From NCBI GenBank assembly GCA_963747235.1, contig CAVVEU010000008.1, forward strand, positions 512,001-576,000: a DNA stretch of 64,000 bases. The letters are read 5' to 3'. This DNA comes from an uncultured Candidatus Rokubacteria bacterium (lineage in GTDB: Bacteria; Methylomirabilota; Methylomirabilia; Rokubacteriales; CSP1-6). Both the position numbers and the translations under genes were made by a program. This document shows, in pieces, positions 1 through 64,000 of this stretch. Numbering within the stretch: position 1 is the stretch's first letter; every line of letters starts with the position of its first letter. The notes under the pieces were generated by a model that made no database searches, was not told where the DNA came from, and saw only the letters and a program-made list of their open reading frames with translations.

Positions 1-459
1 ATGAAGGCGATGGGGGCCAACCCGGTGCCCATGCCCTACGTCGAGGTCTACCTGGCCATGAAGCAGGGCACGATCGACGGCATGGAGCTGCCGTCGTTCA
101 CGATGACGTCGGACAAGTTCCAGGAGGTGACCAAGTACTACTCGCTCACCCGCCACTCCTACCCGCCCATCGCCTGGTTCATGAACCTCAAGAAGTACCA
201 GGCGCTGGCGCCGGACCTGCAGAAGGCGGTGGACGAGTCGATGCGCGAGGCCTGCCAGAACCACCGCCGCCTCGAGGTCGAGAAGGAAAAGCTCGACTTC
301 GACATCATGAAGAAGGCGGGCGTGCAGATCAACGAGGTGAAGGACATCAAGGCCTTCCAGGGGCTGATGAAGCCGGCCTACGACTACGTCGAGGGGCAGG
401 TGGGCAAGGAGTTCATGGCCAAGCTCCGGGCGGCGGTGCAGGCGGCGGCGACCAAGTAG
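1..459 (+). CDS. dctP: TRAP transporter substrate-binding protein DctP (5'-partial)
   Basis: GANPVPMPYVEVYLAMKQGTIDG and FQEVTKYYSLTRH motifs of the DctP C-terminal half; followed by dctQ and dctM. Confidence 0.9.
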   Translation: MKAMGANPVPMPYVEVYLAMKQGTIDGMELPSFTMTSDKFQEVTKYYSLTRHSYPPIAWFMNLKKYQALAPDLQKAVDESMREACQNHRRLEVEKEKLDFDIMKKAGVQINEVKDIKAFQGLMKPAYDYVEGQVGKEFMAKLRAAVQAAATK

Positions 460-462
460 TCC

Positions 463-939
463 GTGCTGGCCCGCGCCGGGTCGAACGTCGTCGAGGGCGT
501 GCTCCTCCTGATGATGGTGCTGCTGTGCGCGGACGTCTTCCTGGGCGTCTTCTCGCGCTACGTGATCCGCAGCACCTTCACGTGGTACGACGAGATCGCC
601 CGGCTGCTCTTCGTGTGGATCGTGTTCCTGGGGGCGGCGGTGGGCGTGCGGCGCAGCGCCCACTTCCGCCTGCACCTGCTGGTGGACCGTTTCCCGCCCG
701 CGGCGCGGCGCGTCGCGGACGTCTTCGGCGTGCTCGTCCTGATGGGCTTCGGCCTGGTGCTGATCCAGCAGGGCTGGAAGCTGGTGGAGCTCGGGCAGTT
801 CCAGCGCACGCCGGTGATGGGCCTCTCCAAGCAGTACGTCTATCTCTCGGTGCCGGTGGGCGGGGCCCTGGTCATTCTCTACAGCCTGCCGCATCTCTGG
901 CGCGCCGTCCGCGGCGAGGCCGGGTCCGTCGCGGCATGA
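463..939 (+). CDS. dctQ: TRAP transporter small permease DctQ
   Basis: 4 TM segments; W-x-DEIAR...WIVFLGAA...H motif. Confidence 0.9.
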   Translation: MLARAGSNVVEGVLLLMMVLLCADVFLGVFSRYVIRSTFTWYDEIARLLFVWIVFLGAAVGVRRSAHFRLHLLVDRFPPAARRVADVFGVLVLMGFGLVLIQQGWKLVELGQFQRTPVMGLSKQYVYLSVPVGGALVILYSLPHLWRAVRGEAGSVAA

Positions 940-2216
940 TCGCGCTGATCGCGGTGTCCTTCCTCGTCCTGCTCGCCCTGGGCGTGCCGGTGGCCTTCGT
1001 GATCGGGGTCTCCGGCTTCGTGGGCCTCTGGTGGAGCGGCCAGTATCCGCTCACCGTGGTCGTGAAGCAGATCTTCGAGGGCGTGGATTCGTTCGTGCTG
1101 CTCGCCATCCCCCTCTTCATCCTGGCGGGCGCCCTGATGGAGACCGGGGGCATCGCGGTCCGTCTCGTGCGGCTGGCCCAGGTGCTGGTGGGGTGGATCC
1201 GGGGCGGCCTCTCCATGGCGGTGGTGGTGGCCGAGTACATCTTCTCCGGGATCTCGGGCTCCACGGTGGCCGACGTCTCGGCGATCGGCTCCACCATGAT
1301 CCCGCCCATGCTGCGGGCCGGCTACCGGCCGGAGCAGGCGGTGGCGGTGGTCTCCGCGGCCTCCGCGATGGGCATCCTGGTGCCGCCCTGCATCCTGATG
1401 ATCGTCATCGGCTCGGTCGCCAACGTGTCGGTGGCCGCGCTGTTCGCGGCGGGCTTCGTGCCCGCGGTGGTCATCGCGCTGGCGATCATGGTCTACATCT
1501 GGTTCGACGCCCGCCGCAGCGGCATCGAGGCGCGGGAGCGCATCACCTGGGGCGCGGTGGGCCGCGCGTTCACCGACGCGGTGATCCCGCTCGGGCTGCC
1601 CGCCATCATCTTCGGCGGCATCCTCGGCGGGGTGGTGACGCCGACCGAGGCGGCGGTGCTCGCGGTGGTCTACGCCTTCATCGTGGGCGTCTTCGTGTAC
1701 CGCGAGATCGCCTGGAAGGACCTGCCGCGCATCCTGGTGCACAGCGCGGTGGTGACCGCCGCGGTGTGCTTCCTGCTCGGGACCGCGGCGGTGGTGGCGT
1801 GGGTGCTGGCGGTGGAGCAGATCCCGCAGCTCCTCCTGAAGGCGATGCTGGCGGTGCCGGGCGGGAACATCGTCTTCCTGGTCCTCACCGCGGTGCTCTT
1901 CATCCTGCTGGGCGCGGTGCTCGAGGGCCTGCCCGCGGTGGTCATCCTGCTGCCCACCTTCATGCCGGTGGTGACCAGGCTCGGGATCGACGTCATCCAC
2001 TACAGCACGGTGGTGGTCGCGGCCACCGGCATCGGCCTCTTCCTGCCCCCGATCGGGGTCGGCTTCTTCATCGCGTGCGGGATCGCCAACGTCCCCAGCG
2101 ACCGTGCGACCCCCGCGATGATGCCGTATGTCTACATGATGTGCGTGGGGTTGCTCGTCGTCATCCTCGTCCCATGGTTCACCCTGATTCTCCCGCGGCT
2201 GCTGGGGCTCGCCTGA
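936..2216 (+). CDS. dctM: TRAP transporter large permease DctM
   Basis: ATGA overlap with dctQ; LLAIPLFILAG, FSGISGSTVAD, TPTEAA and GLFLPPIG motifs. Confidence 0.93.
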   Translation: MIALIAVSFLVLLALGVPVAFVIGVSGFVGLWWSGQYPLTVVVKQIFEGVDSFVLLAIPLFILAGALMETGGIAVRLVRLAQVLVGWIRGGLSMAVVVAEYIFSGISGSTVADVSAIGSTMIPPMLRAGYRPEQAVAVVSAASAMGILVPPCILMIVIGSVANVSVAALFAAGFVPAVVIALAIMVYIWFDARRSGIEARERITWGAVGRAFTDAVIPLGLPAIIFGGILGGVVTPTEAAVLAVVYAFIVGVFVYREIAWKDLPRILVHSAVVTAAVCFLLGTAAVVAWVLAVEQIPQLLLKAMLAVPGGNIVFLVLTAVLFILLGAVLEGLPAVVILLPTFMPVVTRLGIDVIHYSTVVVAATGIGLFLPPIGVGFFIACGIANVPSDRATPAMMPYVYMMCVGLLVVILVPWFTLILPRLLGLA

Positions 2217-2304
2217 TCTTGCGACCCGCGCCCGCGCCAGAGTAGGCTAGGGCGGCTCATGGGGCGGGCCCACGCGAGGCCCCCCACCAGACCAGGAGGC
2301 TGAC

Positions 2305-2664
2305 ATGCCCGAGCTGACCCGGCGATACATCGTCATGGCCATGGCAACCGAAGCGCCGTTCGACGTGCACGACCCCGAGGCGCCGTTCGTGCTCAAGCCG
2401 TGGAAGGACCCGGCGGCCCTCCGCGCGCTCGAGGCCTACCGGGACCACTGCTACCCGGAGCTGTCCGGCGACCTCACCGGCTGGATCCAGGCGATCAGGA
2501 CCGGCGCGCGGATCCGCGGGGGGGTGGGCGCTCGGAACGATGCCCATGCGGCCCCGCGGCCCAAGGCCCTTCGGTCCGCGCCGCCCGCGCGCCGGCCGGC
2601 TAAAGCTGTCAAGAAGAAAGTCGCCAAGAAGGCACGGAAAAAGAAGGGGAAACGGAGCAGGTGA
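2305..2664 (+). CDS. Hypothetical protein with Lys/Arg-rich C-terminal tail
   Basis: AGGAGG RBS; compact N-terminal domain (FVLKPWKDPAALRALEAY...YPELSGDL) plus AVKKKVAKKARKKKGKRSR tail; stop overlaps sirtuin start. Confidence 0.75.
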   Translation: MPELTRRYIVMAMATEAPFDVHDPEAPFVLKPWKDPAALRALEAYRDHCYPELSGDLTGWIQAIRTGARIRGGVGARNDAHAAPRPKALRSAPPARRPAKAVKKKVAKKARKKKGKRSR

Positions 2665-3443
2665 GCTTCGCGGATCTCGAGCGTCTGGCGGATCTCGTCT
2701 CGGCTTCGAACCGTATCGTCGTCTTCACCGGCGCCGGGGTCAGCACCGAGTCCGGGATCCCGGACTTCCGGAGCCCGGGCGGGATCTGGGATCGCTTCGA
2801 TCCCAGCGAGTTCACCTTCCAGAACTTCATGGCGAGCGAGGGCGGCCGGCGCCGCTACTGGGAGCTCGGCCGCACCACCTTCCCGGTGATCCGCCGCGCC
2901 GAGCCCAACCCGGCGCATCACGCGCTGGTGAGCCTCTGGCGGCTCGGGAAGCTCGACTGCGTGATCACGCAGAACATCGACAATCTCCACCAGCGGGCCG
3001 GGCTCCCCGCGGATCGGGTGATCGAGCTGCACGGCAATGCCACCCGCGCCCGGTGCCTCACGTGCGAGCGCGCCTGGGATCGGGCGCGCGTGCAGGAGTG
3101 GCTGGACGCGGGCGTCGCGGTGCCGCTCTGCGATCCGCCGTGTGGCGGCATCATCAAGCCCCGCACCGTCATGTTCGGCGAGGCCATGCCCCGGCGCGAG
3201 ATGGAAGAGGCGGAGCGTCGCGCGCGGGCCGCGGACCTCTTCGTGGTCGTCGGTTCGTCCCTGGTCGTCTACCCCGCCGCGTACATGCCGCTCCACGCCA
3301 AGCACGCGGGCGCCACCCTGGCGATCGTGAACCTGACCGACACCCCGCACGACGGCCAGGCGGACCTGGTGATCCGGGGCAGCGCGGCCGCGGTGCTCGC
3401 CACGGTCACGGCCCCACTCGAGCCGCGGTCGGCCGCGCGGTGA
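2661..3443 (+). CDS. cobB: NAD-dependent protein deacylase (Sir2 family)
   Basis: GAGVSTESGIPDFR, TQNIDNLH, HG, CxxC...CxxxC Zn site, GSSLVVYPAA. Confidence 0.93.
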   Translation: MSFADLERLADLVSASNRIVVFTGAGVSTESGIPDFRSPGGIWDRFDPSEFTFQNFMASEGGRRRYWELGRTTFPVIRRAEPNPAHHALVSLWRLGKLDCVITQNIDNLHQRAGLPADRVIELHGNATRARCLTCERAWDRARVQEWLDAGVAVPLCDPPCGGIIKPRTVMFGEAMPRREMEEAERRARAADLFVVVGSSLVVYPAAYMPLHAKHAGATLAIVNLTDTPHDGQADLVIRGSAAAVLATVTAPLEPRSAAR

Positions 3444-4213
3444 CCACGACCGCCGCCCTCGTCGAGCATCTCCTGAAGGGGCGGCTGGGTCGCGCCGCGG
3501 TGAGCCCGGTCGGCGAGCTCGCGCCGGACCTGAATCTCGAGCAGGCCTACGCGCTGCAGCGGCAGCTCGAGCAGGCGCTGGTCGGCCGTGGGGAGCGCGT
3601 GGTGGGCTACAAGGTGGGGTTCACCACCGCCGCGCTCCAGGAACGCCACGGCGTGACCGAGCCGGTGCTGGGCTTCATGCTCGCCTCCGGCGTCTTCGGC
3701 AGCGGCGACGCGGTGCCGCTCGCGCGCTTCTTCGCGGTCGGGGTCGAGGTCGAGATCGCGTTCCTGCTCAAGGCGGACCTGGCCGGTCCCGGCGTCACCC
3801 CCGCGTCCGCTCTGCTGGCGGTGGAGGGCGCCATGCCCTCCTTCGAGCTGATCGACTTCCGGCTGAGCGGCACGCCGCGCGGGATCGACGTCGTCGCCGA
3901 CGGGGTCTACACCAACGCCATCGTGCTCGGCCGCCCGCTCACCCCGGTGACCGGCATCGACCTGGCGCTCGAAGGCGTGGTCTTCGAGCAGGACGGCCAG
4001 ATCGTGGCCACCCAGACCGCGGCCGAGGTGCTGGGCAACCCGCTCGTCTCCCTCGCGTGGGCCGCGAATGCCCTGGGCAAGATGGGCCGCGGCCTCCACG
4101 CGGGCGACATCGTGCTCACCGGCTCGATCTCGAAAGTCCTGCGGCCCACGGCGGGGCAGTCGGTGCGGGCTTCGTTCACGCGGCTTGGGTCTGTGGGCTG
4201 TCGCTTCGCGTGA
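3440..4213 (+). CDS. 2-keto-4-pentenoate hydratase-like (FAH family) protein
   Basis: GYKVGFT, VEVEIAF, FELID, LGNPL, GDIVLTGS; GTGA overlap with sirtuin. Confidence 0.88.
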   Translation: MTTTAALVEHLLKGRLGRAAVSPVGELAPDLNLEQAYALQRQLEQALVGRGERVVGYKVGFTTAALQERHGVTEPVLGFMLASGVFGSGDAVPLARFFAVGVEVEIAFLLKADLAGPGVTPASALLAVEGAMPSFELIDFRLSGTPRGIDVVADGVYTNAIVLGRPLTPVTGIDLALEGVVFEQDGQIVATQTAAEVLGNPLVSLAWAANALGKMGRGLHAGDIVLTGSISKVLRPTAGQSVRASFTRLGSVGCRFA

Positions 4214-4245
4214 GCCGGCTGGCGACGCGGAAGCTTCTCTCCATA

Positions 4246-4272
4246 TGCGGGGGCCCAGACATGGCCCCCGCA
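4246..4272. repeat. REP-like GC hairpin TGCGGGGGCC-N7-GGCCCCCGCA
   Basis: Perfect 10-bp inverted repeat in intergenic DNA; looser similar hairpin at ~2260-2289. Confidence 0.5.
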
Positions 4273-4364
4273 CTCCCCCAATGGCGGGCACTCGGTCTCC
4301 TGCCGGGCATGCAGCCGGGCTCAACGCGCCGGTTTCTACAGCTCCGGCTCCTGCCGGCCTGAGC

Positions 4365-4971
4365 ATGCCCGCGCGGCCGCTCGACCTCGAGAGCCTGCGC
4401 CGCCTTCTGGACGTTGGGCTTGAGCCGGCGGCCGCGGGTGGCGCTGGACCGGAGCGATCTGGTGTCGGCGGCGGTGCTGGTGCCGGTGACGGATCACGAT
4501 GGGCCCCACGTGCTCTTCACCAAGAAGACGGCGGGCGTGCCGCATCACAAGGGCCAGTTCTCGTTTCCGGGCGGCGTCGTCGAGCAGCGGGACGGCTCGC
4601 GGGTGGAGACCGCGCTGCGCGAGGCGTGGGAGGAGATCCGCCTGCCCGCCGAGGCGGTGGAGGTGCTCGGGCTCCTCGACGACACGGAGACGCGCGCCAC
4701 CAACTTCATCATCACCCCGGTGGTCGGCATCGTCCGGGACCACGTGGACTTCGCCCCGGACGGCCGCGAGATCGAGCGCGTGCTGGAGGTGCCGCTCGCC
4801 ACGCTGCGCGACCCGGCCATCTTCCGCACCGAGATCTGGGAGCGCAACGGCGAGCCGCACCCGGTGCTGTTCTACCAGGTCTCGGCCGACGACGTGATCT
4901 GGGGCGCGACCGCCCGCATCCTGAGCCAGTTCCTCGATCTGCTCGACGAGCCCGGGGCGCCCGCGCGGTGA
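4365..4971 (+). CDS. Nudix CoA pyrophosphatase (NudL/PCD1-like); frameshift near 4414
   Basis: AAVLVP, H-x-GQFSFPGG, Nudix box ETALREAWEEI, IWGATARIL; ATG 4365 lies in another frame than ORF 4414..4971. Confidence 0.88.
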
Positions 4972-5753
4972 GCGAGCCGCTGCTGCGTGGTTGACGTGGC
5001 GGAGGGCGTCGCCCGCGTCACGCTCAACCGGCCGGAGGTGCGGAACGCGCTCAACGCGGCCCTGCTCGGCGAGCTCGAATCGGCGTTGCGCCGGCTCGAG
5101 GACGATGAGGCGGCGCGGGTGATCGTCCTGCGCGGGGCGGGGGACCGCGCGTTCTGCGCGGGCGCCGATCTCAAGCACGTCGGCGATCGCGGGACCACGC
5201 TGCAGGCGCGCGAGTCCTTCGGCGGCCTCGCGCGCATCCTCGAGTCCATGGCGCGGATGCGGACGCCGGTCATCGCCCGGGTCCACGGCTACGCGCTGGC
5301 CGGCGGCTGCGGGCTCGCCGCGGGCTGCGGACATCGTGATCGCGTCGGACGACGCCGTCTTCGGCCTGCCCGAGATCAAGGTGGGCCTGCTCCCGCTGAT
5401 CGTGATGGCGCCGATCCTCCGCGCGGTCGGCCGCAAGCGCGGGATGCTCATGATCCTGAGCGGCGCGCCGGTCTCGGCGCGAGAGGCGCTCGAGATGGGC
5501 CTGGTGAGCCGGGTCGTGCCGCGCGCGGAGCTGGACACGGAGGTGGACGCGCTGGCCGCGGACCCTGGCCGGCTACTCGCCGACCGCGCTCGGGCTGGCC
5601 AAGGAGGCCGCCGCCACCGCGCCGGACATGGAGTACGGCGCGGCCCTCCGCTACCTGCGCGAGCTCATCACCCTGGTGGCGCTCTCCGACGACGCCCGCG
5701 AGGGCATCGCCGCCTTCTTCGAGAAGCGCCCCCCGCGTTTCACCGGGCGCTAG
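4968..5753 (+). CDS. Enoyl-CoA hydratase/isomerase (crotonase); frameshifts ~4986, ~5330, ~5560
   Basis: TLNRPEVRNAL, FCAGADL, GYALAGGCGL, FGLPEIKVG and DAREGIAAFFEKRPPRFTGR* distributed over different frames. Confidence 0.88.
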
Positions 5754-5772
5754 CCATTCCTGCCGGCGCCGG

Positions 5773-5946
5773 GACCCCGGCCTCTGCGCCACCTGCGCGG
5801 AGGCGCGTCGCGTCGTGTCGGCGCGCGGGTCGGAGTTCTGGCGCTGCGCGCGCGCCGCCCGCGACCCGGCGTTTGCGAAGTATCCGCGTCTGCCCGTGCT
5901 ACGCTGTCCGGGATATCAGCCCGGGTCCCCGGAGGTCGAAGCGTGA
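5773..5946 (+). CDS. Small Cys-rich hypothetical protein (start codon not resolved)
   Basis: GLCATC...SARGSEFWRC...DPAFAKYPRLPVLRCPGY; stop overlaps next GTG. Confidence 0.55.
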   Translation, partial: DPGLCATCAEARRVVSARGSEFWRCARAARDPAFAKYPRLPVLRCPGYQPGSPEVEA

Positions 5947-6635
5947 TCAAGATCATGTGGGCGGCCGTGTTGGGTGGTACCGGTCTCGTCCTCGCATGCA
6001 CCGTCGGGGGGCTCACCGCCGGGTCCGCGTGGGCCCAGCCGAAGGAGTTGCCGGCCCAGGTCGTGACGCTCGGCGGGCCCGCGGAGCTCCACAAGAAGGA
6101 CGCCCCCGCCTGGGGCCCCGCCGCGCTCCGCGACGAGCTGGGCGTGGGCGATAGCGTGCGCACGCAGGTGGGCGGGCGGATCACGCTCAAGACCGCCAGC
6201 GGGCAGGCGGTACGGCTCGGCTCACGCTCCCAGGTCGCCATTCTGGCGTCCGAGGTCGAGGCCGGTCCCACGCGGGTTCGCCTGGACAATGGCTGGCTCT
6301 GGGTTGCGGTGTCGCCCAATAGCCCGCCGCCCACCCAGATCGAGGTCCGCGCGGGTCCGGGAGTCGTCACCGTCCGCGGAGCAGGCGTGGGGCTTCGCCG
6401 TGCGGCCGACGGCGGCGTGCTCGTCCAGGTGCATCACGGGAGCGCAGTGTGCGCGGGGCCGGAGAAGCAGTGGGAGCGCACGCTGACCGGGCCGCAGGAG
6501 CTGCTGATTCCGGCGTCCGGCACGCCGGGGGCGCCCGTGCCGCTGACCGTCGACAAGCTCGAGATCACCTGGGTGAAGTGGAACGCGGACCAGGACCTCG
6601 CGGGCGGATACGGCGGCGCGAAGCCCGCGCCGTGA
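5943..6635 (+). CDS. Secreted FecR-domain protein
   Basis: Signal peptide ending AWA; LGVGDSVRT, RLDNGWLW, VTVRG and VQVHHGS beta-rich FecR-like motifs. Confidence 0.72.
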   Translation: MIKIMWAAVLGGTGLVLACTVGGLTAGSAWAQPKELPAQVVTLGGPAELHKKDAPAWGPAALRDELGVGDSVRTQVGGRITLKTASGQAVRLGSRSQVAILASEVEAGPTRVRLDNGWLWVAVSPNSPPPTQIEVRAGPGVVTVRGAGVGLRRAADGGVLVQVHHGSAVCAGPEKQWERTLTGPQELLIPASGTPGAPVPLTVDKLEITWVKWNADQDLAGGYGGAKPAP

Positions 6636-7504
6636 GCCTCGACGCCCTCGTCGTCGGCACCGCGCTGCCCGAGTACCGCGTCAGCGCCACCCCGACCCAC
6701 GATCCGTGGGAGAACAAGATCCACGAGGACGGGCTCGCCCGCGCGTTCGGGTTCCGGGGCGGCCTCGTCCCCGGCGTGACGGTCTACTCCTGGATGACCC
6801 ATCCGGTGGTGGCCGCGCTCGGCGGGGCGTGGCTCGACCACGGCACGTTCTCGGTGCGCTTCGCCAAGCCGGTCTACTTCGGCGAGACGGTGACGGTCCG
6901 GGCCAGCGTCGCGGCCCACTCGAAGGAAGAGGTCACCATCCAGACCCGCGTGGTGAACGAGCAGGACGAGGTGTGCGCGACCGCGACCATGGGCCTGCCC
7001 CTGGGCCCGCTGCTGCCGCTGCCGGACCCGGCGGCGTACCCGGCCGCCGCGCTGCCCGTGGAGCGCCCGCTCGCGAGCCGCGCCTACCTCGAGCAGCGCA
7101 CCGTGCTGGGCACCCCGCAGCTCATCCTCGAGCGCGCGGTGGCGGACGCGTTCCTCGACGAAGGTGAGCGAGAAGCTCTCCATGTACCGCGACGCCGACG
7201 GGCCCGCCCATCCCGGGATCTACCTCGAGCAGGCCAACCGCGCGCTCGACCGGAACGTGCGGGTCAGCCCGTGGATCCACGTGGAGAGCCACGGCCAGCA
7301 CCTGAGCGTGCCGCGCGTGCGCGAGCGGCTCGAGACGCGCGCCAAGGTGAAGAATCTCTTCCAGGGCAAGGGGCACGAGTTCGTGGAGCTGGACCTGCTC
7401 CTGCTGGCCGAGGGCGCCCGCGCGGTGGCCTCGATCCGCCACGTGGCCATCTACCAGCTCCGGACGTCGGCCCCGGACCTCGGCCCCGGACATCGGGTGA
7501 TCGG

Positions 7505-7508
<4 letters not shown>
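6632..7508 (+). CDS. Double hot-dog MaoC-like dehydratase; frameshift ~7163
   Basis: ENKIHEDGLARAFGFRGGLVPGV hydratase-like motif; second half PWIHVES...KGHEFVELDLLL in ORF 7164..7508. Confidence 0.75.
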
Positions 7509-8896
<1,388 letters not shown>

Positions 8897-9051
8897 TCCG
8901 CCCTGGCGCCGCCGCTATAGTCGCCGCGCCATAGTTCTGGATCCTCCGCAATACCCGGCTGCTCCCGCGGCTGCTCGCCGGCCGGCGTCCGTACTCCTCC
9001 AAGTAGCGGGAAATAATAAGCAAGCTCCCGCCTGATCCCGCCCCTTTCCAG

Positions 9052-9066
9052 TGGCACCGCCCTTGC
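9052..9066 (+). promoter_or_regulatory. Sigma-54 -24/-12 promoter
   Basis: TGGCAC-CGCCC-TTGC matches TGGCAC-N5-TTGC; A-rich IHF-like stretch ~9000-9026 upstream; 50 nt before ATG 9116. Confidence 0.8.
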
Positions 9067-9115
9067 CCTCTGACGAGCAGGCAGTCGTATCAGCGAGTCG
9101 CGGAGGAGGGTTCAC

Positions 9116-9445
9116 ATGAGCACCGTCGAAGACGTATTGCCCTGGATCTCGAGCCTGGACATGGGGCCGCTTTCACGAGTGTCGTTGACCGGCGCGCTCG
9201 CCGGCCGCGCCGCCGAGCGGCCGACCCCCCGCGCGGTGGAGGCCCGCTCGCGGGTCGGCACCTGCTCGCTCCGCCAGATCGTGGGCGGCGCGGTGGCCGA
9301 TGCGGAGGGCGAGGCGATCCGTCGCGCGCTCACCGCCACGATCGGCAACAAGAGCCAGGCCGCGCGCCTGCTCCGGACCAACTACACGACGCTGCACGCG
9401 AAGATGAAGCGCTACGGCATCTCCGCCGCGGAGTTCCAGGCCTAG
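9116..9445 (+). CDS. Stand-alone Fis-type HTH protein, paralog of the upstream activator's DNA-binding domain
   Basis: GGAGGAGG RBS; GNKSQAARLLRTNYTTLHAKMKRYGIS versus GNKSQAARLLRTDYTTLHAKMKRYSIS upstream. Confidence 0.85.
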   Translation: MSTVEDVLPWISSLDMGPLSRVSLTGALAGRAAERPTPRAVEARSRVGTCSLRQIVGGAVADAEGEAIRRALTATIGNKSQAARLLRTNYTTLHAKMKRYGISAAEFQA

Positions 9446-9457
9446 GGCCGACCGCCG

Positions 9458-11931
9458 ATGCCGACCCTCGGCTCCAGCGCCACCATCCCGCTCCTGTTCC
9501 TCGCGGGCGTGGTCGCCTCGGTGGGCGTGCACCAGGTTCGCCTCTGGCTCGGGCGCCGGCGTGATGCCCTCCATCTCTGGGTGGCCGCGTGGTGCGCCCT
9601 GACCCTGCTGGTTCTCGCCGGCCACTATCTGCAGACCGTCGCCGAAACGGCCGAGTGGGCCGAGCTGGGCGCCCGCCTGGCCTGGATGAGCTTGCTCTTC
9701 CTGATCGCGGTGATGATCGGACTCAATCACGCGCTCGCCGGCCGGCCGCTGCCCCGGGGGCTGCTGGCGGGCATCATCGGGGCCGACCTCGCCCTGGCCG
9801 CCTTCGTCTGGCTCGGCGACAGCTTCTTCAAGGCCGATGTGTACCTGCGGACCGATCGCCTGGACGCCACCTACTGGGCGCAGGCGGCGAGCCCGTTCAT
9901 GACCGTGCTGGTTCCGTGCCTCTTCGCGGTCTTCGCCTACTGCCTGGCCACGCTGTGGCGCGCCCGGGCCCTGCCGCGCGGCGAGCGTCGAGCGATCCTG
10001 GCCGGCTTCGGGGTCTACGTCGCGCTGGCGATCAACGATCTGCTGCACGCCGCGGGGGTCATCCAGAGCGTGCGCCTGTTCGACTACGCCTTCGTCGGGG
10101 TCGCGGTGGGCCTGCACTACCTGGTGGTCGCGCGGCTTCACCGGCTCTCCGCCGACCTGGAGGGCGCGCTGACGGACCAGACGCGCGAGCTCCAGGCGCG
10201 GCAGGAGGCGCTGGGCGCGCTGCTCCGCGCCGAGCGGGCGGTCCTGACCGAGACGGATCTCAAGTCCATGCTCGAGCAGATCGTGGCCGAGGCATCGCGG
10301 ATCGCGGGCACCCGGTACGTGAAGGTCCTCCTACTGGACGAGGAGCGTCAGATCCTTCGGATCGCCGCGACGGCCGGCGGCGTGGTGCCGGTGGGCCTCG
10401 AGCTGCCGCTCCATGGCAGCTACTCCGGGACGGTGGCCTGCACCGGCGAGGTCTTCTTCTCGGCGGATACCCCGAACGATCCGAACAACTTCCTGGCCGT
10501 GGAGGATCGGGCGGCCGGCATCCTCACCTACCTGGGCCTGCCCATCAAGGCCCGGGACCGGGTGCTCGGCGTGCTCACGCTCAACACCGAGACGCCGCGC
10601 CGCTACGTCGACGAGGAGATCGCCTACCTCGCATCCTTCGCGGACCGGGCCGCGCTGGCCCTCGAGCACGTGCGCCTGCGCGACGATCTCGAGGAGCGGC
10701 TCTACCGGACCGACGCCGTCACGGCCCTGAATCGCCTCATCACGAGCTCGCTGGACCTCGACCGGATCCTGGACGAGATCACGCGCGCGGCCGCCCGCCT
10801 CATGAAGGCGGATCTGGTCGTCGTGTACACCGCCGACGAGGCCCGCCAGGCCCTGGAAGCGCGCGCCATCTCCGATCCCACCCTCTGGGTGGAATACCCG
10901 CACCGGCTGATGCGCTTCGACGAGGGCGCGGTGGGCGAGGCGATCCGCAGCCGGCGCACGATCCACGTGGCGGATCTGGACGCGGATCCGCGTACGCGCG
11001 CCGGCGGCTGGTTCCGGGACCACGGGCTCCGGAGCGGGATCGCGGTGCCGATCCTCCACGGCGACACCGCGATCGGCGTGCTCGCCATCGCGTCCCGGAC
11101 CGTGTTCGCGGGCCGGCCCGAGGACGACACCCTGCTCCAGGGCTTCGTGGACCAGGCCGCCATCGCCATCACCCACGCCCGCCTCTACGCGGCGGGCCAG
11201 GCCCGCATCCAGCGCCTGCACACCGTGACCCGGCTGAACCGGCTCGTCTCGAGCAGTCTCGACCTCGACCACGTGCTCCACGAGATCACGGCCGCGGCGG
11301 CTCAGCTCGCGGGAACGGCGGCGGCCTGCTTCTGGGTCGCGAGCCCGGACACGCGCACCCTGCGGCTGGTGGCGTTCTCCGATCCGCTGATGGCGGCGGA
11401 CTGGCCGGTGCCGAGCCTGCCCTTCGACGTGGGCGTGCTCGGCTGGGTCGCCCGCTACGCCCGCGTGGTCAACGTGCCCGACGTCTTCAGCGACGGCCGC
11501 TTCGTGGCGCTCGACTGGTGGCGGACTCACGGGCTCAAGAGCTTCTTCGGCCTCCCGGTCATGCTGGAGGGGACCCTCCTCGGGGTCCTCGCCCTCAACG
11601 GCCGCGAGCCGTTTCACTTCGACGCCGACGACGAGCGCCTCCTGGACGCCTTCGTGGACCAGGCCGCGGTCGCGATCCGCAATGCCTCCCTGTTCGCGGC
11701 GGAGGGCGCCGCGCGCCGGGCCGCCGAGCAGGCGCTCGCGGAGGTGAAGGCGCTGCGCGGCCTGCTGCCGATCTGTTCCTACTGCAAGAAGGTACGCAAC
11801 GACGGGAACTACTGGGAGCAGATCGAGACCTATGTCAGCCAGCACTCCGAGGCGCAGTTCAGCCACAGCATCTGTCCGGACTGCCGCGAGGGCGTGGTGA
11901 AGGACCAGCTCGATCGCTGGCGGGGAAGCCT

Positions 11932-11935
<4 letters not shown>
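9458..11935 (+). CDS. Membrane sensor: ~7TM N-terminus, three GAF domains, C-terminal Cys-rich domain; no kinase
   Basis: Hydrophobic N-terminal ~225 aa; three GAF repeats (YLGLPIKARDRVLGVL, GIAVPILHGDTAIGVL, FFGLPVMLEGTLLGVL); LPICSYCKKVR...FSHSICPDC. Confidence 0.85.
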
Positions 11936-14427
<2,492 letters not shown>

Positions 14428-14436
14428 CCTCGGGAC

Positions 14437-15399
14437 CTACGGCCACCAGAGATAGAGGAAGCGGGGTCCGCCGCCGCCGAGGGTGGCCGCGAACTGGGCC
14501 AGCGTGCTCTCCGCGGTGGACGGGGGTGGGGTCAGCGAGTAGATGTTGGCGCGGTACTCCTTCGGGCGGTGGTACATGACGACCTTCGCCTCGTCGAGCC
14601 CGGCCCGCTCCTTGGCCAGCGCCACCACGTCCTCGAGATAGCCGATGCGATCCACCAGCCCCATCTTGAGCGCCTGGTCGGCGGTGTAGACGCGGCCGTC
14701 GGCCAGCCCGCGGACCCGGTCCTCCGACATCTTGCGCGACTGCACGATCAGCCCCACGAAGCGCCCGTACATCTCGTCGATGATGCCCTGGAACACCAGG
14801 CGCTCCGGCTCGGTGAGCGAGCGGAAGGGCGAGCCGGCGTCCTTCATCGGACCCGACTTGATCGCGAGCGGCGCCACCCCGATCTTCTCGAGCAGGCCCT
14901 GCGCGTTCACCGTGATCATCACCACCCCGATGCTCCCGGTGATGGTGGTCGGGTTGACCACGATGGTGTCGGCGGCGAGCGCCGCGTAGTAGCCGCCCGA
15001 GGCGCCCACGTCCATGATGACCGCGATCACCGGGACCTTCTTCCGCGCCTTGAAGGCGAGCAGCTCGTGGTAGAGGATGTCGGACGCGGTGATGGTCCCG
15101 CCCGGGCTGTTGATCCGCACGATGAGCGCCTTCACGCGCTCGTCGCGCTCGGCCTTCTGCAGCTCCTCGCGCACCCGGGCCAGCAGCGGGACGCGCGGCG
15201 GCGGCGTGGTGATCGAGAAGCCCGGCACGTCCTCGGAGAGCACCCCCGACAGGTCCAGGAGCAGGATCTTGCTCGTGCCCTTGCCCTCCACCGTCTGCTC
15301 GTCGAGCGGGCGGATCTTGGGCTGGAAATCGAGCGTGACGAGGGAGCAGCCGGACAGGGCGATCAAACCGGCGAGGGCGAGAAGGGCGAGGCGGCGCAT
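14437..15399 (-). CDS. sppA: Signal peptide peptidase SppA (S49), lipoprotein
   Basis: LSGC lipobox; RINSPGG, GASGGYY, TGSIGV, KSGPMKD, DGRVYT. Confidence 0.92.
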   Translation of the reverse strand: MRRLALLALAGLIALSGCSLVTLDFQPKIRPLDEQTVEGKGTSKILLLDLSGVLSEDVPGFSITTPPPRVPLLARVREELQKAERDERVKALIVRINSPGGTITASDILYHELLAFKARKKVPVIAVIMDVGASGGYYAALAADTIVVNPTTITGSIGVVMITVNAQGLLEKIGVAPLAIKSGPMKDAGSPFRSLTEPERLVFQGIIDEMYGRFVGLIVQSRKMSEDRVRGLADGRVYTADQALKMGLVDRIGYLEDVVALAKERAGLDEAKVVMYHRPKEYRANIYSLTPPPSTAESTLAQFAATLGGGGPRFLYLWWP

Positions 15400-15440
15400 G
15401 GCTGCAGTATACGGCCGCGGCGGCCGCGACGAGCGGAAGG

Positions 15441-16376
15441 TCAGCGGCGGTGATACTCCGGGCAGACCCGCTCGGCCATGCGCGCGAGCTGGTCGAGCAT
15501 GCGATCCGGCGGGCAGAGGGGGCGCAGGATGAACTTGGACGCGCCCGCCTTGACGTATTCTTCCACGCGATCCACCACGCGATCCACCGGGCCGAAGGCG
15601 GTGCACTGCCGCATGGTCGCCTCGTCCACGCGCCCGCGCGGGATATAGGGCTGGGCCATGGCGAGCGCGGCCTCCTCGGTGTCCGCGATGGCGAAGTTGA
15701 TCAGCGTGCCGAAGTGATCCTCGGGCACCTGACGCCCCGCCGCCGCCGCGAGCTCCTGCACCTTCTGGACGCCCGCGCGCAGCTCCTCGGGCGTGATGAA
15801 CGAGGGGATCCAGCCGTCGCCGAGCCGGGCGGTGCGGCGCATGGCCGCCTCGCTCTTGCCGCCGATCCAGATGGGCGGCGGGGTCTGCCACGGCTTGGGG
15901 AAGACCGAGATGCGATCGAGCTTGTAGAACTGGCCGTGCCAGGTCACCTCGTCCTGCGTCCACAGCAGGCGCAGCACGTGGATCGCCTCATCGGTGCGCC
16001 GGCCGCGCTCCGCGAACGCCACGCCGGAGGCCTCGAACTCGCGCGGCAGCTCCACGCCCACGCCGACCGCGGGAAAGAGGCGGCCCTGCGAGAGCCAGTC
16101 GATCGTGGCCATCTCCTTGGCCGCGACGACCGGCGTGCGGTAGGGCAGGACGACCACGCTCGGTCCGAACTTGAGCCGCGTCGTGCGCGCGGCGATCGCG
16201 GCGAGCGTCGTCATCACCTCGGGGACGGGGACCGGGGACGAGAGGCGGTCGGAGAGCCAGATCGAGTCCACGTCGCTCCGCTCGAGCTGATCGCAGAGCG
16301 TCCACAGGAAGGCGGCGCCCTCGCGGCCGGCCGGCCAGGGGCCCGGCATGATGCCGATCCGGTACTTGAGCGCCAT
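15441..16376 (-). CDS. LLM-class flavin-dependent oxidoreductase
   Basis: SIWLSDR, AIAARTTRLKFG, ATIDWLSQGR, PPIWIGG, RLGDGW. Confidence 0.9.
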   Translation of the reverse strand: MALKYRIGIMPGPWPAGREGAAFLWTLCDQLERSDVDSIWLSDRLSSPVPVPEVMTTLAAIAARTTRLKFGPSVVVLPYRTPVVAAKEMATIDWLSQGRLFPAVGVGVELPREFEASGVAFAERGRRTDEAIHVLRLLWTQDEVTWHGQFYKLDRISVFPKPWQTPPPIWIGGKSEAAMRRTARLGDGWIPSFITPEELRAGVQKVQELAAAAGRQVPEDHFGTLINFAIADTEEAALAMAQPYIPRGRVDEATMRQCTAFGPVDRVVDRVEEYVKAGASKFILRPLCPPDRMLDQLARMAERVCPEYHRR

Positions 16377-16468
16377 GTTGCGGCATCGTACGCGCCGGTC
16401 CCCGGGCCCGTCAAGGCGCGCGCCCGGCGAAGTTGACAGAACGGCCCCCGACGCGTCAGGGTCAATGC

Positions 16469-17110
16469 ATGAGCGATCGTGATCGGCGGGCGTTTCCCAG
16501 AGCGGCGGCGGCCTGGCCGGCCACGGTGGAGACGGGCGAGGGCCGGGTGGTATCGGGTGAGGTCGTCAACCTGAGCCTGTCGGGGATGAAGGTGCGGTCC
16601 GACTGCGAGGCGGCGGTGGGCAGCATCGTGACGGTGCGGGTGACGCTGCCGGGCGCGGCGGGCCGGATGGAGATGGTGGGCACCGTGGTGCGCCGCGACG
16701 GCGAGAGCATCGGGGTCGCGTTCCTCAAGATGTCCGATTCGCCCGCCGGCAAGATCACGTCGTTCGTCTCCCGCGGGGACACCCGCCGGCGCTTTCCCCG
16801 CGTGCTCGTCTCGCTGCCGATCCGCGTCGAGGGCGGCTCGGAAGGCACCGCGCTGGGGCACACCGTGGACCTGAGCGCGTCCGGCGGCCGCGTGACCACC
16901 GACACCCCGCTGGTGGAGGGCGACGTGGTGGTGCTCGAATTGCCGGAGCGCTCCGGCCTCGACCGCCTGCGCCTGCCCGCCCTCGTCTGGGAGTCGTACG
17001 GGGACGGCGCGGTGCTCGTGTTCGCGAACGTGGGGCCGAAGGAGTTCACGCGGCTCCAGGAATATCTCGCGAGCTGCCAGCCGCGCGGCTCGCGGCCAAG
17101 TTCCGTTTGA
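16469..17110 (+). CDS. Tandem PilZ-domain protein (c-di-GMP receptor candidate)
   Basis: Two RxxxR + (D/N)xSxxG pairs: RRAFPR/NLSLSG and RRRFPR/DLSASG. Confidence 0.85.
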   Translation: MSDRDRRAFPRAAAAWPATVETGEGRVVSGEVVNLSLSGMKVRSDCEAAVGSIVTVRVTLPGAAGRMEMVGTVVRRDGESIGVAFLKMSDSPAGKITSFVSRGDTRRRFPRVLVSLPIRVEGGSEGTALGHTVDLSASGGRVTTDTPLVEGDVVVLELPERSGLDRLRLPALVWESYGDGAVLVFANVGPKEFTRLQEYLASCQPRGSRPSSV

Positions 17111-17148
17111 CAGCCCCGGGAGCGCCGCATAGAATGAACGGCGGTTCA
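17107..17148 (+). promoter_or_regulatory. Sigma-70 promoter with overlapping TetR-type operator
   Basis: TTGACA-N17-TAGAAT (17107-17135) followed by palindrome TGAAC-GGCG-GTTCA (17135-17148). Confidence 0.75.
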
Positions 17149-17157
17149 CCTCCTGCC

Positions 17158-17742
17158 ATGCGCGATCCCGACAAGCCCCAGCAGATCATCGAGGCCGCCG
17201 TTCGGGTCTTCGCCCGCAAGGGCTACTTCAGCTCGCGCGTGTCGGACATCGCGCGCGAGGCCGGGATCGCGGCCGGCACCATCTACCTCTACTTCAAGAC
17301 CAAGGAAGACATCCTCATCACGCTCTTCCGCGAGAAGATGTCGGTCTTCGTCGCGTCCCTGCGGCGCGCGATCGCCGACGAGCCCGACGCGGTGGCCAAG
17401 GTGCGGCGGCTCGTCCACCTGCACTTCGAGATGCTCGAGGGCGATCCGGACCTCGCCGAGGTGGTGCAGGTCGAGCTGCGCCAGGGCCAGAAGTTCTTCC
17501 GCGGGGCCTCGAGCCAGGAGATCGCCGCGTACTTCGCGCTGATCGGCTCGGTGCTCGAGGAAGGTGTGGGCCAGGGCCACTTCAAGTCCGACCTCCCGGT
17601 CAAGGTCGCCACCAAGATGCTGTTCGGCGCCATGGACCAGATGGCCACGTCCTGGGTGCTGGGCAAGCGGGGGTACCGGCTCGTGGACACCGCGCCCGCG
17701 GTGGCCGATCTGTTCCTGCAGGGCGTGGCCGCCCGCCGCTAG
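17158..17742 (+). CDS. TetR-family regulator (FadR/YsiA-like, fatty acid metabolism)
   Basis: IIEAAVRVFARKGY...IAREAGIAAGTIYLYFKTKEDIL; QVELRQ. Confidence 0.9.
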   Translation: MRDPDKPQQIIEAAVRVFARKGYFSSRVSDIAREAGIAAGTIYLYFKTKEDILITLFREKMSVFVASLRRAIADEPDAVAKVRRLVHLHFEMLEGDPDLAEVVQVELRQGQKFFRGASSQEIAAYFALIGSVLEEGVGQGHFKSDLPVKVATKMLFGAMDQMATSWVLGKRGYRLVDTAPAVADLFLQGVAARR

Positions 17743-17768
17743 CAACCCGCCGAGAGGAGATCCGTCCG

Positions 17769-18542
17769 ATGGCGTACGAGACCCTGATCCTGACCCGCGA
17801 GGAGCGCTTCGCGACCATCACCCTCAACCGGCCGCCCGCCAACGCGATCAGCGAGGCGCTCATGCGCGAGCTGAACGCGGCCCTCTCCGAGCTGGAGGGC
17901 GACGACGGCGTGCGCGCGGTGATCATCACCGGCGCGGGGGACAAGATCTTCTGCGCGGGCGCGGACCTGGGCTCGGCCTTCCAGGGGGCGGACGTCGGCA
18001 CCTTCATCCGCTTCGGCAACAGCGTGGTCCGCCGCATCGAGCGCTTCCCGAAGCCGGTGGTCGCGGCGATCAACGGGCACGCGTTGGGCGGCGGCTGCGA
18101 GATCGCGATGGGCTGCCACATCCGGATCCTGAAGGAGACCGCGCGGATGGGGCAGACCGAGTCCAATCTCGGCATCACCCCCGGCTTCGGCGGCACCCAG
18201 CGCTACCCGCGGCTGATGGGCCGCGGCCTGGCGCTCGAGCACCTGATCCTCGGCACCCAGGTCTCGGCCCAGGAGTGCTACCGCACCGGGCTGGTGAACC
18301 GGCTCGCGAAGGACGGGGAGACGCTCAACGACGCGAAGGCGATGGCCCGCGAGCTGGCCAAGCGGCCGCCGGTCGCCACCCGGCTCATCATCGAGGCGGT
18401 GGACGACGGGCTTCACGCGCCCATCGATACCGCGATCGAGATCGAGGTGCGCGCGTTCCTCCAGACGCTCCGCACCGAGGACGCGGCCGAGGGGATCCAG
18501 GCCTTCTTCCAGAAACGCCCCGCCGACTTCAAGGGCCGCTAG
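17769..18542 (+). CDS. Enoyl-CoA hydratase (crotonase)
   Basis: LNRPPANAI, FCAGADL, ALGGGCE, ESNLGITPGFGGTQR. Confidence 0.92.
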   Translation: MAYETLILTREERFATITLNRPPANAISEALMRELNAALSELEGDDGVRAVIITGAGDKIFCAGADLGSAFQGADVGTFIRFGNSVVRRIERFPKPVVAAINGHALGGGCEIAMGCHIRILKETARMGQTESNLGITPGFGGTQRYPRLMGRGLALEHLILGTQVSAQECYRTGLVNRLAKDGETLNDAKAMARELAKRPPVATRLIIEAVDDGLHAPIDTAIEIEVRAFLQTLRTEDAAEGIQAFFQKRPADFKGR

Positions 18543-18544
18543 GC

Positions 18545-19294
18545 GTGGACCTCGGCATCGCGGGCAAGACCGCGCTCGTCACCGGCGGGGCGCGGAGCCT
18601 CGGCAAGCAGGACTGCCTGACCCTGGCCGCGGAGGGCTGCCGGATCATCGTGCTGGATCTCAACGGGGAAGGCGCCGCCGAGGCGGCCCGGGAGATCACC
18701 GAGGCGGGCGGCACCGCCCGCGGCTACGCCGCCGACATCACCGAGCGGGCGGTCCTGACCGAGGTGCTGCGCCGCGCGGAGAGCGAGGTGGGCCCGATCG
18801 ACATCTGCGTGAACAACGCGGGATGGATCTACACGATGGGCCAGCTCAAGGACACCGCGGACGAGGACTGGGACCTCAACCTCCGCATCAACCTGACCGG
18901 CACCTTCAACGTCACCAAGGCGGTGTTCCCCGGCATGCGCGAGCGGCGGTGGGGCCGCGTGATCTGCATGGCCTCGATCGCGGGCCTGATGGGCGGCTTC
19001 GGCCAGGCCGCCTACGCGACGAGCAAGATGGGGGTGATCGGGTTCGCCCGCTCGGTGGCGCTCGAGGGGGCGCGGTACAATGTCACGTCCAACGTGATCG
19101 CGCCCGGCATCGTGGGGCCGAACGCGAATCTGTCGCCGCTGTACGAGCGCATGGTCAAGCGGGTGGCCATGCAGCGGGAGGGGCAGCCCGAGGACATCGC
19201 CGGCGCGATCGCGTTCCTGTGCTCGGAGCGCGCGCGCTACATCACGGGGGCCGTGCTCACCGTCACCGGGGGCATGGACCTCTTCACGTTCTAA
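18545..19294 (+). CDS. SDR, 3-oxoacyl/acetoacetyl-CoA reductase (FabG/PhaB-like)
   Basis: TGGARSLG, NNAG, GQAAYATSK (YxxxK); located in PHA cluster. Confidence 0.85.
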   Translation: MDLGIAGKTALVTGGARSLGKQDCLTLAAEGCRIIVLDLNGEGAAEAAREITEAGGTARGYAADITERAVLTEVLRRAESEVGPIDICVNNAGWIYTMGQLKDTADEDWDLNLRINLTGTFNVTKAVFPGMRERRWGRVICMASIAGLMGGFGQAAYATSKMGVIGFARSVALEGARYNVTSNVIAPGIVGPNANLSPLYERMVKRVAMQREGQPEDIAGAIAFLCSERARYITGAVLTVTGGMDLFTF

Positions 19295-19327
19295 ACGTCG
19301 AGCTTCGAGAGGAGAAGGAGACGCGTC

Positions 19328-19648
19328 ATGCCGACAGTCAAGGAGACCTTCGACAACATGGCCTCGCGGTTCCGCGCCGAGAAGGCCGCCGGGGTGAACG
19401 CCACCATCCAGTACGACATCACCGGGGACCAGGGTGGGACGTGGAACGCGGTCATCAAGGACGGCGCCTGCAGTGTCAGCCAGGGCGCGGCCGCGACCCC
19501 GAACCTCACCCTCACGATGTCCTCGCAGGACTGGCTCGACATGACCGGAGGCAAGCTCTCCGGACAGATGGCCTTCATGTCCGGCAAGCTCAAGCTCAAG
19601 GGGGACATGGGCCTCGCCATGAAGGTGGGGAGCCTGTTCCAGGTTTAA
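19328..19648 (+). CDS. SCP2 sterol/lipid-binding domain protein
   Basis: IQYDITGDQGGTW...AFMSGKLKLKGDMGLAMK. Confidence 0.92.
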   Translation: MPTVKETFDNMASRFRAEKAAGVNATIQYDITGDQGGTWNAVIKDGACSVSQGAAATPNLTLTMSSQDWLDMTGGKLSGQMAFMSGKLKLKGDMGLAMKVGSLFQV

Positions 19649-19697
19649 GCGCGTCGCCCCGGCCCGCTCGGCCCTACCAGGGGAGCGGGCCGGGGTC

Positions 19698-19727
19698 TTG
19701 ACGCGAAGCGTCACGCAGCGGTACGAT
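19698..19727 (+). promoter_or_regulatory. phaC promoter with palindromic candidate PhaR box
   Basis: TTGACG-N18-TACGAT; TGACGC-GAA-GCGTCA palindrome at 19699-19713 overlaps the -35. Confidence 0.6.
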
Positions 19728-19736
19728 GGGAGAGTC

Positions 19737-20837
19737 ATGAAAGACGAGCTCTTCACGATGATGGGAGAGATGCCGGCGATGTCGCCCGCGGTGCTGGCGC
19801 GGATGCAGGAGGAGGCCAACCGTAACCTCCTGCGCATGAAGCACTTCGGCGAGATGGTGATGAACCCCAAGGAGCCGAAGGTCGGGCCCACGCCCCGGCA
19901 GGAGATCTTCCGGACCAACAAGTCGAGGCTCTGGCGGTACGAGTCCCGGCGCACGGTCCGGACCCCGCTGCTCTTCGTCCCCAACCTCGGGATCAGCCGG
20001 CCGTACATCTTCGACCTGATGCCGAAGGGATCGTTCGTCGAGCACATGACGCAGCAAGGCTTCGACTTTTATCTGGTCGACTGGGGGGTGTTCGGCGAGG
20101 AGGACAACGGCCTCACCGTCGAGGACGCGGTGACCAAGATCCTCCCCCGGCTGGCCCGCAAGGCGCTCGAGTCCTCGGGCGCCTCGGAGATGTCGGTGCT
20201 CGGCTACTGCATGGGCGCGCCGCTCTCGGCCAGCTTCGTGGCCACCCACCCGGAGTTCCCGCTCAAGAACTACATCGACATGGCGGGCCCGATCGACTTC
20301 GCCCACGTCGGCCTCTTCGGCAAGTGGCTCGATCCGCGCTACTTCGACGTCGACAAGTACGTGGACACCCTGGGCACCATCCCGGCCGAGATGGTCAAGA
20401 TGGGCTTCAAGCTGCTCAAGCCCACCATGGACACCAGCACGAACCTGAACCTCTGGTGGAACCTCTGGAACCCGGATTACGTCTCGGGCTTCAACGCGCT
20501 CAACAAGTGGGCCAACGAGTACCTCCCGTTCCCCGGCGAGTTCTTCCGCCAGTGGGTGCGGGACTTCTATCAGCAGAACAAGCTGATCAAGGGCGAGCTC
20601 ATGATGGCGGGGCGGCGCGTGGACCTGCGCCAGATCCGGTGCCCGGTGCTCGCGGTCGGCGCCAAGGAGGACAACATCGCGCCGCCCGCGTGCGTGAAGC
20701 CGCTGATCGACGTGGTGAGCACCAGCGACAAGGAGTACGTGGAGCTGCCCGGTGGGCACATCTCGCTGATCGCCGGACGCGGCGCCTCGGTGCATTGCTG
20801 GCCGAAGGTGGCGTCCTGGCTGGCCGCGCGCTCGTAA
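19737..20837 (+). CDS. phaC: Class III polyhydroxyalkanoate synthase subunit PhaC
   Basis: ~366 aa; VGPTPRQ, RPYIFDL, LVDWG, lipase box GYCMG, FPGEFFRQW, D in EDNI and H in GGHI. Confidence 0.88.
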   Translation: MKDELFTMMGEMPAMSPAVLARMQEEANRNLLRMKHFGEMVMNPKEPKVGPTPRQEIFRTNKSRLWRYESRRTVRTPLLFVPNLGISRPYIFDLMPKGSFVEHMTQQGFDFYLVDWGVFGEEDNGLTVEDAVTKILPRLARKALESSGASEMSVLGYCMGAPLSASFVATHPEFPLKNYIDMAGPIDFAHVGLFGKWLDPRYFDVDKYVDTLGTIPAEMVKMGFKLLKPTMDTSTNLNLWWNLWNPDYVSGFNALNKWANEYLPFPGEFFRQWVRDFYQQNKLIKGELMMAGRRVDLRQIRCPVLAVGAKEDNIAPPACVKPLIDVVSTSDKEYVELPGGHISLIAGRGASVHCWPKVASWLAARS

Positions 20838-20858
20838 GGCGGGCCGAGGAGCGTCGTC

Positions 20859-21416
20859 ATGGCCGACAACACCAATCAACAGCTGCTCGACATGTGGAAG
20901 CGCCAGGTGGAAGAGGGCACGCAGGCCTGGCTGCGCATGATGGGGCAGGCGCAGGCCCCGACGGCCGCGCCCGGCATGGCGCCCAACATGACAATGGACC
21001 CGCAGGCCTTCTGGCGGCCGTTCATGGACCAGGGCATGGCCGCGTGGTCGAAGGTCATGACGCAGGGGACGGCGCCCTCGCCGGACCTGATGGCGCAGTG
21101 GAAGCAGTTCCTCGACCAGTGGATCGCCGCGTGGTCCCGCGTGCTCGAGCAGGCGATGGGCACCGACAACTTCGCCCAGCTCATGGGCAAGCAGCTCGAG
21201 GGCTTCCTGAACGTCTCGGCGCCCATCAAGAAGGCGGCCGAGCAGCAGATCGACGCCTCGCTGGCCGGGCTCGGCATTCCCTCGCGCAGCCAGGTCACCG
21301 CGCTGGCCCGGCACGTGGCCCAGGTCGAGGAGAAGATCGACGCGCTCGAGGACAAGGTGGACCGTGTCCTCCGGCGCCTGGACGCGGGCGGGGCGGCCCG
21401 GACGGAGCGGGCATGA
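20859..21416 (+). CDS. phaE: PhaE-like subunit of class III PHA synthase
   Basis: Trp/Gln/Met-rich amphipathic helices; GIPSRSQV followed by coiled coil; adjacent to phaC. Confidence 0.72.
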   Translation: MADNTNQQLLDMWKRQVEEGTQAWLRMMGQAQAPTAAPGMAPNMTMDPQAFWRPFMDQGMAAWSKVMTQGTAPSPDLMAQWKQFLDQWIAAWSRVLEQAMGTDNFAQLMGKQLEGFLNVSAPIKKAAEQQIDASLAGLGIPSRSQVTALARHVAQVEEKIDALEDKVDRVLRRLDAGGAARTERA

Positions 21417-21997
21417 TCGGGATCACGATCGATGCGATCGCGGTCGGGGACAGCGCCCAGATCACCCGCCGCGTGACGGACGGTGACATCGCGGCGTTCG
21501 TGGACGCGGTCGGCGATCACAACCCGGTGCACGCGGACCGTGAGTACGCGGCCTCCACCGTGTTCAAGGAGCCGATCGCGCCGGGGATCTGGACCGCGGG
21601 GCTCATCTCGGCGGTCATCGGCACGCGGTTGCCCGGCCCCGGGGCGATCTATCTCTCGCAGGATCTCAAGTTCCTCAAGCCGGTGAAGGCGGGCGATTCG
21701 ATCTCGGCCCGCGTCGAGGTCCTCGAGGTCCACCGCGAGCGGAACCGCATCCGACTCCGCACGGTGTGCACCAACCAGCGCGCGGAGGACGTGCTCACCG
21801 GTGAGGCGGTGGTGATGCCCTCACGCACGCCCGTGCAGTACGCGCGCCCGGCGGTGTCCATGAACGCGATGGCGCTCTGGACGCTCCAGCCGCTGGCCTG
21901 GATGGCGCAGGGCGCCGCGATCTGGGGCATGCTCGGCCTCTCCGCGCTCGCGGTCGCCGCGCCCACGCGCCCGCCCTCCCGCCCACTCTCCCAGTAG
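21413..21997 (+). CDS. phaJ: (R)-specific enoyl-CoA hydratase (MaoC/PhaJ) with hydrophobic C-terminal tail
   Basis: GDHNPVHAD hydratase motif, ISAVIGTRLPGPGAIYLSQDLKF. Confidence 0.82.
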   Translation: MIGITIDAIAVGDSAQITRRVTDGDIAAFVDAVGDHNPVHADREYAASTVFKEPIAPGIWTAGLISAVIGTRLPGPGAIYLSQDLKFLKPVKAGDSISARVEVLEVHRERNRIRLRTVCTNQRAEDVLTGEAVVMPSRTPVQYARPAVSMNAMALWTLQPLAWMAQGAAIWGMLGLSALAVAAPTRPPSRPLSQ

Positions 21998-22075
21998 TCC
22001 CGCGTCCGACGCGTTGCACGCGCGTCCCGGCCCGCCTTGTGGGGGTCCGGACCCGGTGCTAGACTGATTTTCGTC

Positions 22076-22576
22076 ATGGCGTACGTCATCAAGCGCTACT
22101 CCAATCGCAAGCTGTACGACACGCAGGAGAGCCGCTACGTCACGCTCGAGGAGCTCGAGGAGCTGATCCGGGCCGGCCGGGAGATCTCGGTGGTGGATGT
22201 GTCCACCGGTGAGGATCTCACCTCGGTCACGCTGGCCCAGATCATCCTGGAGAACGAGCGCAATCACCGGGCCGCCCTGCCCACCGTCTTCCTCCACCAG
22301 CTCATCAAGCACGGCGAGGCCTGGCAGGACTTCGTGCAGAAGTCGCTGCGCTCGAGCCTCGAAGGGCTCATGACGAGCCAGCGCGACGCCGACCGGGTGC
22401 TGCGGGAATGGGCATCGCGCGCCGGATGGCTCACCGCCACGGGGCCCGAGCAGCCCGCGAAGGCGGAGAAGCGGGCGGAGCCCGCCGAGGCCGACGCGCT
22501 GCGCGAGGAAGTGACGGTGCTGCGGGAGCAGCTGCGCACGCTCGAAGAGCGGCTCGAGAAGAAGCGCGAGAAGTAA
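22076..22576 (+). CDS. phaR: PHA synthesis regulator PhaR
   Basis: IKRYSNRKLYDTQESRYVTL...TGEDLT...LAQIILE. Confidence 0.9.
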   Translation: MAYVIKRYSNRKLYDTQESRYVTLEELEELIRAGREISVVDVSTGEDLTSVTLAQIILENERNHRAALPTVFLHQLIKHGEAWQDFVQKSLRSSLEGLMTSQRDADRVLREWASRAGWLTATGPEQPAKAEKRAEPAEADALREEVTVLREQLRTLEERLEKKREK

Positions 22577-22580
22577 CCGC

Positions 22581-22614
22581 CCCGGCCGCGGGCCGGACGT
22601 GACCCGCGGCCGGG
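22581..22614. terminator. Hairpin between convergent phaR and phasin genes
   Basis: 12-bp stem CCCGGCCGCGGG / CCCGCGGCCGGG; no U-tract. Confidence 0.5.
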
Positions 22615-22620
22615 CGCGCG

Positions 22621-23073
22621 TTACGCGATCGGGGTGTAGAGGGTCTGCACCTTCCCGGCGAGCTGGGTGAAGGTGGCCTGGATCTCCTTGCCGGTGTGCT
22701 CCGCGGTCACCTGCATCCGCTCGGCCGACCGGGACATGGCCTGCGCGGTGCCCTCGAAGACCTTGAAGGCCCGCTGCGCGCTCTCCACCGACTCCAGCAC
22801 GCCCTTCTGGTAGAAGTTCATCGGATCGCGCGGCGCGTCCTGCATCTCGTCCTGCCGGCGCTGCACGTACGACTGCCCTTCCTTCACCGCCTCGACCGCG
22901 GACGACTGGAGCTCGGCGTAGAGCCGCACGCCCTCTTTCGCGGTGCTCGCGGACAGATCGACGAGCTCGCGGAGTACCTTCTGGTTGGCGTCCGCCATCA
23001 GGGAGAATGCCTCCACCGTGCGGCTCGTGAGCTGGGCCAGGAAGTCATTCGGCTGCATCGGGTTCGTCGCCAT
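22621..23073 (-). CDS. Phasin-like PHA granule protein
   Basis: 150 aa amphipathic all-helical Ala/Gln/Glu-rich protein; AAGGAG RBS; next to phaR. Confidence 0.7.
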   Translation of the reverse strand: MATNPMQPNDFLAQLTSRTVEAFSLMADANQKVLRELVDLSASTAKEGVRLYAELQSSAVEAVKEGQSYVQRRQDEMQDAPRDPMNFYQKGVLESVESAQRAFKVFEGTAQAMSRSAERMQVTAEHTGKEIQATFTQLAGKVQTLYTPIA

Positions 23074-23115
23074 CGTTCGCTCCTTGTTGTCGGGGGTTGA
23101 TCTGGGTACAGCACG

Positions 23116-23165
23116 AGAATAACGCGGTGCGTAACGAGGGTCAAGACTTTTGTTGCGTCGCGTCA
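23116..23165 (-). promoter_or_regulatory. Phasin promoter with two candidate PhaR boxes
   Basis: Minus-strand TTGACC-N17-TATTCT; TAACGC-GGT-GCGTAA (23120-23134) and TGTTGC-GTC-GCGTCA (23151-23165). Confidence 0.6.
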
Positions 23166-23224
23166 TCCGGTGCATGGTATACGAGTGTCTCCAGCTGGAT
23201 GCACCTCCGTAACCCATCGAAAAC

Positions 23225-24730
23225 ATGACGCTAGCGCGCCTGGCCGAGGACGGCCTCGACAAGTACGGTGAGTACGTCGCCCTCGCGTTCGAGGGGCGGC
23301 AGTACACCAATCTGGACCAGCAGCGCGCCGCCTCCCGGCTCGCGCACGCGCTGCGGCGGCTGGGCGTGGCCCCGGGCGATCGCGTGGTGGTGATGCTCCC
23401 GAATTGCCCCGAGGTGATCCAGAGCTACGGGGCGATCCTCAAGTGCGGCGCGGTCATCGTGCCGGTCATCTTCCTGCTCGGCGACAAGGAGGTGGCCCAC
23501 ATCCTGGCCGACTCCGAGGCCAAGGTGGTGATCACGTCCACCGACATGCTGTGGAAGGTGGAGGGCCAGATAGGCGTGCTGCCCACGCTCCACCACGTGC
23601 TGCTGGCCGACGGCGAAGGGGACGGCCGGACGCGCTCGCTGGCGGCCGAGACCGCGGCCGAGTCGCCGACCTTCACCGCGGTGGACCGCTCGCCGGACGA
23701 CCTCGCGGTGATTCTCTACACCTCCGGGACCACCGGAGTGCCCAAGGGCGTCGCGCTGTCGCACGCCAATCTCGAGTCCAACGCGCGCGCGGCGGCCTCG
23801 CTCAACGAGCTGGGACGGGACGACTGGGCGGTGGCGGTGCTGCCCCTGTCGCACTCCTACGGGCTCACCGTGATGAACGCGGGCCACATCCTCGGCACGC
23901 GCGCGGCGCTGCTGCGCTGGTTCCATCCCGAGGCGGTGCTGGAGACCATCCAGGAGTTCCGGGCGGTCTCGATGTCCGCGGTGCCCACCATGCTCATCTA
24001 CCTCCTCAACTACCCGGACGCGGAGCGATTCGACACCTCGTCCATGCGGGCGTGGGGATCCGGCGCGGCGCCGCTGCCGGTCGAGATCGTCGAGCCCTTC
24101 GAGAAGAAGTTCGGCGGGCGCATCCTCGAGGGCTACGGGCTCACCGAGGCCTCGCCGGTGGTGTCGGCGCACCGCCTCTCGGGGCCGCGCAAGCTCGGCT
24201 CGGTGGGGCGGGCCATCCCCGGCGTGACCATCTCGATCCAGGATGACGACGACCGGGCGCGGCCCGCCGGCGAGATCGGGGAGGTCTGCGTGCAGGGGGC
24301 CAACGTGATGACCGGCTACTACCGCAACGCGGAGGAGACGGCGCGCACGGTGCGCGGCGGGTGGCTCCATACCGGGGACATGGGCCGGCTCGACGCGGAC
24401 GGCTTCCTCTTCATCGTCGAGCGCAAGAAGGACCTGATCATCCGCGGCGGCTTCAACATCTATCCCCGCGAGGTCGAGGAGGCGCTGTACGCCCACCCGC
24501 AGGTGGCGGAGGCGGCGGTGGTCGGCATGAAGGACCCGCTGATGGGCGAGGACGTGGTGGCGTTCGTGGTGCTCAAGGACGGCCCGCGCCCCACCGCCGA
24601 GGAGGTCGCCGCGTTCTGCGAGACCCGCCTGGCCCGCTACAAGTGTCCGAAGCAGGTCCGCTTCGTGGATTCGCTGCCCAAGAGCCCGATCGGGAAAATT
24701 CTACGCAAAGAGCTCCGCACGCAGGTGTGA
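23225..24730 (+). CDS. Long-chain fatty acid-CoA ligase
   Basis: YTSGTTGVPKG, EGYGLTE, LHTGD, RKKDLIIRGG, LPKSPIGK. Confidence 0.92.
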   Translation: MTLARLAEDGLDKYGEYVALAFEGRQYTNLDQQRAASRLAHALRRLGVAPGDRVVVMLPNCPEVIQSYGAILKCGAVIVPVIFLLGDKEVAHILADSEAKVVITSTDMLWKVEGQIGVLPTLHHVLLADGEGDGRTRSLAAETAAESPTFTAVDRSPDDLAVILYTSGTTGVPKGVALSHANLESNARAAASLNELGRDDWAVAVLPLSHSYGLTVMNAGHILGTRAALLRWFHPEAVLETIQEFRAVSMSAVPTMLIYLLNYPDAERFDTSSMRAWGSGAAPLPVEIVEPFEKKFGGRILEGYGLTEASPVVSAHRLSGPRKLGSVGRAIPGVTISIQDDDDRARPAGEIGEVCVQGANVMTGYYRNAEETARTVRGGWLHTGDMGRLDADGFLFIVERKKDLIIRGGFNIYPREVEEALYAHPQVAEAAVVGMKDPLMGEDVVAFVVLKDGPRPTAEEVAAFCETRLARYKCPKQVRFVDSLPKSPIGKILRKELRTQV

Positions 24731-24740
24731 GGAGGCGACC

Positions 24741-26531
24741 ATGGCCAATGGCACTCTCGCGAGCATGTTCTGGAACCGGGTCGAGCGCGACGGAGATCGC
24801 GCGGCCCAGCGGTACAAGGCCGGCGGGACCTGGCACACGCTCAGCTGGCGCCAGGTCGGCGAGGTGGTGCGCGAGGTCGCCACCGGCCTGCTCGCCCTCG
24901 GGCGCCGGAAGGAGGACGCGATCGGCATCCTCTCCGCGAGCCGCGCGGAATGGGTGCAGGCGGACTTCGCGATCTTCTCGGCGGGCTGCCGCACGATCCC
25001 GATCTACCCGACCTACCCGCCCGACCTGATCCAGTACCTCGTCAACGACGCGGGCGTGAAGACCCTCTTCGTCGAGGACCCGGGCCAGCTCGCCAAGGTG
25101 CTCGAGGTGCAGGGGAAGATGGAGGGGCTCGAGCAGATCGTGGTCATGCAGGGCTACGAGGGCGAGGCCTCGCCGCGGATCATGACCTGGGCCGAGCTGC
25201 GCCGGCTGGGGCGTGACAACGTGGAGCGCCTGAAGAGCGATCTCGCCGGGCGGGTGGCCGAGGTCCGGCCCGAGGACATCGCGACCATCGTCTACACCTC
25301 CGGCACCACCGGGCCGCCGAAGGGCGTGGTGCAGACGCACGGCAATCACCTGGCCACCCTCGAGTCGGCGGCCAAGATGGAGACGATCACGTCCGGGGAC
25401 ACCCACCTGCTGTTCCTGCCGCTGGCCCACTCGTTCGCGCGGCTCGAGTCCTTCCTGGGCGTGCATCGCGGGCTCACCACCGCCTTCGCGGAGAACATCG
25501 ACAAGCTGCGCGACAACCTGCCCGAGGTGAAGCCCAACTTCATCTGCAGCGTGCCGCGGGTGTTCGAGAAGGTCTACGCGGGCGTGCTCGCCAAGGCGGA
25601 GGCGGGGTCGCCGATCAAGAAGAAGATCTTCCACTGGGCGGTCGGGGTCGGCCGCGAGGTCTCGCGCTTGAAGCAGGCCAAGAAGCCGATCCCGGGCGGC
25701 CTCGCCTTCAAGTACCGCCTGGCCCACAAGCTCGTGTTCTCGAAGCTCCACGCGGCCCTGGGCGGGCGCCTGCGCTTCGCGGTCTCGGGGGGCGCGCCGC
25801 TCTCCAAGGAGATCGCGGAGTTCTTCCACGCCGCGGGCATCCTGATCCTCGAGGGCTATGGCCTCACCGAGACCTGCCCCTCGCTCACGTTCAACCGGCT
25901 CGAGCACTTCAAGTTCGGCTCGGTGGGGCAGGCGCAGCCCGGCATCGAGGTCAAGATCGCGCCCGACGGCGAGATCCTGGGCCGCGGAGCCAACATCGCC
26001 AAGGGGTACTTCAAGAAGCCGGAGGCCACCGCGGAGGTGTTCCTCGCCGACGGCTGGTTCGCCACCGGCGACATCGGGAAGATCGACGAGGACGGCTTCC
26101 TCTTCATCACCGACCGGAAGAAGGACCTCATCGTGACCGCGGGCGGGATGAACATCGCGCCGCAGAACATCGAGAACCTGCTCAAGGGCGATCCGTTCAT
26201 CAGCCAGGCGATGGTGCACGGCGACAAGCGCCCGTACCCGGTGGCCATCCTCACCCTGAACCCGGAGGAGCTGGTGAAGTTCGCCAAGGACCAGGGGATT
26301 CTCAACACCGATCCCGCGGCCCTCGCCAAGCATCCGAAGGTGGTCGAGCGGGTGAGCCGCATCGTGGAGGCGCGCAACCATGAGCTGCAGTCCTACGCCA
26401 AGGTGAAGAAGTTCGCGATCCTGCCCGGCGACTTCACGGTGGAGAACGGCCTGCTGACGCCCACGCTCAAGGTCAAGCGGCGGATCATCACCGACAAGCA
26501 CCGGGAGCTGCTCGATTCCCTCTACCGATAA
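24741..26531 (+). CDS. Long-chain acyl-CoA synthetase (FadD15/FAA1-like)
   Basis: YTSGTTGPPKG, SVPRVFEK, EGYGLTE, ATGD, LLTPTLKVKR. Confidence 0.92.
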   Translation: MANGTLASMFWNRVERDGDRAAQRYKAGGTWHTLSWRQVGEVVREVATGLLALGRRKEDAIGILSASRAEWVQADFAIFSAGCRTIPIYPTYPPDLIQYLVNDAGVKTLFVEDPGQLAKVLEVQGKMEGLEQIVVMQGYEGEASPRIMTWAELRRLGRDNVERLKSDLAGRVAEVRPEDIATIVYTSGTTGPPKGVVQTHGNHLATLESAAKMETITSGDTHLLFLPLAHSFARLESFLGVHRGLTTAFAENIDKLRDNLPEVKPNFICSVPRVFEKVYAGVLAKAEAGSPIKKKIFHWAVGVGREVSRLKQAKKPIPGGLAFKYRLAHKLVFSKLHAALGGRLRFAVSGGAPLSKEIAEFFHAAGILILEGYGLTETCPSLTFNRLEHFKFGSVGQAQPGIEVKIAPDGEILGRGANIAKGYFKKPEATAEVFLADGWFATGDIGKIDEDGFLFITDRKKDLIVTAGGMNIAPQNIENLLKGDPFISQAMVHGDKRPYPVAILTLNPEELVKFAKDQGILNTDPAALAKHPKVVERVSRIVEARNHELQSYAKVKKFAILPGDFTVENGLLTPTLKVKRRIITDKHRELLDSLYR

Positions 26532-26565
26532 TCCGGCCGCGGCCGCCCAGCGCCTCGACGGCCGC

Positions 26566-27297
26566 GTGGCCATCGTCACCGGGGCCAGCCGCGGCCTCGG
26601 GCGCGCGATGGCGGTGGCGCTGGCGCAGGCGGGCGCGGACGTGGCGGTGGCCGCGCGGGCCCGCCCCGATCTGGACGAGACGGCGCGGCTGATCACCGCG
26701 GCCGGGCGGCGGGCCCTCGTGGTGGAGACGGACGTGACCGCGTATCCCCAGGTCGAGACGCTCGTGCGCCGCACCATCGCGGAGCTGGGCGGCCTGCACG
26801 TGGTGGTGAACAACTCCGGCATCGCGCGGGTGGCCCCGGTGGCCCAGATGTCGCCGGAGGACTTCCGCGCCACCCTCGAGGTCAACCTGGTCGGGGTCTT
26901 CAACGGCTGCCGCGCCGCCGCCGCGCACCTGCTGGCGCAGAAGTCGGGCAAGATCATCAATCTCTCGTCGGTGCTGGGGCAGGTGGGCCTGCCCGGCTAC
27001 AGCGCGTACGCGGCGTCCAAGAGCGGGGTCATGGGGTTCACCCGCGCGCTCGCCGCGGAGTGGGCGCGCCACGGCATCCAGGTCAACGCGATCGCGCCGG
27101 GCTGGTTCGTCACCGAGATGAACGCCGACGCGTTCGCGGACGAGCGCACACGCGACCGGCTGCTCCGCGACGTGCCGCTCCGGCGCACCGGCCGCCTCGA
27201 CGAGATCGGCCCGCTCGTGGTCTACCTCGCTTCGGCGGCTTCCGACTTCATGACCGGCCAGACCCTCTTCCTCGATGGTGGCCACTCGGCGGTCTGA
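26566..27297 (+). CDS. SDR oxidoreductase (KduD/gluconate dehydrogenase-like); true start probably slightly upstream
   Basis: RLDGRVAIVTGASRGLG, NNSG, YAASK, ASDFMTGQTLFLDGG. Confidence 0.88.
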   Translation: MAIVTGASRGLGRAMAVALAQAGADVAVAARARPDLDETARLITAAGRRALVVETDVTAYPQVETLVRRTIAELGGLHVVVNNSGIARVAPVAQMSPEDFRATLEVNLVGVFNGCRAAAAHLLAQKSGKIINLSSVLGQVGLPGYSAYAASKSGVMGFTRALAAEWARHGIQVNAIAPGWFVTEMNADAFADERTRDRLLRDVPLRRTGRLDEIGPLVVYLASAASDFMTGQTLFLDGGHSAV

Positions 27298-27755
27298 GGC
27301 CGGGCGCCGCCGCGCGCCCGCGAGCGCCCGCGCTGCACCCGGCGCCGCTCGCCGAGTGCGTCATCTGCGGCCCCGACAGCCGCGGCGGCCTGCGTGTGCG
27401 GTTCCGGCGGCGGGGCGATACGATCGTCGGCTCGTTCACGCCGGGCCGTGCCCATCAGGGCTATCGCGGCCTCATGTCCGGGGGCCTGCTCGCCGCGATC
27501 TTCGACTGCCTGCACTATCGGCTGGCGCTCGTGCGCGGCGTGGTCCTGGCGGTGACCGCGCGGATCGAGGTGGACTATCGCGCGCCGGTTCCCCTCGGCC
27601 GTCCCGTGCGCTTCGAGGCCCGCCTGGTCGCGCGGCGCGGCCGCGTCTTCGACACGCGCGCGGTGGCGCGGCTGGCGGGCGGGATCGTCGCCGCCGAGTC
27701 GCGCGCGATCTACGTGGAAGTTCCGCCGAGCCGCTTGCCCGCCGGCGGGCGCTAG
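27294..27755 (+). CDS. PaaI-family hot-dog thioesterase (start uncertain, possibly CTG)
   Basis: CVICGPDSRGGL, HQGYRGLMSGGLLAAIFD, VTARIEVDYRAPVP. Confidence 0.75.
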   Translation: MRPGAAARPRAPALHPAPLAECVICGPDSRGGLRVRFRRRGDTIVGSFTPGRAHQGYRGLMSGGLLAAIFDCLHYRLALVRGVVLAVTARIEVDYRAPVPLGRPVRFEARLVARRGRVFDTRAVARLAGGIVAAESRAIYVEVPPSRLPAGGR

Positions 27756-29515
27756 GCGCCGGCCTCCGGCGGGAGCGACTCCCAGAACCGGCGCTCCGCT
27801 TCCCGCGGCGCGGCCTCCACGCGACACTGCCGGTCGAGGATCATGGTGCGGCGATGGGCCGCGTCGTACGCGGGCCAGTCGGCGATGCCCGCGTGGCCCG
27901 GTCGCCCGGTGCGCGCGAACGCGATCCACGCGTCCTGGATCTGCCCGGCGAGGGCGTGCGCGGCCGGGCCCTTGCCGGTGAACGGGCGGAGGAGCCGGTG
28001 CTCGAGGGTGCCGAAGAGAAAGGGCAGCTCGAGCGCGTGACAGGCGCCGAAGAGCCCGCCCATCGCGGGCGAAGGCCATGTGAACAGATAGGCGTAGGTC
28101 TCCGGCTGATGCGCCGCATGGAGCGCGGCGAGGCGCATCGCGGGGTATCGCATGGTCCGGTCGGACTCGATGGCGAACCACAGGTCGCCCGGGTCGACGC
28201 GCTCGCCGCGCGCGGCCCGCGCGTCCCGGTAGACCGTGATCGCCCGCCGCGCCGCGTCCGCCCCACCGGGGATCGCCTCCGCGCACCGGGCGAGGAGCTC
28301 GCCCTCGTCGAGCGTCGTGGCCTCCGGATCCAGCGGGGCGAAGAGCCGCGCCTCGTCCAGGTTGGTGCCGATCAGCAGCGAGATGCCGCGGGCCTCGCCG
28401 TCGCGGATGGCGGCCAGCGGATCGCGCGGGATGATGTCCCCGTCGATCACGGGCTGGAACGGCAGGCCGCGGGTGCGCAACACCCGGAGCGCGGCCATCT
28501 CCGGCGCGGCCGGCGCCCGCCGCCGGCGCCCGCGGCGGCGGAGCACGTCCAGCAGCCCGCGCGACACCGGGGCCACCCTGCTGCCGAAGCGGCGGCGCGC
28601 GAGGGAGAGGCCGAGGAAGACCGCGCCCGCCACGCGCTGCCCGGACGGGGAGAGCGTGCCGAGGACGTGGTGCTCGCCCAGCATCAGATCCATGAAGAGG
28701 CGGCGCTGGGCCGCGAGGAGGCGCGCGGGGGCGGCGGCGCGCAGCTCCTCGGGCGAGCTCATCGAGAGGTCCGCGAGCACCCGGTCGGCAATGCGCGCGG
28801 CGGTGTCGCGGGGCCAGAGGTAGTTCGCGGCGCCGGATTCCAGGATCGCGCGGTGGAAGAGGCCGCGGGCGCGCGGCACGCCGAGCAGGGTGGCGCAGCT
28901 CATCGCGCCCGCCGACTCGCCGAAGATCGTCACGTTGCCCGGATCGCCGCCGAATGCCGCGATCTCGTCGCGCACCCACTCGAGCGCCGCCACCTGGTCG
29001 AGGAGTCCCTCGTTGCCGGTCGCGGGCAGGCGCTCGCCGAAGCGGTCGCGCAGGCGCAGGAAGCCCAGCGCGCCCAGCCGGTAGTTGATGGTGACGACGA
29101 CCACGTCGCCACGACGGGCCAGGGCCGCGCCGTTGTAGAGCATCTGGGAGCCGGAGCCCAGGATGAAGGCGCCGCCGTGGATCCAGACGAGCACCGGCCG
29201 GCGGCCCCGGTCCGCGGCGGGCGTCCAGACGTTCAGGTAGAGGCAGTCCTCGCCGGTGCGGCTGATGCCCAGGCTCATCAATGGGCCGACGAGCGCGCCG
29301 TTCTGCGCCGCCGACGGCCCGAACCGGGCTGCGTCGCGAACCTCCGACCAGGGCTCGGGCGGCTCGGGAGGCCGGAAGCGGAGCGGGCCGACCGGCGGGC
29401 GCGCGAAGGGGAGGCCGCGGAACACCGCGAGGCCTCCTTCGATGACGCCGCGCACCGGGCCGCGGCGAGTCTCCACCAGGACGTCCCCAGCCTCCCCGCC
29501 TGGTCGCGGGCTCAC
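27752..29515 (-). CDS. Type-B carboxylesterase/lipase (PnbA-like) with basic insertion
   Basis: EDCLYLNVWTP, WIHGGAF, NYRLG, FGESAG, GACHALEL. Confidence 0.92.
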   Translation of the reverse strand: MSPRPGGEAGDVLVETRRGPVRGVIEGGLAVFRGLPFARPPVGPLRFRPPEPPEPWSEVRDAARFGPSAAQNGALVGPLMSLGISRTGEDCLYLNVWTPAADRGRRPVLVWIHGGAFILGSGSQMLYNGAALARRGDVVVVTINYRLGALGFLRLRDRFGERLPATGNEGLLDQVAALEWVRDEIAAFGGDPGNVTIFGESAGAMSCATLLGVPRARGLFHRAILESGAANYLWPRDTAARIADRVLADLSMSSPEELRAAAPARLLAAQRRLFMDLMLGEHHVLGTLSPSGQRVAGAVFLGLSLARRRFGSRVAPVSRGLLDVLRRRGRRRRAPAAPEMAALRVLRTRGLPFQPVIDGDIIPRDPLAAIRDGEARGISLLIGTNLDEARLFAPLDPEATTLDEGELLARCAEAIPGGADAARRAITVYRDARAARGERVDPGDLWFAIESDRTMRYPAMRLAALHAAHQPETYAYLFTWPSPAMGGLFGACHALELPFLFGTLEHRLLRPFTGKGPAAHALAGQIQDAWIAFARTGRPGHAGIADWPAYDAAHRRTMILDRQCRVEAAPREAERRFWESLPPEAGA

Positions 29516-30801
29516 GGCAGCAGGTCCAGCAGCAGATGGATCACGTAGAGGCCGCCACCGGCCAGGCCGCCCACGACCGTGCCGTTCACGCGGATGTACT
29601 GGAGATCGTCGCCCGCGTGCTCCTCGATGAGCCGCACCGCGCCCTCCGGGCCGAGCGCGTGAACGCCCCGCTCGATGAAGTGCGCGATCCGGTCGTGGTA
29701 GCGGTCCACCGCCTCGGTGAGCCGCTCCTTGAGCCAGCGATCGAGCGATTCCCGGAGCGCGGTGTCGTCCGCCAGGGTTTGCCGCGCGCGGTCGAGCCGC
29801 GCGGTGATCCAGCTCACCAGCTCGGACGGCTGGGCGGCCAGGTCCGCGGTCACGATCTTGCGGAGCCCCACCGCCGCGTCCTCGAGCAGGCGCGCCACCG
29901 CCGGGCTCGCCAGCAATTCCTCCTTGGCGGCCTCCACGCGCGCGGCCAGGGCCGGGTCGGTGCGGAGCCGCTCGGGCAGCGCGGCGAGCGTCTCGGTGAG
30001 GCGCCGGCGCAGGGGATCGTCGGGGTCGTCCGCGATCTTCTTCAGCGCCTCGTGGAGCGCGGTGACGATCCGCTCCCGGTCGATGAGCCCGAACGTGCTC
30101 GCCAGGCCCATGAGGATGCGCGGATAGACACCCATCCGAGTGCGATAGTCGGCCAGCACCTCGTCCACCAGATCGCCGACGGTGGCGCGGAAGTCCGGGC
30201 GCTCGAGCGCGTCGATCAGCGCCGTCGCCACCGCCTCGATGAGCCGCTGATCCCAGCCCTGCTTGCGCGCGATCTCGATGCCGGTGGCCAGCAGCGGCGC
30301 GATGGGGTTCGCGCGGGCCAGGCGGGTCAGCCAGAGCGCGGCGTCGCCGGTCGCCGCCGGCGTGACCTGCTCCGTCGCCCAGCGCGCGACCGCGCGGACC
30401 GCCGCCTCGAGGTCGGCCGGCTTGATGCGCTCGGCCCCGCGGGCCAGCAGCTCGGCGATGTCGAAGCGCCCGATCTCGTGGGTGACGTAGTCCTTGGTGA
30501 GCACCCGATCGCCCACCATGCTCCCCACGCGCTGGGCCATGAGCTCCCAGTTGGCCGGGATGATCGCGGTGTGGGGGATGGGCAGGCCCAGCGGATGCCG
30601 GAAGAGCGCGGTGACCGCGAACCAGTCCGCGAGGCCACCCACGATGCCGGCCTCCGCGACGGCCAGGATGAAGCCACCCCACCAGCGGGTGCGCAACGGG
30701 TACGCCGCCACCGCCAGGGCCACCGCCGCCAGCAAGACGAGCAGGGCGAGCCGCCGCTGGCGGGGCGGCCGCCGGGATTCGGAAGCGCCGCGGCCGTCCA
30801 C
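29512..30801 (-). CDS. DUF445-family membrane protein
   Basis: VGGLADWFAVTALFRHPLGLPIPHTAIIP and DLQYIRVNGTVVGGL. Confidence 0.9.
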   Translation of the reverse strand: MDGRGASESRRPPRQRRLALLVLLAAVALAVAAYPLRTRWWGGFILAVAEAGIVGGLADWFAVTALFRHPLGLPIPHTAIIPANWELMAQRVGSMVGDRVLTKDYVTHEIGRFDIAELLARGAERIKPADLEAAVRAVARWATEQVTPAATGDAALWLTRLARANPIAPLLATGIEIARKQGWDQRLIEAVATALIDALERPDFRATVGDLVDEVLADYRTRMGVYPRILMGLASTFGLIDRERIVTALHEALKKIADDPDDPLRRRLTETLAALPERLRTDPALAARVEAAKEELLASPAVARLLEDAAVGLRKIVTADLAAQPSELVSWITARLDRARQTLADDTALRESLDRWLKERLTEAVDRYHDRIAHFIERGVHALGPEGAVRLIEEHAGDDLQYIRVNGTVVGGLAGGGLYVIHLLLDLLP

Positions 30802-30823
30802 GCACGAATGCTATCATTTCCGC

Positions 30824-31837
30824 ATGATCGCGGCCGTCCTTCGGGGTCCTCGCTCGCTCGACATCACGACCGTCGCATCGCCCACGCCGGGCCCGAACGA
30901 CGCGGTCATCCGGGTCACCGCGGCCGGGCTCTGCGGCACCGACTACCGGATCTGGACGGGCGAGCGCCCGGTGCGCTATCCCCTCGTGATGGGGCACGAG
31001 TTCGTCGGCACGGTGGCGGCCATCGGGAGCGCGGTCCGGAACGTGACGGTCGGGCAGGCGGTGGCGGTGGAGCCCAACTACTCCTGCGGGACGTGCGCGC
31101 TCTGCCGCGAGGGCAACCGCAACCTGTGCCTCTCGCGCGTGGCGGTCGGCATCGACGTGGACGGCGGCTTCGCCCAGGAGGCGATCGTGCCCGCCCGCTG
31201 CTGCTGGCCGGCGCCCGACGGCCTCTCCACCGAGCGCCTGCTCATGGCCGAGCCGCTCGCGGTGGTGGTGCGCGCGGTCGGCCGCGCGGCGCCGGTGGCC
31301 GGCGAGACCGCGGCGGTGCTCGGGGTGGGCTCGCTCGGGCTGCTCGCCGTCCAGGTGCTCCGCGCGCGCGGCTGCCGCGTGCTGGCGGTGGCGCGGACCA
31401 CCAAACGGCTTGATCTGGCGCTCGCGCTGGGCGCGGAGGCGGTCGCGCTCTCGGGCGCCGATGACGACACGGCCGCCGCGCGCGCCTTCTCCGGGCGCGA
31501 GGGCGTGGACCTGGTGATCGAGACCGCCGGCACGGCCCTGGCGGTCGAGCAGGCGGTCAACCTGTGCCGCCCCGGCGGGCGCGTGGTGCTCACCGGGTTG
31601 CCGCACGAGGCCACGTCGCTGAACTTCTTCTGGGTCGTTCGCCGCGAGCTCCGGATCATCGGCTCGATGATCTACCAGGACGAGTTCCCGGAGGCGATGC
31701 GCCTCCTCGAGGCGGGCGCGGTGCGGACGGACCGGCTCCTCTCCGGGACCTTCCCGCTGGACCGCATCGGCGACGCCTTCGAGGCGCATCGCTCGCCCGA
31801 CTCGATCAAGGTCGCGGTCATCCCGCCCGCCGGCTAG
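30824..31837 (+). CDS. Zn-dependent alcohol dehydrogenase (MDR, sorbitol/threonine DH-like)
   Basis: CGTD, GHE, CGTCALCREGNRNLC, GVGSLG. Confidence 0.92.
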   Translation: MIAAVLRGPRSLDITTVASPTPGPNDAVIRVTAAGLCGTDYRIWTGERPVRYPLVMGHEFVGTVAAIGSAVRNVTVGQAVAVEPNYSCGTCALCREGNRNLCLSRVAVGIDVDGGFAQEAIVPARCCWPAPDGLSTERLLMAEPLAVVVRAVGRAAPVAGETAAVLGVGSLGLLAVQVLRARGCRVLAVARTTKRLDLALALGAEAVALSGADDDTAAARAFSGREGVDLVIETAGTALAVEQAVNLCRPGGRVVLTGLPHEATSLNFFWVVRRELRIIGSMIYQDEFPEAMRLLEAGAVRTDRLLSGTFPLDRIGDAFEAHRSPDSIKVAVIPPAG

Positions 31838-31878
31838 GCGCCGCCTCTTTTCGGCGCCTCGTCTCCTCGTCCTGCATT

Positions 31879-32789
31879 CTATATTCGCTCGGCTCGCCTT
31901 CGGCTGCGCCTCGCCCTGCATTCCGCGATGAGGCGGGCCGCGAAGCGGCCGGCCGCGGCGCCGCGGCGGAACCCGGGCCGGTGCACCAGCGTGACCGGGA
32001 GCGACGGCACCGCCGCCCGCTCCCATCTGACCCGGCCGCGATCCAGCTCGGCCAGGGCGAGGGCGGGAGCCAGGCCCACCCCCAGGCCCCCCGAGACGTA
32101 GGCGAGCAGGAGGGACACGCTCGGCACGTCGATGGTGGACGTGGGCTGGATGCGCTCACGCGTCAGGTAGTCCTCCAGCAGCCGCCGTCCCTGGCTCCCC
32201 GCGCCGAGTCGCAGCAGGGGCTCGTGGGCGAGCCGGTCGGGCAGGGGCACGTGCTTCCCGGCCGGCGGGGCCCGACCCAGACGAAGGGCTGGTCGAAGAG
32301 CCGCTCGGCCTCGAGCCCGCGCGGGATCTCCTGGCCGGTGACCACCGCGCAGTCCACCTCGCCGAGCCCCACCAGGCGGATGCCCTCGCGCGAGTGGGTG
32401 GTGGCGATCTCGAAGCGGAGCGGCACCCGCTCCTCGAGGAGCTCGCGCAGCACCGGCACCAGCAGGGCCTTGCCGAGGTAGTCGCTGACCGCGACGCGCA
32501 GGGTCGCGGGCGGCCGACCGGACAGCTCGGCCAGGTGGGCGAAGAGCGCCTCCGTCTCGGTGCCGAGCTTCAGGATGCCGGGCAGGGCGGCCTCGCCCGC
32601 CGCGGTGAGCCGGACGCCGCGGCCCGCGCGCTCGAGGAAGGTCACGCCCAGATGCCGCTCGAGCTTGCGGATCTGCTGGCTGATCGCGGAGGAGGTGCGA
32701 TGGTGCAGCCGCGCCGCCGCGCCCACCGAGCCGCTGCGCGCGACGGTCAGCAGGCTCAGCAGGGCGGGGAGGAGGGCGGCGTCGATCAT
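31879..32789 (-). CDS. LysR-family regulator divergent from leuCD; frameshift ~32250
   Basis: GSVGAAARLHHRTSSAISQQIRKLE HTH, RLTAAG; C-terminal YVSGGLGVGLAP in ORF 31879..32250. Confidence 0.88.
31880..31914 (-). mobile_element. 35-bp structured miniature element flanked by a 9-bp direct repeat
   Basis: CCTGCATTC at 31871-31879 and 31915-31923; second copy of the element at 61932-61964. Confidence 0.6.
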
Positions 32790-32801
32790 TAGCGGATCTT
32801 A
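32789..32801. promoter_or_regulatory. Candidate LysR T-N11-A box
   Basis: TTAG-CGGAT-CTTA near-palindrome at the LysR start in an AT-richer divergent intergenic region. Confidence 0.4.
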
Positions 32802-32892
32802 CGGGACCGGCAAGAATATTTCACTATACTTAACGGTCTGACGGCGGGACACTCTCCCGGCCGGCCACCCTGCCGGTCACACGGAGGAGACC

Positions 32893-34298
32893 ATGGCGTC
32901 AACGCTGCTCGATAAAGTCTGGGACGCTCACACGGTGCGCACGCTGCCCTCGGGGCAGACGCAGCTCCTGATCGGGCTCCATCTCATCCACGAGGTCACC
33001 TCGCCCCAGGCCTTCCAGGCCCTCAACGAGCTGAAGCTGCCGGTGCGCATGCCGCAGCGGACCTTCGCCACGCTCGACCACATCATCCCCACGACCGCCC
33101 AGCAGCGGCCGTTCGCCGACGCGGTGGCGGAGGAGATGGCGGTCCACATGATCCGCAACTCCCAGGGCGAGCGGGGTCACCCTGTTCGGGCTCGACAGCG
33201 GCCGGCAGGGCATCGTGCACGTGATCGGGCCCGAGCTCGGGCTGACCCAGCCGGGCATGACCATCGCGTGCGGCGACAGCCACACCGCGACGCACGGGGC
33301 GGTCGGGCGCGATCGCCTTCGGCATCGGCACCAGCCAGGTGCGCGACGTCCTGGCCACCCAGTGCCTGGCCATGGCCAAGCCCAAGCTCCGGCAGGTGCG
33401 GGTGGACGGCGCGCTCTCCAGGGGCGTCTACGCCAAGGACGTCATCCTCGCGATCATCCGCACCCTGGGGGTCAACGGGGGCGTGGGCTACGCCTACGAG
33501 TACGCGGGCGCGGTGGTGGACCGGATGACGATGGAGGAGCGGCTCACGCTCTGCAACATGTCCATCGAAGGCGGCGCCCGCTCCGGCTACGTCAACCCGG
33601 ACCAGACCACCTTCGACTACCTGCGCGGCCGCCAGTACGCCCCGCAGGGCGCGGCGTTCGACCGCGCGGTGACGTGGTGGACGGGCATGGCGTCCGACGC
33701 GAGCGCCTCGTACGACGACGTCAAGCGGCTCGACGGCAACGCCATCCCGCCGATGGTGACCTGGGGCATCAACCCGGGGCAGTCGGTCGGCGTGGGCGAG
33801 CGCATCCCGTCGCCCGAGTCGGCGCCGGAGCCGGAGCGCCCCACCTACCGCGAGGGCCTGGCCCACATGGGCTTCGAGGCGGGCCAGCCCATCGCGGGCG
33901 CCAAGATCGACGTGGTGTTCATCGGCTCGTGCACGAACTCGCGGATCTCGGACCTGCGGGTGGCCGCCGCGGTCGCCAAGGGCAACCGGGTGGCCAAGGG
34001 CGTGCGCGCGATCGTGGTGCCGGGCTCGCAGCTCGTGGCCAAGGAGGCGGAGGCCGAGGGGCTCCACGAGGTCTTCCGCGAGGCGGGCTTCGAGTGGCGG
34101 AACGCGGGCTGCTCGATGTGCCTCGGCATGAACGACGACAAGCTCAAGGGCCGCGAGATGAGCGCGTCCACCAGCAACCGCAACTTCATCGGGCGGCAGG
34201 GGAGCCCCACCGGCCGGACGCTCCTGATGAGCCCGGCCATGGCGGCGGCGGCCGCGCTCAACGGCGCGGTCACCGACGTGCGGGAGATGATGAAATGA
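32893..34298 (+). CDS. leuC: 3-isopropylmalate dehydratase large subunit; frameshifts ~33165 and ~33308
   Basis: [52 protein letters not shown]. Confidence 0.93.
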
Positions 34299-34888
34299 GC
34301 GAGAGCGCGCGGCGGCAGATCGCGGGGCGGGGCATTCCGGTCCCCGGCAACGACATCGACACCGATCGGATCATCCCGGCGCGGTTCCTCAAGACGGTCA
34401 CCAACGAGGGCCTGGGGCTTCACGCCTTCGAGGACGCGCGCAAGTCCGACCCGGAGCACTCGTTCAACCAGAAGGCGTACGAAGGCGCCTCGGTGCTGGT
34501 GGGGGGCATGAACTTCGGCTGCGGGTCCTCGCGCGAGCACGCGCCGGAATCGCTCAAGCAGTGGGGCATCAAGGCGATCGTGGCCGGCTCCTTCGCCGAG
34601 ATCTTCTTCGGCAACTGCACCATCCTCGGCATCCCGTGCCTGTCCATCTCGCAGGACGACGTGCTCTGGCTGCAGCGCGCGGTGGGCCGCGATCCGAAGC
34701 AGGCGGTCACGGTGGACGTGGAGCGGCAGGAGGTGCGCGTGGGCGATCGGGTCATCCCGGCCCGGATCGCCGACGGCGCGCGCAACCAGCTCGTCTCCGG
34801 GGCGTGGAACGCCACCGGCGTGCTGCTGGACGCGGGCGACGCGATCGAGGCCACCGCGGGGCGCCTGCCGTACGTCAAGGGCTTCTGA
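34295..34888 (+). CDS. leuD: 3-isopropylmalate dehydratase small subunit
   Basis: [35 protein letters not shown]. Confidence 0.95.
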
Positions 34889-34893
34889 CCCGG

Positions 34894-35788
34894 GTGCCGA
34901 CCGTCCGCACGCCGATCCTCGAGATCGGCTACGAGGAGTGGGGCGACGCGACGGGCGCCCCGGTGGTCCTCCTCCACGGGTTTCCCGACGACGCGCACGC
35001 CTGGGACGCGGTGGCGCCGCCGCTGGCCGCGCGCGGCCACCGGGTGCTTGCGCCCTACCTGCGCGGCTACGGGCCCACCCGCTTCCTCGACGCGGACGCG
35101 CCGCGCATGGCGCAGCAGGCCGCGATCGGCCAGGACCTGCTGGACTTCCTGGACGCGCTCGGGATCGAGCGGGCCGCGCTGGCCGGCTACGACTGGGGCG
35201 GGCGCGCGGCCTGCATCACCGCCATCCTGGCGCCCGCGCGCGTGCGCGCTCTGGTCACCATCGGCGGCTACAACGTCCAGAACACGATCGCGGCGCCTCA
35301 GCCCGCCTCCGCACTGCAGGAGCGGGCCAACTGGTACCAGTGGTACTTCAACACCGAGCGGGGGCGTCTCGGCCTCGAGCAGAACCGCCGCGAGATCTGC
35401 CGGCTCCTCTGGCGGGACTGGTCGCCGGGCTGGCGCTTCGACGACGCGACGTTCGAGCGGGCGGCGGCCGCCTTCGACAACCCCGACTTCGTCCCGGTGG
35501 TGATTCACTCCTACCGGCACCGCTACCGCAACGCGCCGGGCGAGCCGCGCCTCGACGCGATCGAGCGCCGCCTGGCCGAGCGGCCGCGCCTCGAGGTGCC
35601 GAGCGCGATCCTGCACGGCCGCGACGACGGCGTGGACCCGCCGGCGCGCAGCGAGACGCACCCCGCCCTGTTCCCGGCCGGGACCGAGCGGCGCGTGATC
35701 CCGGACGCCGGCCACTTCCTCCCCCGCGAGCAGCCCGCGCGCGGTGGTGGACGCGCTCCTCTCCCTGCTGGCCCGGACGGCGCGGTAG
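34894..35788 (+). CDS. Alpha/beta hydrolase (epoxide hydrolase-like); frameshift ~35740
   Basis: LLHGFP, PYLRGYG, GYDWGG nucleophile, AGHFLPREQP. Confidence 0.88.
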
Positions 35789-35791
35789 GCC

Positions 35792-36658
35792 ATGTGGGTC
35801 CTGCTCGCGGTGCTCGCGGCCCTGTGCCAGGTGCTGCGCAACACGGTGATGAAGCGCCTCGGCCACTCGCTCGACGAGTACATCAACGTGTGGGGGCGCT
35901 TCACGTTCCTGCTCCCCTTCGCGGGCGCCTTCGTGCTGTGGAAGGGCGTGCCCGAGATCAAGCCCGGGTTCTATCTCGCCTGCGCCTCGTTCGCGGTGTG
36001 CCAGACCATCTCGACCATGGCGCTCTCCAAGGCGCTCAAGCTCGCCGAGATCTCCATGGTCACCGCGCTGTGGAAGGTGAGCCTGCTGATCCTGGTGGTG
36101 CTGGGCTACTTCACGCTGCGGGAGCAGCCGACGCTCCTCGGCATCGCGGGCATCCTGATCAGCATGTCGGGCGTCTACCTGCTGAACGTCCACCGCGCCC
36201 ACATCGCCTGGTGGGCGCCGCTGGCCGTGCTCTTCACCGATCGAGGGATGCGCTACACCCTGCTCGCCGCGCTCTTCTTCGCGCCGTCGGTGGTCACGAT
36301 CAAGTGGGCGATGCAGTGCTCCGACCAGTACATGGGCACGCTGGGCGGCTACGTGGCCGCGAGCCTGCTCGTCACCCCGATCGTGCTCAAGACCTCGCGG
36401 CGGCACTTCGTGGAGATCCCGAAATACTGGAAGGCCTTCGTGAGCTTCGGGCTCTTCGCCTCGCTCACCACGATCAGCCAGGGCACCGCCTACCTCATGA
36501 CGCTGTCCTCCTACGTGGAGGCGGTGAAGCAGGTGGAGATCCTCTTCGCGATGGCGATCGGCACCGTGATGTTCCACGAGAAGCAGAAGGTGCGGGACAT
36601 CGCGCCGGGGGCGCTGGTGATGCTGGCGGGCGTGGTGCTGCTGAGCCTGGCGGGCTAG
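35792..36658 (+). CDS. EamA/DMT-family transporter
   Basis: ~10 TM segments in two repeats; [15 protein letters not shown]. Confidence 0.85.
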
Positions 36659-37020
36659 ATCTCCGGCCGCTTGCCGTGGGTGGCGCGGACCACCGTCTTG
36701 ATCCCGCCGCGCACCGTGAAGTCTCCGATCACCTCGATCCAGCGCGGCGCCGCCGCGGCCACGAAGTCGTTCAGGATCCGGTTGGTCACGTCCTCGTGAA
36801 ACGCCCCTTCGTTCCGGTACGACCAGATGTAGAGCTTGATCGCCTTCAGCTCGAGCAGGTGCCGGTCCGGCACGTATCGCACCCGAATAGTCGCGAAGTC
36901 GGGCTGGCCGGTGCGGGGGCAGACGCAGGTGAACTCGGGGATCTCGAGGCTGATCTCGTAGTCGCGGTCCGGGTGCGGATTGGGCACGACCTCGAGCGCC
37001 TTCGACGGCTGCGTGGGCAT
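36655..37020 (-). CDS. queF: NADPH-dependent preQ0 reductase QueF (type I)
   Basis: [32 protein letters not shown]. Confidence 0.95.
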
Positions 37021-37060
37021 GGCCCGACGCTACCGCGCCGCCGGGCAGGGGTCAAGGCGG

Positions 37061-37969
37061 TCAGCGGCGGACGGTGAGGCCGATGCCGGCCGCGACCATG
37101 ACGCTCGAGAGGAGCAGCAGCGGGCTCAGCTCGTCCCCGGTGATCGCGGCGGCGACGAGCACGCCGAAGAGCGGGGTGGTGAGCGAGCAGGTGGCGAGCG
37201 CGCTCGCCAGGTAGACCTTGAAGAGATACGAGTTGACGATGAAGTTGAAGCCGGCCACCACCGCGCCCTGGTAGAAGAGCGAGGCGGCCAGGGCGGGCGT
37301 GTAGCGAGTGGGAGCGCCCGACTCCAGCAACACGCTCGCGACCAGGAAGCAGGCGCTTCCGATGGCGGACTGGAAGACGAGCAGCTTGAGCGGATCGAAC
37401 CTCTGGACCGCGCGCGCCATGTACACGACCCGCTCCGCGAGCAGCACCGCGCTGCCCGCCACCACGAGGTCGCCGACCAGGGTCTCGCTCCGGAGCGAGA
37501 AGTCGCGCGCGAAGAGGAGCACGATGCCGGTGTAGGCGATCAGCACGCCGCCCACCTTGGCGGGCGTGAGGCGATCGCCCGGGATCATGAAGTGGGCGAG
37601 CACCACCGTGTGCACCGCGTAGGAGTTGAGGATCACCGCGCCGTGGGAGGCGGTGGTGAGGCCGATCCCCACGTTCATGGTGCCGATCTGCACCGAGAAG
37701 ATCACCCCGAGCGAGATCAGCACACGCCACTCGCCCCGTCGCACGTCGAAGAGGCCCGGATGGCGCAGCCACCACGCGTAGGCCAGGACCACGAGGCCGC
37801 CCAGGACGAAGCGGAAGAACGCGAGGCGCAGCGGGGGCGCGTCGGCGAGGCCGACCTTCACCGCGATCGGGTTGGCGCCCCACAGCGCGGCCAGCGTGAG
37901 CGCGGTCGCGGTGCCGCGCCAGTCGAGGGGACGGAGGGAAGCCACTAGAAGGCGCGCGCGCGGCGCCAC
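37061..37969 (-). CDS. EamA/DMT-family transporter
   Basis: LWGANPIAVK...R, ~10 TM segments, TPLFGV...GD. Confidence 0.88.
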   Translation of the reverse strand: MAPRARLLVASLRPLDWRGTATALTLAALWGANPIAVKVGLADAPPLRLAFFRFVLGGLVVLAYAWWLRHPGLFDVRRGEWRVLISLGVIFSVQIGTMNVGIGLTTASHGAVILNSYAVHTVVLAHFMIPGDRLTPAKVGGVLIAYTGIVLLFARDFSLRSETLVGDLVVAGSAVLLAERVVYMARAVQRFDPLKLLVFQSAIGSACFLVASVLLESGAPTRYTPALAASLFYQGAVVAGFNFIVNSYLFKVYLASALATCSLTTPLFGVLVAAAITGDELSPLLLLSSVMVAAGIGLTVRR

Positions 37970-38008
37970 GGGACGGCCATGTCGGCGGCTATGGTAGCAT
38001 GGCCTTCC

Positions 38009-39088
38009 ATGAAGATCGGGCTCGTCGGCCTTCCCAAGAGCGGCAAGACCTCACTGTTCAACCTGCTGACCGGCGCGACCGTCGCGACCTCGTCGTTCGG
38101 CACCGCGCGCGGCGAGATGCACGCGGGCGTGGCCCGGGTGCCCGACGCGCGCGTCGAGCGCCTGACCGCGATGTTCAAGCCGAAGAAGACGACCTACGCC
38201 ACCTTCGAGGTGGTGGACCTCGCGGGGATCGCGAAGGGCGAGCGGCAGGGGCTCGAGGCCAAGGAGTTCCGCAATGCCGACGCGCTGCTGCACGTGGTGC
38301 GCGCGTTCCCGGACACCGCGGGCACCGCCGCCGATCCGGGCGGCGACATCGACGATCTGGAGACCGAGCTGATCCTGGCCGATCTCGAGGTGGTGGAGCG
38401 GCGGCTCGAGCGGCTCGAAGCGCAGATCAAGAAGAAGCGGACCGACACCGACGTGTACGAGCAGACGGTGCTCCTGAAGGTGAAGCCCCTGCTCGAGTCC
38501 GAGCGACCGATCCGCGCGATGGGTCTCAGCGACGACGAGGCGCGGGCCCTCCGCGGCTTCACCTTCCTGTCCCAGAAGCCCATCCTCCACTGCCTGAACC
38601 TGTCCGAGAAGGAGATCGCGCGCGGGACCACGCTCGTGGAGAGCTTCGGGCTCCAGGCGGTGGCGGCGCGCCCGGCCACGCGCCTCGGCTGGGTCTCCGC
38701 GGTGATCGAGGCGGAGGTCGCGCAGCTCGCGGGGCCGGAGCAGGCCGCGTTCCTGGCCGACCTGGGCCTGACCGAGCCGGCGATCGGCCGCGTGCTGCAG
38801 GACTGCTACGCGCTGCTCGGCCTCATCTCGTTCTTCACGGTGGGCGAGGACGAGGTGCGCGCCTGGTCCGTCCCGCGCGCCACCCGCGCCCAGGACGCGG
38901 CCGGGGCCATCCATTCGGACATCGCGCGGGGCTTCATCCGCGCCGAGGTCGTGGGCTACGACGACCTCCTGGCCGCCGACGGCTCGATGGCCACCGCGCG
39001 CGAGCGCGGGCGGTTCCGGCTCGAGGGCAAGGACTATCAGGTCCTGGACGGAGAGATCTGCCACTTCCGCTTCAACGTGGGCAAGTAG
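38009..39088 (+). CDS. ychF: Redox-regulated ATPase YchF (Obg family)
   Basis: GLPKSGKT, DLAG, NLSE, ISFFTVGEDEVRAW, AGAIHSD, EGKDY. Confidence 0.9.
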   Translation: MKIGLVGLPKSGKTSLFNLLTGATVATSSFGTARGEMHAGVARVPDARVERLTAMFKPKKTTYATFEVVDLAGIAKGERQGLEAKEFRNADALLHVVRAFPDTAGTAADPGGDIDDLETELILADLEVVERRLERLEAQIKKKRTDTDVYEQTVLLKVKPLLESERPIRAMGLSDDEARALRGFTFLSQKPILHCLNLSEKEIARGTTLVESFGLQAVAARPATRLGWVSAVIEAEVAQLAGPEQAAFLADLGLTEPAIGRVLQDCYALLGLISFFTVGEDEVRAWSVPRATRAQDAAGAIHSDIARGFIRAEVVGYDDLLAADGSMATARERGRFRLEGKDYQVLDGEICHFRFNVGK

Positions 39089-39096
39089 CCCACCGC

Positions 39097-39763
39097 CTAG
39101 CTCGGCAGCTTCCCCCACGCGACCCAGTGGCGGTCGCTGACCATCTCGCAGCGCAGGCGATCGAGCCCCGCCTTCGCGATCTGGGCCCGCACCTCGTCCA
39201 GGGTAAAGGCCGCGCAGAGCGAGTGGAAGAAATCGCGCTTGAGCACCTCCGGCTCGTCCGCCGAGTACGTCTCGACGATCGCGCGCGCCCGCTCGGGGGA
39301 TTCCGGGCGGTGCAGATCCATGATCAGGGCCGGGGCGCCCGCGCGGCCGAGCCGCGCGACCTCGGACCAGAACACGTCCGCGTGCGGCATGTGGTGCAGC
39401 AGGCTGTTGGAGACGACGGCGTGGAAGCCGCCCGGCGCGCGTCCGAGGCCCGGCAGGCGCGCGCGGACGAGCGCGACGCGGCTCGCGAGTCCGGCGGCGG
39501 CCACCGCACGGCGGCCGGGCGCGAGCATCACCTCCGATCCGTCCACGCCGGTCACGGTGACGGCGGGCAGGGCCCGGCAGAAGCGGATCGGGATGTCGGC
39601 CGGCCCGCAGCCGAGATCCACGAGCCGGCCGCGCGTGAAGTCGGGGAAGAGGGCGCGGAAGCGGTCCACGAAGCGCCTGATTCACCGTCGCGAAGTCTCC
39701 CGCCGCGTAGGCTTCCGCCTGGTCCGGGTCGGTCATCAGCTCGGGCTCGAGCACGCGGTTCAT
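39097..39763 (-). CDS. Class I SAM-dependent methyltransferase; frameshift ~39675
   Basis: MNRVLEPELM...QAEAYAAGDF, DLGCGPAD, SNSLLHH. Confidence 0.85.
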
Positions 39764-40335
39764 CGGCGCGCGTCCTTCGTCCCCTGGCGGCACTCGATGG
39801 GCAGGGTGAGGGTGAAGCGGTCGGCGGGATAGACCCGCTGCGGATCGTGGCAGCCCACCGCGGCGCCGAGCGGATCCTCGGTGCCGCGCAGGTCGCCGTC
39901 GCGATGCGAGGCGCAGGCGGTGGTGCAGAGCTCGAGGTGCACGTGGGGCACGCCCGCCGCATTGCCCGAGGCGCCGGAGAACCCGATGCGCTCACCGCGC
40001 GCGACGGCCTGTCCGGTCGCGACCACGGCGCGCGTCAGGTGGCAGTACGCGGTCCAGCGCTTGAAGCGGGGATGCGAGAGCACCACCCCGACTCCGCACC
40101 CCGGCTCGTAGTCGATCAGCAGGCTGACGACCCCATCGGCGGCGGCCAGCACCGGCGTGCCGACCGGCGCCGCGAAGTCCACGCCGGCGTGGGGCAGCAG
40201 GCGCGGGCGCGCGTTGGCGCCGAGCCGCGAGCGGTAGGGCGAGAGGATGACCACGTCGACCGCCTCCTCGGCGGCCGAGACGACCGACGCGACGAGGAGG
40301 ACCGCGACGGCGAGTCCGGAGCGAACACCGGGCAT
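39760..40335 (-). CDS. Secreted M23-family metallopeptidase
   Basis: Signal peptide; HAGVD (HxxxD), GTPVLAAADG, YCHL, PHVHLE (HxH). Confidence 0.88.
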   Translation of the reverse strand: MPGVRSGLAVAVLLVASVVSAAEEAVDVVILSPYRSRLGANARPRLLPHAGVDFAAPVGTPVLAAADGVVSLLIDYEPGCGVGVVLSHPRFKRWTAYCHLTRAVVATGQAVARGERIGFSGASGNAAGVPHVHLELCTTACASHRDGDLRGTEDPLGAAVGCHDPQRVYPADRFTLTLPIECRQGTKDARR

Positions 40336-40338
40336 GCG

Positions 40339-41347
40339 CTACTGGGGCCGGAGGAAGCCGAGCTTCGGCACGCCGCCCAGGGTCTGCGCGACCTTCACCA
40401 GGGTCGCGTCCGAGGTGCCGACCGGCAGCACGCAGCCCGCGCCCAGGAAGACGCCGCGGCCGGCCGTCTGGGCGAGCGCGTCCTGGATCTGGGCGAGCGC
40501 GGCCTCGGGGCTCGCGTCCTGCAGCGCGCTCCACTGGTCGAGCCCGCCGATGACCGCGCCCGGCACGCGGGCCTGGCCCTCCCGCAGCGACGGGCCGGCG
40601 CGGCGGTCGTCCCAGTTCCAGGCGTCCGCGGGCAGGGCGGCGAGGCGATCGAACATCAGGCGCTCGCCGTGGCAGTGCAGGATCGTGAGCTTGGAACGCG
40701 GACGGACGGCTTCCAGGATGCGCCGGTCGTAGGGCTCGCCGAAGCGCCGGTATTCTTCCTCGGTGTGGAAGGCGGTGCTGGCCGCCTGCACCGAGTAGAA
40801 GATGCCCTCCGCGCTCTCCCGGAAGCAGGCCTCCATGAACGCGAGGATCGTCTCGGTGATGGCCTCGAGGGCGTCGGTGACCGCCTGCGGGTTCTCCTTG
40901 AGATCGTAGTTGAGCCGGTCGCCCGAGAGCTTGCGCGCGAGCGAGAGCGGGCTGAACACGGTCGGGATGGTGGGGCAGTCCACGCGGCGGTCCACCACGC
41001 AGCGGATGATGGTCTCGAGGTGCGAGGCCCACTCGGTGGACTCCATCTTCACCGGGCGGATCTTCTTCCAGTCCTCGGGGGCGTTGACCGCGTGCCGCGC
41101 GCACGGCCGGTGGCCGTCCGGGCAGGACCTCCGCGCTCTCGACGCATCCCCAGTCCGCCACCGCGTAGCCGCCGGTCGGCGTCACCTTGAGGAAGTCCGA
41201 CTGGTAGCGCTCGTGAAAGCGCAGGGTGGACTGCGCCAGCGCGGCCGGGTTGCGATCCACGTCGGGGAAATGGCGCCAGAAGGCGTAGGGCGGCCGATCG
41301 GTGGGCTCGCGCCGGAGCGCGGCCAGGACTCGCTCGAGCTTGGTCAT
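40339..41347 (-). CDS. Uroporphyrinogen decarboxylase/MtaA-like TIM-barrel protein; frameshift ~41123
   Basis: MTKLERVLAALRREPTDRPP, TVFSPLS, ILHCHG, VIGGLD, LGAGC. Confidence 0.82.
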
Positions 41348-42240
41348 GGCGCCAGCACGAGCTCCGCGTCGCGCACCGCGGGGCGGCCGTCCTCGGCGAG
41401 CGCCTCGAAGCCCACGACGGCGCCGGCCGTCGACGGCCGGGGCGCCTGCCCGCGGACCACGCAGGCGCGAGGGCATCCGCACCATGGCGCCGAAGCGGGC
41501 GGTCACCGCGCGCACCGGCGTGGCCGCGCCGCGCGGCTGCTGCCGCAGCGCCTGCGAGATGGCGAGGGCCAGCGTGGCGGTGCCGTGGAGGATGATGTCG
41601 GGGAGCCCGGCGCCGAGCGCGACCGCGCGGTCGGTGTGGATCGGGTTCCAGATGCGCGCGCATTCCGTGTAGACGTGGGCGAGGGTGGCGGCGATCGGCA
41701 CCTCCGACCACCGACCACGCCCTCACCCTGCCCTCTCCCCTGAGGGGAGAGGGTCTCGCGCTCCCTCTCCCCCTGGGGAGAGGGGCGGGGTGAGGGGCGG
41801 TCGCACTCCACGCCGAGGTACAGCGAGCCGTACTCGGTGGTGCTCACGGGCCGGCCCGCCGCGTCCACCGTCTCCATGCGCAGCACCAGATAGGCGCCGG
41901 GCGTCCGGCGCTCGAGCGCGGCGACGGTGGCGGTGGTGCTGAGCCGGTCGCCCGCGCGCGGCGGCCGGTGCAGGGTGAGGCGATGGGTCGCGTGCACGCC
42001 GCGCACCGCGACCTCGTCCGGCAGCGCCTTGGCCCGCACGTCCAGCGCGAGCGGCCACTCGTAGCAGACGGGAAAGAGCGGGTGGGCGAGGACGCCGGCC
42101 GGCCGCGTGGTGTCGAAGTACTCGGGGGCGGACTCGCCGAGCGCGGCCGCGTAGGCCATCAGCCAGCGGGCGTCCACCTCGTGCTCGCGCGGGCCGACCG
42201 TGATGCCGACGGCGGAGGCGGGAATGCGCAGGGCCGTCAT
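41344..42240 (-). CDS. Double hot-dog MaoC/PhaJ-like dehydratase with repeat-derived linker; frameshifts ~41705 and ~41460
   Basis: AHPLFPVCYEW, GVHATH; second domain WNPIHTD...ILHGTATLA. Confidence 0.8.
41720..41796. repeat. BoxC-like palindromic repeat, intragenic copy
   Basis: CCCTCACCCTG-CCCTCTCCCC-TGA-GGGGAGAGGG...CCCTCTCCCC-CT-GGGGAGAGGG-GCGGGGTGAGGG. Confidence 0.75.
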
Positions 42241-44094
42241 GGCACGCGGGGGAAGTTCATGCAGTCCACGAAGATGGTCTCGAAGTCGGGGTGCGCGGCG
42301 AGCGAGACGTGCTCGATGCGCCGAGGCGATGACCTCGGCCCGGGCGCGCTCGGCCTCGGAGACCAGCGCGAGCTGCGCGCCCAGCGCGGCCGCGTTGCCG
42401 ACGTAGCGGATCTTCGCTTCCGGGAGATCGGGCGGGATGAGCCCGATGCGCAGCGCGCTGCGCACCGAGAGGTAGTTGCCGAAGCCGCCCGCCAGCATCA
42501 GCTCCTCGATCTGCTCGGGGCCGACGCCCGCGATGTGCCGCAGCATGGCGACCCCGGAGGCGATGGCGCCCTTGCAGAGCTGCACCTGCCGGATGTCGTC
42601 CTGGGTGAGCACGATCTCGCGCTCCGCGCCGTGCTCGCCGGGACGCGCGAGCACGACCACCCGCTCCTCGCCGCGCATCTCCACGCGCGAGCGCATGGGG
42701 GCGGGGAGCCGGTCGCGCCCGTCCACGTCGATGAGCCCGGTCCAGTCCACCACGCCCAGGTCGAGCAGGGCGGCCACCGCGTCCACGAGGCCGGAGCCGC
42801 AGATCCCCTGGGCGGGCGCGTCGCCGATGGTGTGCAGGCGGAGGTCGCCGTCCTCCACGCCCACGCGGTCGATGGCGCCGATGGCCGCGCGCATGCCGTG
42901 CCGGATCTGGGCGCCCTCGAGCGCGGGGCCGGCGGGAGCCGAGCACGCCCACAGCCGCTCGCGCGAGCCGAGCAGGACTTCCCCATTCGTCCCGATATCC
43001 ACCGCGATGCGGAGCGCGGGCGATTCGTCCATGCGGGTCGCGAGCGCCACCGCCACCGCGTCCGCGCCCACGAAGCCGGCCACGATCGGGAGCAGGCACA
43101 CGCGCGCCTCGGGGGGCAGCTTGAGGAAGAGATCGCGCGCGGGCAGCGTGAGCGGGTGCCGCATCACCGGCGCGTAGGGGGCGAGGCCCACGTAGGAGGG
43201 ATCGATGCCCAGCAGCAGGTGGTGCATGCAGGTGTTGCCCACGATCACGACCTTGTAGATCCACTTGGACAGGACGCCCGACTCGCGCGCGATCTGCTCG
43301 ATGTGCTGGTTGAGCAGGCCGATGATGCGCGTCTGCAGCTTGCGGAGGTTGCCCGGGTCGAACTGGGCGAAGGCGATGCGCGACATCAGGTCGCCGCCGA
43401 AGACGGCCTGCGGGTTCAGGCTCGACGCCGACGCGAGCTGCTCGCCCGACTCGAGCTCCATGAGGGTGGTCACCACGCTGGTGGTCCCGATGTCGATGGC
43501 GAGGCCGTACTTGTGGAGCGCGGTGTCGCCCGCTTCCACGGCCAGGACCTGGCGGCCGAACGTGGTCACCGTCACCTCGCCGTCGCGCTCGCGCAGCGCC
43601 GCGGGCAGCGTCTTGAGCACCGCGGGCGGAACGTCCTCGATCGCGCCCCCCGTCGCGGCGAGCAGCGCCTCCAGGTCGGAGGTCTGGAGATGCTCGTCCT
43701 TGGGCAGGGTCACCTGGACCGCGCGCTTGCGGATCCCCGCGTCGATCGAGATCGGCGCGGGCGCGCCGGCCGGCCGCTCGCCCCCCAGGATCTGGAAGGT
43801 CGTGTCGTCGAGCGGCGGCGCGATCTGCACGGTGACCGCCTCGGTGACCGGCCACTGGCAGGAGAGCCGGTAGCCCTCGCGCACGAGGGCGTCGCCGAGC
43901 TGCAGCTCGTCCATGATGGTGGGCGGCGGCGCGGTGCCCGCGACCAGCTTGACCCGGCAGGAGGTGCAGCGGCCCCGTCCGCCGCAGATCGCGTTGATGT
44001 CCACGCCGCCGGCGTGCGCGGCCTTCAGGATGGTCGTGCCGGGCTTGGTGTCGAGGACGCGCGGGCCGGGCAGAATGGTCAGGGAAATCGCCAT
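42237..44094 (-). CDS. RACo-type ATP-dependent reductive activator of corrinoid proteins (2Fe-2S + ASKHA); frameshift ~42320
   Basis: CGGRGRCTSC...RLSC ferredoxin; AIDIGTT, NPQ..FGGDLMSRI, GFVGAD, DIGTNGE, AGPALEG, GICGSG, LAGGFG, GNAA. Confidence 0.9.
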
Positions 44095-44201
44095 GCGCGC
44101 GCAGGATACCATTCTTTTTCTTGACTTTACGCGCGTGTTTGCCGATAGTTACCTACTAACCCGTCACAGGGTTTGGGCGGGCACTGCTTCCGGGGGGTGC
44201 G

Positions 44202-45128
44202 TTGCTCAGCTACGTCGTCTATCGCCTCCTCTGGCTGGTTCCGACGCTCCTCGCCATGGCGCTCGTCACCTTCCTGGTGATGCACGCCACGCCGGGCAGC
44301 CCGCTCGATCCGGTCGCGGAGGGGGCGAACCCGCTGTCGCCCGACGCCCAGAAGAATCTGGCGGAGGTCTACGGACTCGACAAGCCGCTCTACGTGCAGT
44401 TCGGCATCTTTCTCCAGAAGGCCGTACAGGGCGACTTCGGCACGTCCTTCATTTACAAGACCCGTACCGTGGCCGAGATCATGGTCGAGACGTTCCCGAT
44501 CTCCCTGCTGCTCGGCAGCATGGCCCTGGTGCTGGCGGTGGTGGGTGGCCTCACCCTCGGGGTGCTGGCCGCCGTCTACCAGAACCGCTCGTGGGACTAC
44601 GTCTCGGTGAGCGTGGCGACCCTCGGGGTGAGCGTCCCGAACTTCGTGCTCGCCGTGTTCCTGATCGTGCTCTTCTCCTTCGTCCTGCCCATCTTCCCGA
44701 CGGGGGGCTGGAACTCGCCGCAGGACTGGGTGCTGCCGACGGTCACGCTCGCGCTGGCCCCGATGGGCATCATCGCGCGCTTCACGCGCTCGAGCATGCT
44801 GGAGGTCATCCGCTCCGACTACATCGTGACCGCGCGGGCCAAGGGCCTGGCCGAGACGCCGGTCATCCTCAAGCACGTGCTCAAGAACGGCTTCATCCCG
44901 GTGGTCACCCTGCTCGGCCCGATGTTCGCCGCGGTGGGGACCGGCTCGTTCTTCGTGGAGTCCATCTTCCGCATTCCGGGCATGGGGCGCTTCTTCGTGC
45001 TCTCGATGACCGGCCGCGACTATCCGATGATCATGGCGGTCGTGCTCATCTACGGCGCGTTCCTCGCCCTGATGAACCTCGTGGTCGACCTCCTCTATGG
45101 CCTTATCGACCCCCGCATCCGATACTAG
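44202..45128 (+). CDS. oppB: Peptide ABC transporter permease OppB
   Basis: YGLDKPL, GDFGTSF, DYIVTARAKGL, ESIFRIPGMG, RDYP, IDPRIRY. Confidence 0.9.
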   Translation: MLSYVVYRLLWLVPTLLAMALVTFLVMHATPGSPLDPVAEGANPLSPDAQKNLAEVYGLDKPLYVQFGIFLQKAVQGDFGTSFIYKTRTVAEIMVETFPISLLLGSMALVLAVVGGLTLGVLAAVYQNRSWDYVSVSVATLGVSVPNFVLAVFLIVLFSFVLPIFPTGGWNSPQDWVLPTVTLALAPMGIIARFTRSSMLEVIRSDYIVTARAKGLAETPVILKHVLKNGFIPVVTLLGPMFAAVGTGSFFVESIFRIPGMGRFFVLSMTGRDYPMIMAVVLIYGAFLALMNLVVDLLYGLIDPRIRY

Positions 45129-46021
45129 CCTGCCCACGCCGGGCGGCGCGGCGCTGGCTCTGCCTCGATCCGAGATCCGGGGCTCGAGCCTCTGGCGCGA
45201 TGCCTGGCGCCGCCTGCTCCGCAACAAGCTGGCGGTGGTGGGCGGGGTGGTGGTCATGCTGCTCGTGCCTGCTCGCCATCTTCGCCGACCTGATCGCGCC
45301 GCAGTCGTACACCAAGCCCAACTTCGGCCGGCTGTACGAGTTTCCCTCCCGGGACTACCCGCTCGGGACCGATCAGCTCGGGCGCGACGTGCTCTCGCGG
45401 CTGATCTACGGCGCCCGCGTGTCGATGCTGGTGGGTCTCGGGGCGCAGATCATCATCGTGCTGATCGGCGTCCCCATCGGCGCCCTGTCCGGCTTCATCG
45501 GCGGCCGCACCGACCTGATCCTCACCCGCTTCGTGGACGTGATGTACGCCTTCCCGCGCCTGCTCTTCGTCATCCTCGTCATGTCGATGCTGGGGGCCGG
45601 GCTGATGAACATCTTCATCGCGCTCGGCCTCACCGGGTGGGTGGGCATCGCGCGCCAGACGCGCGCCCAGGTCCTCTCCATCAAGGAGAAGGAGTTCGTG
45701 GAGGGCGCGCGCGCCCTCGGGGCCGGCTTCTTGCGGGTGATGACCCGCCACGTGCTGCCGAGCGCGCTCACCCCCATCGTGGTCTCGATCACCTTCGGCA
45801 TTCCGGAAGCGATCTTCACCGAGGCCGCGCTGTCGTTCATCGGCGTCGGCATCAACCCGCCCACGCCCTCGTGGGGGCAGATGGTGGGCGAGAACCAGCA
45901 GTTCCTCCGCTCCTACTGGCACCTCTGCGTGTTCCCCTCCATCGCCATCGCGGTGACCATGCTCTCGTTCACCTTCTTCGGCGACGGGGTCCGGGACGCG
46001 CTCGACCCCAAGCTGAAGTAA
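45097..46021 (+). CDS. oppC: Peptide ABC transporter permease OppC; frameshift ~45268
   Basis: WRRLLRNKLA, LGTDQLGRD, EFVEGARALGA, EAALSFIG, GDGVRDALDP. Confidence 0.9.
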
Positions 46022-46041
46022 CTCACAGGAGGACAACCACC

Positions 46042-47787
46042 ATGCGGATTCCACCGATGCGAATTCCGGACGCCCAGATGGATCTCTTCGCCAAGCGCCT
46101 CGAGTCCATCGGGGTCGGCCGGCGCGACTTCCTGAAGGTGGTCGGCGCCATGGCCGCCTTCGGCGGGCTCGGCTTCGCGAGCGAGGCCCGGGCGGCCAAG
46201 CCGTCCAAGCCCGGGGCCGGCGAGAAGCTGGCCAAGGAGCAGGTGCTCCGCTACGGCGGCGGCGGCTGGTTCCAGAACGAGCCCTCCAGCCACGACTTCA
46301 ACAAGGACCTCTACTGCTCCGGCGTGCCCGCCCTCTTCGCGGGCCTGATGGTCTTCAACGCCGACTTCGTGTCGGTGCCGTGGATGGCGACCAAGGTGGA
46401 GGGCAACAAGGACGGCTCGGTCTGGACCTTCACGATTCGGAAGGATAGTCGTTGGTCCGACAACTCGCCGGTGTCGGCGCGGGACTTCGAGTGGTCGTGG
46501 AAGCGCCAGCTCGATCCGGCCACCGCGGCGCCCTACGCGTCCTTCCTCTACGACCTCAAGAACGGCGAGGCCTACAACAAGAAGCAGATCACCGACGCGA
46601 GCCAGGTCGGCGTGCGCGCCAAGGACGACTGGACCCTCGAGGTGACGCTGGAAGGCCCGCGCGGCTACTTCCCGGTGCTGGCCGCCTACCTGGCCGCCCT
46701 GCCGGCCCACAAGGGCGCGGTGGAGAAGTTCGGCGACAAGTGGACGGAAGCCGGCAACATCGTCAGCAACGGGCCGTTCACGCTCGAGGCGTGGGAGCAC
46801 AACAAGCAGATCGTGCTCAAGAAGAACCCCTACTACTACGGCGCCAAGGACGTGCATCTGACCCGGGTGGTGATCCCGATCATCCCCATCGCCTCGGGGA
46901 CACTGCCCTACGAGAACAACGAGCTCGACCTGACCGCGCTGCAGGCGGGCGACCTCAAGCGGCTCCAGTCCGATCCGCGGATGTCGAAGGACGTCTTCCG
47001 GTACCCGTTCCCGGGCACCTGGTATCTGCTTCCGCAGGCGACGAAGCCGCCGTTCGACAACTTGAAGGTCCGCAAGGCGGTGGCGCACGCCATCGACCGC
47101 GAGAACATCGTCAAGGTGAGCCAGGGCCTCGCGGTTCCGGCCTGGTCGATGATCCCGCCCGGCTTCCCGGGCGCGATCGACGACGCCAAGATCAAGGCCC
47201 TCCAGAAGTACGACAAGAAGCTGGCCCTGGAGCAGCTCAAGGGCACGCCGTTCGAGGGCGGGAAGAACTGGCCCAAGATCACGCTCTCGATGCGCGACGA
47301 GGGCCTCGGCTCGAAGCCGCTCGCCGAAGCGATCCAGGCGGTGCTGCTCGACTCGCTCAACATGAAGACGGACCTGGAAGTCCTGGAGCCGCGGGTGTTC
47401 CGCGAGCGGCTGTGGAAGCAGGATCTCCAGTTCGTGTGGATCCGCTGGTTCATGGACTACCCGGACCCGCACAACGAGTACTTCGACACCTTCTACGGCA
47501 AGAAGACCACCGGCCGGCGCCAGGCCTGGGTCAACGACGCCTTCGACAAGGAGCTCGAGGCCGGCCGCGACACGCGCGACCCCAAGAAGCGCCTCGAGCA
47601 CTACAAGAAGGCCGAGGAGATCATGCAGCAGGACGTCGGCTACGTGCCGGTGGCGTGGGTGGTGCGCTACGCGGCCAAGAAGCCGTGGGTGGGCGGCATC
47701 GAGAAGAACAAGGCGGGCGAGTTCGTGGTGGACGGCAACATCTACGTGGACATGTTCGAGCACATCTACATCACCGAGAAGGGCTAG
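46042..47787 (+). CDS. oppA: Peptide ABC transporter substrate-binding protein (family 5) with Tat signal
   Basis: GRRDFLK twin-arginine motif; WSDNSPVSARDF, NGPF, PPFDNLKVRKA, WFMDYPDP. Confidence 0.9.
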   Translation: MRIPPMRIPDAQMDLFAKRLESIGVGRRDFLKVVGAMAAFGGLGFASEARAAKPSKPGAGEKLAKEQVLRYGGGGWFQNEPSSHDFNKDLYCSGVPALFAGLMVFNADFVSVPWMATKVEGNKDGSVWTFTIRKDSRWSDNSPVSARDFEWSWKRQLDPATAAPYASFLYDLKNGEAYNKKQITDASQVGVRAKDDWTLEVTLEGPRGYFPVLAAYLAALPAHKGAVEKFGDKWTEAGNIVSNGPFTLEAWEHNKQIVLKKNPYYYGAKDVHLTRVVIPIIPIASGTLPYENNELDLTALQAGDLKRLQSDPRMSKDVFRYPFPGTWYLLPQATKPPFDNLKVRKAVAHAIDRENIVKVSQGLAVPAWSMIPPGFPGAIDDAKIKALQKYDKKLALEQLKGTPFEGGKNWPKITLSMRDEGLGSKPLAEAIQAVLLDSLNMKTDLEVLEPRVFRERLWKQDLQFVWIRWFMDYPDPHNEYFDTFYGKKTTGRRQAWVNDAFDKELEAGRDTRDPKKRLEHYKKAEEIMQQDVGYVPVAWVVRYAAKKPWVGGIEKNKAGEFVVDGNIYVDMFEHIYITEKG

Positions 47788-47795
47788 GGCCCGAC

Positions 47796-48237
47796 ATGAG
47801 ACCGAAGCATTCGCGTTGCGCGCGCGGCGCTGTTCGTGGTGGCGGGGTTGCTGGCGGGGCACCGGAGTGAGCCGCGGCCCAGGCCGACCTGACCAAGGCG
47901 CTGGTCGGGACGTGGAAGGGTGAGCTCCAGCAGCGGGCGCAGAAGGGGGCCGATCCCACCCTGGTGCTCATCATCAAGTCGGTGAAGCAGGAGGACGGCA
48001 AGTGGGTGGCGGACGCCCGCGTGGGGCCACCGAGGACAAGACCGCGAAAGTGAATCTCGAGATCGACACCAGCGGTAGCAAGCCGTCTCGTGCGGTGGAC
48101 GGGGGCGATCGGGCTGGTCAGTACGACCTGAGCCTCATCGACGAGAAGAACCTGGTCGGGAACGGCGACCCTGACCACGAGCCAGGCGGGAGCGGGGCGA
48201 CCGGGATCGGCCGGTGAAGCTCGAGAAGAAGGAGTAG
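47796..48237 (+). CDS. Secreted beta-rich hypothetical protein (several frameshifts)
   Basis: Fragments ALFVVAGLLAG / AQADLTKALVGTWKGEL / QYDLSLIDEKNLVG / PVKLEKKE* across frames. Confidence 0.55.
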
Positions 48238-48257
48238 CAGCCGAGCCGACCGCCACG

Positions 48258-48330
48258 CTCACCCTGCCCTCTCGCCCGGGAGAGGGTTTCGGATCCTCGC
48301 CCCCGAAGGGGGAGAGGGCAGGGTGAGGGG
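48258..48330. repeat. BoxC-like palindromic repeat, intergenic copy
   Basis: CTCACCCTGCCCTCTC...GGGAGAGGG...GGGGGAGAGGGCAGGGTGAGGGG between convergent genes. Confidence 0.7.
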
Positions 48331-48340
48331 AGCTGCGGTG

Positions 48341-49151
48341 TTACTTCGAGACCTGCACGGTGCCCTTCATGTTGGGGTGTAGCGCGCAGTTGTAGTTGAA
48401 GACGCCCTCGTCCTTGAAGGTCAGGGACGCGTTCTGGCCCTTCAGCAGGAACCCGGTCTTGAGCGGCGTCCCCGCCACCGTGACCTGGTGGGGCGAGTCA
48501 TCGGTGTTGGTCCACGTGATGGTCTTGCCGGGGGTGATCGTGACGCCGGGGGGTCCGAACGTGAAGGCGCCGATATTGACCCCGAGCGATCCTGCGGGCG
48601 CGGGCGCCGCGCTCGCCACCATGGTGCGGCCCGCCAGCGCGGGGTAGGAGATCACGTAGTCGATCTGGTCGTGCGGCTTGTGGCACTGGAAGCACGCCTT
48701 GTAGTTGGCCTTGTCGTTGAACTTGCCGTCCGCGCCGAAGACCGAGTACTCCCACTCCCCGTTGCGGATGTCGTCGCCGTACTCCGTGCCCCAGCCGGTG
48801 CGCTTCTCCATCACCGCGTAGGCGATCAGGTCGCCCTTCAGGAAGCGGCCCTTGGCGTCCTTGAGCGGGATTGCCCTGGGCGTCCACCTGGGCCTTGTAC
48901 TGGACCAGGGTGAGCACGGTGCCGCTCGGGAGCGGCTTGCCCTCCTTGGCGGCCTGGACCGCGCCGGCGGTGGCGTAGAGCTCGCGATACTGCTTGACGT
49001 CGTACCGGTCGGCGATGGTGTAGAGGACCCCGTCCTTGTAGTTGGCCGGGAACACGATCTTCTCCGGACCCGCGCTGCTGCGCGAGACCACCGCGGCCAG
49101 CGCGGCCAGGACCACGGTCACGACGACGATCCCGAGAACTCGTTTGCTCAT
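48341..49151 (-). CDS. Cytochrome P460-family domain fused to a cupredoxin (amicyanin-like) domain; frameshift ~48868
   Basis: Signal peptide; FPANYK, RELYA, PLPSGTVL, VMEK, RNGEWEY, CFQCH; then WTNTDDSPH...CALHPNM type-1 Cu ligands. Confidence 0.85.
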
Positions 49152-49235
49152 ATACCCTCCGTGTGCGGGCGTGATCGGACGTTCTGCGGGAGTCTACGGA
49201 TGAGGCGGCCGCCTGGACGTCACAGCCGTGTGAAT

Positions 49236-49649
49236 TTATCGCCGGCCGTGGGCGCTCTCGGACTGGGTGGGCAGCAGGGACACGTGGCTGTGGACGGCCA
49301 GCCACCGGCCGTCCCGCCGGGCGAGGTTGAACGTGGCCCGGCCGTGCCGCGTGAAGGGCTTCCCGTCGGGACCGGTGGCCTCCGACGCCCAGGTCGCGGC
49401 GACCCAGGCCGAGTCGCCGGCGCCCGCCGCGTCGCGGTCCGCGTCGAAGCGGAAGCCGCGGATGCGCGGCCAGATCTGGCGCCACTGCTCGCGCTCGATG
49501 TTGTCGAGGCCGTGGACCGCGGTCGCGTAGGTGCCGAAGGCCACCGCGTCCGGGGCGAAGAGGCGGCGCCCCGCCGCGAAGTCCTGGCCGCGGCACGCGG
49601 CCTCGAACGTGGTCAACCACTCGAGCGCTTCCGATCGGGCGTCGGACAT
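49236..49649 (-). CDS. SnoaL/NTF2-like protein
   Basis: LFAPDAVAFGT, GRATFNL, WLAVHSHVSL. Confidence 0.82.
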   Translation of the reverse strand: MSDARSEALEWLTTFEAACRGQDFAAGRRLFAPDAVAFGTYATAVHGLDNIEREQWRQIWPRIRGFRFDADRDAAGAGDSAWVAATWASEATGPDGKPFTRHGRATFNLARRDGRWLAVHSHVSLLPTQSESAHGRR

Positions 49650-49714
49650 GCGCGGATTATGCGGCGATCCGGGGCCTTGTCAAGCCGGGGCCGAGTCGCT
49701 ATCCTGCGGCTCCA

Positions 49715-50140
49715 ATGACGAACCTCCGGCTCGTCACGCCCTGGGTCGCCGCCGCGGCGCTGCTCGTCGGTATCGGGAGCGATCCGGGCGCCGAAGACCG
49801 CGTCCTCGTGTCCGACGATCCCGTGACGAGGATCGAGAGCGCGCTGCTGGTCTCGCCGCAGGACAAGATGGGCGATGCGCCGGAGGCTCCCGGCCTCCCG
49901 CAGGGCGATGCGGGACCGATCCGGCTCGGCGCACTTGCCGCGGTCGTGGGCCTGGCCGTCCGTCGCGGGTCCGTGAATCGGCTCGAGTCGTCGTCGTCGC
50001 GTGGGCCTCCCGGCGAACCGGGATCCGCCCATCGCTTCCTTCCCGCCCCGTCCCGTCCCGCAGCCACAACATTCCGCTCGACCCGCCCCACCGCTGGAGC
50101 ACCGGCCGTGGTCTGTCCACGTGCAGTGCACGCTTCATAA
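49715..50140 (+). CDS. Hypothetical signal-peptide protein with RGPP motif (possible leader/arrest peptide)
   Basis: Hydrophobic N-terminus; SSRGPP at 50000-50011; TATCCT 9 nt before ATG. Confidence 0.45.
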   Translation: MTNLRLVTPWVAAAALLVGIGSDPGAEDRVLVSDDPVTRIESALLVSPQDKMGDAPEAPGLPQGDAGPIRLGALAAVVGLAVRRGSVNRLESSSSRGPPGEPGSAHRFLPAPSRPAATTFRSTRPTAGAPAVVCPRAVHAS

Positions 50141-50162
50141 CCCGAACACAGGAGAACGCGCC

Positions 50163-50420
50163 ATGAGACTGCTCTCGATCGCGATCGCAACCGCCCTGGT
50201 GGGGATCTGCGGCGGCCCGGCCCTGGCCGGCGAGTGCCCCATGCTGCAGACGCAGATGGAGCGTCAGGTCAACAACCGGTTCGACAGCGCCGCCTACACC
50301 GCGCGGGAGAACATGAAGCAGGCCTCCGCCCTCCACTCGCAGGGCAAGCACGCGGAGTCGGTGGCCAAGTACGAGGAAGCGGCCAAGGCGGTGGGAGTCA
50401 CGCTGGACCGCAAGAAGTAA
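50163..50420 (+). CDS. Small secreted helical protein (CP...LHxxGKHAES)
   Basis: AGGAG RBS; signal peptide ending ALA; ECP and ALHSQGKHAESV. Confidence 0.8.
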   Translation: MRLLSIAIATALVGICGGPALAGECPMLQTQMERQVNNRFDSAAYTARENMKQASALHSQGKHAESVAKYEEAAKAVGVTLDRKK

Positions 50421-50513
50421 GCGGCGCCCGTCCCGGCGCCGCGGGCGTGGGCCCGCCGGGCACGTCCGCGGCGCCGCGTGCGGGACAGGATGGGGTAGGC
50501 TGAGCCTCGAGCC

Positions 50514-50789
50514 ATGGACGAGCCCGAGCCGGTCATCCTCCCGATCGAGGATTCGCTCGATCTTCACGCCTTCGCCCCGCGGGACGTCCGCTCGGTGGTG
50601 GACGAGTATCTCCGCCAGGCCGCGGCGCGGGGCTTCGGCGAAGTGCGCCTGATCCACGGCAAGGGCACCGGAACCCAGCGGGCCATCGTCCGGAGCGTGC
50701 TGGCCGGGCATCCCGACGTGCTGCGCTTCTTCGACGGCCCTCCCGAGCGGGGCGGATGGGGCGCGACGGTGGTGGTGCTGAAGCGCTAG
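50514..50789 (+). CDS. Smr/MutS2 domain protein
   Basis: LDLH, IHGKGTG, GGWGATVV. Confidence 0.92.
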   Translation: MDEPEPVILPIEDSLDLHAFAPRDVRSVVDEYLRQAAARGFGEVRLIHGKGTGTQRAIVRSVLAGHPDVLRFFDGPPERGGWGATVVVLKR

Positions 50790-51574
50790 TCCCGGTCTGC
50801 CCGCAGCAGGAGCATCCGGTCGCTGAACGAGACGATGCGGCCCTGCTCGAGGGCGAAGTCGAAGGCCTCGCGGCAGCGGGCGGGCGCGGCCAGCACGAAG
50901 CGCTCCAGATCGGCCCGGGCCTCGGCGGTCATCCGCATGCGGCTCGTCCAGTCGTCCCAGCTCCGGCGCCGGCTCATCACCGCCTCGTCCATCACGGTGA
51001 GCCCGGCCGCGCGCAGGAACGCGGTCCACTCGAGCTGGCGGAAGGCGCGCACGTGGCTCGGATCGCGCCGCCGCTCCACCTCGGTGATGAAGGCGGCGGC
51101 CTCCTCGTCGTCGTGGCCCAGGATGTCCTGCACCAGGAAGGAGCCGCCCGCCCGCAGCACCCGCGCCACCTCACGCATCACGGGCAGGAGCGCCGGGAAG
51201 TGGTGGGCCGCGATGCGGCACGTCACCGTCCCGAAGGTGCCGCTCCGGAAGGGCAGGGCCTCGACATCGGCGGCGAGAAAATGGATCGGGCGCGCGTCCG
51301 GGCCCGCCGCCTGCGCGGCGGTGAACTCGCGGGCGGCCCGCAGCATCGGCAGGGTGAGATCCACCGCGGCCACGCTCCGGGTGAAGCGCGAGAAGGCGAG
51401 CGCGGTATGGCCGCCGCCGGTGGCGATGTCGAGCACCCGCGCGGCGCCCCGCTTGCGGCCCCACGCGAGGAGCTGCTCCAGATCCGGCCCGGCGGCGTGG
51501 CCGGGGCTCGTCACGTAGGCCGCGCGCTCGGCCCGAACTGGGCCCGTGACCTGCGCCTTCTGCTCCTCGCTCAC
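50786..51574 (-). CDS. Class I SAM-dependent methyltransferase (YcgJ/YafE-like)
   Basis: YVTSPGH, LDIATGGGHT, CRIAAHHF, RRDPSHV. Confidence 0.88.
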   Translation of the reverse strand: MSEEQKAQVTGPVRAERAAYVTSPGHAAGPDLEQLLAWGRKRGAARVLDIATGGGHTALAFSRFTRSVAAVDLTLPMLRAAREFTAAQAAGPDARPIHFLAADVEALPFRSGTFGTVTCRIAAHHFPALLPVMREVARVLRAGGSFLVQDILGHDDEEAAAFITEVERRRDPSHVRAFRQLEWTAFLRAAGLTVMDEAVMSRRRSWDDWTSRMRMTAEARADLERFVLAAPARCREAFDFALEQGRIVSFSDRMLLLRADRD

Positions 51575-51590
51575 GCCGGAATGCGGGTCC

Positions 51591-52325
51591 TCAGAGATCG
51601 CGGACCACGCGACGGGCGCGATCCACGTTCCGGCGGAAGAGGTCGAAGGAGTTCTCCATCGTGGGCTTGCGACCCTGCCCGCGGTCGAGGGTGAAGCACG
51701 AGAAGGTGATGTCGTGGGCCAGGGGGAAGTCGCGGTAGAGCTGGCCCGCCACCTTCTGCGGATTCTCCGAGCGGGTGATCTCGAAGTCCTCGAGCGCGCG
51801 CAGCGGGGGCATGCGCTCGCCGTGCTTGGTGCGCACCCACTTCATGGTGCCGCCGAGCAGGTAGGACAGGAAGAGGCAGTCCACCAGCATGGACTCGGTC
51901 CACGGGATCGCCTTCTGGTAGCCCGCCACGAACCGCGCCCCGGTGGACAGCAGGAAGTTCTTCGCGGTGTCCGGCGTGACGAAGTCGCAGGCGCCGAAGA
52001 TGTAGCCCGTGCCGGTGCTGGGCCGGCAGTGATCCACCAGGGTCTCGAGCCGGATCACCTTGTCGCCGATCCCGACCAGCTTGCGCCGCTGGCCGTGCGA
52101 GGCGATGTAGCAGACCTGGAAGGAGCGCCGGCGGCGGCGGACTTCCTCGAGCAGCAGGCCGAGGTCGTAGCTCGAGTAGAAGCGCCGGTACACGAGGTTG
52201 ACCCGGATGCCTTCCCAGGCCAGCGACTGCTTGATGGCCTTCAGGTAGGGAAGCACCGAGGGCTCGTCGTCCAGCAGACGGCCCTTCTTGTTCCACATCG
52301 ACTCCAGCACCACGACACCCGGCAT
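51591..52325 (-). CDS. Hypothetical protein, DUF6642/caspase-hemoglobinase-fold-like
   Basis: LESMW, SVLPYL, YIASHG, IFGAC, TGARFVAGY...W. Confidence 0.6.
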   Translation of the reverse strand: MPGVVVLESMWNKKGRLLDDEPSVLPYLKAIKQSLAWEGIRVNLVYRRFYSSYDLGLLLEEVRRRRRSFQVCYIASHGQRRKLVGIGDKVIRLETLVDHCRPSTGTGYIFGACDFVTPDTAKNFLLSTGARFVAGYQKAIPWTESMLVDCLFLSYLLGGTMKWVRTKHGERMPPLRALEDFEITRSENPQKVAGQLYRDFPLAHDITFSCFTLDRGQGRKPTMENSFDLFRRNVDRARRVVRDL

Positions 52326-52431
52326 CGGTCCATCCTCGAGTAGCGGTCGGTCTCCGGCCCTGATCTCACCCCGGCGGGAGCCCCAGGGACCCCTGGGTGC
52401 GCCATGATATCACCGGTCCGGCTCGTATGGG

Positions 52432-52500
52432 ATTGGATGATCTTGGAATCATCCAATTGGACGTTTACAGGTACCACAAACACCAAGATAATGGATGATA
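52432..52500 (+). promoter_or_regulatory. Candidate MocR operator
   Basis: Perfect inverted repeat ATTGGATGAT-N6-ATCATCCAAT (52432-52457) plus direct copy ATGGATGATA (52491-52500). Confidence 0.7.
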
Positions 52501-52508
52501 CTCGAGCC

Positions 52509-54044
52509 ATGAGAATTCAACTGGACCGGGGTACCGGGGGGGCGGGCAGGGCATCGCTGTCGCGCCAGATCCAGCTCCACTTCGAGCGGCTGATCAGCCA
52601 GGGCCTGCTGGCGGCCGGGATGAAGCTGCCGGCCAGCCGCGAGCTGGCCCGCGAGCTGGGGGTCAATCGCACGACGGTGGCCCTGGCCTACGACGAGCTG
52701 GTGGCGGGCGGGTGGGCCCGGGCCCACGTGGGGCAGGGGACGTTCGTCGCCGATCGCGTCCCCGCGACCGCCGGCATCACGCGGCCCGCGGCGCCGCGGC
52801 TCGACTGGACTCCGTTCCTCTCCAAGGGCGCCCAGGTGATCGCGGCGGACAGCCGCCGGCGGCGCGGCTACAGCCAGGTGCCGCAGCCCGGGCCGGGCGC
52901 CATCTCGTTCGCGGGGGGCATGCCCGACAGCGGGCTCTTCCCCACCGATGCGTTCCGGCGCGTGCTCAACCGCGTGATCCGCGAGGAAGGGCGGGAGCTG
53001 CTGCAGTACTACCCGGGGCGCGGCTATCCGCCGCTCCGCGAGTTCCTGGCCGGCTACCTGCTGCGCTTCGGGCTCGAGGTCCGCCCCGAGGAGATCCTGA
53101 TCGTCAACGGCTCGCAGCAGGGCTTCGACCTGGTCGCGCGGACCCTGCTGGATCCCGGCGACTTCGTCGCGATCGAGGAGCCGTCCTATCCGCGCGCCAT
53201 GCAGGTGTTCCGCGCGTTCGGGGCCCAGCTCCTCCCCGTACCCATGCGGGACGGGGGGCTCGATCCCGAGCACCTCGACCGGCTGCTCGAGCGGCAGTCG
53301 CCGAAGCTGCTCTACTGCCAGCCCAGCGCCCACAATCCCACCGGGCTCACGATGCGGCCCGACGCGCGGAAGCGGCTCCTGGAGGTGGCGGCGCGGCATC
53401 GGCTGCCCATCATGGAGGACGGCTTCGACGGCAGCCTGTTCTTCGGCCCGCAGCCGCCGGCGCCGCTCAAGGCGCTCGACGTCTCGGGGCTCGTCATCTA
53501 TATCGGGACGTTCTCCAAGATCCTGTTCCCCGGACTGCGCCTCGGCTGGATCGTGGCCGCCCCGGAGCTGATCGACCGCCTGGAAGTCGCCAAGGACCTG
53601 GCCGACATCCACACGAGCCCCCTCATCCAGGCCGCGGTCTACCATTTCTGCCGGCAGCGCCTGCTCGACCGTCACCAGGCAAAGGTCCTGCGCGAGTACA
53701 GCCGCCGCCGCGCCGCGCTGCTGGCATCGCTCGCCCGGCGCATGCCGGCCGGCGTGACGTGGACCGAGAACGAGGGTGGCTTCTCGCTGCTGGTGACGCT
53801 GCCCGCGGGGCTGGACGCCGCGCCGCTGCTCGAGCGCGCCGCGGCGCGCGGGGTGATCTTCACGCCCGGGAACGCGTTCTTCGTGGACGGTGGCGGCGAG
53901 CGGACGCTGCGGCTGTCCTTCTCGGCGCTGCCGCTGGCCCAGATCGACGAGGGCATCAAGCGGCTCGCCGAGATCATTCGTGACGTGCAGCGCCAGCCGG
54001 AGCCGGTGGGCCTCGTGGCCGCCCCGGCCGTGCCGCTGGTCTAG
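52509..54044 (+). CDS. MocR/GabR-family PLP-dependent regulator (PdxR-like)
   Basis: GntR HTH LPASRELARELGVNRTTV plus aminotransferase domain GTFSKILFPGLRLGW; upstream of pdxS/pdxT. Confidence 0.92.
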   Translation: MRIQLDRGTGGAGRASLSRQIQLHFERLISQGLLAAGMKLPASRELARELGVNRTTVALAYDELVAGGWARAHVGQGTFVADRVPATAGITRPAAPRLDWTPFLSKGAQVIAADSRRRRGYSQVPQPGPGAISFAGGMPDSGLFPTDAFRRVLNRVIREEGRELLQYYPGRGYPPLREFLAGYLLRFGLEVRPEEILIVNGSQQGFDLVARTLLDPGDFVAIEEPSYPRAMQVFRAFGAQLLPVPMRDGGLDPEHLDRLLERQSPKLLYCQPSAHNPTGLTMRPDARKRLLEVAARHRLPIMEDGFDGSLFFGPQPPAPLKALDVSGLVIYIGTFSKILFPGLRLGWIVAAPELIDRLEVAKDLADIHTSPLIQAAVYHFCRQRLLDRHQAKVLREYSRRRAALLASLARRMPAGVTWTENEGGFSLLVTLPAGLDAAPLLERAAARGVIFTPGNAFFVDGGGERTLRLSFSALPLAQIDEGIKRLAEIIRDVQRQPEPVGLVAAPAVPLV

Positions 54045-54053
54045 GAGGCGATC

Positions 54054-55217
54054 GTGGATTTCCACACCCTCGCGGCCCGCGGTGGCCGTGACGTGCCCTC
54101 GGCCAGCCGGCCCCTGACGCCCCCTATCTACCAGACCAACGTGTACGTGTTCGAGGACATGGACACCGTCGAGTCGGTGTGGGAGAGCAAGAAGCCGGGC
54201 TTCGTCTACGGCCGCTACGGCACCGGGAACCACGCCATGCTCGAGGAGCTGGTGGCCGCGCTCGAGGGCGCGGAGGCGGCGGTGGCGTGCGCCTCCGGCA
54301 TGGGCGCCACCACCGCGCTGCTGTTCGGGCTCTTCGCGCCCGGCGATCACCTGGTCTCGGCGCGCGATCTCTACGGCTCCACCGCCGCCTTCCTGGGCGA
54401 CGAGGGCCGCCGGCTCGGCGTCGAGACCGATTTCGTGGACGCGACCGACATCGGGGCGATCGTCAGGGCGCTGCGGCCGACCACGCGCGCGGTCTTCGTG
54501 GAGGCGATGTCGAATCCGCTGCTGCGGCTCGTGGACGTGCCCGCGCTCGCGCCCGAGCTGGCGCGCCGCGGGATCGACCTGATCGTGGACGCGTCGATGG
54601 CGTCGCCCGCGGTCTTCCGTCCGCTCGAGCACGGGGCGACCATGGTCATGCACAGCCTGACCAAGTTCATCTCCGGCCACGGCGACGTCACCGGCGGGCT
54701 CGTGGCCGGCCGCGCCGAGCCGATGGGCCGCGTCCGCAACGCGATGATCCGCGCCGGCACCAACCTGGGCCCGTTCGATGCCTGGCTGGCGACCCGCGGC
54801 GCCCGCACCCTCGCGGTGCGCATGGAGCGGCAGTGCGCCACCGCGCTGGCCCTGGCCCAGGGCCTCGAGCGGCTGCCCGCGGTGTCGCGCGTCTACTATC
54901 CGGGCCTGGCGTCGCATCCCCAGCACGCGCTCGCGGGGCGCCTGATGCCGAAGCTCGGCGGCGCCATGGTCTCCTTCGACCTGCGCGGCGGCGCGCCGGC
55001 GGTGGAGCGCTTCATGGCGCGGGCGCGGCTGCTCGAGTTCGCGCCGAGCTTCGGCGACGTGGCCACCACGTGGACCTATCCGGCCCGCACGTCGCACCGG
55101 CGCGTCTCCGACGAGGAGAAGGCCGCGATGGGAATCGGCGCCGGGCTGGTCCGGGTGTCGGTCGGGCTCGAGGACGCGGCCGAGCTGATGGCCGATCTCG
55201 AGGGAGCCGTCGCGTGA
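54054..55217 (+). CDS. Cys/Met-metabolism PLP enzyme (cystathionine gamma-synthase/lyase family)
   Basis: [32 protein letters not shown]. Confidence 0.88.
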
Positions 55218-55870
55218 GCGCGGTCGGAGTGGAGCGCGCGCCGTCGGCGGTGACGCCGGTCACCCTGGAAGGCCGCTGGGTCCGGCTCGAGCCCCTCAGC
55301 CGGTCGCACGCGGCGGGCGTGCTCGCCGCCGCCTCGGGCGCGCGGGACACCTACGGCTTCACGCTGGTGCCCGGGACCGCGGCCGAGACCACCGCGTACA
55401 TCGACGGCGCGCTCGCCGAGCAGGACGCGGGCCGCGCGCTGCCGTTCGCGACGGTGGACCGGGCGCGGGGCGTGGTCGTCGGCTGCACGCGGCTCTTCAA
55501 CATCGAGTTCTGGCCGTGGCCGCCCGGCAACGCCAATCAGCGCGGCGCGGACCGGCCCGACGTGGTCGAGATCGGCTGGACCTGGCTGTCCGGCGCCGCG
55601 CAGCGGACCCCGATCAACACCGAGGCGAAGCTCTTGATGCTGACCCACGCGTTCGATCACTGGCGCGTCCATCGCGTGAGCCTCATGACCGACGCGCGCA
55701 ATCAGCGCTCGCGGAACGCGATCCTGCGCCTGGGCGCCCGGTTCGACGGCGTGCTGCGGGCGGCCCGGCCCGCGAGCGACGGCGCCATTCGCGACACCGC
55801 GGCCTTCTCCATCCTGGACGCGGAGTGGCCCGCGGTCCGGGCCAATCTCGAAGCGCGACTTACGCAGTGA
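55214..55870 (+). CDS. GNAT (RimJ/RimL-type) N-acetyltransferase
   Basis: [39 protein letters not shown]. Confidence 0.88.
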
Positions 55871-55872
55871 CC

Positions 55873-55894
55873 CGAGTACATCACGAGTACATCA
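55873..55894 (+). repeat. 11-bp tandem duplication upstream of the pdxS RBS
   Basis: CGAGTACATCA repeated twice. Confidence 0.55.
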
Positions 55895-55908
55895 AAGGAG
55901 ACGAGGAC

Positions 55909-56790
55909 ATGGAAAGCGGAACGCCGAGACTGAAGGTGGGGCTGGCCGAGATGCTGAAGGGGGGCGTCATCATGGACGTCACCAACGCCGAGCAGGCCAA
56001 GATCGCCGAGGACGCGGGGGCGGTCGCGGTGATGGCGCTCGAGCGCGTGCCGTCGGACATCCGCAAGGAAGGCGGAGTGGCCCGCATGTCGCCGGTCACC
56101 AAGATCAAGGAGATCCAGAAGGCGGTCACGATCCCGGTGATGGCCAAGTGCCGGATCGGCCACTTCGTGGAGGCCCAGATCCTCGAGTCGCTCGGGGTGG
56201 ATTTCATCGACGAGTCCGAGGTGCTGACCCCCGCCGACGAGCACTTCCACGTGGACAAGTTCGCCTTCAAGGTGCCCTTCGTCTGCGGGTCGCGCGACCT
56301 GGGCGAGTGCCTGCGCCGCATCGGCGAGGGTGCGGCCATGATGCGCACCAAGGGCGAGGCCGGCTCCGGCAACATCGTGGAGGCGGTGCGCCACATGCGC
56401 GCGGTGACGTCGGGCATCCGCCGGCTCACCCTGCTGGGCCCCGAGGAGCTGATGACCGAGGCCAAGAACCTGGGCGCGCCGTACGACATCGTGCGCTGGG
56501 TGGCCAAGAGCGGGCACCTGCCGGTGCCGAACTTCTCCGCGGGCGGCATCGCCACCCCGGCCGACGCGGCGCTCATGATGCAGCTCGGCGCCGAGGCGGT
56601 CTTCGTCGGCTCCGGCATCTTCAAGTCGTCGGACCCGGCGGTGCGGGCCAAGGCCATCGTGCAGGCCACCACGCACTTCAAGGATCCCGACGTGCTGGCC
56701 AAGGTCTCCGAAGGTCTCGGCGACGCGATGCCCGGCATCGAGACGTCCAAGCTGAAAGAATCGGAGCTGCTCCAGACCAGAGGCTGGTAG
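55909..56790 (+). CDS. pdxS: Pyridoxal 5'-phosphate synthase subunit PdxS
   Basis: [44 protein letters not shown]. Confidence 0.97.
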
Positions 56791-57441
56791 TGGCCGAGAC
56801 CTCCACCAATCTCCACCAGCTACCGCCAAACCTGCCGGCGCCAGTAGACGACGGCGCCTGCGACCACCTCCCGGGGTCGCGGGTGCCGTCCGTCCGTCTC
56901 GCGTCGACAGGAGGGCGGGGTGGTGGACCTGGCGGAGGCCGCGGCAACAGCCCGCGGTGCTTCTTCTTCTACCCGCGGACCGGCGAGCCCGGGAAGGCCG
57001 CCGGTCCGGAGTGGGACGCGATTCCGGGTGCCCGCGGCTGCACGCCCCAGAGCTGCGGGTTCCGCGATCTCCACCGCGAGTTCACGAAGCTCGGGGTCGC
57101 CGTCTTCGGCATCAGCACGCAGGAGACCGACTACCAGCGGCGAGTTCGTCGCGCGCAACCACGTGCCCTTCGAGCTCCTGAGCGATCGGGACCTGCTGCT
57201 CACCCGCGCGCTCCGCCTGCCGACTTTCGAGTACTCGGTGGAGCGGGGCGAGTACGCGGTGGAGCGGGGCGGCCCGACAACCTTGATCAAGCGCATGGCG
57301 TGGTTCGTCGAGCGCGGATCGATCGAGCGGATCTGGTATCCGGTCTTCCCGCCGGACCGGAATGCCGAGACGGTGCTCGCGTGGCTCCACGAGCGCGGGC
57401 GCGTGCTCGAGCTCGGGCGCGGAGAGGTCAAGCTGGCGTGA
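56790..57441 (+). CDS. Peroxiredoxin (redoxin/BCP-like); frameshifts ~56920-56960 and ~57140
   Basis: PVDDGACDHL, YPRTG, GARGCTPQSC, FELLSD, YPVFPPD. Confidence 0.82.
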
Positions 57442-58016
57442 AGATCGGCGTCCTGGCCCTACAGGGGGACTTCAGCCTCCACCGGAAGTCGCTCGACCGG
57501 CTCGGGGTGGAGTCCGTCGAGGTGCGCATGCCGCGCCAGCTCGAGGACGTGGGCGGATTGATCATGCCGGGGGGCGAGAGCACCACGCTGCTCAAGCTCA
57601 TGGACGCCTGGGACTTCGTACCCGCGCTCGAGAAGTTCCACGCGGCCGGGCGGCCCATCTTCGGGACCTGCGCCGGGATGATCCTCCTCGCCCGTGAGGT
57701 GCAGAGCCCGGCCCAGTTCTCGCTGGGCTTCATCGATCTCACCGTCGAGCGGAACGCCTACGGCCGCCAGAAGGAGTCGTTCGAGGCGGTGGGCTCGGCC
57801 GATCTGGGGGCAGGGCCGCGCCCGCTCAAGATGGTCTTCATCCGGGCGCCCCGGATCCGTCGCCTCGGCCCCACGGTCACGCCGCTGGCCGAGCACCGGG
57901 AAGAATGCGTGATGGCCCGGCAGGGGAGCGTGGTCGTGGCCGCCTTCCACCCCGAGATGACCGACGAGACCACCGTCCACGAGTACTTCGCCGGGATGGT
58001 GCGCGCCACCGGCTAG
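57438..58016 (+). CDS. pdxT: Pyridoxal 5'-phosphate synthase glutaminase subunit PdxT
   Basis: GVLALQGDF, PGGEST, GTCAG, RNAYGRQ, FIRAP, FHPE. Confidence 0.95.
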   Translation: MKIGVLALQGDFSLHRKSLDRLGVESVEVRMPRQLEDVGGLIMPGGESTTLLKLMDAWDFVPALEKFHAAGRPIFGTCAGMILLAREVQSPAQFSLGFIDLTVERNAYGRQKESFEAVGSADLGAGPRPLKMVFIRAPRIRRLGPTVTPLAEHREECVMARQGSVVVAAFHPEMTDETTVHEYFAGMVRATG

Positions 58017-58662
58017 GCGTCCTTCGGCTCCAGCAGCTCCACCGGGTCGCCCACCGCGATCCGGCCCCCGCTGACCACCGCGCAGTCGAGCGCCATCTGC
58101 CCCCCGAACTCGGAGGCGATCCGCCGGAGCACCGAGAGGTCTTGCTCCAGGGTGTCCGGATCGTACGTGGTCATCACGCACCGCGACCGGAGCTTGGCGA
58201 CGGACGCGACCGCGCCCCCGATCCGCAGCCGGTGCCCGGGCCAGCCGCGCTCCGCCAGCCCCTCCACCCCGCCCACGACGATGTTGGGGCGCAGCCGGCG
58301 GTGGTCCACGCCGAGCTCCGCGAAGGCCCCATCGGTGCCGATCAGGAGCGGCAGGACGTCGAACCGCTCCGGGCCGTCGTAGCGGACCAGGTGGGCCTTC
58401 GGCCCCGCCGCGGACCGGACGGCCTCCGCGATCTCAGGGTCGTCCCAGGCCTTCCCGTTGACCAGCGGCTCGCCACCGGGGCCAGGGTCGCACGCAGGCC
58501 GAGCAGGCGGGGATGGGTCCGGGACGTGATGATCCGGCCGCCGGGTCCCGCGACGAGCACGATGCGATCGCCGACGATGCCCGCCTCGGTGACCTCCGCG
58601 GTCTCGATCCGCTCGCCGGCCATGGACTTCACCGGGTATCGCCACAGCTCCTGAATCCACAT
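58013..58662 (-). CDS. MOSC domain protein; frameshift ~58470
   Basis: WRYPVKSMAGE, GDR, RRLRPNIVV, RCVMTTYDPDT, GRIAVGD. Confidence 0.88.
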
Positions 58663-58682
58663 GGGCCGCCCTCCTCTCGTGC

Positions 58683-58710
58683 TAACCTCTTTGAGTAGAA
58701 AAAGAGGTTA
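58683..58710. promoter_or_regulatory. Palindromic operator between MOSC and CGNR genes
   Basis: TAACCTCTTT-N8-AAAGAGGTTA perfect inverted repeat. Confidence 0.65.
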
Positions 58711-58761
58711 ATGGATTCGGGCTCGGTTCAGATATAAATTAGTCCGTCTGACCAGATACTT

Positions 58762-59379
58762 ATGGAGATAGTTCGAAGGGAAGTTCTCAAGATCGGCGGC
58801 GACCTCGCGGTCGAGTTCGCCAATACCGTCTCCTCGCCGGCGGGCTCCACCGGCGCGCTCCAGTCCTGGAGCGACCTCATCGACTTTCTCGCGCTGCGCG
58901 GAGGCCTGGCGCCCGGCGACGGAGCCATGCTCCGGGCGATGGGCGCGACGGACGCCCGCCGCTGCGCCGGGGCCTTCGCCCAGGCCCTGCGCCTCCGCGA
59001 GACGATCCGGGCCATGCTCGGCGCCATGGCCAGCAAGCGGCCCCTGCGCGCCGAGTGGGTTGCCGAGGTCAACGAAGCGCTTGCAGCCGGGGCTGGCCCG
59101 TCCCGGCTCCTCCGGCAGGATGGCGGGTGGCGGCTCGGCCTGTCGCCGGGCCCGGCCGGTCCCCTGCAGGCCCTGGCCCCGATCGCCCGCGCCATCGCCG
59201 ATCTGGCCGTGTCGGGCCGGAGCGTGGAGATCGGCAAGTGCGCGAACCCACGCTGCGTGCTCTACTTCCGTGACCGATCGCGGACCCGTCGCCGGCGCTG
59301 GTGCTCGATGTCCGTCTGCGGCAACCGGATGAAGGTGGCCGCCCACGTGCGCCGCCACGGCCGCCGCCGCTCCGCCTAG
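58762..59379 (+). CDS. ABATE/CGNR zinc-finger protein
   Basis: LAVEFANT; CANPRC...DRSR...RRWCSMSVCGNRMK. Confidence 0.92.
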   Translation: MEIVRREVLKIGGDLAVEFANTVSSPAGSTGALQSWSDLIDFLALRGGLAPGDGAMLRAMGATDARRCAGAFAQALRLRETIRAMLGAMASKRPLRAEWVAEVNEALAAGAGPSRLLRQDGGWRLGLSPGPAGPLQALAPIARAIADLAVSGRSVEIGKCANPRCVLYFRDRSRTRRRRWCSMSVCGNRMKVAAHVRRHGRRRSA

Positions 59380-59477
59380 CCTGCTTTGCCCTTGACAGCC
59401 CCCCGGGGGCGAGGGCAAGGTATGGTCCGACCAGCCGACCAGCGGCTCACCGGACGCGCGTTTCGAGGAGGAAGGGC

Positions 59478-60683
59478 ATGGCTCACTTCACCTGCGAGGT
59501 CGTCTACCGCGGCATCTTCCAGAAGAACCTGGCGGCCAGAATATGCCGGGGGATCGTGCTCTCGGCACGCAAGGCCGGCCGGTGGGGGATCGCGTTCGGG
59601 CGCTACGGGGACAGCCCCCAGCGCAACGGGATCCCCGCCAAGGACTTCGCGATCGTCGCGGACACGCAGGAAGAGCTCGAGCAGAACATGGCCCGCTACG
59701 AGCCCAAGGAAGTGGACGTCACGATCTGCGTGGACGACACCCTGTCCAAGGGCGTGGAATCCTGGGCCTGGTACGGGCTCCAGCCGATCAACCGGCTGAC
59801 CGTCTCCGGCGGCACCGTGCTGATGACCTCGCTGCAGAACCCGGCCCAGCTCCTGAAGGACATCCACAAGAAGGACGCGCCATATAACCTGGCCCTCATC
59901 CGGGCCAAGGCCTCGTTCTCCGGGCTCTGGGTCTACAAGGAAGACCACACCGAGGCGCGGATCCTGGGCGCCCTGGCCCGGATCCAGCCCGAGTTCCTGT
60001 CGCTGGACGCGGTGTGCCAGGCCATCAAGGAGGCCGAGTGGGGCTCCGATCTCAAGGTGGCCTCGGCCCGCAAGGCCCACGAGCGCCTGGAGACCCAGCC
60101 GATCAAGATCACCGAGGGCAATGCGGAGACCCCGTTCTCCTTCGAGAAGCCGAAGTGGTGGGAGATGCGCGAGGGTGTGACCATCCCGGCCATCCCCATC
60201 GGCAAGCCGATGGAGGGGGGCAAGGGCTACGTGCCCGAGCGCAACCCGTACTTCAAGAAGTTCACCACCCGCACGATGCGGCCGGTGATCGACTTCGACA
60301 AGTGCGTGAAGTGCACCCTCTGCTGGATCCAGTGCCCCGACTCCTGCTTCGACGTCACCCCGGACGGCCTCTACGACGCCAACATGGAATCCTGCTGCGG
60401 CTGCGGCGTCTGCGAGGCGGTGTGCCCGGCCAAGGAATGCGTGACCATGGTGCGCGAGGACGCCTTCGAGGACAACGCGAGCCAGTGGGAGATGTGGCGT
60501 ACCGACAAGGCCACGTACACGACGTGGATGACCGACAAGATCCACAGCAAGGAGCACATCACCCGGTCCCACGGGTTCCGATTCCGCGGCCAGTACGAGG
60601 AAGAGATCAAGCAGGAGCTGGAGTCGGGCGGCATCGAGATCACTGCGGGCATTCCCGGCGAGAACGCCGACTCGAAGAAGTAG
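59478..60683 (+). CDS. 2-oxoacid:ferredoxin oxidoreductase fused gamma/delta subunit (oxalate oxidoreductase delta-like)
   Basis: Gamma-like N-domain (YGDSPQRNGIP); RPVIDFDKCVKCTLCWIQCP and CCGCGVCEAVCP 2x[4Fe-4S]. Confidence 0.85.
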   Translation: MAHFTCEVVYRGIFQKNLAARICRGIVLSARKAGRWGIAFGRYGDSPQRNGIPAKDFAIVADTQEELEQNMARYEPKEVDVTICVDDTLSKGVESWAWYGLQPINRLTVSGGTVLMTSLQNPAQLLKDIHKKDAPYNLALIRAKASFSGLWVYKEDHTEARILGALARIQPEFLSLDAVCQAIKEAEWGSDLKVASARKAHERLETQPIKITEGNAETPFSFEKPKWWEMREGVTIPAIPIGKPMEGGKGYVPERNPYFKKFTTRTMRPVIDFDKCVKCTLCWIQCPDSCFDVTPDGLYDANMESCCGCGVCEAVCPAKECVTMVREDAFEDNASQWEMWRTDKATYTTWMTDKIHSKEHITRSHGFRFRGQYEEEIKQELESGGIEITAGIPGENADSKK

Positions 60684-60698
60684 GGGAGGACTGAGACC

Positions 60699-61927
60699 AT
60701 GGCCGTCGAGACCAAGCCCGCAGGAGCAGTCGCCGACCACAAGGAGATGCTGATCTCCGGCAGCGAGGCCTGCGCCGAGGCGCTGACCCTGGCCGATATC
60801 GACGTGGTGACCGCGTACCCGATCCGGCCCTACGACACCGTCATGCAGGCCATCGCCAAGAAGATCGCCAACGGCCACCTGGAGGCGGAATACATCGTCG
60901 CCGAGGGCGAGCACAGCCAGTTCGAGATCGTCAAGCACGCCTCCACGGTGGGGGCGCGCGTGTTCTGCGGCTCCTCCGGCGTCGGCTGGATGTACGCGAT
61001 GGAGTGCCTCGTCGTCACCCCGCCGCTGCGCGTGCCGATGGTCTGCATGGTCGGCAACCGGGCGCTCGACGATCCGGGCGCCTTCGGCGTCGAGCACAAC
61101 GACGCGCTGGTCGTCCGCGACCTGGGCTGGATGCTGATCTGGGTGGATACCGCCCAGGAGATGCTCGACACCACGCTGCTCGCCTACCGCATCGCGGAGG
61201 ACCGGCGCGTGTTCCTGCCCATCGCGATCTCCGCGGACGGCGCCTTCCTCACGCACTCCCAGACCATCTGTCAGGTGCCGAGCCGGGCCCTGGTGGACAA
61301 GTTCCTCCCGCGCTACGACCGGGGCGACCTGCAGCTACATCCGGACAACCCGATCACGGTGGCGCCCCAGGCCAACGAGGACTGGGTCATCGAGATCCGG
61401 CGCCAGAACGACGAGGCGATGAAGCGGGCCAGCACCGTGATCGAGGAGGCCTACGCGGACTTCCGCAAGATCATGGGCCGCGCGCCCGAGAACCCGTGGT
61501 TCGAGGAGTACATGACCGAGGACGCGGAGATCATCCTGGTCGGCATGGGGACGATCTCGCTGCCGATGAAGGTCGGCATTCGCAACATGCGGGCGCAGGG
61601 CAAGAAGGTCGGCCTGGTGCGGCCGCGGTGGTTCCGCCCGTTCCCGACCGACCGGCTGGTGAAGGCCCTCTCGAAGGCTTCGGCCATCGGCGTCATCGAC
61701 CGCGACTATTCCTTCGGCTCGCCCTTCAATTCGGGGGTGGTCGCCAACGAGATCCGTGCCGCCATGTACAATGCGGACAAGCGCCCGCCGCTGCTCAGCT
61801 TCATCTGCGGGCTCGGCGGCCGTGAGGTCACCCTGGAAGACGTCGCCAAGGCCGCGGACATGTGCTACGCGGCCGCGAAGGCCGGGAAGTCCGACCCCAA
61901 GACGCATTGGCTCGGCGTCGAGAGTAG
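60699..61927 (+). CDS. 2-oxoacid:ferredoxin oxidoreductase alpha subunit (oxalate oxidoreductase-like); terminal frameshift extends ORF to 62108 as sequenced
   Basis: YPIRP, EGEHS, GSSGVG, NRALDDPGAFG, RPFP, GLGGRE. Confidence 0.88.
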
Positions 61928-61931
61928 CGCT

Positions 61932-61964
61932 GCGAGCCGCAGCCGCAGGCGAGGCGAGCGAATA
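61932..61964 (+). repeat. Second copy of the 33-bp structured element
   Basis: GCGAGCCGCAGCCGCAGGCGAGGCGAGCGAATA, 30/33 identical to the reverse complement of 31882-31914. Confidence 0.7.
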
Positions 61965-61978
61965 CTAGGGAGACCTAC

Positions 61979-62989
61979 ATGGCTGACACCGCATTCACGA
62001 ACGCGACGCAGATCCTGGAGCCCTTCAAGGGCGTCAAGAAGGTCACGATCGAGGAGTACTTCACCTCCGGTCACCGCACCTGCCAGGGCTGCGAGTCGGC
62101 CCTCGTGATGAAGCTCATGGTCAAGGCCGCGGGCCCGCGCACGATCGTGCTCGGCTCGACCGGCTGCATGTACGTGGCCAACACCACGTACTACACGACC
62201 CCGTGGGTGGTGCCGTGGATGCACACCCAGCTCGGCTCGTCGGGCTCGGCCGCGCTCGGCACCGCGGCCGGACTCAAGGCCCTCATGAAGAAGGGGAAGA
62301 TGAAGTCGGAGCCCATCAACGTCATCGCCTTCTGCGGCGACGGCGGCGGCGCCGACATGGGGCTGGGCGCGATCTCGGCGACGCTGACCCACAAGGAGTA
62401 CAACTCGCTGATCCTGATGTACGACAACGAGTCGTACGCCAACACCGACATCCAGCTCTCGGGCTCCACGCCGTACGGCGCGAACACCACGTTCAGCCCG
62501 CCCGGCTCGGTCAAGCGCATCATCCACACCCGCTGGAAGAAGAACACCGCGGGCATGCTGGCGGCCGGGCACCCGGAGTGCCGGTACGTGGCCACGGTGG
62601 ACGCCTCCTACGCGGTCGAGATGATGAACAAGGTCCGGAAGGCGCTCACCATCGGCGGGCCGACCTTCATCCACTCGCTCGACCCGTGCCCGAAGGGCTG
62701 GGACTACGACCCGATGCTCTCCCACGAGCTCGGCGAGCTGGCCGTCGAGACCGGCGTCTTCCCGCTCTACGAGGTCGAGGACGGGGTGGTGCGGCACTAC
62801 GGCAAGACCAAGGCCATCGTGGAGGGCCGTCCCCGCAAGCCCGTCCGCGAGTACCTGCTCAAGCAGGGCCGCTTCGCCCACTTCACCGAGGAAGACCTCG
62901 ACTACTTCCAGTCCAAGGTGGACGAGATGTGGGACAAGTGGGAGATCCCGGGCGTGATCCCGTTCTGGAAGGAGCGCCCCGGCAACTAA
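61979..62989 (+). CDS. 2-oxoacid:ferredoxin oxidoreductase beta (TPP-binding) subunit (oxalate oxidoreductase-like)
   Basis: GHRTCQGC, TGCMYVAN, GDGG...YDNESYANT, PCPKGW. Confidence 0.92.
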   Translation: MADTAFTNATQILEPFKGVKKVTIEEYFTSGHRTCQGCESALVMKLMVKAAGPRTIVLGSTGCMYVANTTYYTTPWVVPWMHTQLGSSGSAALGTAAGLKALMKKGKMKSEPINVIAFCGDGGGADMGLGAISATLTHKEYNSLILMYDNESYANTDIQLSGSTPYGANTTFSPPGSVKRIIHTRWKKNTAGMLAAGHPECRYVATVDASYAVEMMNKVRKALTIGGPTFIHSLDPCPKGWDYDPMLSHELGELAVETGVFPLYEVEDGVVRHYGKTKAIVEGRPRKPVREYLLKQGRFAHFTEEDLDYFQSKVDEMWDKWEIPGVIPFWKERPGN

Positions 62990-63040
62990 CGCCCGCCGAA
63001 TCAAGCAGCGAACGGCCGGCCCCGACCTCGAGGAGGGGAC

Positions 63041-64000
63041 ATGACCCGTCAATGGCGACGTCTCGCGATGCTTGTTGCGGTTCTGGTTCTTGTCGCGGTG
63101 GTCGCGACTGCCCCCGGCCGCCCCGGCCTGGGAGCCGAGCAAGCCCATCGAGTTCGTGATCCCCGCCGGCCCCGGCGGGGGCGCGGACCAGATGGCGCGC
63201 CTCATCACGTTGCATCGTCCGAGAAGCACCGGCTTTCCCCGCAGCCGATCATCGCGGTGAACAAGTCGGGCGGCGCCGGCGCGGAAGGGTTCATCCACGT
63301 GAAGGGCAAGAAGGGCGATGCCCACACCGTGGTCATCACCCTCTCCAACCTCTTCACGACGCCGCTGCACACCGGGGTGCCCTTCAACTGGAAGGACCTG
63401 ACGCCGGTCGCTCGCATGGCGCTCGACCAGTTCATCCTGTGGGTGAATACGGATCGGCCGGACAAGATGAACTTCAAGAGCGCGAAGGAGTACATCGCGG
63501 TGGTGAAGGAGCACTCCGGCGGCGCAACCGGATGAAGATGGGCGGGACCGGCTCCGCCCAGGAAGACCAGATCCTCACCATTCAGCTCGAGCAGGCGCTC
63601 GGGGTCAAGTTCACGTACGTGCCCGTTCAAGGGGGGCGGCGAGGTCTGCACCAACCTGATGGGCAACCACGTGGACTCGACGGTCAACAACCCGATCGAG
63701 TGCGCCGGCCAATGGAAGGCGGCGCGGGTACGCCCGCTCGCGGTGTTCGACACCGCGCGCATCCCGGTTCCGGAGTGGAAGGACATTCCGACCGTGAAGG
63801 AGGCGCTCGGGGCCGACATCAGCTACCTGATGCTGCGCGGCATCTTCGGCCCGCCGGACATGCCCAGGGATGCGCTCGAGTGGTACCAGGCGCTGCTCAA
63901 GAAGGTCTACGAGACCCAGGAGTTCAAGGATTACCTGAACCAGGGGGCGCTCAAGCCCGCCTGGGAGACCGGCCCCGAGTTCGTGAAGTGGCTCGGTGAC
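63041..64000 (+). CDS. tctC: Tripartite tricarboxylate transporter substrate-binding protein (TctC/Bug), 3'-partial, frameshifted
   Basis: WEPSKPIEFVIPAGPGGGADQMAR, NKSGGAG, GNHVD, IPTVKE. Confidence 0.85.

Follow-up and report, generated by a model that had tools for sequence, protein, structure and literature searches.

Genes at the locus

Positions 59478 to 62989 of the window (the whole stretch of DNA analysed, 64,000 nucleotides) encode the subunits of a 2-oxoacid:ferredoxin oxidoreductase in three genes on one strand: a gamma-delta fusion, alpha and beta. The three open reading frames lie where a preliminary description of the DNA had put them, and the motifs listed there for alpha (YPIRP, EGEH, GSSGVG and NRALDDPGAFG) and beta (GHRTC, TGCMYVAN, YDNESYANT and PCPKGW) were all found in the sequence. 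The features are as follows.

58762..59379, plus strand: putative regulator of the ABATE/CGNR zinc finger type (Pfam ABATE, 2.1e-17; zf-CGNR, 2.3e-17)
59478..60683, plus strand: gamma-delta subunit, 401 amino acids (match to 5c4i_B; dicluster domain)
60468..60680, plus strand: C-terminal tail of gamma-delta, residues 331 to 401, beyond the end of the Moorella chain
60699..62108, plus strand: alpha open reading frame as assembled, 469 amino acids (POR_N, PFOR_II, 5c4i_A)
60816..60830, plus strand: YPIRP motif, with Arg43 equivalent to Arg31-alpha of oxalate oxidoreductase (OOR) in the alignment to 5c4i_A
61056..61088, plus strand: switch-loop equivalent NRALDDPGAFG (R121, D125, A128, F129)
61979..62989, plus strand: beta subunit, 336 amino acids (TPP_enzyme_C, 5c4i_C)
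62441..62449, plus strand: beta N155-T156-D157; N155 aligns with the pocket Asn, D157 is diagnostic of type B (see below)
63041..64000, continuing to 64051 past the window, plus strand: tctC, periplasmic binding protein of a tripartite tricarboxylate transporter (TTT; Pfam TctC on two pieces)

Pfam searches gave POR_N (1.6e-53) and PFOR_II (2.1e-29) for alpha, TPP_enzyme_C (6.7e-14) for beta and a 4Fe-4S dicluster domain for gamma-delta. Downstream of tctC follow tctB (Pfam TctB, 1.1e-19), tctA, in three pieces that span profile positions 1 to 423, and genes for TerC, an FCD-GntR regulator and PPDK. The ABATE/CGNR gene directly upstream of gamma-delta was found by tblastn in 1 of 80 related loci (L002) and is not a conserved member of the cluster. 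The host is a Rokubacteria/Methylomirabilota-type genome and no acetogen, which bears out the expectation of such an enzyme outside acetogens. This genome also has a single-chain pyruvate:ferredoxin oxidoreductase (PFOR), in pieces, and a KorA-type 2-oxoacid oxidoreductase, and therefore, the enzyme described here need not fill their roles.

As assembled, the alpha reading frame extends to 62108 and overlaps beta. Since 10 of 10 aligned alpha homologues are 409 to 410 amino acids long and end in HWLGVRE, the window appears to be one base short near 61918, and the true product most likely has 409 amino acids and ends near 61927. Compared with L002, the window has a one-base deletion at 61919; a contig of run X1 has an additional A after 61918, and an RNA contig of run X15 reads V-R-E-stop there. 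The tctC gene is interrupted by about five indels (near 63103-63109, 63210-63213, 63219-63221, 63524-63525 and 63621-63625), which are absent from the L002 locus (approximately 90% DNA identity), where tctC is intact (331 amino acids; TctC, 105.2 bits), and which likewise do not occur in X1 and X3 short-read contigs 97 to 99% identical to the window. Assembly errors most likely account for both the tctC frame breaks and the lack of the alpha stop codon. It is very improbable that the cluster is decaying in this genome, with the alpha stop codon lost and tctC, tctA and the TerC gene being true pseudogenes. The assembly does contain the frame breaks, and the four read runs, which contain 0.60, 0.55, 0.51 and 0.20 of the sampled words of the stretch, are probably not its source reads, but every break is a one- or two-base indel, unrelated neighbours (MOSC and the open reading frame between pdxS and pdxT) have similar breaks, the translated pieces stay highly similar to intact orthologues, the near-identical short-read contigs lack the breaks, and the three enzyme genes together have a single break, located in the last two codons.

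Placement of the enzyme

Among solved structures, the OOR of Moorella thermoacetica (PDB 5C4I, 5EXD, 5EXE) matches each of the three subunits best, with E values of 1.3e-92 for alpha (5c4i_A), 2.9e-88 for beta (5c4i_C) and 1.2e-19, in two stretches, for gamma-delta (5c4i_B). As had been proposed, the three-subunit layout is that of the Moorella enzyme, according to both PDB alignments and the fold search: alpha comprises domains I and II, beta domain VI and the third chain domains III to V. The four-subunit PFOR of Methanosarcina acetivorans (PDB 9BT4; PorABCD type) is the second-best solved match (4.6e-62 and 3.1e-59); it shares the domain set, the cofactor motifs and the sizes of alpha and beta but has YPITP, a hydrophobic pocket loop and separate gamma and delta subunits. 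In a careful maximum-likelihood tree of 71 alphas (IQ-TREE), the YPIRP group, consisting of types A, B and C, was split from 44 YPITP-type relatives with a support of 100/100, and 9BT4 lies on their side of the split. Type B, which includes the alpha of the window, and type A, which includes a Moorella-like sequence, each had a support of 100/99, and a quick tree was concordant. Given this split, the alpha does not cluster with canonical PFORs; within the OOR-type clade it falls in a sister group of its own (type B), apart from the YPITP-type PFOR/VOR relatives, in line with the clade membership suggested before.

Unlike the type A OOR orthologues from soil metagenomes, which pass NCBIfam NF045791, and unlike the Moorella enzyme, all three subunits of the window stay below the NCBIfam OOR equivalog cut-offs, with scores of 361.9 (cut-off 500) for alpha and 347.3 (590) and 81.5 (230) for the other two subunits. 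The archaeal PorA model (PorA_Arch) gave 330 bits for alpha (cut-off 550). Fixed differences between types A and B amount to 57 positions in alpha and 86 in beta. Enzymes of the OOR type are already common beyond the acetogens, and in JGI annotation some carry the name "oxalate oxidoreductase subunit alpha." Type B, whose hosts are soil phyla and not acetogens like Moorella, is common in soil bacteria; public sources label close homologues "pyruvate ferredoxin oxidoreductase alpha subunit," and no biochemistry of any type B member was found in the literature searched.

Active-site residues

Alignment to 5c4i_A equates R43, R121 and F129 of the window alpha with R31, R109 and F117 of OOR, and D124, D125 and A128 with D112, P113 and D116. 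The OOR numbering (Arg31, Arg109, Asp116, Phe117) given in the preliminary description is correct, and so is its reading that both arginines and the Phe are kept, that Asp116 is replaced by Ala and that another Asp lies three residues earlier. The altered switch loop noted there is in fact a fixed trait of the whole sister group: NRALDDPGAFG is identical in 80/80 type B alphas, all with Ala for Asp116 and Asp for Pro113, whereas type A keeps DRTLDPPGDFG (94/94). YPIRPY is present in 80/80 type B and 91/94 type A alphas, and YPITP or a similar motif takes its place in relatives outside the clade. According to an excerpt of PMC5020499, Arg31 of OOR provides the oxalate binding site, Asn996 of DaPFOR is a pocket residue, and Leu121 and Ile123 line the DaPFOR pocket. 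Beta N155 aligns with OOR N143-beta and with Asn996, and two residues later, at position 157, all 73 type B betas have Asp, and all 71 type A betas have Gly, as in Gly145 of the Moorella beta. Judged from these alignments, the key acid seems to be relocated (alpha D125, beta D157), not lost. The cofactor motifs are intact: the beta TPP/Mg site (GDGG..YDNESYANT), the four beta cysteines (35, 38, 63 and 237), assigned to the proximal cluster, and the two ferredoxin-type cluster motifs all have counterparts in Moorella OOR.

Gamma-delta subunit

Gamma-delta consists of a domain III-like N-terminal part, a dicluster ferredoxin domain (residues 263 to 330) with two CxxCxxCxxxCP motifs starting at residues 276 and 306, and a conserved tail. 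The Moorella III-V chain has 315 residues, and its end aligns to residue 330; type B adds about 70 residues. An AlphaFold2 model (mean pLDDT, 61.7) had this Moorella chain as the top fold match (9.9e-17), followed by PorC 2raa (4.3e-10). At the sequence level, the gamma domain matched that of OOR weakly, in one stretch (i-Evalue, 0.0058), and Pfam POR was not detected in residues 1 to 261. Conservation across type B covers the first 45 or so residues of the tail, up to an RSHGF..GQY motif, and columns F330, D332, N333, Q336, W350, R363, H365, G366, F367, G371, Q372 and Y373 are invariant in 17/17 sequences. Trp-rich inserts had been described for the gamma domain; a Trp-rich addition exists, but it is mainly the C-terminal tail, the largest addition relative to the Moorella chain and located outside the gamma domain; 3 of the 11 Trp residues of the subunit lie there.

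Conserved neighbourhood and transporters

The gene order of type B clusters is conserved. Of the evaluable loci, 29 of 30 Rokubacteria-type ones encode a TTT importer 3' of the enzyme genes, compared with 2 of 35 others, and the linkage assumed from the window alone holds for the close loci. The TctC, TctB and TctA families occur in the canonical order of TctCBA systems, but here they are tied to an OOR-like enzyme. The classical tripartite tricarboxylate transporter carries citrate, and no TTT system is known to carry oxalate. In mostly acidobacterial loci (alpha 66 to 71% identical), the next gene encodes an MFS transporter (23/35 evaluable). The copy tested, from L059, scored 471 bits on the oxalate/formate antiporter model TIGR04259 (cut-off, 335) and was also above the cut-off of an L-lactate transporter model (331.8 bits; cut-off, 320). 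OxlT-like MFS proteins 70 to 86% identical to it are encoded in canonical type A OOR loci, such as L094 (alpha 588, OOR cut-off 500; MFS 477.7). The FCD-GntR family is likewise common to both types: it is nearly always present in type B clusters, directly upstream in 32/37 acidobacterial ones, and it is present in 44/45 type A loci. Type A differs in having a separate gamma with a Pfam POR match, a GltD-like NAD(P)-binding iron-sulfur flavoprotein directly 5' of alpha (57/57) and a CDC48-like AAA ATPase (39/45), which in type B were seen solely at loci where both clusters stand in tandem on one contig (L146, L163, L099, L068 and L060). PPDK genes were found in 23/36 Rokubacteria-type loci and PEPCK genes in 7/44 others, and FmdA/AmdA-family amidase genes recur near type B loci. 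Contigs of the soil metatranscriptome X15 map to all three enzyme genes at ≥90% identity; this is a weak hint of expression, and DNA carry-over is possible.

Proposed function of the type B enzyme

We favour, with a probability of roughly 55%, the reading that type B is an isoenzyme that oxidises oxalate independently of CoA and in which the acid is rearranged. The enzyme would be a (gamma-delta/alpha/beta)2 thiamine-pyrophosphate and iron-sulfur protein of the OOR clade, and a small dicarboxylate, most likely oxalate, would be imported via the TctCBA system encoded downstream. By analogy with OOR, the substrate would be held between the retained arginines R43 and R121 and add to TPP, with release of one CO2; the carboxyl-TPP would then be oxidised in two one-electron steps via three [4Fe-4S] clusters, with a ferredoxin-like protein as the presumed acceptor, and the second CO2 would depart without coenzyme A. 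The PFOR type, by comparison, depends on CoA, according to a general statement in an excerpt of PMC12337175. Since Asp116 is Ala128, the "bait and switch" acid is gone from the mobile loop, and the two new invariant Asp residues suggest that the charge change probably has another source or that the charge is there all the time. The FCD-type GntR regulator probably senses the acid. The best solved matches, the tree, the kept equivalents of R31, R109 and F117, the intact cofactor motifs, the OxlT-like MFS and FCD-GntR regulator common to types A and B, and the TTT importer all argue for oxalate. The absence of the switch Asp from all 80 type B alphas, the many positions fixed differently in types A and B, the subthreshold OOR scores of all subunits, with PorA close behind for alpha, and the divergent gamma domain in which Pfam POR went undetected argue against it, as does the lack of a known TTT precedent for oxalate.

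The public annotation as an ordinary pyruvate:ferredoxin oxidoreductase is consistent with the names given to close homologues, with a PorA_Arch score not far below the 362 bits of the OOR model and with the PPDK gene downstream. This function is nevertheless highly unlikely, because the Thr of YPITP is replaced by Arg, the 44 YPITP relatives are split off with 100/100, the PorA score is itself below its cut-off (330/550), and a separate single-chain PFOR is present in the genome. Moreover, Pierce et al. are said to have found in 2017 that Moorella OOR is inactivated by pyruvate. The main rival, possible but in our view less likely, is an enzyme of the same fold and clade whose substrate is a different small 2-oxoacid, one that bears a polar or anionic side group (for example glyoxylate, oxamate, mesoxalate, hydroxypyruvate or oxaloacetate); product release may then involve CoA or water. 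Exchange of the switch Asp for the small Ala, aligned near the DaPFOR pocket residues Leu121 and Ile123 (excerpt of PMC5020499), would enlarge the pocket, the many diagnostic positions set type B apart from type A, and all OOR scores are below the cut-offs. The tandem clusters suggest that the two types are not simply redundant, but such isoenzymes may differ in electron acceptor alone: type A alpha is preceded by the GltD-like flavoprotein, and type B has its own ferredoxin domain. Rokubacteria have the TTT importer instead of the OxlT-like MFS, and that MFS also passes the lactate model, but near-orthologous copies and the same regulator family occur with type A. The PPDK and PEPCK neighbours fit C3/C4 acids equally well, and the recurrent amidase genes also speak for another acid; the retention of both dicarboxylate-holding arginines speaks against one.

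Oxalate oxidation with a rearranged acid is thus the reading we prefer for this group of soil bacterial enzymes. If the substrate is another 2-oxoacid, type B would be a new OFOR substrate class working beside canonical OOR.

Subunits and cofactor sites of the enzyme

The enzyme is encoded by three tightly packed open reading frames (ORFs) on the + strand. With their neighbours, the features are as follows:

59478-60683, + strand, gamma-delta subunit, 401 aa
60699-62108 as assembled, + strand, alpha subunit, overlapping beta
61979-62989, + strand, beta subunit, 336 aa
Downstream of beta, in order: tctC, tctB, tctA, a TerC-family gene, an FCD-type GntR regulator and pyruvate phosphate dikinase (PPDK)
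Upstream: an ABATE/CGNR regulator, a MOSC gene (other strand) and pdxT

The preliminary description had named three subunits and a set of motifs in alpha and beta, and every one of these motifs was indeed found in the ORFs. Alpha matched Pfam POR_N (182.3 bits) and PFOR_II (102.3 bits), that is, OFOR domains I and II, and beta matched the TPP-binding C-terminal domain. The TPP/Mg site of beta (GDGGGADMG...YDNESYANT) is intact as in OFORs, and C35, C38, C63 and C237 of beta correspond to the cysteines of the proximal [4Fe-4S] cluster, which are at least 90% conserved both in the canonical group of oxalate oxidoreductases (OOR; type A) and in its sister group, to which the window belongs (type B). 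Gamma-delta matched the Pfam 4Fe-4S dicluster domain and has two CxxCxxCxxxCP motifs; its N-terminal 261 aa matched no Pfam family. A model of gamma-delta was built with AlphaFold2 from 17 type B sequences (mean pLDDT of 61.7, which is moderate; better over the first 215 residues). In a Foldseek search with this model, the top match was the domain III-V chain of the OOR of Moorella thermoacetica (E = 9.9e-17), followed by PorC-type gamma subunits (2raa, E = 4.3e-10, TM 0.72 on the target). Since the fold matches the III-V chain of OOR and then PorC-type gamma, the gene is an OOR-like gamma-delta fusion. It thus has both the domain III fold, as modelled, and the dicluster ferredoxin domain V of OFORs.

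Behind the ferredoxin domain, gamma-delta carries a tail (aa 331-401; window 60468-60680) that is conserved in 17 of 17 aligned type B sequences, with the pattern F.DN[AS]SQ[WFY]E...RSHGF[RQ][YFI][RK]GQY and the consensus FxDNASQWE...RSHGFRYRGQYE. The Moorella OOR chain lacks this tail. One may speculate that it shields the clusters in oxygen-exposed hosts.

Relationship to OOR

The best matches in the PDB were the three chains of Moorella OOR (PDB 5C4I), with E values of 1.3e-92 (alpha), 2.9e-88 (beta) and 1.2e-19 (III-V chain); next was the four-subunit PFOR of Methanosarcina acetivorans (4.6e-62 and 3.1e-59). In NCBIfam, the OOR equivalog models (NF045790/1/2) ranked first for every subunit, with all scores below the cut-offs (alpha, 361.9 against 500; beta, 347.3 against 590; delta, 81.5 against 230). 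Type A controls passed the cut-off for alpha (protein P0133, 583.1; alpha of locus L094, 588.4), and the type B protein P0122 (399.1) and P0132, the single type C sequence (385.4), stayed below it.

Relatives were searched among 1.84 billion cluster representatives. Few full-length sequences bridged the gap from the window's own group to ordinary PorA-like proteins: P0122 (69% identity), P0132 (46%) and P0133 (43%). According to a motif table of representatives of at least 300 aa, [YF]PIRP is confined to these close groups. The loop reads DRTLDPPGDFG in type A, NRALDDPGAFG in type B, including the window, and NRALDDPGNFA in type C, one sequence. A tree of the alpha subunits was calculated with IQ-TREE (LG+C20+F+G4 by PMSF; 71 rows); it included residues 1-290 of the Moorella-like P0201 and left out the long P0193. 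Types A, B and C together were separated from 44 YPITP rows with 100/100 support, which bears out the placement in the OOR clade that had been suggested before. Type B and type A (13 rows each) were both supported at 100/99, and in this unrooted tree type A has type B as its sister group, and the one type C sequence branches next to B. A quick tree including P0193 agreed.

Active-site residues

In the PDB alignment, R43, R121, D124, D125, A128 and F129 of the window's alpha correspond to R31, R109, D112, P113, D116 and F117 of Moorella OOR. To compare the two types more widely, we used 80 type B alphas (79 loci and the window) and 94 type A alphas; type B loci were collected with patterns that permitted D or P at position 125 and left out position 128, and type A proteins were collected by a word search with P0133. 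The arginine of YPIRP, equivalent to Arg31, and the loop NRALDDPGAFG were present in 80/80 type B alphas, whereas 94/94 type A alphas have P at 113 and D at 116. Thus, the preliminary description was right that both arginines and the phenylalanine are kept, that alanine occupies the position of Asp116 and that another aspartate lies three residues earlier. Altogether, 57 alpha positions are fixed differently in types A and B (at least 90% on each side), and 87 are common to both at 95% or more, among them R43, R121 and F129.

In beta (73 type B against 71 type A sequences), 86 diagnostic positions distinguish the two types, among them position 157, which is invariably Asp in type B and Gly in type A. 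D157 lies two residues past N155, which equals N143-beta of OOR by register. By motif register, N155 is five residues past the Mg-binding Asn, like Leu123b after Asn118b in StOFOR1; PMC5020499 equates Leu123b with Asn996 of DaPFOR and counts Asn996 among the substrate-pocket residues. According to the same paper, Arg31 provides the oxalate binding site, and both Arg31 and Asp116 are important for a "bait and switch" mechanism that involves movement of a "plug loop" (PMC5020499). Since the equivalent of R31 is kept and Asp116 is gone, type B has the bait without the known switch residue. It also has two new invariant aspartates, alpha D125 and beta D157, near the same pocket. From these sequence patterns, we infer that D125 and D157 may replace Asp116.

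Gene neighbourhood of type B enzymes

A tctC gene had been noted behind the enzyme genes, and this reading held: TctC, TctB and TctA families of Pfam were found together, in frames broken in the assembly. The pieces of TctC scored 27.6 and 17.5 bits and TctB scored 71.3 bits (1.1e-19), and three pieces of TctA (195, 160.5 and 107.4 bits) spanned the whole profile.

When 185,579 species genomes were scanned with patterns, at least 585 loci encoding a relative were obtained; the best 80 were analysed and split by alpha identity to the window.

Gene neighbourhood in the best 80 of at least 585 loci (at least 79% identity, 36 loci; 66-71% identity, 44 loci)
Taxon label: at least 79%, Rokuibacteriota or Methylomirabilota (27); 66-71%, Acidobacteriota (35)
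TTT after beta, evaluable loci: at least 79%, 29/30; 66-71%, 2/35
OFA-family MFS after beta, same strand: at least 79%, 0/30; 66-71%, 23/35
Neither TTT nor MFS after beta: at least 79%, 1/30; 66-71%, 10/35
FCD-GntR: at least 79%, downstream in 28 loci; 66-71%, directly upstream in 32/37
Other genes: at least 79%, PPDK in 23; 66-71%, PEPCK in 7 and an FmdA/AmdA-family gene in 6

One Rokubacteria-type locus outside the evaluable set (L020) has an MFS gene in place of TTT. The MFS protein behind the type B genes of L059 scored 471.1 on the oxalate/formate antiporter model TIGR04259 (cut-off 335) and also 331.8 on an L-lactate transporter model (cut-off 320).

Two further genes accompany the clusters. 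A TerC-family membrane protein gene lies between tctA and the GntR gene in the host (G000:C8 578069-578783; window scale 66069-66783), an arrangement that recurs in many Rokubacteria loci; TerC could conceivably have to do with metal ions that enter together with the acid. An FmdA/AmdA-family amidase gene is found near the clusters at L037:10404-11768 (- strand) and in L038, L041, L046, L047, L063 and L091, i.e., in six of the 44 type B loci from acidobacteria and in one type A locus. Possibly, the pathway is fed by the amide of a small acid (oxamate or formamide, for instance).

Type A loci and tandem clusters

When metagenome contigs were scanned with type A patterns, 80 loci were kept. Their gene order is FCD-GntR, CDC48-like AAA ATPase, gamma (Pfam POR, 35 bits), GltD-like NAD(P)-binding iron-sulfur flavoprotein, alpha, beta, further genes and an OxlT-like MFS. 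The GltD-like gene was directly 5' of alpha in 57/57 evaluable loci (among L084-L163; e.g., L094:1185-5961), which suggests that soil type A enzymes, in contrast to Moorella OOR, form an NAD(P)-linked complex. The AAA ATPase was present in 39/45, GntR in 44/45 and a downstream MFS in 21/36. The MFS of L094 scored 477.7 on TIGR04259, and the MFS genes of type A loci are 70-86% identical to that of L059, which follows type B genes.

Type A and type B clusters are tandem neighbours on one contig in L146 (2-8358), L163, L099, L068 and L060; in L146, the only oxalate/formate-antiporter-like MFS found follows the type A genes. That the two types occur in tandem and have different partners for electron transfer suggests isoenzymes with non-redundant roles. 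Five type B genomes queried with P0133 gave no match above 46% identity, which is the type B level, and thus no type A; two of these genomes contain a second complete type B cluster, GntR and MFS included. Such second clusters in acidobacteria are L082 (G001:C1:1280000-1296000) and L083 (G002:C13:346000-362000), whose second alphas are 67-71% identical to the window's and have the same NRALDDPGAF loop.

Frame breaks and assembly quality

The host genome assembly (G000) comprises 5.57 Mb in 42 contigs, with about 71% G+C and 88% completeness; the window spans 512001-576000 of its contig C8. Ten of 10 aligned alpha homologues have 409-410 aa and end in HWLGVRE. Indels in the window region were called against L002, a related locus that is about 90% identical in DNA and has an intact tctC (331 aa; Pfam TctC, 105.2 bits).

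Indels relative to L002
61919: last codons of alpha, one base missing
63103, 63210, 63219 and 63625: tctC, one extra base each
63525: tctC, two extra bases
65063 and 65570 (window scale; G000:C8 577063 and 577570): tctA, one extra base each
66461 (window scale; G000:C8 578461): TerC-family gene, one extra base
58484: MOSC gene, one base missing
56913, 56943, 56960 and 57138: ORF between pdxS and pdxT, one extra base each

We then aligned contigs of short-read runs from other samples (X1, X2 and X3) and of a soil metatranscriptome (X15) to the window; long pieces from X1 were 97-99% identical. The tctC indels at 63109, 63213 and 63221 were absent at full depth in contigs of X1 and X3, and the indel at 63621 was absent in X1 at full depth and in X3 in 7.4 of 21.2 depth. 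At 63524, X1, X2 and X3 all carry one more base. A single contig of X1 has the base that is missing after 61918, and a single joining RNA contig from X15 reads V-R-E-stop at the end of alpha; X3 and X15 have depth at 61918, and no contig of theirs has the exact one-base insertion. Because the four compared runs contain only 0.60, 0.55, 0.51 and 0.20 of the sampled words of the stretch, the source reads are probably not among them. The frame breaks at the end of alpha and in tctC and its neighbours are most likely assembly errors, and the rival explanation, a decaying cluster, is unlikely.

Around the cluster, several unrelated genes are likewise interrupted by one-base indels: there are four in the ORF between pdxS and pdxT, for which a Pfam search gave no match, two in tctA and one each in MOSC and TerC. 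The assembly here seems to carry roughly one indel per kilobase, and therefore gene calls in this genome need care. The single-chain PFOR gene of the host is split over several frames (L164; G000:C42:16500-22409), and its first piece is a read-through from an upstream radical SAM/SPASM gene in one ORF of 757 aa; these splits are probably further assembly indels.

Host genome, distribution and expression

Three OFOR alpha loci were found in the host: the window's, a KorA-type alpha (TIGR03710, 649.2; cut-off 482.75) and the single-chain PFOR in pieces (TIGR02176). In this 88% complete genome, no frc or oxc scored over the cut-off; the best frc-like protein reached 483.5 of 504.2 and the best oxc-like protein 230.8 of 739.4. 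Counting matches at E = 1e-120 or better, type B was present in 156/251 genomes of the window's phylum, 72/104 of high quality, and in 118/158 genomes of its family; the phylum tally includes four unpublished genomes (G221, G222, G039 and G049). Across species-representative genomes, the OOR clade was found in at least 585. Of 8000 candidates scored in a protein search, 5549 reached E = 1e-20 or better; the top 120 of these are all 84-97% identical and were named pyruvate ferredoxin oxidoreductase by their sources. Six RNA runs contain 0.17-0.20 of the sampled words, and each of the three genes is covered, at no less than 90% identity, by contigs from one soil metatranscriptome. This hints only weakly at expression, with a depth that cannot rank genes and with DNA carry-over uncontrolled.

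Proposed function and significance

Judged from its sequence, the enzyme most likely catalyzes the CoA-independent oxidation of oxalate to two CO2, a reading that the OxlT-type MFS neighbours support indirectly. Oxalate would be supplied by the TTT importer under control of the FCD-GntR regulator and oxidized without CoA, the electrons would go to a ferredoxin-like acceptor, and the acid required after the first decarboxylation would come from the new positions. According to PMC12337175, CoA is needed by all OFORs except OOR. The main rival is that type B uses a different small polar 2-oxoacid; the regulators that types A and B share and their near-orthologous transporters suggest that the two act on one substrate or on closely similar ones. 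That the enzyme is an ordinary PFOR is unlikely, since YPIRP replaces YPITP, alpha falls outside the YPITP side of the tree, and PorA_Arch (330 against 550) and PorB (285.6 against 405) stayed under their cut-offs.

With a probability of roughly 0.3, type B would be a mechanistically distinct, "switch-less" relative of OOR at work in largely aerobic soil phyla, in which the acid would have moved from the mobile alpha loop to fixed alpha D125 and beta D157 and a tail would have been added to the ferredoxin domain. In one version of the "switch-less" reading, the enzyme may be the main, unrecognized route from soil oxalate to CO2 and low-potential electrons in Rokubacteria and many Acidobacteria; in the other, it may act on a related acid (oxamate, glyoxylate or mesoxalate), which would be the first new substrate class of the family since OOR.

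OOR-type enzymes outside acetogens are not new, as many type A proteins have been so named by JGI. No description of type B as a separate group, or of a second YPIRP clade, was found in a literature search with subscription journals mostly outside its range. Type B is marked by relocated aspartates, by the tail and by a gene context of its own, and it is widespread in Rokubacteria and Acidobacteria; its genes are currently annotated as pyruvate ferredoxin oxidoreductase. Nature has here replaced Asp116 and offers two candidate compensating aspartates, and thus the proposed "bait and switch" role becomes directly testable by a three-residue swap. Among the acids of low molecular weight that enter soil from plants and fungi, oxalate is one of the most common, and its use by bacteria is usually ascribed to the CoA-dependent frc/oxc route. 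In its available text, a review names OOR for Moorella only (PMC11045627). If type B oxidizes oxalate, a large, unmeasured share of soil oxalate turnover may use a ferredoxin-reducing enzyme.
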